Below, piece after piece: positions 1-64,000 of a stretch of DNA of 64,000 nt. The translations under genes and the position numbers were made by a program. Position 1 is the first letter of the stretch; each line of letters begins with the position of its first letter. Below the pieces are notes generated by a model. It saw only the letters and a program-made list of their open reading frames with translations. It made no database searches and was not told where the DNA came from. The stretch lies in NCBI GenBank assembly GCA_951406725.2, contig OX597815.1:8122001-8186000 (forward strand). The letters are read 5' to 3'. The DNA comes from Octopus vulgaris (taxonomy: Eukaryota).

Positions 1-275
1 GCACACCGTTGCACATCTGATGCTGTTCGTTACATCCATTCTACACCAATTTCATTAAGAACAAAACTTTGTAGATTTCCATTCCCAGCGATGTCTATTG
101 CCGCAAACTAAAATTTTATGTAAAACATGCGAAGCATTTTTCCTCTTATAATTCCTTTGTCTGTTGTTGGAGTTGGTTCGTTTTCCATTGATTGGCTCCG
201 TATTGGGGTCACGGAGATAGTGGGAGGTGGTGAGGAATAGAAAGAAATGGTATGAGAGGGAGGAAGACAATGAGG

Positions 276-320
<45 letters not shown>

Positions 321-323
<3 letters not shown>

Positions 324-620
324 GCGTAGGCGTGGTTGTGCGGTTGAGAAGCTTGTTTCCCAACCATGTGGTCTTGGGTTCAGTCCCAGCGCGGCAACTT
401 AAGGAAAATATCTTCTACTATAGCTCCAGGATGTAGAATGCCTAGTGAGTGAATTTGGTAGAATTTGGAAACTATCAGGAAGCCCGTTGTATACGTGAAT
501 GTGAAAGGGTGAATGTCCCTACCGGTTTAAAAGAAAGTACTGCTGTCGATTTGTTCGATTAAACCCTTCAATGTGGTGCCCCAGTATGACCACAGCTCAA
601 TAACCGAAACAAATAAAAGA
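321..620 (+). mobile_element. tRNA-derived SINE, family A (diverged copy)
   Basis: A/B-box-like head (GGCGTGGTTGTGCGGT...GGGTTCAGTCCC) and tail (GTGGTGCCCCAGTATGACCACAG...GAAACAAATAAAAGA) are homologous to the copies at 37630, 41342, 42045 and 45246. Confidence 0.75.
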
Positions 621-666
621 CGTGTTTTTGTGTATCTGTGTGTATCTGTGTGTATACGTATATATG

Positions 667-718
<52 letters not shown>

Positions 719-719
<1 letters not shown>

Positions 720-1161
720 CAAATAAATAAATAACAAACGATGGCAAATGTCAGTTCATTACAGCTGTTTCTAACGCATTTTTTAAATAGATGATGGAAA
801 CGGTGTTTTGCAATGATGTAATGTACTCATTTGTCTAATAAAAATGCGTTAGAAACAGCTGTAATGAACTGACATTTATCCAACGTTTGTTATTTATTTA
901 TTTACTCATAATGCACCAAAAGAGATTCCCGACCCGTCGGACATCCTGGAGTATACCAAATACCATGCGACCAATAAAACGTACGCATTGGACTAGCACT
1001 TAGGCGTTAAATTCTTCGTATACATAACCAGAATATTTCAGTGGATGTACTTAAGTACTCGATATATTTATTCGACTAAAGATGGTGTTCACAAGTTAAT
1101 TCGACCCAACCTGGTACCTATTATTTAAGTACCGATTCTATCCCGAGTCCTTAATATTGTA

Positions 1162-1165
<4 letters not shown>
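719..1165 (+). mobile_element. (TA)n-embedded non-coding element with inverted arms (721-783 / 840-903) and a decayed hammerhead-like motif
   Basis: About 63-bp near-perfect inverted repeat; GAAACAGCTGTA palindromic stem-III-like motif; (TA)n on both flanks; same layout as the HHR element at 21923. Confidence 0.55.
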
Positions 1166-1228
<63 letters not shown>

Positions 1229-1230
<2 letters not shown>

Positions 1231-2062
1231 CCCGCCGATTTTTAAAATTTTGTAATTTATTGCGTTTTTAAATTTTAGAAGCTATTTTTTTCAAGAATTC
1301 TATTTTTGAATCATTTTGGAATTTCTTTTTTTCTAGTTAATTTTAGTTAATTTTTGCTTATTTTCAGATCATTAAAATGGAATGTCAAGTTAAGAAAAAC
1401 GAGCATTTTCGACACCTCCTTCTTTTTGCTTTTAATCAAGGTTCTAAGGCCGCAAAAGCTGCTCGCGACATTTGTGCTGTGTATGAAGAGGGTGCCATAG
1501 CTGAAAGAACCAAGTTCAAAAATGGAAATTTTGACCTCAAAGACGCACTTCGTTCTGGTCGTCCAGTTGAGTTCGATGAAGAGCGATTAAACCAACTTTT
1601 GCGCGAAAATTCTCGTCAAACGACAAGGGAATGCTCCCACACTGCTATAGAGAAGCATTTTCACTCGATGAGAAAGGTTCAGAAGTATGGAGCATGGGTT
1701 CCGCATGCTTTAAGTGACAACAACAAAAATCAACGAGCCACAATCTCCGCTGGTTTGCTTGCTCGCCACTGCTCAACTCATGGACACAAGCAACGATTTC
1801 TTTACCGAATCGTTACTGGCGACGAAAAATGTTGCCTGTACATCAATATGAACAAGCATTATCCTCATAAACAAGCGACACCGTGCGTGAAACAAGATCT
1901 TCATCCGCGTAAAATGATGTTGTGCGTATGGTGAGACTGGGAAGGGATTATCCATTGCGAATTGCTTGAACGGAACCAAATGGTCAACGCGGGAAGTGCT
2001 GCCACACCCGCCGTACTCTCCTGATTTGGCACCAACGGATTTCCACCTCTTTCAATCTCTTT
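1229..2062 (+). mobile_element. Mariner (Tc1/mariner) transposon remnant, internally deleted
   Basis: ORF 1377-1934 has the HTH region (HFRHLLLFAFNQG...RSGRP), WVPHAL and RIVTGDEK. After a stop, DWEGIIHCELL is followed by a jump to VLPHPPYSPDLAPTDFHLF, so the central catalytic segment is missing. Confidence 0.93.
1377..1934 (+). pseudogene. mariner transposase pseudogene (N-terminal part)
   Basis: WVPHEL-like and TGDE motifs; small deletions, premature stop, YSPDLAP motif downstream. Confidence 0.9.
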
Positions 2063-2065
2063 CCT

Positions 2066-2190
2066 GTGGAGGTCAACTTTGTCGTTCATCCTTTCGAGGT
2101 TGATAAAATAAAGTACCAGTTTGGGGTCGATGTAATCTATTCACCCTCTCTTTTAAAAATACTGACCTTGTCCTAAAATTAGAAAAGACT
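2066..2190 (+). mobile_element. SINE family C 3' fragment
   Basis: GAGGTCAACTTTGTCGTTCATCCTTTCGAGGTTGATAAAATAAAGTACCAG matches the family C core at 14160-14225 and 61553-61600. Confidence 0.65.
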
Positions 2191-2856
2191 GTATTATAAA
2201 CGTTTCTAAAACGCAAAGTAAATAGTATATAGTTCCATTTTCATTGTATGGAGTGAATGTAAGTTTAAAATGTACACCTGGATAGGGTAGCAGTCTATAT
2301 CAGGCAGCATCGGAAGTCTGGGATTCCTATTGACTGGACAATCTAATCTCCCTCAAAATGAGTTGAATCGATGCAAATTAAACGGTAGCAGGATTTTAAC
2401 TCTATAAAGTTGTTGTTGTTGCTGTGGTTGTTGTTGTTGTTGGTGGTGGTGTTGGTGTTGTTGTTGTTGTTGTCGTCGTCGTCGTCAGTGTTGAGGAACT
2501 GATCGGACCGATAACTGATGGAAGGCATTCCAGATGTGAAGAGCCATTTTTTTTTCTTCTTTTTTATCGTTTAATGATATCTCGGAATATTTTATCAAAT
2601 GTATTCGTGTCTTTTTTTAAGTCAGTAGAGTATAATTTGGCTGCTATTTCCAGCATATCCGTTCACTCTATCATACCCTCGTATGATCACCTGTAAGGCA
2701 TTTAAAAACGTTGAATCAGTGAAGTCAATTACACGGAAACGCATTCCGTTAAAAAAAAAACAATATTTAAATTAGTGTTAAAACTATTAAATGCAACGAG
2801 TAATATATAACACAGAAACGATTATCTGCTGAGGAAAAAACCCCAGTAATTAAACG

Positions 2857-2909
<53 letters not shown>

Positions 2910-3245
2910 GTGTGTGTCTGTGTGTGTGTGTGTGTGCGTGTGTGTATTGACACTAGTATGTACACAAACACACACACACAAACACACACTCACGTACACA
3001 CACTCACATACACACATATATATATACCGTCTGCTGGAGGATTACTTTAAGAGTGCGTGTGTCCGTGGAATATTCAGCCACTTAATTGGTAAGTAGTTCA
3101 ATAAGATGGAGCAACTAAATAGTCATCGTCGAAACCGACGTAGGTCTATTTACTTCATACGTACATACATATATATGTGTGTGTGTGTGTGTGCATGTAT
3201 ATATAAACAGTATATATATATATATCTATACATATATATAAATAC

Positions 3246-3308
<63 letters not shown>

Positions 3309-3322
3309 TATATACATATACA

Positions 3323-3368
<46 letters not shown>

Positions 3369-3381
3369 TATATACATATAG

Positions 3382-3425
<44 letters not shown>

Positions 3426-3859
3426 ATATATATGCATGCATGCGTCTGTGTGTGTGTGTGTGTGTGTGTTTCGGTGGGTTTGGGGTGCGTGTGTGCGCGC
3501 GCACGAAGCGAGAAAGAGAAAGAAAGGGAGAATGATAGATTATATCAAGATTAAAAAGAAATGGATAATGACAGAGATAGTATATGAACGTGAGAAAGAT
3601 AGGAATGTAGAGAGAGGGAGAGACAAGGAGGGAGAGAGAGCGAGAAGGTGATGGAGGGAGGTGTGGAGGGATGGTGGGAGGCTAAGAATTGATGTATCGA
3701 TCTGTTGGTAACATAGTATAATCTTGTCAGAGAGAAGAAAGCAATGGAATTAGCCGAGTGGACCATTGTTCTACAGGACACAACACAAGATTCCTGTAAT
3801 ATTAGAATGAAATCGAAAACTAGGAAGCACAAATCTTCGTGTTTCAATGCCGAAAATTC

Positions 3860-4925
<1,066 letters not shown>

Positions 4926-5034
4926 GTTTATCATGTGTTTAGATGATGATAAATGACAGAATGAAATGAAATGAAAGAATAATGAAATAAACTCTGTAAC
5001 AGAATGTCTGGATGAAAGTGATTATATCAGCAAT

Positions 5035-5070
<36 letters not shown>

Positions 5071-5433
5071 AGTCTGCCTCTGCGTTTATGTGCATATATG
5101 TGTGTGTGTGTGCATCTAAACGGGTCTTGATAATGTCGTTAGTTAGATGGAACCTCTCTACATCGGCCAGAACATCAGAGCAGGATGTTGCGAATGATGC
5201 TACAACTATACAAATATAATGAGTTCTCAAAGCAGACAGCAAGAAAGCCTCCACATTGTCGATTGATCAACTAAAACTAATAGTCAATTTTCATTCAAAT
5301 CACACCTTGCTATCTTTTTTTTTTTAAATAAAAAGGAAAGAGCGCACTGTATATTGTCCTCGATACGCTCTGCCTGAATAAAAGGCAAGTTTGACTATGA
5401 CTGAAACACCTTTTAATCATAAGTTTTCTAGGT

Positions 5434-5634
5434 CAGTGCTCTTCAACCTTTTTGCTGGAGCGGAACCCCAAGGAAACATTCCACTTGCTCGAGGAACCCC
5501 TGTGCAATAATTTAATAGTCTTATGCACACATATTTGCACAGGAGACTTAAAAATTACTGCCGATTTTAGCAGTTTTGTAACTTCTTGTGAAACCCCTGG
5601 ACTGTACTGGCGGAACCCAGGTTGGAAAACACTG
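5434..5634. mobile_element. hAT (Charlie-like) MITE
   Basis: TIRs CAGTGCTCTTCAACC / GGTTGGAAAACACTG; 8-bp TSD TTCTAGGT / TTCTAGAT with central CTAG. Confidence 0.85.
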
Positions 5635-5941
5635 TTCTAGATTAAGGCGTCCTAAAATTCATATAACATTGTTTAAAAATACGTTAGGCATTTAAACCAC
5701 TTAACACAGTAGTTTTCAAACATTTTTTTTATCTGTGGAGCCCTTTGATCCCTATTTTATTCTGGTGGACCCTCATAGCCATTCGATGTTTAAAAACTAG
5801 TTTTATAGATTTCGTTTTTGGATTTGGTTTGCAAGATTATTTATATGAGTTCGTGTGTTGAAGCATATTCTGTTGTCTCTGGGAAGAGTCATTTTCTTTT
5901 TGTGCCTTATAATGTAACACACTCACCGGTAAAATTTCCAC

Positions 5942-6037
5942 TTTTTTCTTATTTTTATTTTCCTAAAATTTTCGTCAAACAATTGTAAAGGTTGCAAGAC
6001 GCAACGAAAATTTTAGGAAAATAAAAATAAGAAAAAA
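5942..6037. repeat. about 34-bp inverted repeat (hairpin)
   Basis: TTTTTTCTTATTTTTATTTTCCTAAAATTTTCGT ... ACGAAAATTTTAGGAAAATAAAAATAAGAAAAAA. Confidence 0.85.
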
Positions 6038-6300
6038 TTATAAAATGCTAAAATAATTTTATCATGAAGAACATTTTAGTACCGGTTTCATCCTTTGCGA
6101 CTTTTTCAACATAGAGTAAAGCATGAAAAACAATTAAATCGTAGAAAACATGAATGAAATGTTTTAAAAAATATTTCCATAGTTTTCAAACGCAAGGGAC
6201 ATTTTCCTTTTTCCTGTGTGTCTGTCAGTCTCTCTCTGTTTTACTCTTGTGAGAGCTTGGTAGCAGGTAGCACGTAGTAGCAGTCCTAAAATTTGATATG

Positions 6301-6694
6301 ATGGAAAAATTATTCTGAACGCTTGAGACAGATTATGAGAGAGACAGGATAAGCAGTCTGATCTTGGTGAAGGTAACAGTTGGAAAGATGACTTCCCATC
6401 CTTTTCCAAGTAAGTTTTTTCTTAATAATTATGATGCGCACTCTTCACCTTTACTGTTTCTCCTCTGTCTATCTCTCTCCCTCTCTTGTTCTTCATCCTT
6501 TCTGTTTTTCTCTCCACCCTTCCCTATTCTTCTCCTCTCCCCTTCATCGTTCCCTCTCTCTTACTCCTCCTCCTCCTCCTCCTCCTCCTCGACTCTCTCG
6601 TCACTGAAAACGCTATCTTCACCAAGACAAGACCGCTTATCCTGTCTCTCTCATAATAAGATGTCTCCTCAAGCGTTCACAATAATTTTTCCAT
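6301..6694. repeat. foldback: about 75-bp imperfect inverted arms around a pyrimidine-rich spacer
   Basis: 6301-6372 is approximately the reverse complement of 6617-6694. Confidence 0.8.
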
Positions 6695-7148
6695 GGTCTT
6701 GGCTTAACAACCCTCATCGTTTGTTTTTACTGTGTTATTCTCTTTGTTCTGTCTTTTACTGTTTTACTGTTTTGTGTTGTTTCTACTGTCCTGTTCTTGT
6801 TACCATTTTTACTCCGCAAAAAATCCCAAATTTTATTTAATTTGCTTTGCAGGAAGGACTGTTTCAACGAAGTCACATCTTGTCCTTACCTTCGCAACGC
6901 GGAGTAGACGAAACGGGGAAAACTGAAGACGGGGAATATTCCTTGTGTTGTATGTCTTGTACTCTGTTCTCTCGTTGTAGGAAAAAAAGTTCGTTTCCAT
7001 GTTTTTGTTTTTGTTTTTGTGTTTTCGTTTCACATTGCGTTCAAAGTTATTTTGAAGTCCTGTACCCATATATGCATGTATATATACATATAGATGTAAG
7101 TATGTACATATATGTATAAATGCATATATTTATATATTATTCATATTA

Positions 7149-7255
<107 letters not shown>

Positions 7256-7414
7256 ATTGGCAGGGCTGGCCTGCTAGGTAGCCGGCCAGAATGCTAGAAA
7301 AAGATCATCAACGATCAAACTACAAGGGAAATTCTCTAGAGGAAGAATTCAGCGAACACCAGAACCAAATTTGGCGGGCAGGACATATGAAAAATTAAAT
7401 AAAAAACACACTTA

Positions 7415-7490
7415 AATGCATACCTCGGTTTCGGTCTTAACAAAAGAATTACTTGCATAATTCAAGTGTCCGTGACTTCTTCAGTACATT
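7415..7490 (-). ncRNA. type I hammerhead ribozyme motif (inverted arm copy)
   Basis: Reverse complement of the 7835-7910 motif. Confidence 0.8.
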
Positions 7491-7834
7491 CGGTCCTCGA
7501 GATGCAAACTGAAAGACTAACCCCAGCTCTCTGTGTCAAGACAGACACGTGCTTAGTCTTACTGATTACATCGGGAATAAAATTTCAAATGTCTTGGTTC
7601 CGGCGCGCTAAGAGACTCCTGAAGCGAAGGGCTGCAGTGAATAATTCACTGCGGGTAATGCTTACAACTAGGGAACGTATTTATTCACTGCAGCCCTTCG
7701 CTTCAGGAGTCTCTTAGCGCGCCGGAACCAAGACATTTGAAATTTTATTCCCGATGTAATCAGTAAGACTAAGCACGTGTCTGTCTTGACACAGAGAGCT
7801 GGGGTTAGTCTTGCGGTTTGCATCTCGAGGACCG

Positions 7835-7910
7835 AATGTACTGAAGAAGTCACGGACACTTGAATTATGCAAGTAATTCTTTTGTTAAGACCGAAACCGA
7901 GGTATGCATT
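7835..7910 (+). ncRNA. type I hammerhead ribozyme motif, copy 1
   Basis: Stem I AAUGUA/UGCAUU; core CUGAAGA; extended stem II (GUC/GAC, GACA/UGUU, GAAUUA/UAAUUC); GAAA; stem III ACC-GA-GGU; GUA cleavage triplet, cut after 7904. Confidence 0.85.
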
Positions 7911-8380
7911 TAAGTCTGTTTTTTATTTAATTTTTCATATGTCCTGCCCGCCAAATTTGGTTCTGGTGTTCGCTGAATTCTTCCTCTAGAGAATTTCCCT
8001 TGTAGTTTGATCGTTGATGATCTTTTTCTAGCATTCTGGCCGGCTACCTAGCAGGCCAGCCCTGCCAATATACACATATATTTGAATTTTCTCTGACTCC
8101 TCAGATTTTTTGAATGCTGGACTACTGGTTTTAAATTGATATTAAAATTAATATTAATTTATCTCCCTCAATTTTTAAACATTTAAATAAATACGTTCCC
8201 TAGTTGTAAGCATTACCCGCAGTGAATTATTCACTGCAGCCCTTCGCTTCAGGAGTCTCTTAGCGCGCCGGAACCAAGACATTTGAAATTTTATTCCCGA
8301 TGTAATCAGTAAGACTAAGCACGTGTCTGTCTTGACACAGAGAGCTGGGGTTAGTCTTGCGGTTTGCATCTCGAGGACCG

Positions 8381-8456
8381 AATGTACTGAAGAAGTCACG
8401 GACACTTGAATTATGCAAGTAATTCTTTTGTTAAGACCGAAACCGAGGTATGCATT
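8381..8456 (+). ncRNA. type I hammerhead ribozyme motif, copy 2
   Basis: Identical to 7835-7910 (+546). Confidence 0.85.
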
Positions 8457-8926
8457 TAAGTCTGTTTTTTATTTAATTTTTCATATGTCCTGCCCGCCAA
8501 ATTTGGTTCTGGTGTTCGCTGAATTCTTCCTCTAGAGAATTTCCCTTGTAGTTTGATCGTTGATGATCTTTTTCTAGCATTCTGGCCGGCTACCTAGCAG
8601 GCCAGCCCTGCCAATATACACATATATTTGAATTTTCTCTGACTCCTCAGATTTTTTGAATGCTGGACTACTGGTTTTAAATTGATATTAAAATTAATAT
8701 TAATTTATCTCCCTCAATTTTTAAACATTTAAATAAATACGTTCCCTAGTTGTAAGCATTACCCGCAGTGAATTATTCACTGCAGCCCTTCGCTTCAGGA
8801 GTCTCTTAGCGCGCCGGAACCAAGACATTTGAAATTTTATTCCCGATGTAATCAGTAAGACTAAGCACGTGTCTGTCTTGACACAGAGAGCTGGGGTTAG
8901 TCTTGCGGTTTGCATCTCGAGGACCG

Positions 8927-9002
8927 AATGTACTGAAGAAGTCACGGACACTTGAATTATGCAAGTAATTCTTTTGTTAAGACCGAAACCGAGGTATGCA
9001 TT
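8927..9002 (+). ncRNA. type I hammerhead ribozyme motif, copy 3
   Basis: Identical to 7835-7910 (+1092). Confidence 0.85.
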
Positions 9003-9472
9003 TAAGTCTGTTTTTTATTTAATTTTTCATATGTCCTGCCCGCCAAATTTGGTTCTGGTGTTCGCTGAATTCTTCCTCTAGAGAATTTCCCTTGTAGTTT
9101 GATCGTTGATGATCTTTTTCTAGCATTCTGGCCGGCTACCTAGCAGGCCAGCCCTGCCAATATACACATATATTTGAATTTTCTCTGACTCCTCAGATTT
9201 TTTGAATGCTGGACTACTGGTTTTAAATTGATATTAAAATTAATATTAATTTATCTCCCTCAATTTTTAAACATTTAAATAAATACGTTCCCTAGTTGTA
9301 AGCATTACCCGCAGTGAATTATTCACTGCAGCCCTTCGCTTCAGGAGTCTCTTAGCGCGCCGGAACCAAGACATTTGAAATTTTATTCCCGATGTAATCA
9401 GTAAGACTAAGCACGTGTCTGTCTTGACACAGAGAGCTGGGGTTAGTCTTGCGGTTTGCATCTCGAGGACCG

Positions 9473-9548
9473 AATGTACTGAAGAAGTCACGGACACTTG
9501 AATTATGCAAGTAATTCTTTTGTTAAGACCGAAACCGAGGTATGCATT
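9473..9548 (+). ncRNA. type I hammerhead ribozyme motif, copy 4
   Basis: Identical to 7835-7910 (+1638). Confidence 0.85.
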
Positions 9549-9824
9549 TAAGTCTGTTTTTTATTTAATTTTTCATATGTCCTGCCCGCCAAATTTGGTT
9601 CTGGTGTTCGCTGAATTCTTCCTCTAGAGAATTTCCCTTGTAGTTTGATCGTTGATGATCTTTTTCTAGCATTCTGGCCGGCTACCTAGCAGGCCAGCCC
9701 TGCCAATATACACATATATTTGAATTTTCTCTGACTCCTCAGATTTTTTGAATGCTGGACTACTGGTTTTAAATTGATATTAAAATTAATATTAATTTAT
9801 CTCCCTCAATTTTTAAATATTTTA

Positions 9825-10201
<377 letters not shown>

Positions 10202-10222
10202 ATATATATATATACATGTATA

Positions 10223-10275
<53 letters not shown>

Positions 10276-10286
10276 ATATATACATA

Positions 10287-10319
<33 letters not shown>

Positions 10320-10457
10320 GTATATATACATACATATATATGACGTAATGCCATCTATGCCTTTCTCGTGAACATCCTATCAAGTAAGTGAAACGACAAA
10401 GTTCGAAGATGCGGTTTGGTAAGCATTAATCTCATCTTTCTCTGCAAGCTATTATTA

Positions 10458-10495
<38 letters not shown>

Positions 10496-10942
10496 GCACA
10501 CACACAAGCACACACACACACACACACACACATTGATGCAATAGCATTCGGAAAACTAGCTGTCTGTCTGTTCGTACACCAGAAGTTCTAATGTTACACA
10601 CTTCTTCCATCAAGCTTCAATACACCAACTTCTCATGTTCACCAATTCCATGCCAGTGCACGTGCAATACAGTCAAATTCTTTGATCTTTTCCTTTGAAT
10701 CTTCAACCGTTTCTCCTTCTTGAATTATCTTACTCGTCTTATCCGTTTTCTCTCTCTCTCTCACTCTCTCTCACTCTCTCTCACTCTCCCTCACTCTCTC
10801 TCTCTCTCTTTTCCTGTGCATCTCCCTCTTTTTCTCTTTCTTCTTTTTCTCCTCACACACACACACACACACATACACACTCATAAAGATAGATAGAAAG
10901 ATTTATACATACGCACATATATATATATATATATACAACCGA

Positions 10943-11309
10943 TCGTGGCACTCCGTCGGTTGCGACGACGAGGCTTCCAGTCGATCCAATCAACGGAACA
11001 GCCTGTTCATGAAATTAACGTGCAAGTGGCTGAGTACTCCACAGATACGTGTACTCTTAACGTAGTTCTCGGGGAGATTCGGCGTGACACAATGTGTGAC
11101 AAAGCTGGTTCCTTTTGAAATACAGGTACAACAGAACAGGAAGGAGTGAGAGAAAGTTGTGGTGAAAGAGTACAGCAGGGTTTGCCACCATCCCCTGCCG
11201 GAGCCTCGTGGAGCTTTAGGTGTTTTCGCTCAATAAACACTCACAGCACCTGGTTTGGGAATCAAAACCGCGAGTCCGCCGCCCTAACCACTGTGCCACT
11301 GCGCCTCCA
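10943..11309 (-). mobile_element. tRNA-derived SINE family B
   Basis: Head GGAGGCGCAGTGGCACAGTGGTTAGGGCGGCGGACTCGCGG; body and tail homologous to 22833-23203 and 54623-55004. Confidence 0.85.
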
Positions 11310-11344
11310 TTCAGCTGATACACATTAGATATATATATCAAATA

Positions 11345-12898
11345 TCTCTTATTATAAAAGGTAGATTTTATCTGCCTCTCTTTGGGAGTTATACAAATCT
11401 ACAATATAGGATTTCTTCAATTACAATTTACCTAGCATTTTTAAGAGTACAATGCATCGCGTCATGCCAGGTCCAGTTTTTAAAATTTAAACTCCAATTA
11501 AGCAAAATTTACAGAAAACTCACATTCTGGTGTGTGTGTCAAATGCTTTTCTTAGTCTGGTTTACACCACACGCAAACGCACACACACAGTGGGCAACGA
11601 ATAAAATGAAAGTAAATAGCGACAGAGTGATTTGAGGAAGACTAAACTGAAAGTGTTTAAACCACTACTCAAAAAATAAAAAAACACAGCAAACAGAAAC
11701 AAATAAATACATAACCATTTAATCCTCACACAACTTCTTCAATTAGAATTTACCTAAGATTTTTCAAAGTACTCCATTCGCTCATGCCATAATATATTTC
11801 TTTCAATTTCACCCCCAATTAAGACAAAATTCGAGAAAACTCAATATTTTAACATATCACTCCGAAAGCATTGATGTACATGTGTGCGTGCGTGAGTGTG
11901 TGTGTGTCATTACTCACACACACGCATACACATACATATACAACTACATACAACTACATACACATACAACTACATACAAACACGTGTGTGTTTGTTATTA
12001 GTAAAAAAGGCGCAAAAACACAACTCACTTATCATTCCAACACATTTGCAAAGACACACGGAGGACAGAAAAGGTAAATTGGTTTTTATTTTACTCTGTA
12101 TATATTTTATTATATAATATTATATATAGATATATGTATATATAATTGCAGTATGAAACAGTGTTTATGTATAAACAGACGACACTTATATATAGTTACC
12201 AAGCCGCCCGAATTTACCTATTCATATTTAAATGAGAATATCAGAGCAAATCTCTTTAGTACATTCGTGAAAACACGTATTATACTTCGTAAACACTTCA
12301 ACTACAGTTTTGTACAAAAATCGAAGTGTAATTTTAATTCCGTGAATTATGGGAGATTTTTTTCCGAAATTTGTTCCTATTGTGTTTTCAAAATTTTTAA
12401 TTCTGACAAAAAATGGATACGAATTTCATTATATCAAGCAGCGAGTCAGAATTCGAAGGATTTTCTACTGAAGACCTTCATAAATCTAACTCTATGACTG
12501 AAAAAAAAAAGCATCTTTATATAAGAGTGAAGTTGTGTGTCTGTCTCCTACGATTTAGATTCCTAACTACTCCCACATTTTGCAGTGCAGTTTAACCAAA
12601 AGCGGGTATCTTATAGTCGTGATTCATATCGAGCCCTTCTGGGTATTAGCGTGCGTCTACGATGAGTCTACGATTTAAAAAAAAAATTACCATCATATTT
12701 TTCCATTTTAATGCATTTTTTTCGCTTTTATATAAGGGAAGTAACTCTCTAAAAATATCTACGATGTGTCAACGATTTAAAAAATATTTACCTTAATTTT
12801 TTTTCAATTTTTAATGCATTTTATGGCTATAACTCTCTAAAAATGCTTATATAGTTATTTCCCTTACAAACCCGAGCAACGCCGGGCGATACTGCTAG
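11345..12898 (+). mobile_element. non-autonomous composite Helitron (second 5' end at 12514)
   Basis: 5' TC start, 3' GC hairpin CCCGAGCAACGCCGGG then CTAG, inserted between A and T; segments shared with 35327-35726 and 58355-60380. Confidence 0.88.
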
Positions 12899-12938
12899 TA
12901 CATATATATATATAAGTTATATATATATATATATAAGT

Positions 12939-12987
<49 letters not shown>

Positions 12988-13106
12988 CATATACAACACA
13001 CACACACGCACACACAAGCACGTACACACACATATAATATACATGTAGTGTGCATCAGCTAATATTTAATAATATTAATTTCTACTCTTATATGTATATG
13101 TACTTT

Positions 13107-13184
<78 letters not shown>

Positions 13185-13699
13185 CGTGCGTGCGTGTGTG
13201 TGTGTGTGTTACTAAGTATGACAGTTTCTTCGTTAGCTTTGATGTTCTCTGATGTTTCTGGTAAAAAAACAAAAAGCAACAATAAGGAGGCGATGAATAT
13301 TAGTCGAAGCTTCTTCAAGAGTGTATGTTTAAATTTTGAACTTACTCGGCAATATCAAGAATGGCTGAATGTCAAAGAAATCGGTTTGCTGTTATGTGGT
13401 CCTAAGTTCGATCCCAAGTTGCGGTTTCTTAAACAAGTCTCTTCTTCCACAGCCTAGAATCGTCCCAGCCTATGTGCGTGAAATTAAGTGAGAAAACGTG
13501 TGTCGGTCACCATGAATTGTATGTGTATTTGCAGGAAGCGATCGTTCAGAACGCAGATATCTCTATGATTAAGTATTCCTCAAGTATCTGTGTAGTACTC
13601 AACCACTTATTTTCTAATAAAATTTTGTTCAAATAATCGAGTAGCTGAAACGTTCGTAGGATAAACCGATGCGAGAAGTTTCCTTCTACCTTTAACAAG

Positions 13700-14311
13700 A
13701 ATTTCTTTTCTACTCTAGGCGCAGAGCCCAAACTTTAGGGGGGAGGGGGCCAATCGATTAGATCGACCCCAGTAAGCAACTGGTACTTAATTTATCGACT
13801 CCAAAAGGATGAAAAGCAAAGTCCACCTCGGTAGAATTTGAACTCAGAATGTAAAGACAGACGAAATATCGATAAGCATTTCGCCCGGCGTGCTCAACGT
13901 TTCTTATTTCTTTATTGCTCACAAGGGGCTAAACACAGAGGGGACAAACAAGGACAGACATAGGTATTAAGTCGATTATATCGACCCCAGTGTGTAGCTG
14001 GTACTTAATTTATCGGCCCCGAAGGGATGAAAGGCAAAGTTGAACTCAGAACGTAGCGGCAGAGGAAATACTTATTTCTATTTCTTTACTACCCACAAGG
14101 GGCTAAACACAGAGGGGACAAACAAGGACAGACAAAGGGATTAAGTCCATTAGATCGACCCCAGTGCGTAACTGGTACTTAATTTATCGACCCCGAAAGG
14201 ATGAAAGGCAAAGTCGACCTCGGCGGAATTTGAACTCAGAACGTAGCGGCAGACGAAATACCACCAAACATTTCGTCAGGCGTGCTAAAGCTTCTGCCAG
14301 CTCGCCGCCTT
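13700..14311 (-). mobile_element. SINE family C, three tandem or partial copies
   Basis: Head AAGGCGGCGAGCTGGCAGAA, B-box GAGTTCAAATTC; core GCCTTTCATCCTTTCGGGGTCGATAAATTAAGTACCAG repeated three times (resembles the Nin domain; tentative). Confidence 0.82.
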
Positions 14312-14702
14312 ACCTTTAACAAGATATTGACCATATTATAGCTGCTTCATTTTGTTCTTATTTAGAGTGAGTGAGTCAGTGAGTGATTGAGTTAGATAGA
14401 TACATATACATACATACATACATACATACATACATACATACATACATACATACATACATACATAGACTGTTAGTAAGTGGGTTAGTTAGTTATATTGTAA
14501 TTAAGTCATTTGTTACAGGTTTCCAACGAGTCATTCGCTGGTACACAGTATTTCTGAAGGCGAGAGTGGCAAAGGGAGCGGTGTCTGTAACTCGATGCTA
14601 AACAAAAAAATCTCAAGGGATTCTTTCGTAAGCAAGAAGTTTTTAAGGTTTTACTAACGATGCTTGCTTCTTATATTTTCACCGATTTACATTGGCGAAC
14701 TG

Positions 14703-15018
14703 TGAAGGCGCAATTTCCCAGTGGTTAGGGCAGAAGACTCGCGGTCGTAGGATCGCGGTTTCGATTCCCAGACCGGGCGTTGTAAGTGTTTATTGAGCGA
14801 AAACACCTAAAGCTCCACGAAGCTCCGGCAGGGGGTGGTGGTGGCGATCCCTGTTGTACTCTTTTGCCACAACTTTCTCTCACTCTTTCTTCTGTTGGCC
14901 TGCTCGCTTAGCCAGCGGGATGGCGTCATTTGAAGGCTAAAACAATGCGAAGCGCATTGTGACCAGCGATGTGTAGCAACATCTGATAGCCTGGTCGGTG
15001 ACGGTGGTCACGGTGATA
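14703..15018 (+). mobile_element. SINE family B head with an alternative 3' tail
   Basis: 14703-14890 matches 54623-54810, then diverges into a different tail ending GGTCACGGTGAT. Confidence 0.8.
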
Positions 15019-15482
15019 TTGGCGAACTATGTACACACATGTACATATGCACACGAACATACATAGATTTGTGGCTAATATGTAGGGCTCACAGAACGAC
15101 CCTATGTCTCTTTGAGCAAGGTACTTCACACACACACACACTCACATAGACACACAGAAACACACACACACACATACCTGCTTCAGTCATTGGACTGTGG
15201 CCATGCCGGATAAATTTAAAATAATATTGAATAAGACAAAATTTTCACTTATATATTTACAATAAATGTCTGTTGTCAATGACCGTAATAATGTTTAAGT
15301 GTCAGTTACAGTAATACTTTGATATCATTATTCTTAGATACAAAATGACGGACTCTCCCGTCAAAGGCGACGTATGAGTGTTGTTCAGTTTTTGCTGAAC
15401 GACCCACATAGATGATTTGTTTATGGTGATCGAACGTTTGTATTGTACATAAGCTCACTCTCTCTATCAAATCCCCATTGCC

Positions 15483-15612
15483 TATCAAGGAGCTTGACCC
15501 ACAAGAAAGCTATAAATACCAGGGGATAAACGAAGGAGATGGTATGCAATATACTACTATGAAGGAAAAAAAACGAAAGGAGTATTACAGAAGAATACGA
15601 CTCATACTAAAA
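15483..15612 (+). pseudogene. R4/Dong-like non-LTR retrotransposon RT fragment
   Basis: Translates IKELDPQESYKYQGINEGDGMQYTTMKEKKRKEYYRRIRLILK (YKYLG motif plus KEY.RR.R.ILK). Confidence 0.75.
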
Positions 15613-16147
15613 GAACCGGTTTCTAACCAAGATCCAAGGCTTCTTCATTAGAATTTCACCAACTTCAACAAGGTATTTTTGCATGTATGTGTGTATATGA
15701 GCAATATTTGGAGTTAGTTCATGTTCAGATTTAGTTAGTTAGTTAATTTGGCTCAAAAGCAAATAGCAAGGCCATGTAGGGGGACATGGAGTTAAGTACA
15801 GGGTGGTGTACTTAACATACAGATTTGTATGTTTAGTTTTATGCATGTATTCTCATGCATATCGTTGCATGTCTAAATATGCGCATATGTACTTAAATGA
15901 TAAACTGGAAAGTTTTACAAATTTTTCCAGTTCCAGTGATGTGTGTGTGTACGAATGGCTCTATTATACTTTTCTGAAACAAAAGCAGTACACAGTAGAA
16001 ATCTGAAGCTGTTTAAGCACTTTCGTTGAAAATGTGGTAAAGTGAAACACTTGAGATCCTTGCAAATGCAGAATACACAAGTATCTAGTCATTCATCACA
16101 TCTATTTGTGTTGGGCAGACTATGTTGTGTGTATGTGTGTGTGTGTG

Positions 16148-16400
16148 TGGAAGATGGTAGGATCCCAATGCAGTTGTTCTACGGTGAGCTGTGCTCTGGA
16201 ATACGCCCTCAGCACAAACCACAAAATGGTACAAAGACTGCAACTCGAAAGAGCTTCAAGTCAATGTAAAGAACTGGGAAGAATTAGCTTTGGAAAGAGC
16301 TGAGTGGAAGAAGTGTATAATGGGAGGTTGCAAGATTTTTTTAAGCGGGTCGCCTTGGGCACGAAAACCTCAAGCACTGGCTTCAGAAATGTTGTCGTCA
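16148..16400 (+). pseudogene. RTE-clade LINE ORF C-terminal fragment
   Basis: EDGRIPMQLFYGEL..G.RP and WEELALERAEW motifs with frameshifts. Confidence 0.8.
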
Positions 16401-17606
16401 GAATCTCAATGGGAGCATAAAGTGTTGGAAGTGTGAAACATGGGCCTATGTACTCTTTTCCAAGGTTGGGTGTATCAACCGTCAAGAATCCCATGAAAGA
16501 TGAAGAGAATGCAACATCCTTTCTCCTGGATGTGACAATTCGATGTGTGTAATGTGTGAAAAGGGCTTGTAAGTCAATTTCGGGTCTAAAGAGATAACGA
16601 AATCGGGGATCCCAGTTAACGGGGATCATATCTCACAAAGTGATCCGATCAGTCCAGTGGAAGTTCCAACTTTCATTTATCACTTATTCTTCAAGTCATG
16701 CGTATCTGCAGCGGGACTGAATATTTATCTGAGAAGTCATAGATGGAATGTCAGAAGTGCCATTAACAAGGAGAAAGCTCAAACGGACGACAATCAACTG
16801 AGGAGATGAAACAATGCCGCAGCTGCAGCAAAGAATGTAAGTTATTTCCCGGCTTAAAAATCCATTGTAAGTCCCACGGTCACAAACGTTAGTGTGTGTA
16901 TGTGTGTGTGTATACAAGTTTCAGCACAGTTTCTATCGATCAAATTCTATTAGCAAAGTTTTGGGTTAATCCGAGATTATGATGAAAGTCATTTGCCCAG
17001 TGTCTGTGGTACAGTAGAAACGAACTAGGAATGACGTGATGATGATGATAATGACGATGATGATGATGACGACGACGACGACGACGACGACGATGATGAT
17101 GATGATGATGACGATGATGATGATGATGACGATGACGACGAAGATGAGGATACAACTGAGCATTCTCGACCCCCATCGAAAGAAGCCCGTCCAAATAATT
17201 AATAAAGATCCATTCACCAACGCGCTATATTCACGCTGGCTCACGAGTTGTTTCTTCGCCTTTCATCTTTCATCATACGACAATCTTGATTTCCTTCAAC
17301 TTTCAACCGCATCATATTTATCTCTTCTATTCCGCCAACTACTTCTCTACTGTTGTAGCCAAATCCCTTACTAAGCATTGTCTACCATTCATTGATCCCT
17401 TGAACTATAAGCCTAACCCTATGAAATTCCGCCCCTTTCCACAGTTTCCTATAGACCCTCCCCTACAGCTGTTTTGCTTAATATCAACAATATAAGAGGC
17501 ACAGTCTCTCTGTTGAGGTAAAAGTGACTGCTACATACTACTTCTTACACTTATGGAGACAACTATGCGGATAAACTAAGCAAATATAACAGCTTTGGTT
17601 TGATAT

Positions 17607-17640
<34 letters not shown>

Positions 17641-17641
<1 letters not shown>

Positions 17642-17825
17642 CGGGAAGCTTTATGAAAATAAACAAAAGACGAAGGCAGGTGGAGTACAAACAAACAATG
17701 TATTAGTATGGCGCTCAGGAATAGAAATAAAACAAGTCTTTTACGTTTCGAGCCTACGCTCTTCGACAGAAAGATACACAGAAAAAAACAAGGAGAGAAA
17801 AAAATTGCGTGTAGGGGCTAACGAT
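17641..17825 (-). mobile_element. short (TA)n-associated repeat with a minimal hammerhead-like motif (17737-17774)
   Basis: Second copy on + at 31132-31312; motif UCUUU CUGUCGA A GAGC-GUAG-GCUC GAAA C GUA AAAGA. Confidence 0.7.
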
Positions 17826-17977
17826 ATATATTGGTAAAACGGTAAGATAACAAAAGAAAGAAAGAGACCTCAATATTATGTAAATAGAGGAATAGCTCTT
17901 TTGTCTAAATAGCGGTCAATAATACAGTAATTTCCATTTGCATAACGGTCATTTTTCATAGCGTTTTTCCGATGGCC

Positions 17978-18040
17978 GGATAACTGAAGAGATGGTGGTG
18001 TGGATTTCCACCTCGGCATCCGAAACTCAGAGTTTTATCT
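17978..18040 (+). ncRNA. type I hammerhead ribozyme motif
   Basis: Stem I GGAUAA/UUAUCU; CUGAAGA; stem II GAUG/CAUC; GAAA; palindromic stem III ACUC-A-GAGU; GUU triplet. Confidence 0.75.
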
Positions 18041-18071
18041 TGGCTACCGAATAATTGTCACATATTACATC

Positions 18072-18141
<70 letters not shown>

Positions 18142-18178
18142 CGTGTGTAAGTGCGTGTGCGTGCGTGTGTGTATATGT

Positions 18179-18243
<65 letters not shown>

Positions 18244-18891
18244 TGTGTGTGCGTGTGTGTACATGCAAAACGAAAGGAAGGACAAACTGATGAGTTTCAG
18301 ACGATGAATATTTAAATATAGATATGTAGATATTTATATTAATAGATCCAACTTAGACAGAATAGAAACGACAGAGAAAATTAAAGGGGAGGAGGAGGTA
18401 AGCAGTCATAAGTCCAACAGCTGTTTCTGGGGTCTCGGAGATCCATCATAATAATCGGTAGATGCAGTTCCACGCAGACCGCTACAACATATACACACAC
18501 ACACACACTTACAGACTAACAGGCTCATACGACAAACACACATAGACACTTACACAAACACACACACACACACACTCACACACACACACACACACATATA
18601 TTTACAGATTCACTTACAGACAGATAGGCGCATATGCACACGCAAATGCACTTACAAACACAAACACACAGATAGCCCCCACGTGCACCCACGCGCTCAC
18701 CCGCTTGTCCGCGCACGTACATACACATACGTACATATACATACGTACATGCACAAACGTACATACATACACGTACATACACACACGTACATACACATAC
18801 ACACGCACGCATATATTGCCATATGCGCAGTTGCACACCACTACTTATACATATACGAAATGTGCACATTTATACACACGTGAGTGCTCGA

Positions 18892-19150
<259 letters not shown>

Positions 19151-19941
19151 GTGTATATATATATACACATATATATATATACGCACACCACATAAACTAA
19201 CTTTCGCATCCACAACCACATTACTGCACATGTGATCATCAGTAGCAGCGCCATTGTCCTCGGTTTCCTCTTCTACCTCCTCCTCCTCCTCATCATCATC
19301 ATCATCGCCACCGCCACTACCACCAACACCATCATCTACATCATCATCATCATCATCATCACCATAGTTCTGTGTCGTGACACCGAAAGCCTCAGAGGTA
19401 AATAACACAATGCAACGTCAACAAGATCGTTTTGCAATGGCCTCCGGCTCTACTCTCGCTCCATTGCAGATGACAATGTGGTGAGACAGGCCAGAGTTCT
19501 TCTTATGACGTCAACACAAAAGCACTATGGGATTGTCAGAGTTGATCGTCTGCCACCTACTTCCTAAACTGTTATTATATCATTTGTCTTGCAGTTGCAC
19601 CGAGTGACACAACACACAATTTACACATCATTTGCATAACACACTATTTGCGCAACATACTTTGCATAACACAACATTTGCATAAAATACCAGTTGCACA
19701 GCAGACAATTTATACAGCACAGCATTAACACGCTATTTACATCACACACCAGTTATACAACACAGCATTTTATACGATACGTTATTTACACAACACAGCA
19801 TTAACACAACTGATTATTTACATAACATAATTATACATACATGTATAGATAGATTGTTACATACATACATACATACATACATAAATACATACATACATAC
19901 ATACATACATACATACATAAACCTAGACAGACAGAGAGACT

Positions 19942-20156
<215 letters not shown>

Positions 20157-20496
20157 TAGAGAGAAAGATAGATACAGTATGTCGGTGAAATTAATTCTCT
20201 AAATAATCTTACACTAAGCAACGTACTATAGTGTATGTTTATTCAGCGATCTTGAGAAGGACGGTGAAGTACGTATTCTCTGGCGAGGCCCTGATAAAAA
20301 CAACACGTATTCGGAGTTGTTTCACAAATTTTCAGAAATAATTCAAAATTAGTCAACAATTAACAAGTAACATTTATTTCCTCTTTTCATACTTCTTACA
20401 TTTTATATGTTAACTTATATGTATTTAAACAACAAATACCTATAATTAACTGTAGGAGCAGTGAAAAAGAGAATACACATTATTTAACGTATATGA

Positions 20497-20820
20497 AGGA
20501 GCACTCCGTCGGTTACAACGACGAGGGTCCCCGCTGATACGATCAACGGAACAGCTTACTCCTGAAATTAACGTGCAAGTGGCTGAGTACTCCACAGACA
20601 TGTGTACCCCTAACGTAGTTCTCAGGGAGATTCAGCGTGACACAGTGTTACAAGGCCGGCCCTTTGAAATACAGGTACTACTCATTTTTGCCGGCTGAGT
20701 GGACTGCAGCAATGTGAAATAAAGTGCCTTGCTCAAGGACACAACGCGTCGCCGGGAATTGAACTCACGACCTTACAATCGTGAGTCGAATGCCCTAACC
20801 ACCAAGCCACGGCGCCTTCA
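20497..20820 (-). mobile_element. SINE with a family B tail and a different core
   Basis: 20497-20678 matches the family B tail; the middle has CCTTGAGCAAGGCACTT; tRNA-like head. Confidence 0.78.
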
Positions 20821-21099
20821 CTATTTAACGTATATATTTGTAGATATACTGCTAATAGCTCAATCGTCTATTCCTCAAACTTTCATAGGTTCATAGACAC
20901 GGAAACCTTTGCTGCATTCAGACTTAAAAGTCTCTTGTAAGCTATGTCCCCACTGAACGAGTTATGTTACATGATTTTAAAAAGTGCTGCGAACTGCGGT
21001 GCCATCAGATAGTGAACGTGCCACTAGAACGGAGATGAAGCAGCTCAGTAACTTTTCTTAGTTAACGGAACAACTTTACTTGCTATGTTTGATAATGCT

Positions 21100-21134
21100 T
21101 CCCAAGAGTAATTTTCTGAGTTCGTCAGTTGGAA
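21100..21134 (-). ncRNA. minimal hammerhead motif directly 3' of the PLE ORF
   Basis: UUCCAA CUGACGA ACUCA GAAA AUUAC UC UUGGGA: 6-bp stem I, no stem II, stem III mismatched. Confidence 0.6.
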
Positions 21135-21700
21135 CCAAAAGCTCGCATGTGACAGCAATTAAGCGTTAGTTCTGTTTTCTATCGAGACATACTACAAGCT
21201 ATTTCACGATATGCAGTTTCTCCGACAGAGAACATCTGCAATTAAGTAAATCACTGAAGTCGGGCGGAAAGGGTGTTCTGACGACAATATTCGAGGATAT
21301 AGTAAGGAAGTGAAATCTGCGCTGCTTCTGAGCCTAAAGAAGGAGTGAGGATGTTGGTCGTACCGTCCTTTTAAGTGTTTAGCGGTAAGTTCCATTTCCT
21401 TCCTCTGGTTAGGATATTTTGAAGTATTTATAGCTCTATAAACCACGTTCTCAGCAACCAGCGAGCAAGTACAAGTGGTTTTGGTTGTGGCCTATTATAC
21501 GGAAAGTAGCGTTATCTAGGCAAGTTTAGCTAACCTTAAGAGCATGTACTTCGAAAAGTAGTTGGAATTTGTGTATCTCCAGGAAAAAACTGCCTTACGG
21601 GAGTTTAAAAGTACAAATAAAATTTGTAGCAACTTTAAAGTTTATAGGGTGAATTAGAAGAGACTACTTTTCGCCTCTGACAACTAACGAACCGAATAAA
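21135..21700 (-). pseudogene. decayed Penelope-like element ORF C-terminus (linker plus GIY-YIG endonuclease)
   Basis: Minus-strand frames give HKFQLLFEVHALKVS*TCLDN...IIGHN, AENVVYRA, LKGRYDQHPHSF, CSLSEKLHI and TELTLNCCH, in the order of the PLE motifs KVSYSC..N, NVVY, FK.R...H..SF, C.LC..EK..I and EL...C.H. Confidence 0.75.
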
Positions 21701-21806
21701 CAACTGCTTCCCGATAAATTTAAAATCTCACAAATGTATTGAGTAGTCTTTCATCCTTTTGTAAGTAAAAACGTCCATATTTGCATGCGAGCACTTGCGA
21801 GTGTGT

Positions 21807-21871
<65 letters not shown>

Positions 21872-21884
21872 ATATACACACATA

Positions 21885-21922
<38 letters not shown>

Positions 21923-21924
<2 letters not shown>

Positions 21925-22304
21925 AGAAAAAAGCAACAAAAATGGATCAATATTTCGGTACAATTGTTTCGTACGAAGACCACCTTTATTAAGGCTGCAA
22001 ATATTGCAGCAAATACACGTGACCCGTACTCATCAGCCGAAAAAACATCTGAGTTCTCAAAACATCTAAGGGGGTGAGGCTACACTCATGAAACGTGTAT
22101 TTGCTGCAATATTTGCAGCCTTAATAAAGGTGGTCTTCGTACGAAACAATTGTACCGAAATATTGATCCATTTTTGTTGCTTTTTCTTGCTTATAATCAC
22201 CCCGCATTATCTTATGGTTAATACCATATAGATTTCTGGTGCATCTAAGTTAAGTACCTCATTCATGTGAATTCAACAGAACTCACTTGAATCTTAATTA
22301 CTTT

Positions 22305-22307
<3 letters not shown>
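21923..22307. mobile_element. (TA)n-embedded HHR element with inverted arms (21923-22020 / 22093-22189)
   Basis: 97-98-bp near-perfect inverted repeat; full HHR on the minus strand; tail homologous to 60889-60988. Confidence 0.85.
21953..22042 (-). ncRNA. canonical type I hammerhead ribozyme motif
   Basis: Stem I UUUCGG/CCGAAA; CUGAUGA; stem II GUACG/CGUAC with a long extension; GAAA; palindromic stem III ACAAUUGU; GUA triplet. Confidence 0.88.
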
Positions 22308-22347
<40 letters not shown>

Positions 22348-22832
22348 AGAGAAAGACACCGAGAGAGGGTTAATGAAAGAAATAATATTGGTTATTTTTT
22401 AAGAACATTCAGAAACAAAGTGATATATATATAAAATGATATATCATCAATTGTTTGATTAAAAATATTTCTTTCTCTACTATTTTGGCATTATTTCAGA
22501 TTTACTGGAACACAGAGGGTGGGAAGTGAATGCCTCTCGACGTCAGTGTGTATATATGTGTTGTGTGTATGTAATAATATATTTGTTTTTATTTTGGGGA
22601 ATGCCAGTGTGTGCGAGTGGGTGTCTGAGTACATAAATGTATTTACATACCCACTCGCACGTACTCGCACATAAGAGCGCGCGTGTGCCCCCCACACACA
22701 CACATTTATATATAACTGAATATATATGAGTGCATACGTGTACGTGTACATGAATGCATTAAAGTAACTATATATATATGTATGATTATATATATATATG
22801 TGTGTGGACACGTATATATATCTATATATGTA

Positions 22833-23203
22833 TCGTGGCACTCAGTCGGTTGCGATGACGAGGGTTCCAGTTGATCCGATCAACGGAAAAGCCTGGTCGT
22901 GAAATTAACGTACAAATGGCTGAGCACTCCACAGACACGTGTACCCTTAACATAGTTCTCGGGGAGATTCAGTATGACAAGGCTGGCCCTTTGAAATACA
23001 GGTACAACAGAAACAGGAAGAAAGAGTGAGAGAACGTTATAGTGAAAGAGTACAGCAGAGTTCGCCAGCACTCCCTTCCGTGGCCTCGTGGAGCTTTAGG
23101 TGTTTTCGCTCTATAAACTCTCACAACGCCCGGTCTTGGAATCGAAACCGTGATCCCACGACCGCGAGTCCGCTGCCCTAACCAATAGTCCATTGCGACT
23201 CCA
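22833..23203 (-). mobile_element. SINE family B
   Basis: Homologous to 10943-11309 and 54623-55004. Confidence 0.85.
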
Positions 23204-23275
23204 CATACACACACACACACACGCACAAATATATATGTATGTATGTATATCTATCTAAATAGCTAACTAGAGAAC

Positions 23276-23865
<590 letters not shown>

Positions 23866-25004
23866 TAGTTGCGTCCTTTCGGATTGTCTTTTGGTTTCCT
23901 CAAAATCAATGCCTTATTCTATCAGCGACTGGCACTGTATAGTTTTTAGCTTGTTTTGTTTCCTTTTAAACCATTATAACGAGCCTGGTAGATAGATAAT
24001 CTCATGTTAGCATTTCCAGAGAGATGTTTATCCATATCATGTGGATAACAGCTCCGATGTAAATTCCCCCAGGGTCTGCTTCAATTGTCACAGTTACGCA
24101 TTTGAATTGTACTACTATTATTTTCGTACATAGTATATGTTATTACGACCGATAACAAGATTGCAAAAATCATATCGTTCAAAGCGAGAATTTCTTTTAA
24201 CAATTGTTGTTCGAAGTTAGACATGTATGGTTATCTCTTTTCTGTTTGATATGCATAGAGATGTGTGTTTACAGATTCCAATGTACAATGGCGACAGAGT
24301 TTATTCATTTCCTTTGTTTGCGCATGCCTGGTCACCAGTCAGGGAATACTTCCCGATTAGCCCCTTTCCAACATTCAAGTTGCTATTTAGCTCATGAACA
24401 CAAATTTGATTCATGAAAGCATTTTGACATCTTTTTATTTTATTTAGCAGGCGCGGTTGAAGCAATATGATGCGATATTCAATTGCCCTTTAGATTAACG
24501 TCAAGTCCCTCATCGATTTCTTCAAGTAGATACAGTCAATAACACTTTTAATGTGGAAATTTCTGCTAGTGGTTATTAGTTTTACCGTTTTAGTATCAAT
24601 GAAACAGATTTCTTCAGTCGAGAAGCCATAATAACGATATGAAGAAAGTAGGCAGAGCAAACACATTGCAGACCACCGGTTTATTGAATGCAAAGAGCCC
24701 AGAGAAGGATGTTTTTTTCATCTGGGTGAAATATTCTTTGGTTACGCATTTCTTGTTCAAGTGTGACCAGATAATATATTTCATTCATTCCGAAGTACAT
24801 CAAGCCACTCGCGCTGGGTATGCATAAATGTGTATACGAATGCAAGAGAAAGTATATTTTTAATGTGTATACATAAATGCTTGTGTGATTACATAAAACA
24901 CACGTCTCACGTAATGTTTGAGTATATTGTAGTTTATCCAAGTATACTCACACGAGTGAGCTTAAACTGGTGTAGATATATAAGGTTAATAATGATGTTT
25001 AATG

Positions 25005-25071
<67 letters not shown>

Positions 25072-25347
25072 TATATACATACATATATATATACATATAG
25101 ATACATACATATAGATATACGCATATATATGTGTATATATATATACACACACACACACACATATATATATACATATATGTATATGTGCATATATAAGTAT
25201 GTATATATATATATATACATGTAGAGGTAGGTACGTACATATATGTATATATATGCATATGTTTTATTTATTAATATATATATATGTATATATATATATA
25301 CACACACAGAGAAATATATATATATATATATACATTCGTACAACATA

Positions 25348-25389
<42 letters not shown>

Positions 25390-25589
25390 CTTGTGTGTCA
25401 GCGAATGTGTATGCTGTATATCTATACAATTACTGACACTCTTATAGAATTGGTTACATTTATATATATTCTCATACATACTCACATATGCGATCAAGCA
25501 CACACACACATACACACACACGCACCTAACCATCAAACCAGTGCACCACATCGCTGCCGCTCCACTCTTTTAACAGAATGGTGAGACGT

Positions 25590-25728
25590 GATGGTAGTCG
25601 TGGTGGTGGTGGTTGGTGGTGGTGGTGGTAGTGGTGGTGGTGGTGGTAGTGGTGGTGGTGGTGGTGGTGGTGGCGGCGGCGGCGTTGGCGGAGGTGATGG
25701 TGGTGGTGGTGGAGGTGGTGGTGGCGGC

Positions 25729-25762
<34 letters not shown>

Positions 25763-25961
25763 GCGGCGGCGGCGGCGGAGGTGGTGGTGGTGGTGGTGGC
25801 GGTGGCGGCGGCGTTGGCGGTGGTGCTGGTGATGGTGGTGGTGGTGGTGATGGTGGTGGTGGTGGCGGCGGCGGCGTTGGCGGTGGTGGTGGTGGCGGTG
25901 GTGGTGGTGATGGTGGTGGTGGTGGTGGTGGTGGTGGTGGTGGTGGTGGTGGTGGTGGTGG

Positions 25962-25992
<31 letters not shown>

Positions 25993-26160
25993 GATGGTGG
26001 TGGTGCTGGTGGTGGTGGTGGTGGTGGTGGCGGCGTTGGCGGAGGTGGTGGCGGCGTTGGCGGAGGTGGTGGTGGTTTTGGTGCTGGTGGTGGTGCTGGT
26101 GGTGGTGGCGGTGGTGGTGCTGGTGGTGGTGCTGGTGGTGGTGGCGGCGGCGGCGGCGAT
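25590..26160. repeat. (GGT/GGC)n trinucleotide tract
   Basis: Visible directly; open in several frames. Confidence 0.9.
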
Positions 26161-26641
26161 GGTTGTAGTAGATATCGTGATAGTGGAGGGGGTAGAGGGG
26201 TTATGATTATTTGTCAGAATAGGAAGATGAATGGGGGGAGGGTGTCGGAAACGTATGTGTCGAGGGGGGGGGGGGAATGAAAGGAAAGGAAAGCACAACA
26301 ATACAAGTTGAGGAAACTGTGGTGGAAAAATTTCTTGTTGGCAAGACTTCATTGTTGGGATTATGAACGGTCTTCCACTTCTCTAACAACTCTCTCTCTC
26401 TTTCTCTAGCTCTCTCTCTCTCACTCACTCTCTTTAATTCTCTCTCACTTTTCCCTTTTCATCACTCATATATATATATGTATATATATATATGTATATA
26501 TATGTATATGTATATATATGTATGTATATATATATTTGTATATATATATGTATGTATGTATCTATCTATCTATCTATCTACCTACCTATTTATCTTATCT
26601 ATCCATGTCTATCTATCTATCTCTCTACCTATCTGTCTATC

Positions 26642-26684
<43 letters not shown>

Positions 26685-26755
26685 ATATATATATATCTGC
26701 CAACGAGTTTATATGGGTATATGTATGTAGTACATATATGAGTACATGAACACAG

Positions 26756-26794
<39 letters not shown>

Positions 26795-26857
26795 CGCACA
26801 GAGTGATGAAAATAGAAAGAGTGAAAGAGAGTAAATCCTTAAATCCTTAAAATGTTT

Positions 26858-27038
26858 GGTGAAACGCTACGTCATTTTATCGATATCGTTTGGCGAACCA
26901 CTAAGTTATTTTATCGATCTTTTTTGTCGAACCGCTAATTTAATTTATCGATCTTGATTGTCGAACCATCATTTTATCAATCATGTATGGCGAAACGCTA
27001 CGTCATTTTATCGAACACGTTTAGCGAACCGCTGTGTC
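26858..27038. repeat. degenerate minisatellite, unit about 30-35 bp
   Basis: Recurring TTTTATCGAT...G(C/T)CGAA(C/A)CGCTA units. Confidence 0.7.
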
Positions 27039-30000
27039 ATTATATCCGAACTTCCCAGGCGGTTTTGGACCAAACCGCCCGGATGCTAGAAAATCCTTGA
27101 AACTTCCCAGGAGGTTTTCGACCAGATTTCCAGGAAAATAGAAAATCCTCGGAACTTTCCAGGAACTTTTCGACCAAATTTAACGACAGTGAGAAAATCC
27201 TCGGAATTTCCCAGGAAATTTTCGACCAAACTTCCCGGAAGATAGAAAAATCCTTAAAATTTCCAAGGAAGTTTTCGACCAAATTTCCCGGAAGTTAGAC
27301 AATCATCGGCACTTTCCAGGCGGTTTTCGACCAAACTTCCCGGAAGTTAGATTATATCTGAACTTCCCAGAGGGGTTTCGACCAAACATCCTGGATGCTA
27401 AAAAATCCTTGGAACTTACCAGGAAGTTTTCGACCAAATTTCTCGGAAGATCGAAAATCCTCAGAACGTCCCAGGAACTTTTCGACCAAGTTTCATGACA
27501 GTTAGAAAATCCTCGGGATTTCCAAGGCAGTTTTCGACCAAATTTCCCGAAAGTTAGAAATCATCGGAACTTTCCAGGTAATTTTCGACCAAACTTCCAG
27601 GGCGTTAGAAAATCCTTGGAATTTCCCAGGATATTTTCGACCAAATTTTACGACAGTTAGAAAATCCTCGGAATTTCGCAGGAAATTTTCGACCAAACTT
27701 CCCAGAAGTTACACAATTATCGGCACTTCCCAGGAAGTTTTCGAACAAATTTCCCGGAGGTTAGAAAATCCTCGGATCTTCCCAATAAGTTTTCGACCAA
27801 ATTTATTGGGAGATCGAAAAATCCCCAGAATTCCCAGGAAATTTTCGACCAAACTTCCCGGACGTTAGAAAATCCTCGAAAGTTTTCGATCAGATTTCCC
27901 AAAAGTTAGAAAATCGTCGGAACTTTCCAGGCGGCTTTCGACCAAACTTGCCGGAAATTAGATAATATCGAAACTTCCCAGACGGTTTTTGACCAAACTT
28001 CCCGGATGCTAGAAAATGCTTGAAACTTCCCAGGAAGTTTTCGACTAAATTTCTCAGAAGTTCGAAAATTCTCGAAATTCCCATGAAGTTTTCGACCAAA
28101 TTACACGACAGCTACAAAATCCTCGTATTTTCCCAGGAAATTTTCGACCAGACTTCTCGGAATTAGAAAATCCTTGGAATTTCCAAGGCAGTTTTCGACC
28201 AAATTTCCTGGAAGTTACACAATCATCGGCACTTCCCAGGAAGTTTCCGACCAAATTTCCCGGAGGTTAGAAAATCCTCGGATCTTCCCAATAAGTTTTC
28301 GACCAAATTTCCTGAAAGATCGAAAATACCCGTAATTTCCCGGGAAATTTTCGACCAAACTTCCCGGACTTTAGAAAATCATCGGAATTTCCCTGGAAGT
28401 TTTCGATCGAATTTGCCAAAGGTTAGGAAATCATCGGAACTTTCCAGGAGATTTTCACCAAACTTCCCAGAAGTTTCAAAATCCTCGGAATTTCCCAGGA
28501 GATTTTCGACCAAACTTCCCGGGCGTTAGAAAATCCTGGAAATTTTCGACCAAACTTCGCGGTTGTTAGAATATCCTTGGTATTTCCAAGGCAGTTTTCG
28601 ACCAAATTTTCCGGAATATAGAAAATTATCGGAACTACCCAGGAAGTTTTCGACGAAATTTTACGAAAAAGTCCTCGGAATTTCCCATGAAATTTTCGAC
28701 CAAACTTCCCGGAATTTCCATGGCAGTTTTCGACCAAATTTCCCGGAAGTTAGACAATCATCGGCACTTTCAAGGCGGTTTTCGACCAAACTTCCCGGAA
28801 GTTAGATTATATCCGATCTTCCCAGACGGGTTTGGACCAAAATTCCTGAAGAATCCTTGGAACTTCCCAGGAAGATTTCGACCAAATTTCTCGGAAGATC
28901 GAAAATCTTCAGAACGTCCCAGGAACTTTTCGAACAAGTTTCATGACAGTTAGAAAATTCTCGGAATTTCCAAGGCAGTTTTCGACCAAATTTCCCGAAA
29001 GTTAGAAATCCTCGAAACTTTCCACGAAATTTTCTACCAAACTTCCAGGGCGTTAGAAAATCCTTCGAATTTCCCAGGATATTTTCGACCAAATTTTAGG
29101 ACAGTGAGAAAATCCGCGGAATTTCTCAGGAAATTTTCGACCAAACTTCCCTCTGGAAATTTTCGACCAGACTTCCCGGAATTAGAAAATCCTTGGAAAT
29201 TCCAAGGCAGTTTTCGACAAAATTTCCTTACACAATCATCGGTACTTCCCAGGAAGTTTTTGAACAAATTTCCCGGAGGTTAGAAAATCCTCGGATCTTC
29301 CCAATAAGTTTTCGACCAAATTTATTGGAATATCGAAAATCCCCGGAATTTCCCAGGTAATGTTCGACCAAACTTCCCGGACTTTAGAAAATCCTCGGAA
29401 GTTTTCGATCAGATTTCCCAAAAGTTAGAAAATCGTCGGAACTTTCCAGGCGGCTTTTGACCAAACTTGCCGCAAATTAGATAATATCCGAACTTCCTAG
29501 ACGGTTTTTGACCAAACTTCCCGGATGCTAGAAAATGCTTGAAACTTCCCAGGAAGTTTTCGACCAAATTTCTCAGAAGTTCGAAAATCCTCGGAACTTT
29601 CCATGAAGTTTTCGACCAAATTTCACGACAGCTAGAAAATCCTCGTATTTTCCCAGACTTCCCGGACTTCCCAGACTTTCGACCAGACTTCCCGGAATTA
29701 GAAAATCCTTGGAATTTCCAAGGCAGTTTTCGACCAAATTTCCTTACACAATCATCGGCACTTCCCAGGAAGTTTTTGATCAAATTTCCCGGAGGTTAGA
29801 AAATCCTCGGATCTTCCCAATAAGTTTTCGACCAAATTTCCTGGAAGATCGAAAATACCCGGAATTTCCCGGGAAATTTTCGACCAAACTTCCCGGACGT
29901 TAGAAAATCCTCGGGATTTCACTGGAAGTTTTCGATCGAATTTCCCGGAGGTTAGAAAATCCTCGGATCTTCCCAATAAGTTTTCAACCAAATTTCCCGG

Positions 30001-31041
30001 AGACCGAAAATTCTCGAAATTTCGACCAAACTTCCCGGAAGTTAGAACATCTTTGGAATTTCCAAGGCAGTTTTCGACCAAATTTCCCGAAAGTAAGAAA
30101 ATCCTCGGAACTTTCCAGGCTGTTTTGGACCAAACTTCCCGGAAAATAGAAAATCCTCGGAATTTCTCGGGAAATTTTCGACCAAACTTCCCGGGCGTTA
30201 GAAAATCCTCAGAATTGCCCAGGAAGTTTTCGACTAAATTTCCCGAAAGTTAGAAGATCCTCGGAACTTCGATTAAACTTCCCGGAACTTTGAAAATTCT
30301 CGGTATTTCCCGGGAATTTTCGACCAAACTTTTCGGCAGTTAGAAAATCCTTGGGATTTCCCAGGCTGTTTTCGACAAAATTTCCCATGATGTTTTCGAC
30401 CTAATTTCCTGGAGTTTAGAAAATCCTCGTATCTTTCCAGTAAGTTTTCGACCAAATTTCTCGGAAGATTGAAAATCCTCGGAATTTCCCATGGAGTTTT
30501 CAACCAAATATCCCGGAAGTTAGACTATCATCGGCTCTTCCCAGGAAGTCTTCGACCAATGTTTCCAGGAGGTTAGAGGATCATCAGATCTTCCCAGTAA
30601 GTGTTCGATCAAATTTCCCAGAAGATAGAAAATCCTCGGAACTTCCTAGGAACTTTTCGATTAATTTTCCAGGAAGTTAGAAAATTATTGGAACTTCCCA
30701 GAAAGTTTTCGAACAAATTCCGGGAAGTTAGAAAATCCTCGGCACATCCCGGGCAGTTTTCGAACAAAACTTCTTTGAAGTTAGACAATCCTCGAATCTT
30801 CCCAGGAAGTTTTCGTCCAAATTTCCCGGGAGTTAGAAATCGTGGGAATTTCCCATGCAGTATTCGACGAAATTTCCAGGAAGTTAGAAAATCCTCGCAT
30901 ATTCCCAGGATGTTTTCGACCAAATTTCACGGAAGACTGAAAATCCTCGGAACTTCACAAGAAATTATCAACCAATTTTCGTGGAAGTTAGAAACTCCTG
31001 GGAAATTCCCAGTCAGTTATCGATCAAACTTCCCGGAAGTT
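27039..31041. repeat. satellite array, about 52-bp monomer with higher-order repeats
   Basis: Consensus approximately GTTAGAAAATCCTCGGAATTTCCCAGGAAGTTTTCGACCAAATTTCCCGGAA; variant blocks recur at about 0.51 kb and about 1.5 kb spacing. Confidence 0.93.
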
Positions 31042-31131
31042 ATATATATATACATATATATATATATGATGCGGGCAGCGGCATCGAACTTCCAGGTTGA
31101 TCTCCCTTTTTGATCAAGTGCCACGTATCAG

Positions 31132-31312
31132 AGGTGTTTTTTTCTCTCCTTGTTTCTCTCCTTGCTTTTTCTGTGTATCTTTCTGTCGAAGAGCGTAGGC
31201 TCGAAACGTAAAAGACTTTTTCTATTTCTATTCCTGAGCGCTACTCTAATACATTTGTTTGTTTGTACTCCACCTGCCTTCGTCTTTTGTTTATTTTCGT
31301 AAAATTTCCCTT
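31132..31312 (+). mobile_element. second copy of the short repeat with the minimal hammerhead-like motif (31178-31215)
   Basis: Reverse complement homologue of 17641-17825; ends in (TA)n. Confidence 0.7.
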
Positions 31313-31759
31313 TATATATATATATATAATAGTTATATATATATATATAATAGTTTAGCTCAGATATGTGTAAAAGTATAATGAACTCTGCTACTGATAG
31401 GCGCTTGATATCAGTTGTAGATTTCTTAATTTAAATATGTAACTGATATATTTTTAATTAAAGCAAGAACACAGGTTCATGTAAATGTGAAAACAGTTTT
31501 ATTTCAGTTGAAGCTACTATTGAACATAGTATACTTTGTTCTTGAAACTATTTAATTCCCGTAACATGTGGAAATTGAAGAACTCAGAGGAAACCCAGAA
31601 ATCCAAATAATGGAACTGCAATACATGCAGAAATGATATTACAAGTTATGAGGAGCCCCCAACTTATATGATATTAGTTCTGTATCTTATTGCCTCAGTA
31701 ATTCTGAACATAGCCATGTCAGCACCCCTATGCTTTCGCTGTCATCAACAGAAGCACAA

Positions 31760-32030
31760 AGAGATTATGAGGGCTTCCAACACTTTAGCCTTACATATAG
31801 CTGGCCATTAGCAAAACAGCATTCTTCGAGATGTATTCCAGTAACCATCGGTGTCTGCCGTTGGAATTTATTGATTGAGAAAATTAAGTATTTTGGAACC
31901 GAAGTCTTCTAGACTGGAAGGGCATGTTTGTTGGCCTGACTTATCCGTTGGTAAATCCGTTGAAATTAGTAGACTTGATGGCATGTGGCATAAGCCTCTT
32001 GGCCAGTTTTCTCGTACCAATATATAACTG
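31760..32030 (-). pseudogene. highly decayed Helitron Pif1-helicase C-terminal fragment
   Basis: Minus frames read YIGTRKLAKRLMPHAI (NGTRL-like), PTNMPFQSRRLRF (PF.F.R.QFP-like) and GIHLEECCFANGQLYV (F.HGQLYV motif). Confidence 0.7.
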
Positions 32031-32094
32031 TGGTTGATTTGAATTACACAGCACCAATGTATGTAGTGTGTGTGTGTGTTGTTGTTGTTGTTGT

Positions 32095-32509
32095 TAAGCA
32101 ACAAAACGGGTAAGGGTGATGGTCTACGGCTTAGGGGCAGGAGACCCCAGACCTTGGAAAAAAAAAGAAACTTTGGTCGTCTTGTTGTAGCCGAGGGCTC
32201 TTCGTTGACGCCCGACACCACTGGGAGCTGGCCCTCGAAGTCGCTGGAAATGGAGATCTCCAGGTCCAAATTCTTGAACGGCTGTGTGTGTGTGTTGTTG
32301 TTGTTGTTGTTGTTGTTAAGCAACAAGACGGGTAAGGGTGATTAGGTGATGGTCTAGGGCTTAGGGGCGAGAGACCCCAGACCTTGGAAAAAAATACTTT
32401 GGTCGTCTTGTTGTAGCCGAGGGCTCTTCGTTGACGCCCGACACCACTGGTAGGTGGCCCTCGAAGTCGCTGGAAATGGAGATCTCCAGGTCCAAATTCT
32501 TGAACGGCT
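32095..32509. repeat. tandem duplication of a GC-rich unit of about 190 bp, separated by (TG)n(TTG)n
   Basis: 32095-32284 and 32317-32509 are near-identical. Confidence 0.9.
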
Positions 32510-33254
32510 GTGTATGTGTGTGTGTGTGTGTGTGTGTCTGTGTCTGTGTGTGTCTGTGTGTCTGTGTGTGTCTGTGTGTGTCTGTGTTTGTGTGTGTGTG
32601 TCTGTGTCTGTGTCTGTGTCTGTGTGTTTTACAGTATAAGTGACTACATTTATTCTTGATCGCATTCAGAAAATTTGACTTCGCGCTTAAATTTATTTCG
32701 ATCAGTTGTTACGATGTCAATAGAAAGAGTGTATGAGAGAAGAGAAATAGACGGCAAGAGAGAGAGAGAGAGAGACGGAGAGAGAGAGAGGGAGAGAGAG
32801 AGAGAGAGACGGAGGGAGAGAGAGTGAGAGGGAGGGAAAGAGAGAAGAATGGAACGAAAGAGAATGGACAATGAAGATTGATGGCAAACGAAAGTACACT
32901 CGGTACATTTGGAAACTGGTTTGTTCTACAAATATCTGCCACACAAAACACTGTCACCAAAATGATTAAGTACCACCAGTAATAGACATAGCTTCTTCCG
33001 TGTAAAAAAAAATGTTTGGATAGAAAGCTAGATCATTATTGAACGATAGGTGTAGCCGTCATATTTCTTGTATTTTGTTTATGAGCGCTCGGGTATAGAG
33101 TACGTATTTATTTTATTATTTTGGATATATCTTTTCGTATCTGATGAAAGAAAAAATAAACCATAAAAGTATGTGATAAACAAAATATAAATTTATAAAC
33201 GTATTCATTTCCATGAATTATATATTCTATGAATTAAGTACATTATAAACATAC

Positions 33255-33305
<51 letters not shown>

Positions 33306-34284
33306 GCAAAAAAAAAATATATTTCTATGTAAATATATATTTCTGCGAATTTATCAAAGAAATATATAAAATATATTTAAAAATACGAAAAACGTAATAA
33401 CAGCCGTCACTCGCAAGTGAGTATCACTTACTAGTATGTACCATGCTTTTGCTAATTGTTTTAGTCCCCTAAGTAGTCACGAGTAGACACGGGCTAACTC
33501 TCTCGGCCCCACCACCATTTCCTAGCTGAAACACTCAGAATGTGACAGAAGGAAAGAGAGAAGGTCTGCATCAGCAACGTGTTTGTACTTATTTTCAGCT
33601 GAGAAAACTAGATTGAGTAACGGAAAATGAAGTGCTTTGTCCAAGGGTACAATGATCTCCTAGTCTGGGAATCGAGCCTACAACCCTATGATCATCGGTC
33701 AACACCCTAAAGGAAATGTCTTCTTGTTCTTCATATTCGCACTTTGGGTCCCTCACAGATATAAATACACGATCACACACACAAACACATCAACAACAGA
33801 TAACGTGTCTGAAACGGCTGTAGTGAACCGTAACCCATTTGTGTTTTTTATTTGCATATATGCATATATGTTACATTAATGCTATGGAACAATGAACTGA
33901 GCTGGATAAAGAAAAGAAAAAATGGCTGATGAACCTTAAATGGCGACGTAGATGATAAAAGGAAAAGAACATTTAGGTCAAAGGTTCTTTAATATTTTTT
34001 GTTTGTTTTTACCTGTGAACCCTTTTCATTTCTATTTCACTGCCAATTCGATATTTAAAAGACTCTATAAAATTTTTATAACATTATGTAACAAAATTGT
34101 CTTTCCCGTCTTTGGTCAGTAAGTGTTATTTCCTATTGGTTTCTATCTGGAAATCAAAGGAAATGACTGCGATTCCTTTCGGTCTTTACTTTTGTGATAT
34201 GAACATCAATGTTTTGAAATTGACATATTTCTCCATTACATTTCAGGTTCAGCGTTGAGTTGCTGAAGCTGAAATAACGTTATA

Positions 34285-34440
34285 GCAAATATTCTGCTCA
34301 ATACCACAGATTTGCTATCAGTTGCTTGACCGTAACCTCTTGAGCACGTCCCTCAGTGGCTGACAATATGTGCACCTCTGATCATGAGCAGCAGTAGAAG
34401 GGGAGCGTCATAGCCATGAATTGAGAGGGATTTTTTGAGC
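34285..34440 (+). mobile_element. fragment of the interspersed repeat also present at 61640-61977
   Basis: AGCAAATATTCTGCTC.ATACCACAGATTTGC...GGGGAGC.TCATAGCCATG is shared. Confidence 0.75.
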
Positions 34441-34734
34441 TGGTTTCTGGCAAAGATACAAAACTCCATCGTTGGAATGCAGATAACAAAAATAATGTCA
34501 CGTTGATAAAAATTGAGAAAAGTCTTGCATAATTTTACTATTCCATTTAAAGATTGTATTTGTAATGTGCGAATTAGTTGGCGGGGGGTGGGCTCTTTTG
34601 TTTTTGTTTTGTTTTTGTTTTTTAACCATGGCTTATTCAGATTGTGACTTAGGCATTTACTCAGAAAACCAAGTGCACAAATTTTCATTGGTATAAATGT
34701 GAATTTAGAACCTGGATATAAGAACTGCAGGTTT

Positions 34735-35125
34735 CGAATCAGTTGCCCATTGTTAGTTTATTTCTCTTTGATTTTCAACGGTGTTCACATCAACAGGGCA
34801 GCTGACCTCAATGATGGTACACACTCTTCCCTGCCTGTCCCAAACACCAATATTCGGTCTTATATTTATATTGGACAAAAGTTCCGATGGGGATGTTCCA
34901 CTTGTATTCCTTGCGTTGATATCTGTGTATGTATTCAATAACAATGGGTTTCTCTATATTTATTGCAGGACGGTCATTTTTTTTTCCTAATGACATTGTA
35001 TATTGTGTCGCATGGTGGGGGGGGGAGTGATAGTACCTTGATGACATTCTTGGGCAGCTACTAATCACAAGTGTGATGTCTTCCACAAAAATATGACAAT
35101 CCTACATATTCGGCTGCATTTTGGA
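34735..35125 (-). pseudogene. R4/Dong-like LINE CCHC / restriction-like endonuclease fragment
   Basis: EDITLVISSCP followed by RPNIGVWDRQGRVCTIIEVSCPVDVN (RPD...IIEV.CP.D.N motif). Confidence 0.78.
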
Positions 35126-35326
35126 GCTCCAAGAGCGTACCTGCTCCGAGATTCATTGCCGTTTGAAAATCGGAAACATAAACCGCAGAGTCAAGTGGAA
35201 TTATACAGAGTGGAATGGAGTGGAGTATGATAAAAAAAGAGAGGAGTGGAGTAGCAACAAACAGAGTAGAGTGGAACTATAGTGCATAGAGAAGTGGAGT
35301 AGAGGCATAATATATTTATATTGACA

Positions 35327-35726
35327 CTAGCAGTATCGCCCGGCGTTGCTCGGGTTTGTAAGGGAAATAACTATATAAGCATTTTTAGAGAGTTATAGCC
35401 AAAATATAGCAAAAAATGCATTAAAAATGGAAAAAAAATGATGGTAAATTTTTTTAAATCGTTGACTCATCGTAGACATTTTTAGAGAGTTACTTCCCTT
35501 ATATAATAGCGAAAAAAATGCATTAAAATGGAAAAAAATTATGGTAAATTTTTTTTTAAATCGTAGACTCATCATAGACGCGCGCTAATACCCAGAAGGG
35601 CTCGATATGAATCACGACTATAAGATACCCGGTTTTGGTTAAACTGCACCTCAAAATGTGGGAGTAGTTAGGAATCTAAATCGTAGGAGACAGACAGACA
35701 CACAACTTGACTTTTATATATAAAGA
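35327..35726 (-). mobile_element. 400-bp non-autonomous Helitron
   Basis: TC...hairpin-CTAG ends, A/T insertion site; matches 12514-12898. Confidence 0.9.
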
Positions 35727-36257
35727 TAAATTGAGGAGTATGGCATGGAGTAAGCGTTACGTATAATTCAGTTTAAATGAAACTTAGTTAATTTCGGTGG
35801 AGTGATGAGCAGAGTTTTGTTGAGTTCAGTAGAATGATGAGTAAAGTTGAATTGAATAGAGTGATGTAGAATGTGAGAAGAGATGAAATAATGAGAATCT
35901 GCGATCGTCTTTATCCTATTTTCACTTGACAATAGATTGTACAAGTATGGTTGCCGATACATATTACAGGCATCTACATAAAATATATGTGTGTGTGTGC
36001 CGTCGTTGTGATATTTGTGTGTGTGCCCGTGTGAGCGCATGTATGTGTGGGTGTTGTGCACAGTGTGCTGATACATACATGCATAAATACATACATACAT
36101 ATCTACGTACATAGGTATGTATGTGAATAGACACACCACACGATCATACACGCATAGAGCAGGATCAAGGGTATGTTGTAAGATCTTTTGTTCAATTGAT
36201 TAATGAGATTTGAATGAATGTAATTTAGATTCGTTTTGGAATCACATATTTTACTCT

Positions 36258-36635
36258 GGTGGTGGTGGTGGTAGTGGTGGTGGTGTTGGCGGTGGTGGTG
36301 GTGTTGGCGGTGGTGGTGGTGGTGGTGGTGGTGGTGGTGGTGGTGGTGGTGGTGGTGGTGGTGGTGGTGGTGGTGGTGGTGGTGGTGGTGGTGGTGGTGG
36401 TGGTTGATGGTGGTGGTGGTGGTTGTGGTGGTGGTGGTGGTGGTGGTGGTGGTGGTGGTGGTGGTGGCGGTGGTGGTGGTGGTGGTGGTGGTGGTGGTGG
36501 TGGTGGTGGTGGAGTCGGCCACGGCGGTGGTGGCGGCGAAGGCGATGGTGGTGGTGGTGGTGGCGGTGGTGGTGCTGGTGGTGCTGGTGGTGGTGGTGGT
36601 GGAGTCGTCGGCGGCGGCGGCGGTGGTGGTGGTGT
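36258..36635. repeat. (GGT)n trinucleotide tract
   Basis: Visible directly. Confidence 0.9.
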
Positions 36636-36948
36636 AACAGCGATGGTTTTTAGTCTTTGTTTCCTCAATGTTACTATTGCTGTTGCTGCAGATCTTCCTT
36701 TGCTAATTATTGCTGTCGTTGTTGTTATTGATTCTACACTTGCAAATTTTTGTTATTTTCGTTGGTGCTGCTGCCTTTTTTATTTTACTGTTTCTGCTGC
36801 TGATGATGATGATGTTGCAGTTGTTGTTATTGTTGTTGTTGCTGTTGCTGCTGCTGATGCACCTCTTATTGTTGCAGCGGCGTCAAAGAGAATGATTTAA
36901 CCACACATTTTCACATATTTTGTGTTAGTGTTTTAGTGTATATATATG

Positions 36949-37004
<56 letters not shown>

Positions 37005-37128
37005 CGTGTGTGTGTGTGTTTATGTGTGTGTATGTATGCATGTATGTATGCATGTTCGCATATGTGTGTTTGTAGTTATGTCTATACGCATGTATGCTTG
37101 CATTTAAGCATGCATATATGTATGTTGG

Positions 37129-37159
<31 letters not shown>

Positions 37160-37629
37160 ATATATACAAATATATATATATATATATACATATATACATA
37201 CAAATGTGTGTGTACACAATACATATATGTATGTAGGTGTATATATATATATATATATACACACACATGTGTGTGCACACGTATGTACACATAGATATAT
37301 ATACACATGAATATATATGTTTGTGTGTAAATTCATATATATATATCTACATTTGTGTGTATTTGTGTGTATGTGTGTGTGTATGTGTGTGTGTGCGTGC
37401 GTGCGTGTAATATCCACTGTTTCTTGTTTAATTCCAAGAATTCTTTCTATAGACAAATGACTAGTTTTTAACAAAGCTCTATGATTGGATTGTGGACCAC
37501 AGTAAAGAGTTTCATCTTGCGTTTGAGAAAAGACTTGTCTATTTTTACTTTTCCACTTACAAACTGTATTTTAAGCATGCCAGTCACATGGTTTCTTCTC
37601 GGCCTGAAGAACTTAAATACTTATATATA

Positions 37630-37796
37630 CAGGAGTGGCTGTGTGGTAAGTAGCTTGCTAACCAACCACATGGTTCCGGGTTCAGTCCCACTGCGTGGTA
37701 TCTTGGGCAAGTGTCTTCTGCTATAGCCCCGGGCCGACCAATGCCTTGTGAGTGGATTTGGTAGACGGAAACTGAAAGAAGCCTGTCGTATATATG

Positions 37797-37829
<33 letters not shown>

Positions 37830-38030
37830 TTGTGTGTCTGTGTTTGTCCCCCTAGCATTGCTTGACAACCGATGCTGGTGTGTTTACGTCCCCGTCACTT
37901 AGCGGTTCGGCAAAAGAGACCGATAGAATAAGTACTGGGCTTACAAAGAATAAGTCCCGGGATCGATTTGCTCGACTAAAGGCGGTGCTCCAGCATGGCC
38001 GCAGTCGAATGACTGAAACAAGTAAAAGAG
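37630..38030 (+). mobile_element. SINE family A, near full length
   Basis: tRNA-like head, CTTGGGCAAGT core, internal (TA)(TG) microsatellite, conserved tail. Confidence 0.9.
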
Positions 38031-38623
38031 TAGAGAGTAAAAGAGTAAATGTGAATTTATATTTAGTGTGGAAAAGTTATAGATTTCAAAGTAAAGGTTC
38101 GTCATAGATATTCTCTTTCTCACTAATCTTATATTATGAAAGAAAAGCGAATCTTCGTCTGTCTGTCCGTCATAACATATATTCGAGGGAGGGAAAGAAG
38201 GGAAGAAATCGAAATAAACATCACAATGTATTTTTAGAAGAAGGGGAGGAGAAAATTTGTTGTTGGAAGAGAAATACAGTGATAGATAGAGTGTGTGGAA
38301 GATAGTTAGACAGATAGATTGGTAGGTAGTTTTGAATTAATACAGGGGAATTTTAAGTGCAAGTCTACCAACACACCGCAACATACTTAAAAAGAATGTA
38401 TGCTTATACGTAGTACCTATAGTTATTTTGGTGGGTTTTGTGAGTGTGTGTGTGTGTGTGTATGTGTGTGTGTAAGTGTGTGTTCTGTGTCTTTCAACAT
38501 GTAAACAACGCAACACGAACTTTAAAAAAGACTTTCACTTTGAATAGAAGGGGAAGAGAAGATGCTGTTAGGAGAGAAATACTATGTGAGATAGACAAAG
38601 AGAGGGAGAGAGAGAGAGTATGA

Positions 38624-38657
<34 letters not shown>

Positions 38658-38810
38658 TAGATAGAGAGGTAGTGCTGTCACCATAGTAAATGGCAAGTTT
38701 TGATTAAAGACGCGGGAATTTTAAGTACAGCTCTGTCAACTCAACTCAACACAGACATCAAGAAAGGCTAAATATATGTGTGTGTGTGCGTGTATACACA
38801 CACACACACA

Positions 38811-38848
<38 letters not shown>

Positions 38849-38911
38849 CACCCCTCCTTTGGACGGTTTAAGTTGCATTGGTGGTATTTTTTCACCAAAT
38901 TGAACTACCTA

Positions 38912-39304
38912 TTTAAACATAGAGGGGACAAACAAGGACAGACAAACGGATTAAGCCGATTATATCGGCCCCAGTGCGTAACTGGTACTTATTTAATCGA
39001 TCCCGAAAGGATGAAAGGCAAAGTCGACCTCGGCGGAATTTGAACTCACAACGTAACGCAGACGAAATACCTATTTCTTTACTACCCACAAGGGGCTAAA
39101 CATAGAGGGAACGAACAAGGACAGACAAACGGATTAAGTCGATTACATCGACCCCAGAGTTCAACTGGTACTTAATTTATCGACCCCGAAAGGATGAAAG
39201 GCAAAGTCGACCTCGGCGGAATTTGAACTCAGAACGTATACACAGACGAAATACCGTTAAGCATCTCGCCTGGCGTGCTAACGATTCTGCCAGCTCGCCG
39301 CCTT
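38912..39304 (-). mobile_element. SINE family C with internal tandem duplication
   Basis: Matches 14075-14311. Confidence 0.85.
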
Positions 39305-40074
39305 CAAATAATTGAACTACCGTGAAGTTTTATGAATAGCACGGCAATCTGTTTCCGACTAACCTAGGAACAGAAAATCAAATTGAAGGTTTTGATTATT
39401 GTGGAGGTCATCTTTAATGGTCATAGAACAATTAAGCTTGCAAGCGATGCAAAGTAGATCTACTGAAGTGTTTTGGGTGGAGATTACGGATAATGACTAC
39501 AAAATATAGCTGTTTTACATGAAAGCGAAATTTCTTGTCAGAAACAGCCACATAAATGGTGTAATGAGATTGAAGGAAGGCATTGAAACGTCCCCTCTGC
39601 GGGTTTATTTTTTTCAACAACAAAGGGTGCCATTTTTTCGGAGAGATAAGCTAACAAAAGCCCCTTTATTCTGTCTTCCCATGCAGCCTGCGCATAAACT
39701 AACAGCGAATGCTGCATGAAGTTAAACTGGTGTGAAGCTTTCTTAAAGATTCGTAGAGATTTCGGTAGTGGAAGCAAAACACTTATTTAAAGGTTGATTC
39801 TTTACAGCACCCTCTGGTATAATACATATAAATATTTTTAGGCTGTGTGTGTGTGTGTGTTTGTTTATATGTGCGTGTGTGTGTGTCTGTATGTGCGCGC
39901 AGGTGCGTGCGTTTCTGTGTCATTCAACATAGAGACAACGCAGCACAGTCTTTAAGATAGACTTTCCCTTTAAACAATTCATGAAGGTATGTGTATCTTT
40001 GAGAAATGGTTTTCCCGGCAACATAGCGACAGAAAACGATCTAGCGTTTATATTCGCTGAACAGCTGACTTCTG

Positions 40075-40420
40075 AAGTTCGGTTCGCAGCCATGTAGTTT
40101 TAGGTTTGGTTGCACTGCGGGATAAGGGTTTTCTACTGTAAATACTGGGTCGACCAGTGCCTTATGAATGAATTTGGTAGATGGAAACTGCGTAGAAGCA
40201 TATTTGTTTTGTGTGTGTGTTTATGTTTGTCTCCCTATCGTTTGACAACAGGTGTTGTTTTCTTTCTACCCTGTAACTTAAAATTTCAGCACAAGAAACT
40301 AATAAAAAAAAAGTACGGTACTTAAAAATTGGACCTGCATCGATGTGTTTGACTAACCCCACAAAGCGGTACTCCGTTATGGCCGCAGTTAAATATATGA
40401 AACTTATAAAAGAGTAAAAA
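40075..40420 (+). mobile_element. SINE family A, old diverged copy
   Basis: GAATTTGGTAGATGGAAACTG ... GCGGTACTCCGTTATGGCCGCAG similarity. Confidence 0.65.
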
Positions 40421-41341
40421 ATTATTATTATTGTTTAGGCTTGATGAAACAGACCTATTATAAAGGGCTTTCCATCCATGGCCAAACCAGCTTGTTCTTA
40501 TATATGAAATACATTAACCTGTGTATCTTTTCCAAAGACAATTGAATGAGATTTGACGGAGATTTGGTTGTCATTTCTAGCAAGTCGAATGGCTAAGTAA
40601 GGGCTCCCTTATTATTTCAAATAGTAAATAATTTTGCTTTTACTATTTCAAATCGTTTATAATTTTGCTTTCTCTCCCAAACGATTTTATTCGACCAGAC
40701 GAGTTGACAATGATTGGAACATTTGATTAGAGTGTTCCACCAGCGTTCCTTTTTATCCAGTTCACTAGTAGTGGACTTTTATCCAGTTACTAGTAGTGGA
40801 CTTATAAGCAATACTTCGTCTCTCTTCCACCACCACCACCACCACCCACCCTCTGTCTCTTTCCATCTATCTATCTATCTCCTTCCCTTTCTCTCTCTCT
40901 CTCCTCCTCCTCGCTCTCTACGCACACACTGTTGGCTTAAAATCCGTAGAAACAGAAATACAGAGATGAACGCTGGCGGCATAAATTTTGCGTACTTGAT
41001 AGCTGAACAATGAAAAAAACCTGCATGGCAAATACAAAATCATTGTACCAATAGTTACTCTGTCTTTGCTGCTATAACATTACATTCCAAGTACACAAAT
41101 AACTAAGTATGGATGAACATGGCATCATATAACGGTGTTGTGAACAAAGATAGGATGACTACAGAATATTATACCGCCAAATCCACGAAACGAAGACCAG
41201 CTACTGTCTCCAGAGAATTTAAGAGAATGTGTGGGAGAAAAATAGAGTAAAGACGAAAGAAGGAGAGAAAAGGAGAGAAGAACATTGAAATATAAAGAAT
41301 CTAATGAAGATTTCTGTCTCAAAATAATTGAACTCTTTCTC

Positions 41342-41754
41342 TTTTACTCTTTTACTTGTTTCAGTCATTTGACTGCGGCCATGCTGGAGCACCGCCTTTT
41401 TAGTCGAGCAAATCGACCCCGGGACTTATTCTTTGTAAGCCCAGTACTTATTCTATCAGGCTGCTTTGCCGAACCGCTAAGTGACGGGGACGTAAACACA
41501 CCAGCATCGGTTGTCAAGCAATGCTAGGGGGACAAACACAGACACACAAACACACACACACACACACATCCATATATATATACATATATACGACAGGCTT
41601 CTTTCAGTTTCCGTCTACCAAATCCACTCACAAGGCATTGGTCGGCCCGGGGCTATAGCAGAAGACACTTGCCCAAGATGCCACGCAGTAGGACTGAACC
41701 CGGAACCATGTGGTTGGTTAGCAAGCTACTTACCACACAGCCACTCCTGCGCCT
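41342..41754 (-). mobile_element. SINE family A, full length
   Basis: Near-identical reverse complement of 37630-38030. Confidence 0.9.
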
Positions 41755-42044
41755 ACATCTTACTGTATAACAACTAGAATTGTGTAAAAGATACTACGAG
41801 GGATTTAGCGCCAAAATAAATGGAAGCACAGAAAAGTTTAATTCCTTGGAATATTCCTTTCGAAATAGTTTTTCACATTGAAAGCAATCAGTTACAAGGC
41901 TGAGAATTGTTGACCAGATTCTTCAGTGGCAGCACAAAATGAAGCAGGTTAATTTGCAGTGATTCTAGTGACCATAAGTAAGTATAACCGGAGAACAGAG
42001 TAAAACAGTTTTTTTTCAGTTTGTTTCTTTGTATTAATCAGCAA

Positions 42045-42217
42045 GGCGTAGGAGTGGCTGTGTGGTAAGTAGCTTGCTTACCAACCACATGGTTCCGGAT
42101 TCAGTCCCACTGCGTGGCACCTTGGGCAAGTGTCTTCTACTATAGCCTCGGGCCGACTAAAGCCTTGTGAGTGGATTTGATAGATGGAAACTGAAAGAAA
42201 CCTGTCGTATATATATA

Positions 42218-42306
<89 letters not shown>

Positions 42307-42543
42307 TGTATGTATGTATGTATGTATGTATGTGTGTGTATATGTTTGTAGTCTGTGTTTGTCCCCCCAACATCGCTTGACAACCGATGCTGGTGTGTTT
42401 ACGTCCCCGTAACTTAGCAGTTAGGCAAAAGAGACCGATAGAATATGTACTAGGCTTACAAAGAATAAGTCCTGGGGTCGATCGATTTGCTGGACTAAAG
42501 GCGGTGCTCCAGTATGGCCCCAATGACTGAAACAAATAAAAGA
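42045..42543 (+). mobile_element. SINE family A, full length
   Basis: Head GGCGTAGGAGTGGCTGTGTGGTAAG; expanded internal microsatellite. Confidence 0.9.
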
Positions 42544-42649
42544 ATGTTTTCATAAAGTTTCTGCATTTTTTGTTGTTGTTTTTTTGGCTATAGCTAGCAC
42601 AGCTTTATTTATCAGAAGTGGTGCTGCACATCATTAGATTTCATTCTTT

Positions 42650-43560
42650 TACTTGATTTGTTCATCAATCACTACCTTTGTAAGATTTACAGCGACCTTG
42701 AAAGAACTGGCCGAGACAAATTGTGTAATGCTTATAGTATTCAGGTAAGAAATGGGACTATAGCTTTCTACCGTGTCAGTATTTTTATTCTTTGCTACAA
42801 GACCTATCCGAGCGGTGACAGTCAAGTTGTTATATCAACCTGATCTGCCATATATAAATATATATTAATTTTCGGTGGGTCATTATTTTGTACCAGTCTC
42901 CAAATAATATGTCTTATCTTGATGCCTTTCCATTATACAGCACTTCACATGACATTCAGAAACGTTTCAGTGTTGATAGTGCCTCTCTAGTTTTATTGTT
43001 GATATTACTACAAAGTCCTTTCTTCGATGCACTCGGCCATGAAACATTCTGACTGAAATCCTTTTCATTCCAGATTTTATACCAAAATAATTTAAAAACC
43101 GTCCTGGGAAGAAACTCTCTTTACAGTAATATCATGGCGTTTTTTCCATCTTCCCATGTATAGAGTGTGAATTAGAAGCTAACATGTGCTTAGTAATAGT
43201 TCGTTGATAAAAGGTCCTTTTTAGCAACGGAATTACCCCGCCTAAGCTCAGAATCCTTGCTTTAAAGTTATTAATTTCTCCTCGTGAGTTCGAAGCAATT
43301 AATCCGCATACATTTTAGATAACTTTCTTATTAGATGTAGTTAGTATAAAGTGAACTTATTGTTCACCTTACATCTTAAAATATTATCAAAAATGCCCGA
43401 CTATGTGGTACAGGTTACTGATATTTACATCTAGTTATATTACCTACCTGTGCATTGAATTATTTCGTTACCACTTGTACTACAAATATCTCCTTGGAGA
43501 TGCTTCACATTGATAGCAATTGTATACATCAAGATATTAATATTCAGTACGTGTTACCAT
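42650..43560 (-). pseudogene. possible very old APE-endonuclease LINE ORF2 remnant
   Basis: Ordered degenerate motifs across frames: TIAINVKHL, IFVVQ, LGG/NSV, LYTWED. Confidence 0.35.
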
Positions 43561-44254
43561 ATTAGTAGTCCAATACATATTTCCATATTGTCTCCAGCAA
43601 TATCATCAATAACTTTTCCTGTAATAGTATTTGGTATTTTTCCAAATCTTGTTACAAATGATCTGCTGTCTAAAAATAGTTTCGAAAATATGGAAAAATT
43701 CTCTTCAAACTACAATTGTACATTGTTTTTAAGTTGTGTATATTCTTCAATCATTTCTGTCAAATTAGTTTTTATAGGCAGAAGAATATATAAATGTTAA
43801 GAGACAGTAATGTCGGTAGCTATGACGTCGACGGTTTGGTTCCATTTTTATTTCGGATAAGGGTGGGATTTTGATGACCAGAAAGCAAATAAAAATTACA
43901 GGGGTTAGAATAATAGTTGCTGTCTGCGACAGATATACTTCAGACAAAGGCTTTTACATGGAATGAATTCGTATATTGACCAATATACGAATTAAAAAAT
44001 CCCAACAAAATATCAGATAACAGGCTAACTAACAACGTTTGGAGCATAAGAATCACAAACAAACGACGATGTGCTACAAACCATTATTCTAACTTCTGTT
44101 CCCTTCGCACAATATTTTCAATCACACACACACACACACACACTTAGAAAGAGTTAAATTTATATTGCGGGCACACAAAATCTACACGGCTTCGCTCCGA
44201 CAAATTTAAACGTATCTTACACTTACCCTCAATATCATGTATATGAAGAGGATC

Positions 44255-44685
44255 GGTGCTGCTTTGGCGTGGGATCTACAAGGGAGATTACTTTCGGTTA
44301 CTTTTTAGTTTACTTTCCAATTTCTAAATACCCGTAAGATGCTGGGTAAAGATTTTTACAATGTGATCAGCGAGTGACGAGACGAAGACAGTCGCATTTT
44401 TACGAGAAACCAGCACTAAATTCACTTTGTTTGGCGTGTGATCTACAATTTAAAGAGAGATTACTCTAGGTTACTTTTTAGTATACTTTGTGTTAGTGCT
44501 ACTTTCCGTGTGATCTACCTGAGCAAATCTAATTTAGTAAGTGACCAACGCGCTTATTTTAATTATTATTTGGTGTTTTTATTATTAAAATAGTAAGAAT
44601 TTCGAAAAAATATATTTACAATGCTAAGTATGTATAAAATAATTTTAAAAGTAACCTAAAGTAGATCACAAGCCAAAGTAGCACC
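44255..44685. mobile_element. MITE-like element with about 25-bp TIRs and internal repeats of the TIR motif
   Basis: GGTGCTGCTTTGGCGTGGGATCTAC / GTAGATCACAAGCCAAAGTAGCACC; internal GTGATCTAC copies; TSD not clear. Confidence 0.65.
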
Positions 44686-44841
44686 TATAGATAGACAGAC
44701 AGACAGACAGATAGACAGATAGACAGACAGACAGACAGATATATATATATATATAGATAGATAGACAGATATATATATATATAGATAGATAGATAGGTAG
44801 ATGGATAGATGGATAGATAGATAGATAGAGGAATTGATAGG

Positions 44842-44931
<90 letters not shown>

Positions 44932-45245
44932 TATGCACGCATGCCTGCATACATTCATAGGGTATTACTATGTCATACAATGTGAGCCGAAACTTTCTAT
45001 TCTACCACATTTTAAATTCGATCTCCTAAAATAGATATTTGTCTTCTTCCTATTAATATCTAAGTTTACCAGTCGTAGCTATCTGCCAAAAAATTGTACA
45101 GATAAATCAAATTCATCCAGATCTAACTCTTTTATGAGCAAAAAAAAAAAACAAAAGCTCTGTTTTGCAAACTACGTTACACATACCAAACCACCGCAAC
45201 CGCCTTACACACACATACAAACTCATACACATACTCTTTTGTACT

Positions 45246-45459
45246 CTTTACTCTTTTACTTGTTTCAGTCATTTGACTGCGGCCATGCTGGAGCACCGCC
45301 TTTTAGTCGAGCAAATCGACCCCGGGACTTATTCTTTTGTAAGCCCAGTACTTATTCTATCGGTCTCTTTGGCCGAACCGCAAAGTGACGGTGACGTAAA
45401 CACACCAGCATCTATTGTCAAGCAATGCTAGGGGGACAAACACAGACACACAAACACAT

Positions 45460-45492
<33 letters not shown>

Positions 45493-45663
45493 CATATGTA
45501 CGACAGGCTTCTTTCAGTTTCCGTCTACCAAATCCACTCACAAGGCATTGGTCGGCCCGGGGCTATAGCAGAAGACACTTGCCCAAGGTGCCACGCAGTG
45601 GGACTGAACCCGGAACCATGTGGTTGGTTAGCAAGCTACTTACCACACAGCCACTCCTGCGCC
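45246..45663 (-). mobile_element. SINE family A, full length
   Basis: Near-identical to 41342-41754. Confidence 0.9.
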
Positions 45664-46247
45664 CGATAATTTCTGCTAAACACAGAGGGGACAGTTACAA
45701 TGTAGAGTCTTTCTTTTCGAGGGGGGGCGAAAAAAGAAAAAGAAAAAAAAAGGGACAACGATCAAAATGGATCGAAATCGTTGGAAATATATATGCAAAA
45801 AAAATGTCGAAATAGTACAAAAAGTTCCCAAGAAATGGGGGAGGTTTATCTGTGGAAAGAAAAACCTACGAAAAGACCACATATAGATAAATAACCTGCA
45901 TTAACAGATCAAAGCAAACCAACATAAGTAACCCACCCACATCATACCCAAACACCTCCGGGTCAAACCTACCAACTACGAATGCAACATCTCAATGTCC
46001 ATTTCTCAGCTTTTCACTTGTCTGAAGATTCCAGATTCCCATCCGAGATGAAACCACGAGTTACCGTCAGACATTGAACCTGTTAATTCCCACAGTAATT
46101 TTTTTCTTCTTATATAAATCCGTTGAGTTCTCTGTTGCTTTGAGGTTTTTGCACATAGTAAACCCTATTTCTCTCTCTCTCTCTCTCGCTCTCACTATGA
46201 GTGTGTACATGTCTGTGTCTATGTATGTGCGCGTGTGTTTGAGCGTG

Positions 46248-46298
<51 letters not shown>

Positions 46299-46401
46299 AT
46301 ATATATGTGTGTGTATATATATGTGTGTGTATATATGCATATGTGTGTGTGTGTGTTGTGAGTGTATGTATGTTTATACTATATATATGTATGTGTGTAT
46401 G

Positions 46402-46440
<39 letters not shown>

Positions 46441-46525
46441 GGGTGGGAGGGAGAGAAACAGACAGAGACAAACAGACAGGAGGAGAGAAAGAGATAGAGA
46501 ATGAGAGAGAGGGGCGGGTAGGACT

Positions 46526-46625
<100 letters not shown>

Positions 46626-48083
46626 CAGATCGGCAGATTCGTTCATTCCTTGATAGATAGACCTGATTATTTAACGTTGTTGTTATCCCTACGCCAAAAG
46701 TAGTTCCCTTATATAATATTTCTCGACTAAATAAATGCTGTTGTTACATTATATACTTCACTACAAGCAGCTTTAGTTTACACAATCGGTTTTACAGTCG
46801 CTACTTCTACTCTGCCACCATTACGAGCAAAAATTAAATGATAGTTTACGACGAATAAGGATTTCCTCTGCTTCTAACTCTATCTACTATATAAATTTTT
46901 ACCCCAAGGCCTCTAACCTTCCCATTGGTCCCACCTAGCTCAATACCTCAATGCTTTCTAAGTCTGACTCCGTGTCAACTGCTTTGGTGTTTGTTCTTAT
47001 GTAATTGACTCGAGTTACATCTTCCTTCGCTTCGGTTTTCCAAACATCATTTTGGCACCACCTCGGTATATCGAACTTTCTTTGGCTCCGTGTCAACGCT
47101 TTGGCTTTCGTTTGTTGCCCAGAGTTATCTCTTACTTCAATACATTCTCTCATAATGCGATATGAACAATTATAAATCATTTCGTTTTCATCTCTTTGTT
47201 GACTCTGATCTTCTTCTGTGTAAGTCCGTCTCTTTAATCTGATTCACAATTCTCGTGTTAAGTCTCTTTTATCTAATAGTTGACATTTTCCTGGAAGCTC
47301 TTCTCGCTCTTCTCATCCTGTCTGTTCTAACTGACATTTGTTACCTTTCTTTCATCTAACAATTACTAAGTTTCCCCTTCTTCGTTCAATGTTTTCTATC
47401 TAACTTACTACTCTACAACAAAGTGTCTCTTGCTCAGATAATCTCTTCTCTTCTATTCTTCTTTTTTTCTTTTTTCTTACATTGCTGTTTTAGTGCTAGC
47501 TCACCTGTGATTAAACAGATGTAAGAAAACGAACGATAGTCAGTCGAACCACTTGATGCGATCTACAAACCCGTTGTTTCCGCCTCGCGAAGCACCACAT
47601 TGTGCAATCCAACGAGTGCAGTAGTTTATCGAATGAACTGTAATAATGCAGCTAACGTCATCCTTTCTAACAGCAGATGCACACTGACATGCAACGGGTT
47701 TATTACATGTGGTACAACGTAACAGCCCGGGTATGTTATACTCTCTCAACCATCCACTCTATTTTCTATATTTCTGTTGATGGTGATTCGGTTTTTGCTG
47801 TAATTCTTTAACCTCAGGTCGCTACTGCTTGAATGCAACTATAAGCAAAGGTATTCCAGCCACGACCATCCAATATCTTATAATGCCTAGGACTGAACTG
47901 ATCAATGGGTCTTATTTTAAGGGATAAGGTGTAAGTTGAGGAAATTTGGCTGCTGTTTTTAGTACATGAATGATCCTGTATAGGTCTCCTACCACAATGG
48001 AGTAATGGGGATATTGATACTGGGGATATGTGTGTGTATGCTTCAATGTCTTTGAGGTTGAATGAGATGTATAGTGTTGTTAT

Positions 48084-48144
<61 letters not shown>

Positions 48145-48203
48145 CATATATATCCTTAAATTCTTTAAAATGTTTTAGCCCGAAGGCCATACACATACAT
48201 ATT

Positions 48204-48235
<32 letters not shown>

Positions 48236-48268
48236 TGTATGTATGTATGTATGTATGTATGTATGTAT

Positions 48269-49311
<1,043 letters not shown>

Positions 49312-49739
49312 AAGAGAGATTCATTATTATCATTATCTGGGTAATAACTTCAAAACGTGCATTGAAAAAATTCTATACGGTTATCGGTTACCATATGATA
49401 TTATGCCATCATACAACAAGGTTACTCCTGGAACTGGATAAACATGTGGAACTCAGCTAAATTCATGCAAGAAGAAGATGGAATAAACAGGTTTTAATTG
49501 AAAATTAGAACATTTGTTTCTGTGCAATGGTAACAGCTGTAACTTGCTGAGTTTTCAGTCTCATAGTATTACATAAGTTATTTTGCTGAAATAATTACCT
49601 AAAATAACCATTAAGATCCAGCACCAACTGTATACAGGTACTTCATCAGGTAGGTCGCTTTTAAAGCACTGATGGATCACGATTAAATTCTTATGTGTGT
49701 GTGTGTGTGGATGCGTGTATGTGTGTGTATGCGTACATA

Positions 49740-49915
49740 AATGCATATGTATGTATGTATGTATGTATGTATTTCTGTATGTTTATATGTATATATGTAT
49801 GTATATGTATGTATTTATGCATGTATGTATGTATGTATGTATGTATGCATGTATGTATGTATGTATGTATGTATGTATGTATGTATGTATGCATGTATGT
49901 ATGTATGCATGTATG

Positions 49916-49949
<34 letters not shown>

Positions 49950-50785
49950 TGTATGTATGTATGTATGTATGTATGTATGTATGTATGTATGTATGTATGT
50001 ATGTATGTATGCATGCATGTATGTATGTATGTATGTATGTATGTATGTATGTATGTATGTATGTATGTATGTATGTATGTATGTATGTATGTATGTATGT
50101 ATGTATGTATTTATGTATGTATGTATGTATGTATGTATGTATGTATGTATGTATGTATGTATTTATGTATGTATGTATGTATTTATGTATGTATGTATGT
50201 ATGTATGTATGTATTTATGTATGTATGTATGTATGTATGTATGTATGTATGTATGTATGTATGTATGTATGTATGTATGTATGTATGTATGTATGTATGC
50301 ATGTATGTATGTATGTATGTATGTATGTATGTATGTATGTATGTATTTATGTATGTATGTATGTATGTATGTATGTATGTATGTATGTATGTATGTATGT
50401 ATGTATGTATGTATGTATGTATTTATGTATGTATGTATGTATGTATGTATGTATGTATGTATGTATGTATGTATGTATGTATGTATGTATGTATGTATGT
50501 ATGTATGTATGTATGTATGTATGTATGTATGTATGTATGTATGTATGTATGTATGTATGTATGTATATGTATGTATGCATGCATGAATGTATGTATGTAT
50601 GTATGTATGTATGTATGTATGTATGTATGCATGTATGTATGTACGTATGTATGTATGTATGTATGTATGTATGTATGCATACATGTATGTATGCATACAT
50701 GTATGTATGTATGTATGTATGTATGTATGTATGTATGTATGCATGCATGTATGTATGTATGTATGTATGTATGTATGTATGTATT
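49740..50785. repeat. about 1-kb (TATG)n microsatellite
   Basis: Visible directly. Confidence 0.97.
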
Positions 50786-51467
50786 GATAGCCATCCATAT
50801 AGATAGCTTAATGTAAACAAATTATTGATTTGTCTGAAGATAATATGTCTTTTAAACTTGCTGTGTTAAGACCACAAAAATATCAAAGAGAGAGAGAGAG
50901 AGAGAGAGAGAGGCGAAAATTCTTCCCAGCAGCAGCCAGCGGGAGCGCCAGATGCATTTCTGCCTTTTGGGGCCTTTCCACTGGTGCATATTTGCAGCCA
51001 GCCACATGCTCGAACGAGAAACGCTCTCGCTGCTGAGACGAACTTCGTTACTCTCTCATATTCTGTTTCTATGTACAATATCGGTTGTTCGATAACCAGA
51101 CTCGTGAACACGAAGAGTAAGCAACACAAACGTCCGAAATTGCCATTAACTTGAAAATTACAGTATAGCAGGGGACACTCGCATTCATTTGCTCAGCCTC
51201 TCCTTCCTTCTCCCTATGTATTTCCCCCATCTACACATAACCACAGAACCTGTCCAACCCGAATTCATGAAAAGAACTTTCTGTCGTTACCCTGTCATTC
51301 CTCCTTGAACCTTCGTGTCCAATACAAGCTTTTAACAACAAATATATATTAACTCCAAAACAGCGACTTATTCATTCTACTTTCCACGCATTTCTTATTA
51401 TTACACAGGTGACCAATTCCTCATTGCTGTTAAATATTATTGTCTCTCATAAACACATTCACTTTAA

Positions 51468-51687
51468 CCCTTTAGCATTCAGATTTCTCTGTCAAATGTA
51501 AAGTCTGTTTAATCACATTGTTTTAACTTAATTGTACAGCATCTTGTAACTCTGGGATTTTGATGATGTCCCTGTTTATTTTTAGAATGACTTTGTAGGG
51601 TAGGTGTGAGAGGTCAGAGCTGGCTGGTTTGAAAATAAAACAGGGAGACAATTTTGGCCTGATATGGCCGGTTTAAACACTAAAGGG
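51468..51687. mobile_element. piggyBac-type MITE
   Basis: TTAA|CCCTTTAG ... CTAAAGGG|TTAA. Confidence 0.85.
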
Positions 51688-54329
51688 TTAAGGCATTTTA
51701 CACACTCTAGTATTTCAATTGTAGGTATATCTGTGTTAAAACAACAACAACAACAACAACATGTTGGTACTAGCAAACCACTATTGTAGGTATATCATTT
51801 TTGCAGGTCATGCAATCGTAGTAACGTAGTAGTTTTCCCAACTGTCTTACAATTTGTTGCCATCGACAATTTCGTGAAGAGATCGTCTGAACACCTTGCA
51901 ATGAAAAAGAAAATGGTGTCTTGAGCATTTTTCGTTGAGTCTGTTTTCTACCGTCAGCTTCTGCTGTGGGATCGGCATCCTCAACTCGCACACAATACGG
52001 TTTCTCATATTTTCCGTCACACACGGCCTACTTCATCACTCACACACACACTCGCGCGCACACACAGATCTAAGAATTTGCTTCGTAAATGTTTTAGTTG
52101 AAGAGTGACCATTCTTTGATGTCTCTTCGTTGCTGTATTTTTCTGTGGTGATTGTGATCCAGATAATGAATGCTTTCAGCATTGGTAAATAAAATATTTT
52201 TATCGAAGAAAAAGAATACACTTCTGCTCTTGATATCACCTTTATAAAATGAAGTGTTATGGTCTGATTTAACACGGAAAAACATCAAAGAAAGGTACCG
52301 AAAACGCAGTTGTTATACTTTGTAAGGCTGTTTTGAAAATTGAATGAACTATTAATGGAACTGGAAAGTAGAATCATATTAATTAACGCTGATCTGACAG
52401 AAAGAGAATGGTCAATCGAAAGAGAGAAGTGAAAACTGTCAGACAATTTCTGTTTTTGAAAATGTAAAACAGTAATAGAAACGAAACTGGTTGCCTGAAG
52501 AGAGATGAAATTGAGTATTTAAGCGAAATAAATCGAAATTAGTGAATGGAATTAGTAGACCATATATATAGAAGGCTAATTGATAATTATGGAAATAACA
52601 GTAAGATAGATAATTTTATTAATATTGTAAATTTACCGCTGTTTTCAGCAAATGACCGATTCCGAATGAAGATCATCTCATGTGAAATAATGAATGGGTC
52701 TTTAGGGTGGATACGACTTCGGTTGCCCTCTACACATGCGTTGAAAATAAATTAATGCTATCTCAGTGATAGTATAATTAAGAGGATGCTGTATCTAGTA
52801 TCGTGGGCGACCATGTAATCCCTACATTATATTAGGTTGATTAAATGTTCTAGCAGTGAGCGTACAATTTCCCCTTACACAGTATAATAAGGTTTATATC
52901 AACCAATAAGTCCGTTTTCTAATGTACTAGAGTATGATCCAATAGAGCATTAGCTGTTATTTCTAGCAAGTTCTAAATAAGGTATTTATCTATGTAAGTC
53001 TCTTAGTGAAGATATGGAAGTATTCTGTACACGTCTCTCGAACAATACACACACACAAACATACACACACACACACACACACACAAACATACACACACAT
53101 ACACACACATACACACACAATATATATATATATATATGTGTGTGTATGTATCTCACCCTTTTTCTCTGTGCACTTTTTGAGTGTTTGTGTACAATTTTAG
53201 CTTGTTTAATGTGATATGCGTATGTGTGCGTGCAAGATACAGAGAACGAATATTTGATTTGTGTGCTCGGTCTTGATCCAACAGTAATGTATTGATCGGA
53301 CACTGCACCGCTTTTAGTGCTGTGCATGGTCTGTACAAAACGAAGAAAGTTTGGGAAGAGCAAAATATTATATATATATATACGTATGTGTGGGAGTGTG
53401 CGTATATGCGTGTGTGCGTGTGTGTGCGTGCATGTGTGTGTGTACTATATATATATACATGTGACCGCAGCCTCATTACTGAAACTATTAAAAGAATAAA
53501 AGAACATGCACATACACACACACACACACACACTATAAAATTATTAAAATTCCCCACAAAGGAATTATTTTGATTTGAAAACCCCACTAGAATGGGAGAA
53601 AGCGCTAATGATCTGAATGATATGATATACATATGTAAAAAATGTAATATATAAATAAATATCTATAAATATGAACCATTCGATCTTCTGATTACCTCAT
53701 TTCTTCTAATATATATGTATATATATATATATATATACATATAACTTTATTAGTTTTAGTATAGAGCTTATGCTTTCACCTTGCTATAAGGCTTGACAGA
53801 AACTCGTACTGTTTTAAATCTATAGATGTAGCTTCAATTATTCCGAAAATTATTCTGTACATTCGAACAAAATTTGAAATTTACAATGCTAGCCATAACA
53901 GTGATTGTTCTGATGGTCATGCACGAATGCCATTCAAGAATCAGACTGTATCTCCTTCCACACTTAAAAATACGATCTACATATGGAGCATTCCGTTAAA
54001 AACAGCGAGCGAAAGAGCAACATCAGTTTTTGTTGTTGTTGTTGTTGTTGTTGTCGTCGTCGTTGTGTTTTTGTTGTTTTAACACAAAGTACAGTGAACA
54101 AAAGGCATACACCTTGTCGAGACTAGCTGACCAGTGAATCTGAATATCCAATCCCAAATTTCAACGAATGCAACAATTACAGCTTTTGATTCTTCGCTAT
54201 TAATTATCATCTTCTCTTATCGTAAACACACTGGGCTATGGTAACAATAGATTTGCACAACAAGCCTAAGGAACAAAACAAATTGATTCACATCCACCAA
54301 ATTCAGTTAGTAATACTTTACCGTTTAGC

Positions 54330-54478
54330 TTTTACTTGTTTCAGTCATTAAACTGCGGCCATGATGCCCCATCTTGAAGACATTTTAGTCGAATGAATCG
54401 ACCCCAATACTTAAAGCCTGATACTTACTCTAGCGATCTCTTTTGCCGAACCGCCACGTTACAGGGACATAAACACTC
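54330..54478 (-). mobile_element. SINE family A 3' fragment
   Basis: TTTTACTTGTTTCAGTCATT...TTTTGCCGAACCGC. Confidence 0.7.
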
Positions 54479-54622
54479 CCGTTCCTGATTAGCAAAAGCA
54501 TATCCATTTAGGCAGAGTGTAATGTATCTGTCACATGCCCGGAAGAGGCTACTCCATCTGCCACTGCGGTTGTTAACTCTTAGCTCAGGGTATATGTACC
54601 CATGCATTGGTTTTTGCTGGTG

Positions 54623-55004
54623 TGGGGGTGCAATGGCCCAGTGGTTAGGGCAGCGGACTCGCGGTCGGAGGATCGCGGTTTCGATTCCCAGACCGGGCAT
54701 TGTGAGTGTTTATTGAGCGAAAACACCTAAAGCTCCACGAGGCTCCGGCAGGGGGTGGTGGTGAACCCTGCTGTACTCTTTCACCACAACTTTCTCTCGC
54801 TCTTTCTTCCTGTTTCTCTTGTACCTGTATTTCAAAGGGCCAGCCTTGTCACACTCTGTGTCACGCTGGATCTCCTCGAGAACTACTTTAAGGGTACACG
54901 TGTCTGTGGAGTGCTCAGCCACTTGCACGTTAATATCGCGAGCAAGCTGTTCCGTTGATCGTATCAGCTGGGACCCTCATCGTCGCAACCGACGGAGTGC
55001 TCCA
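54623..55004 (+). mobile_element. SINE family B, full length
   Basis: TGGCCCAGTGGTTAGG A-box, GGTTTCGATTCCC B-box-like, tail CGTCGCAACCGACGGAGTGCTCCA. Confidence 0.88.
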
Positions 55005-55139
55005 TCCATTTTGCTGGTATGATACCTGCTTCTCCAAGTTTCTGTTAATGTAGGCCAGTCCAGCCTCCTTTGCGTTGCATGAGACGAGACAGTTTTATTC
55101 TCGGAGTACTTGCTCGGGAGTTCATTTCCAACCCTAAAG

Positions 55140-55915
55140 ATGTTGTTCTCACTTTCGAGTATGTATGTAATATACTCGTTTCTTTCTTTACTTTTCTGCC
55201 TGTGTTGTCTGAATGATACGTTCAAAGGCTGTTTGGGCTGACCTTATTCCTGTACCGCCATCTTTTCCTTTCACACAGCTTCTATCGGTGTCTCTGTTGA
55301 TACACAACGATAAGAGAGAATCCACTATGTGGACGCTCTTATGCTAGATATAGATCCGCAAAGGGAATCCACCACCAAAGAATTGTTCTCAAGAAATAAT
55401 TCAACACACCAAGAACGTAAGCGAGCAGGACAAATGAAAAATAACGAAAATGAAAAATGTCTCTGTTGATGTAGAAGTTGCCGGTGGTGATCTGTACATT
55501 TTTCTAATTTTGATGTCCAGGCTGCGGTTCTTGTCAAGTGTCCAGTCCAGTATTCCAAATGTTAGTACTAGCATTGGCACTGCAAAAGCATTGTGAGATA
55601 TGGTCTTGTTAAACGCAAACAACCGCGAGTTCCATATTTCCCAGAGTCTACAGAGGTACACTTCTGCTATTCTGGCTTTAGTCAAAGCACCAACGTATGC
55701 CACATTCTTATCGATTACGAGATACTTGTAAATTTCCAACATTAGAGATAGAAGAAACAGACAAGACACGCCATTGATGTACATGTTCTCTGTCTGGTCG
55801 ACAATCTTTCCTCGGTTGACTTTCATGTAATCAACATTTGTCTCGCCCACACTTCATCCCCATGTCTCGTAAGAATGTTGTAACAAGGTCTAATTGTCTC
55901 TTGACGCTGTTCATG
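55140..55915 (-). pseudogene. R4/Dong-like LINE RT/thumb fragment
   Basis: ORF 55401-55850: IYKYLVID...EIWNSRLFAFNKTISHNAFAVPMLVLTFGILDWT...LDIKIRK. Confidence 0.82.
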
Positions 55916-56293
55916 TTACCGAAATGTATGTATATATGCATGTAAGTATGTATGTGATAAGATGGTGAAATATATATAAATATATTCATAATTTTTCGTT
56001 ATTATGCATAACCTTGCACACACACACACACACACATAAATATACAAACAAACACACGCACACACACACACGCACACTGTCACACACACACACCACACTT
56101 ATGCACACCCTTCCACGCAGTGATCAAATCGGTTTTGACATTAGAAAAGGTGTTTCGTGTCAACGTTGTTGTCATTCTGTGATTATTGTTGGTGTTTTTT
56201 TGTTATTGGAGCTGTTGTTGTTGTTGTTGCTGTTACTAAGCTTGTTGACGTTTTTGCTTTTACTTTTTGTTGTTGTTGTCGAGGATGAAGTTG

Positions 56294-56325
<32 letters not shown>

Positions 56326-56519
56326 GAAATATATATTTAATTTCTAAAAGCAGGAGTATGAAGAAATCAATAGGTGTCTATAACAACGCTAGTTTGCCGT
56401 GTCAACGATTGGTGAGGTGGGACGTAGATGACGTTTATCATTTGTGACAGACAGGTAAGATGGAGGTGGAGAAGGAGGAGGAGGAGGAGGAGGACGGGTT
56501 GTGAATACAAGCATCTTTT

Positions 56520-56648
56520 TAGATCATCATTTTCGTCATCATCATCATCGTTGTCGTCGTCATCATCGTCATTATCATCATAATCATCATCATCAACAAC
56601 AACATCATCATCATCATCATCATCAACATCATCATCATCATCATCATT

Positions 56649-56680
<32 letters not shown>

Positions 56681-57110
56681 CACCACCACTACCACCACAA
56701 CCATCCTCATCATCATCATCATCGTTGTCGTCGTCATCATCATCATCATCATCATAATCATCATCATCAACAACAACATCATCATCATCATCATCATCAT
56801 CATTATCATCATCATCATCATCATCATCCACACCACCACTACCACCACAACCATCCTCATCATTATCATCATCAACGTCGTCGTCATCATCATCATTATT
56901 ATCATAAACATCATCATCAATAACAGCAGCAATACCATCATCAACATCATCATCATTATCATCATCAACATCCACACCATCGCCACCACCACCACCACTA
57001 CCACCACAACCATCCTCATCATTATCATCATCATCGCCGCCACCATTACCACCATTAACATCATCAACGTCGTCGTCGTCGTCATCATCATCATCAACAA
57101 CAACAACAGT
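56520..57110. repeat. (CAT/CAC/CAA)n compound trinucleotide tract with internal duplication
   Basis: Visible directly. Confidence 0.92.
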
Positions 57111-57141
57111 AACTATAAAAACAACAATAACACGAAATATT

Positions 57142-57695
57142 ATTCCGCAGACGTAAGCATATCTTTATAATTAAGAAGATCACATTGCAACCACTTAGTC
57201 TCGGGTTCAGTCCCACTGCGCGGCACCTTGGGCAAGTGTTCTGTACCAGTGATAGACATATTGTCGAAACCCGTTGTGTGTATGTGTAGTGTGTGAGTGT
57301 GTGCAAGTGTGAGTGTGTGTGTGTAGTGTGTGAGTGTGTCTATGTATGTGTGGTGTATGTGTGAGTGTGTGGTGTGGTGTTTTGTGTGTAGTGTGTGTGG
57401 TGTGTATGTGTCGCGTGTCTGTGTGTGTATGCGTGGCATGTGTGTGAGTGTGCGTGTGTGAGGTGCGCTTGTATGTGCGCAGCGTATGTATGCGTGTATG
57501 TGATGTGTGTGTGTGTGGTGTGTGTATGGGTGTGTGGTGTGTGTGTGGTGCGTGTGTGTATTTGTGGTGTGTGTGTATGCGTGTATGTGTTGTGTGTGTG
57601 TAGTGTGTGTGTACGCCTGTATGTGTAGTGAGTGTGTGAGAGGGTGGTGTGTGTGTGGTGTGTATCTGTGTGTGTATGTGTGTGGCGTGTATCTG

Positions 57696-57726
<31 letters not shown>

Positions 57727-57945
57727 TGCATCTTAGTTTTTGTTTTTACCCTCTCTTTCCCTCACCACTTGGCAACTGGTTATGCTTTGTTACGTCCCGC
57801 AACCTAGCGGTTCGGCAAAAGAGACCAATACAATAAGTACCAGACTTTAAAATAAGTACTGTGGTCGATTTATTCAGCCAAAATCCTTCGAGGCGGTGCT
57901 CCAACATGGCCGCAGTCCAGTGGCTGAAACAAGTAGAAAATAAAA
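57142..57945 (+). mobile_element. SINE family A with expanded internal (TG)n
   Basis: GGGTTCAGTCCCACTGCGCGGCACCTTGGGCAAGTG head; tail at 57770-57945. Confidence 0.75.
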
Positions 57946-57994
57946 CATAAAATAGGCGCAGGAGTGGCTGTGTTTTAAGAAGCTTGCTTACCAA

Positions 57995-58034
<40 letters not shown>

Positions 58035-58053
58035 ATACGTGTATGTGCATGTA

Positions 58054-58112
<59 letters not shown>

Positions 58113-58354
58113 TATATATATATATATATACATATAATATATACATACGTATATGTATATACGTATATGGGTACAGGACATTATCAACTGTGTAAACAAC
58201 ATGAAGTAAGAAAACAAAAGAGTTACATATGCAAAGAACGAGAGGATAAAATGGAAAACAGGACAGTGGAAACATACAAGGAAACCGAACGGAAACAAAC
58301 ACGGAGGACCGTTAGACCAGAACGGGAAAAGAATAGTGAATGCTGGGATATATA

Positions 58355-60380
58355 TCTCTTATTATAAAAGGCAGATTTTATCTGCCTCCCTTTGTCTCTT
58401 ATAGAAATCTACAATATAGGATTTCTTCAATTACAATTTACCTAGCATTTTTAAGAGTAGAATGCATCGCGTCATGCCAGGTCCAGTTTTTAAAATTTAA
58501 ACTCCAATTAAGCAAAATTTACAGAAAACTCACATTGTGGTGTCTAAGTCAAATGCTTTTCTTAGTGTGGCCTACACCACACGCACACGCACACACACAG
58601 TGTGCAACGATTAAAGTGAAAGTAATTCACTTTTTGTAGTGAGTGACTCTTTCACTCTGCCACTTCCTCTTTACACACATGGACACGCAAATATATAAAT
58701 AAAATTGTAAGCTAACGTGTGTGTGTGCGTGTGTGTGAGTGTGTGTGTGTGTGTGCGTGTGTGTGTGTGTGAGGGTGCGTGTGTGTGTGTGTGTGCGTGT
58801 GCGTGAGTGTGTGACAGGAAAGTTTTTTAGGACGAATATAAGACCTATATCCAAGTAGCAGAAAGATCGCCCAAAAGTGTATATAGATATTTAAATGTAT
58901 TTATATATTCATCTATGCACACATGTATGTATAACGTGTGTGTATATATTTCCATAGAGGTAACCATTCACTCCATACAAAATCTTTTAGGACGAAAATA
59001 AGATCTAAAGTTATCTCTAAGAAACAGAAAGATCGCCCAAAAGTGTATATAGATATTTAAATGTATTTATATATTCATCTATACACAGATGTATGTATAA
59101 TGTGCGTGTATATATTTCCATAGAGGTAACCATTCAATCCATACAAAGTTTTTTAGGACGAAAATATTTATATATAAAAGAAAGGTTGTGTGTCTGTCTA
59201 CTCCGATTTAGATTCCTAACTACTCCCACATTTTGCGATGCAGTTTAACCAAAACCGGGTATCTTATAGTCGTGATTCATATCGAGCCCTTCTGGGTATT
59301 AGCGCGCGTCTACGATGAGTCTATGATTTTACAAATAATTTACCATCATTTTTTTCCATTTTAATGCATATTTTTTTAGATAAAGGGAAGTAACTCTCAA
59401 ACTTCACACCAATATGCGTGCTCATATGCGACGTAATATCACATCAGCAGCATTTCCTCACACCCTCCTTGCACTTGGCGAAGGCAAAATACCAGGGGAT
59501 GAAAATGGTAATATTGCCATCGATTCCATTTGTACCATTGTTAAGACGCCTTCTGATCTCAGAGATGCAGTGTTCCCAGATCTACAAGCTAATTATCAGA
59601 ATATGGATTGGATTGGAAAAAAGGCTATACTGGCCCCGAGGAATAAAACTGTTCACCATATTAATGATGAAATGCTAAAACTCATTCCTGGGGAAGTCTA
59701 TGTGTATCAGTCTATCGATACAACTCCTGACCCAGAGGACGTCATCAACTATCCAATAGAGGTACTCAATTCCTTTGAGCACCCCGGACTACCACCACAC
59801 TTTCTCAAACTTAAAGTTGGTGCCCCTATAATGCTCATCAGAAATTTGGTTCCCCCAAAACAATGCAATGGCACACGTTTGATCGTTAAGTCCTTATCTC
59901 CCACCGTAAGCTTATATCAATATTTGTCTGAATAATCATCATAATTCAGTGCAATCATTAACAGTACTTTCAAGCAATTCAGCCCCGAGCAACGCCGGGC
60001 AATTCTGCTAGCATATGTATAAAGCTGAAGTTGTCTGTGTGTGGCAGGTTTGGTAGCCTTCGACTAACACTATCTCCTCCGAGACCCTGCGGCGCAAGTT
60101 GACCAAAATTGAGAGTATGATAGAAGGGTTGCTCTTCCTTCCGTAGAAGAAAAAATTCAAATCGGACCATGTTAACACCAAAAAGGTGCTTTTTTTTTAT
60201 GAAAATCCCTATTTTTTACGATTTTTTGACTGCTGTGTCGCCACTTTTCGGTGTATTTCAACCAGAAAAATGTTCACTTAAAGAGAATAATATGCTACAT
60301 AAAGCAAAATATTTAATTTTCAAAAATTCCAATTCTTAAGGGTCGAAACAAAGCCGAGCAACGCAGGGCGATACTGCTAG
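58355..60380 (+). mobile_element. composite Helitron with a helicase fragment and two 3' termini (60011, 60380)
   Basis: 5' TC matching 11345; internal second 5' module at about 59166; hairpin plus CTAG twice. Confidence 0.9.
59414..59935 (+). pseudogene. Helitron RepHel Pif1-like helicase fragment (173 aa open frame)
   Basis: NMRA, LLALGEG, KAILAPRNKTVHHIN, EVLNS...GLPPH.LKLKVGAPIMLIRNL...CNGTRLIV. Confidence 0.92.
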
Positions 60381-60422
60381 TATATTATATTATATTATAT
60401 TATATTATATATATATATATAT

Positions 60423-60798
60423 ATACAAATAAGAAAATGGAGGAACCAATTCATTTCGATCATCAACTTACGGATATTACCATTTCATATTATTTATTAA
60501 TTATACAAATAGGAACATGAAAATCGAACAAAACAATATACATCAATATGCAAATTAATAATAAAAAATGGTAATATCCGTAAGTTGATGATCGAAATGA
60601 ATTTGTTTCTCCATTTTCTTATTTGTATTATGAATTTACGGTAAAATATTTTTTACCTTCACCCATTCAATCCAATAAATGAATTAATTGCATTGCAATT
60701 ATAAGCATTTATGTATTTAGTATTTGGGTACTTCACCAGCAGTATATTGGATAACTGATATCCCATAGTGGGTTACACTCATAACTCCTATCTTACTT

Positions 60799-60800
<2 letters not shown>
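60423..60800 (+). mobile_element. (TA)n-embedded element with inverted arms (60423-60485 / 60566-60628)
   Basis: About 63-bp inverted repeat plus tail, (TA)n flanks; no complete HHR seen. Confidence 0.6.
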
Positions 60801-60888
<88 letters not shown>

Positions 60889-60890
<2 letters not shown>

Positions 60891-60986
60891 CAAAATAAGC
60901 AACAAGGATATTTTGGATAATACCATACCAAATTCTGGTGCCTTTAAATTAAGTACCATATTCATCTGAATCTAAATTTTGCTGAA

Positions 60987-61030
<44 letters not shown>

Positions 61031-61128
61031 CAAAATAAGCAACAAGGATATTTTGGATAATACCATACCAAATTCTGGTGCCTTTAAATTAAGTACCATA
61101 TTCATCTGAATCTAAATTTTGCTGAACT
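60889..61128 (+). repeat. two identical 100-bp inserts in (TA)n (60889-60988, 61029-61128)
   Basis: Exact duplication at offset 140; homologous to the tail of the 21923-22307 element. Confidence 0.88.
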
Positions 61129-61442
61129 TATATATATATATATATATATATATAGTAAAGACCTCCTTCGGTCATGAATGGCCATGGAATTGCACCTAGA
61201 ATGTTCCCCTACGAAGCACAAGTCCTAGGCAAGGTTGTTTATGGAAAACAACCGGCATTGGTGTATTTACCCTAAAAAAATAAGTTTTGAGGTCAATTTG
61301 GCCTGGTGTCATATGACCGCCATCATGTGACTCAAACAGGTAAAAGATAAAATATAAAAGGCACTTAACCTCGGACATAAAATTGTTGTAAAAGCCTGAC
61401 AGTTTTTAAGTGCGGAAATGAATTTCAACATAAATAGGACGT

Positions 61443-61625
61443 AAGGTGGCAAACTGGCAGAATCATTAGCACGCCAGGCAAAATGCTTAGCAAAATGCTT
61501 AGCAAAATGCTTAGCAAAATGCTTAGCAGTATTTCTTAGTTCAAATTCCGCCAAGGTCGACTTTCCCTCTCATCCTTTCGGTATCGATAAAATAAGTACC
61601 GATTGATGTAATCGATTTACCACCT
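61443..61625 (+). mobile_element. SINE family C with a short tandem repeat (x4) in its head
   Basis: AAGGTGGCAAACTGGCAGAATCATTAGCACGCC; GCAAAATGCTTA repeated four times. Confidence 0.75.
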
Positions 61626-61639
61626 CGTCCTGCTATCAT

Positions 61640-61977
61640 TTACATTGTTTTGTCTTGGTATAAAAGATGGGCAACAGCAAATATTCTGCTCTATACCACA
61701 GATTTGCTTGTCAGTTGTTTGACCTTAACCAGTTGAGCATGTCCCTTGGTGGCTGACGATATGTGCATCTCTGATCACGAGCAGAAGTAGTGGGGGAGCA
61801 TCATAGCCATGTGTTGAGAGGAATTCTTTGGGGTTTGGATAATTCACCTTTGGAAACATCCTTAAACAATCCTTATACAGGGACCTTTTGAGCGGAATGG
61901 ACTACTCGACCTGAAAAAAATTCTAACTGGGCCCCACCTGCAAGGTCATGTGCTATCACTTTGATGGCATGCACTCA
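61640..61977 (+). mobile_element. interspersed repeat ending in a (GAA)n tail
   Basis: Shared with 34285-34440; abuts the (GAA)n tract. Confidence 0.6.
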
Positions 61978-62230
61978 AGAAGAAGAAGAAGAAGAAGAAG
62001 AAGAAGAAGAAGAAGAAGAAGAAGAAGAAGAAGAAGAAGAAGAAGAAGAAGAAGAAGAAGAAGAAGAAGAAGAAGAAGAAGAAGAAGAAGAAGAAGAAGA
62101 AGAAGAAGAAAAGAAGAAGAAGAAGAAGAAGAAGAAGAAGAAGAAGAAGAAGAAGAAGAAGAAGAAGAAGAAGAAGAAGAAGAAGAAGAAGAAGAAGAAG
62201 AAGAAGAAGAAGAAGAAGAAGAAGAAGAAA
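61977..62230. repeat. (GAA)n microsatellite
   Basis: Visible directly. Confidence 0.97.
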
Positions 62231-62403
62231 GAGGAGGAGGAGCACTACTTCCCAACACTGTTCAGGTTGTCCCCCTTTTCTTAAGACATTATGGTGGGAT
62301 TTTCGAAAAGATTTGGCTGCAATTTCCAGCTGACTGAACGATCGAGAGGAGACTTTTCGATTGAACTTTCGGATATCTGCAGATGTTCTTGTCGTCGTCA
62401 GCG

Positions 62404-62435
<32 letters not shown>

Positions 62436-62439
62436 TTGC

Positions 62440-62499
<60 letters not shown>

Positions 62500-62506
62500 A
62501 GTTGTT

Positions 62507-62539
<33 letters not shown>

Positions 62540-63060
62540 CATACCTAAGTTAGTCCTGATCGAGTAGATAGATTTACGAACACGGAGTTCCAGACTTTTC
62601 TTTCCAAACTTTCTGACAGGCCGTTCATGCCTGTGACTTTCTGATCTTGATGTCTGCTTCCGAACTCGCTCACCCAAGCAACCCGAAGCACTTGAAGTTA
62701 TTCAAGTACAATATTCAATTTCGGAACCAATGAAAGCAAACAGTTCAGCATCACTTGATCGGTTGAAAGTCATCATATTCGGTTTTTCTTGACATTTGTG
62801 TTGCAGTCCAGTTTTGGCAGCTGATGTTTTTTCCACTCTGCTGAGCAGCTTTTATGCTTGAGCTGTTTCATCAGAGAGGAAGGAGTGTTATGTCATCTGC
62901 GAAGTAAGAAGAGGAAAGCGACACTCTTACATCGACAACTTGGTCGCAGACACCGGCCCCTGGAAGGTATCCAGAACACCGAGGCAGTGATGTTGGGCCG
63001 AGGAGTGTAGCTGGGAGGGAGGGGGAACTACGTTGCTGCGACCCGGATTGAAACCCGGTC

Positions 63061-63104
<44 letters not shown>

Positions 63105-63180
63105 CACAATCATTCCTAGAGATCCTACAATCAGTGATTGTAGGATCTCAAGGAATGATAGTGATTGTAGGATTTCTAGG

Positions 63181-63296
63181 AATGATAGAAAAAGGTACTG
63201 AAACCTATTTGAAAATGATACCAGGCTTACCATCCGTACAGGAAGTGCAAAAAATCGTATTAACTGGAACGGTTCATGTACTGAGAAGAGCATTAT
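63181..63296 (+). pseudogene. R4/Dong-like LINE extreme C-terminus, near (TAA)n tracts
   Basis: MIEKGTETYLKMIPGLPSVQEVQKIVLTGTVHVLRRAL (QK..L.GT..ILR..L motif); (TAA)n at 63062-63104 and 63475-63550. Confidence 0.75.
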
Positions 63297-63474
63297 TGCT
63301 GTGAAAACAACATTCATCCATGAATTCATTTATTTATTAATTTTTAAATACATATTTTATCTGTGAATTTGCGCGTGTAATCTGGGAATGCATACAATGA
63401 GCTTCTCTGCCCTAGGTGTATGGAAAACACTCGGCGAGAAACGGAAGAAAATTTGAAGAAAGAAGGAAAAAAAC

Positions 63475-63541
<67 letters not shown>

Positions 63542-64000
63542 TAATAATATAATCAAGGGCATTCCAGCCACAACCATCCTGTTTTTCTTTTTTCAATCAT
63601 ACTTCACTCTGCACACAGTGCCAGGAACTATACCACTCTGTGGTTTCAACTTATATCTGTGTAGATTGGACTTTGACTGTTAAAAGTCTTGTTATGGAAT
63701 AGACAAAGTACAGTAAACTATAACATTGATGTCATATGTGGTACCTGGTTACAGCTAGATGGACTGTGCTAACGCGCTAATTACTGACAGTAAGATGAGT
63801 TGGACTGTCAAGATTTAAGAATCCTTGTCGTGGATGGTATCCAGTGCTGGTGAGCGGAGCCGAACCAACAAAGCGCCGCTTGGCCGTTGGGTCTCGATGT
63901 GATGGAGAAACTGTAGCAAAGTGAGAAACGTCCTCAACTTTACTAGACATAAACTGGGGAAATACAAATGAGAAACTACACAATAATTAACGAATGGTAT

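What the first reader, a model, noticed from the sequence alone, without database searches (positions are those of the whole stretch)
9755..9817. Two otherwise dissimilar ribozyme units share the same 3' terminal motif
Seen: the 546 unit ends CTGGACTACTGGTTTTAAATTGATATTAAAATTAATATTAATTTATCTCCCTCAATTTTTAAA-(TA)n. The 565 unit (minus strand of about 48321-48383) ends CTGAACACTTGGTGAAATTGATTAATAATTAATTAATTAGTTTTACCCTCAATTGTTGAAAT-(TA)n. Both insertions end just after CCCTCAATT, about 275-300 nt downstream of the HHR cut rather than at it. Inferred: a conserved internal RT recognition or priming signal on a circular template.
Basis: partly seen in the sequence, partly recalled or inferred. Interest (0 to 1): 0.7.

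Follow-up and report, generated by a model that had tools for sequence, protein, structure and literature searches.

The report
Shared copying-start hairpin of Penelope-type retrozymes
Two dissimilar ribozyme-bearing repeats end in the same hairpin motif, which also ends thousands of copies from several related protein-free families in this animal genome and likely marks where a borrowed Penelope-type enzyme starts copying their RNA, although no enzyme-coding partner with the motif was found.

Summary
Observation confirmed. The two ends align better than all 1,000 dinucleotide shuffles; the rest of the units does not beat chance. The conserved part is not CCCTCAATT but a T-rich CY(R)RAC..CT(T)GG lead, an AT-rich hairpin closed by GG/CC, then CCCT. 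It ends thousands of copies of a superfamily of 450-591-nt hammerhead repeats (groups A-D) next to (TA)n. That is the known Penelope-like-element (PLE) 'tail' with internal reverse-transcription starts (Frangieh 2024), and coding Hydra-type PLEs here show the same footprint. Earlier scan notes already describe this two-site footprint for other retrozymes of this genome. New here is the cross-family conserved signal. No protein-coding PLE sampled (four active families plus older ones) carries it, so the partner is unidentified; the circular template is untested. New variant of a known kind; interest 0.45.

The parts
9755..9822 (+). Terminal motif of family A (distal end site, site 1): CTGGAC-TA-CTGG lead, hairpin, CCCT, AT-rich spacer
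9765..9804 (+). Predicted AT-rich hairpin closed by GG/CC (13-bp upper stem); more stable than 298 of 300 shuffles of its interior
9696..9719 (+). Proximal end site (site 2) in the last A unit, AGCCCT anchor 105 nt before the site-1 CCCT; used by inverted arms
9473..9548 (+). Type I hammerhead motif of the last A unit (core CTGAAGA...GAAA, long stem II with A.C at its base, 2-bp helix III, predicted cut after 9542); copies at 7841, 8387, 8933 (+) and 7484 (-)
   Evidence: activity untested
7681..9822 (+). Direct arm of array A, 3.9 tandem 546-nt units with no difference in 2,976 compared positions; internal motif copies at 8117, 8663, 9209
7249..7685 (-). Inverted arm of array A; outer end at site 2; differs from the direct arm at 3 unit positions
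9823..9908 (.). (TA)n target flank, right of array A
7068..7255 (.). (TA)n/(TG)n target flank, left of array A
48318..48383 (-). Terminal motif of family B (site 1); second copy at 48883-48948
48337..48373 (-). Predicted 16-bp hairpin closed by GG/CC; more stable than 300 of 300 interior shuffles
48420..48438 (-). Site 2 of family B (AGCCCT anchor, about 95-98 nt before the site-1 CCCT)
48612..48668 (-). Type I hammerhead motif of B (core CTGATGA...GAAA, U.U at the base of stem II, palindromic helix III loop, predicted cut after 48618)
   Evidence: activity untested
48318..48967 (-). Direct arm of array B, 1.15 units of 565 nt
48968..49196 (+). Inverted arm of array B; outer end at site 2
48081..48321 (.). 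(TA)n/(TACA)n target flank beyond site 1 of B
49192..49320 (.). (TA)n-rich flank beyond the inverted arm of B

Best explanation
The motif is the conserved far end of a roughly 100-nt 'tail' shared by a superfamily of non-coding hammerhead repeats, and it likely acts as the RNA stem-loop at which a borrowed Penelope-like (PLE) reverse transcriptase binds and starts copying into a cut (TA)n target. Shown: the sequence match, the hairpin potential in all groups, the fixed ends at two sites about 92-129 nt apart, the one-site-per-arm rule in inverted insertions, and the same rule in coding Hydra-type PLEs of this genome. Inferred: the element RNA (circle or uncleaved multimer) is bound by a PLE protein, probably a dimer; the endonuclease cuts both strands of (TA)n; one 3' end primes about 10-20 nt beyond the hairpin, the other about 100 nt upstream; both cDNAs run through the ribozyme site and join back to back. 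The motif stays conserved by selection on RT recognition while the rest of the unit drifts; A and B probably descend from one ancestor (A links to C along the whole unit; links from C or D to B outside the tail are weak).
For: Significance of the A-B match. Pattern counts versus reversed-pattern controls: 3,181 vs 36, 608 vs 6, 3,489 vs 83, 3,287 vs 47; the sets overlap in part. Of the first 120 pattern hits, 81 meet a microsatellite within 32 nt of CCCT, 32 run on into further element sequence (mostly the next tandem unit), 7 lack CCCT (hits are not all independent insertions). Ribozyme-selected A sample: 18 insertions, 17 with an end at site 1; in 13 inverted ones the other end is at site 2 in 7, 30-70 nt further upstream in 5, inside the hairpin in 1. 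B sample (motif-selected): 11 of 12 resolved inverted insertions have the second end 67-121 nt before CCCT, 1 has both ends at site 1. Hairpin: GG/CC closing in 19 of 19 variants (partly by the way they were cut out), 18 of 19 more stable than at least 294 of 300 interior shuffles, with variable length and G-U/A-U/G-C exchange at pair 4. Between A and B units the motif beats chance while the rest does not. Coding Hydra-type families: 12 of 12 and 9 of 9 inverted insertions end at two fixed sites, one per arm. In vitro precedent: internal initiation at two sites in a stem-loop, both target strands cut and extended (PMC11167929).
Against: No ORF-bearing PLE carries the motif: four active families (717-aa and 899-aa Hydra-type, 781-aa Neptune-type, a 1,312-aa family) and several older ones were checked, and none of 50 further variant-motif loci had a PLE ORF upstream. 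The two-site footprint does not single out a clade (the Neptune-type family also shows a tail in 2 inverted copies). Site-2 hairpins are weak (z -2.9 to +0.3). Several cross-group motif pairs are not significant alone (e.g. A1-D1 178 of 300). No double-sided compensatory change was seen in the four basal pairs. No binding, priming or cleavage assay.
Confidence: 0.7

Rival explanations
1. The ends are fixed by the RNA's 3' end or by A/T micro-homology with the (TA)n target, and the motif is conserved for another job (transcription termination or processing, promoter, RNA folding or ligation of the circle), not for RT recognition.
For: Both end sites are followed by AT-rich runs that blend into (TA)n. 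The motif is a hairpin next to a T-rich stretch. No partner shares it.
Against: Other AT-rich stretches of the unit, including the hairpin itself, are rarely ends (1 of 31 ends). A single RNA end cannot give two sites used one per arm; coding PLEs show the same rule and in vitro starts are internal (PMC11167929).
Confidence: 0.15
2. The motif is simply the inherited pseudo-LTR tail of one autonomous PLE family not yet found; all these repeats are its deletion derivatives and an intact partner with the same tail exists in this genome.
For: Retrozymes match PLE pseudo-LTRs in Xenopus (10.64898/2026.07.22.740005). Family A is young (2.7% between insertions), so an active RT exists. Each protein search scored only 150 of 6,000-9,000 candidates, so families were missed.
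Against: No motif hit in 1.35 Mb of fetched loci was joined to a PLE ORF except one rearranged locus, nor in 50 more. This rival is compatible with the best explanation and differs only on whether the partner shares the motif.
Confidence: 0.4
3. The A-B match is chance or convergence of AT-rich hairpins in unrelated elements.
For: The stretch is about 75% AT; one local-shuffle in 1,000 reached the score; nhmmer did not report the A tail with a B-only model.
Against: 0 of 1000 and 0 of 5000 shuffles, 0 of 1000 by hmmsearch; group C is intermediate between A and B in the motif; same position relative to ribozyme and to both end sites in all groups.
Confidence: 0.04

Closest known systems
Metazoan non-LTR retrozymes (Cervera and de la Pena 2020, PMC7229834; Li, Clavereau and Pollet 2026, 10.64898/2026.07.22.740005)
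   Same: Non-coding tandem units, each with a type I hammerhead, dispersed in many copies; PLE mobilisation proposed; U.U at the base of stem II in B as in axolotl HHR_Amex2.
   Different: Units are 450-591 nt (170-400 nt in the 2020 paper; 51-972 in the preprint). Neither text, in the parts read, describes a conserved terminal signal, fixed ends or two-armed insertions. Expression and circles are not shown here.
PLE 'tail' and internal RT initiation (Poseidon_Ac; Frangieh et al. 2024, PMC11167929; Craig et al. 2021, PMC8557442)
   Same: Two internal start sites downstream of the hammerhead, tail present at one end only, inverted 5'-truncated arm, AT-rich target, start near a stem-loop.
   Different: Tail about 100 nt rather than 30-40 nt; AT-rich rather than AC-rich stem-loop; element is non-coding; signal conserved across deeply diverged families; one-site-per-arm rule quantified.
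Hydra-clade PLEs (Craig et al. 2021)
   Same: (TA)n target, hammerhead near the 3' end; two Hydra-type families here show the same two-site inverted footprint.
   Different: Their tails are 65 and about 157 nt and do not match the motif.
Stringent LINE/SINE shared 3' stem-loops (e.g. eel UnaL2/UnaSINE1; recalled, no call)
   Same: A conserved 3' stem-loop recruits the RT in trans.
   Different: Here the signal is internal to a tandem or circular unit, comes with a second start site, and no partner sharing it has been found.

Membership tests
Non-LTR retrozyme | Tandem non-coding units, each with a type I hammerhead motif | tested here: met
   cores intact by sequence in every full unit; no coding ORF in the units
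Non-LTR retrozyme | Dispersed multi-copy family | tested here: met
   332 exact A hammerhead 24-mers vs 0 control; thousands of B- and C-type motif hits
Non-LTR retrozyme | Ribozyme self-cleaves | not testable with these tools
   Core nucleotides present; 10.1-11.1 mismatch and 2-bp helix III; free MFE of the A motif does not give the hammerhead fold; Rfam scan listed no hammerhead among the 150 of 228 rows shown
Non-LTR retrozyme | Expressed as monomeric circular RNA | tested here: inconclusive
   No RNA holder on record; only contigs could be laid; within-insertion identity fits a circle or a homogeneous multimer
PLE-mobilised element | Partial tandem plus inverted 5'-truncated arm | tested here: met
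   both window arrays; 13 of 18 A insertions
PLE-mobilised element | Tail at one end only (two fixed ends) | tested here: met
PLE-mobilised element | Insertion into (TA)n microsatellites | tested here: met
PLE-mobilised element | 3' end shared with an autonomous PLE | tested here: inconclusive
   not found in the families sampled; sampling incomplete
Autonomous PLE | RT plus GIY-YIG ORF | tested here: not met
   no ORF in either array or upstream of motif copies

The most novel reading that the evidence does not exclude
An old lineage of viroid-like ribozyme circles keeps its own RT-recruiting hairpin, shared with no autonomous element in the genome, and a dimeric PLE enzyme reads two start sites 100 nt apart on one circle to prime from both strands of a single cut.
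Probability: 0.2. Interest if true: 0.75.

Novelty: new variant of a known kind. Interest (0 to 1): 0.45.

Why it matters
How PLE reverse transcriptases choose their RNA, and how animal retrozymes get copied, is known from one in vitro system and from co-occurrence. A 70-nt motif that survives across families whose other sequence no longer aligns, and that sits at thousands of insertion ends, is a ready-made minimal substrate to test RT recognition and two-strand priming, and to fish out the partner among four active PLE families of this genome.

Tried and rejected
Template-switch evidence for a partner: a Hydra-type RT piece joined directly to a C-type unit (L291, L329) looked like an RNA-level switch, but the two loci are one segmental duplicate and a third paralogue (L327) holds the same PLE copy complete with the same upstream flank, so the join is a later DNA-level event; rejected. 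A 12-nt match between a Hydra-type tail and group D (0 of 100 shuffles, 1 of 40 comparisons, different register) was not accepted. L063-type PLE ends containing CCCTCAATT did not score with the covariance model. Weak model hits (16-23 bits) antisense in Hydra-type 3' UTRs are AT noise. Rfam gave only microsatellite-driven miRNA matches in the rows shown. No RNA holder listed; contigs laid cannot show ends or circles. Site-2 hairpin as a second copy of the signal: inconclusive. The genome could not be scanned by profile or covariance model, only by patterns, DNA and proteins, so counts are lower bounds and the partner search is partial. Motif strings were absent from or matched by chance in the Craig 2021 supplement (line breaks can hide matches). 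The supplements of the 2026 preprint were not seen and may hold retrozyme consensus ends.

Full report
Observation. Both quoted ends are in the window. Array A is a direct arm of 3.9 units of 546 nt (7681-9822, +) preceded by an inverted arm (7249-7685); array B is a direct arm of 1.15 units of 565 nt (48967-48318, -) with an inverted arm (48968-49196). Each full unit has a type I hammerhead core; predicted cuts lie about 276-280 and 297-300 nt before the terminal (TA)n. A profile of B-type tails scores the A tail at 17.2 bits, above 1000 of 1000 shuffles by hmmsearch; nhmmer reported nothing for it.

What is conserved. Searches of the 2.8-Gb genome and neighbours found in fetched loci show at least four groups of hammerhead tandem repeats with this end: A (546 nt; second subfamily about 544), B (about 545-591), C (493-535), D (450). 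An alignment of eight full monomers is collinear and its most conserved block outside the ribozyme core is the motif. A and C are homologous along the whole unit (0 of 60 shuffles), as are the B subfamilies; between A/C and B the motif beats chance in most but not all pairs (A1-B1 0 of 300, A1-D1 178 of 300, C2-B2b 36 of 300) and the rest mostly does not. The invariant parts are a T-rich lead CY(R)RAC..CT(T)GG and CCCT; CCCTCAATT itself varies. Between GG and CC lies a 30-50-nt AT-rich hairpin, more stable than at least 294 of 300 interior shuffles in 18 of 19 variants (26 of 300 for the other); the variants were cut at GG and CCCT, so the closing pairs are given by the cut, and no double-sided change was seen in the four basal pairs.

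Ends. Of the first 30 centre hits of each of four patterns (120 in all, not all independent), 81 meet a microsatellite within 32 nt of CCCT, 32 continue into more element, 7 lack CCCT. To avoid selecting on the end, A copies were picked by an exact ribozyme 24-mer (332 hits, 0 control). The first 30 are 18 insertions, the window's included: 5 single-armed (4 end at the motif, 1 at a second site) and 13 two-armed; all 13 have one end at unit 528-559 (CCCT is 531-534), and the other end at 442-447 in 7, 380-419 in 5, 512 in 1 (BLAST ends run a few bases into TA). In the motif-selected B sample 11 of 12 resolved two-armed insertions have the second end 67-121 nt before CCCT and 1 has both at the motif; C copies behave alike. 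The anchors of the two sites are 92-129 nt apart in eight families. Within A insertions tandem units differ by 0.4% and arms by 0.8%, against 2.7% between insertions (28 insertions), so both arms come from one template lineage; this does not tell a circle from a uniform multimer.

Partner search. Active coding PLEs found: a 717-aa and an 899-aa family, Hydra-type by eye against the Hydra alignment in the Craig 2021 supplement, a 781-aa family with Pfam RVT_1 and C-terminal GIY-YIG ('Neptune-type' is my recalled label), and a 1,312-aa family (clade not determined), plus older fragments. Both Hydra-type families follow the same rule: 12 of 12 inverted insertions end 294 and 359 nt after the stop (6 of these were picked as inverted pairs), 9 of 9 end at 726-740 and 892-900. 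None carries the motif. Of 370 motif hits in 1.35 Mb of loci, all with a PLE ORF upstream were separated from it by (TA)n except one junction, which proved to be a later rearrangement of an existing PLE copy. Fifty more variant-motif loci had no ORF upstream. Each protein search scored 150 of several thousand candidates, so this is not proof of absence.

Mechanism. Shown: fixed two-site ends, one per arm, in (TA)n; a conserved hairpin motif 7-25 nt before the distal end. Inferred, from PMC11167929 (abstract, main text and start of methods read), where a PLE protein cut both strands of AT-rich DNA and began reverse transcription internally at two sites in a stem-loop matching the genomic tail: a PLE protein binds the repeat RNA at this hairpin, primes from both ends of the cut at the two sites, and copies through the ribozyme site on a circle or uncleaved multimer.

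Comparison. The elements meet the sequence criteria of non-LTR retrozymes (PMC7229834: passages and Discussion read; 10.64898/2026.07.22.740005: parts 1-3 of 5 read, supplements not seen) and the structural criteria of PLE insertions (PMC8557442: passages and supplement searches). Cleavage and circles are untested. Five literature searches listed no paper describing a terminal signal shared by retrozyme families; the library lacks most subscription journals. Earlier AI notes of this scan describe the two-armed, two-site footprint for other retrozyme families of this genome and a start hairpin in another genome; my two-site reading was noted before those look-ups.

Verdict. Real, well above chance, and best read as the RT start signal at the end of a long PLE-type tail. 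The principle is known; the cross-family conserved motif without an identified partner is the new part. New variant of a known kind, interest 0.45.

Noticed in passing
window about 17830-18075: Small two-armed insertion of the 3' end of the 717-aa Hydra-type PLE with an intact CTGAAGA hammerhead core at 17984 (most genomic copies seen read CCGAAGA); arms end at that family's two sites.
   Followed up: partly
window about 21890-22300 (-), core at 22036: Another hammerhead element in a two-armed insertion in (TA)n, ending about 35 nt after the cut; similar family in L069.
   Followed up: no
window about 55320-55450 (-): A roughly 130-nt piece of a C-type unit sits inside a broken LINE-like reading frame, without (TA)n flanks.
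   Followed up: partly
L291, L329, L327 (G000:C1): A C-type retrozyme end is joined through 4 nt of micro-homology into the RT of an existing Hydra-type copy; a paralogue keeps the complete copy. Suggests insertion with a large target deletion or later rearrangement.
   Followed up: yes
L396, L397 (G000:C1, C5): Very young, abundant PLE family with a 1,312-aa frame, an Asn-rich insert, 4.6-kb tandem copies and ends that fall inside the start of the frame, as in Poseidon_Ac; not picked up by the Pfam GIY-YIG search rows shown.
   Followed up: partly
L179-L182: The 781-aa family carries a hammerhead-like motif with an altered core (TTGATAA in place of CTGANGA) about 85 nt before its end, and a second ORF upstream.
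   Followed up: no
L209:2186-2845: 591-nt B-group unit with a CCGATGA hammerhead core and a very long stem II.
   Followed up: partly
window 27044-31042: 4-kb degenerate satellite with a 52-nt unit.
   Followed up: no
window 13900-14221 and 38914-39255: Tandem dimers of a common 174-183-nt SINE-like repeat.
   Followed up: no
window about 1347-1930 (+) and 59384-59930 (+): Reading frames resembling a mariner-type transposase and a helitron-type helicase (labels recalled, not tested).
   Followed up: no
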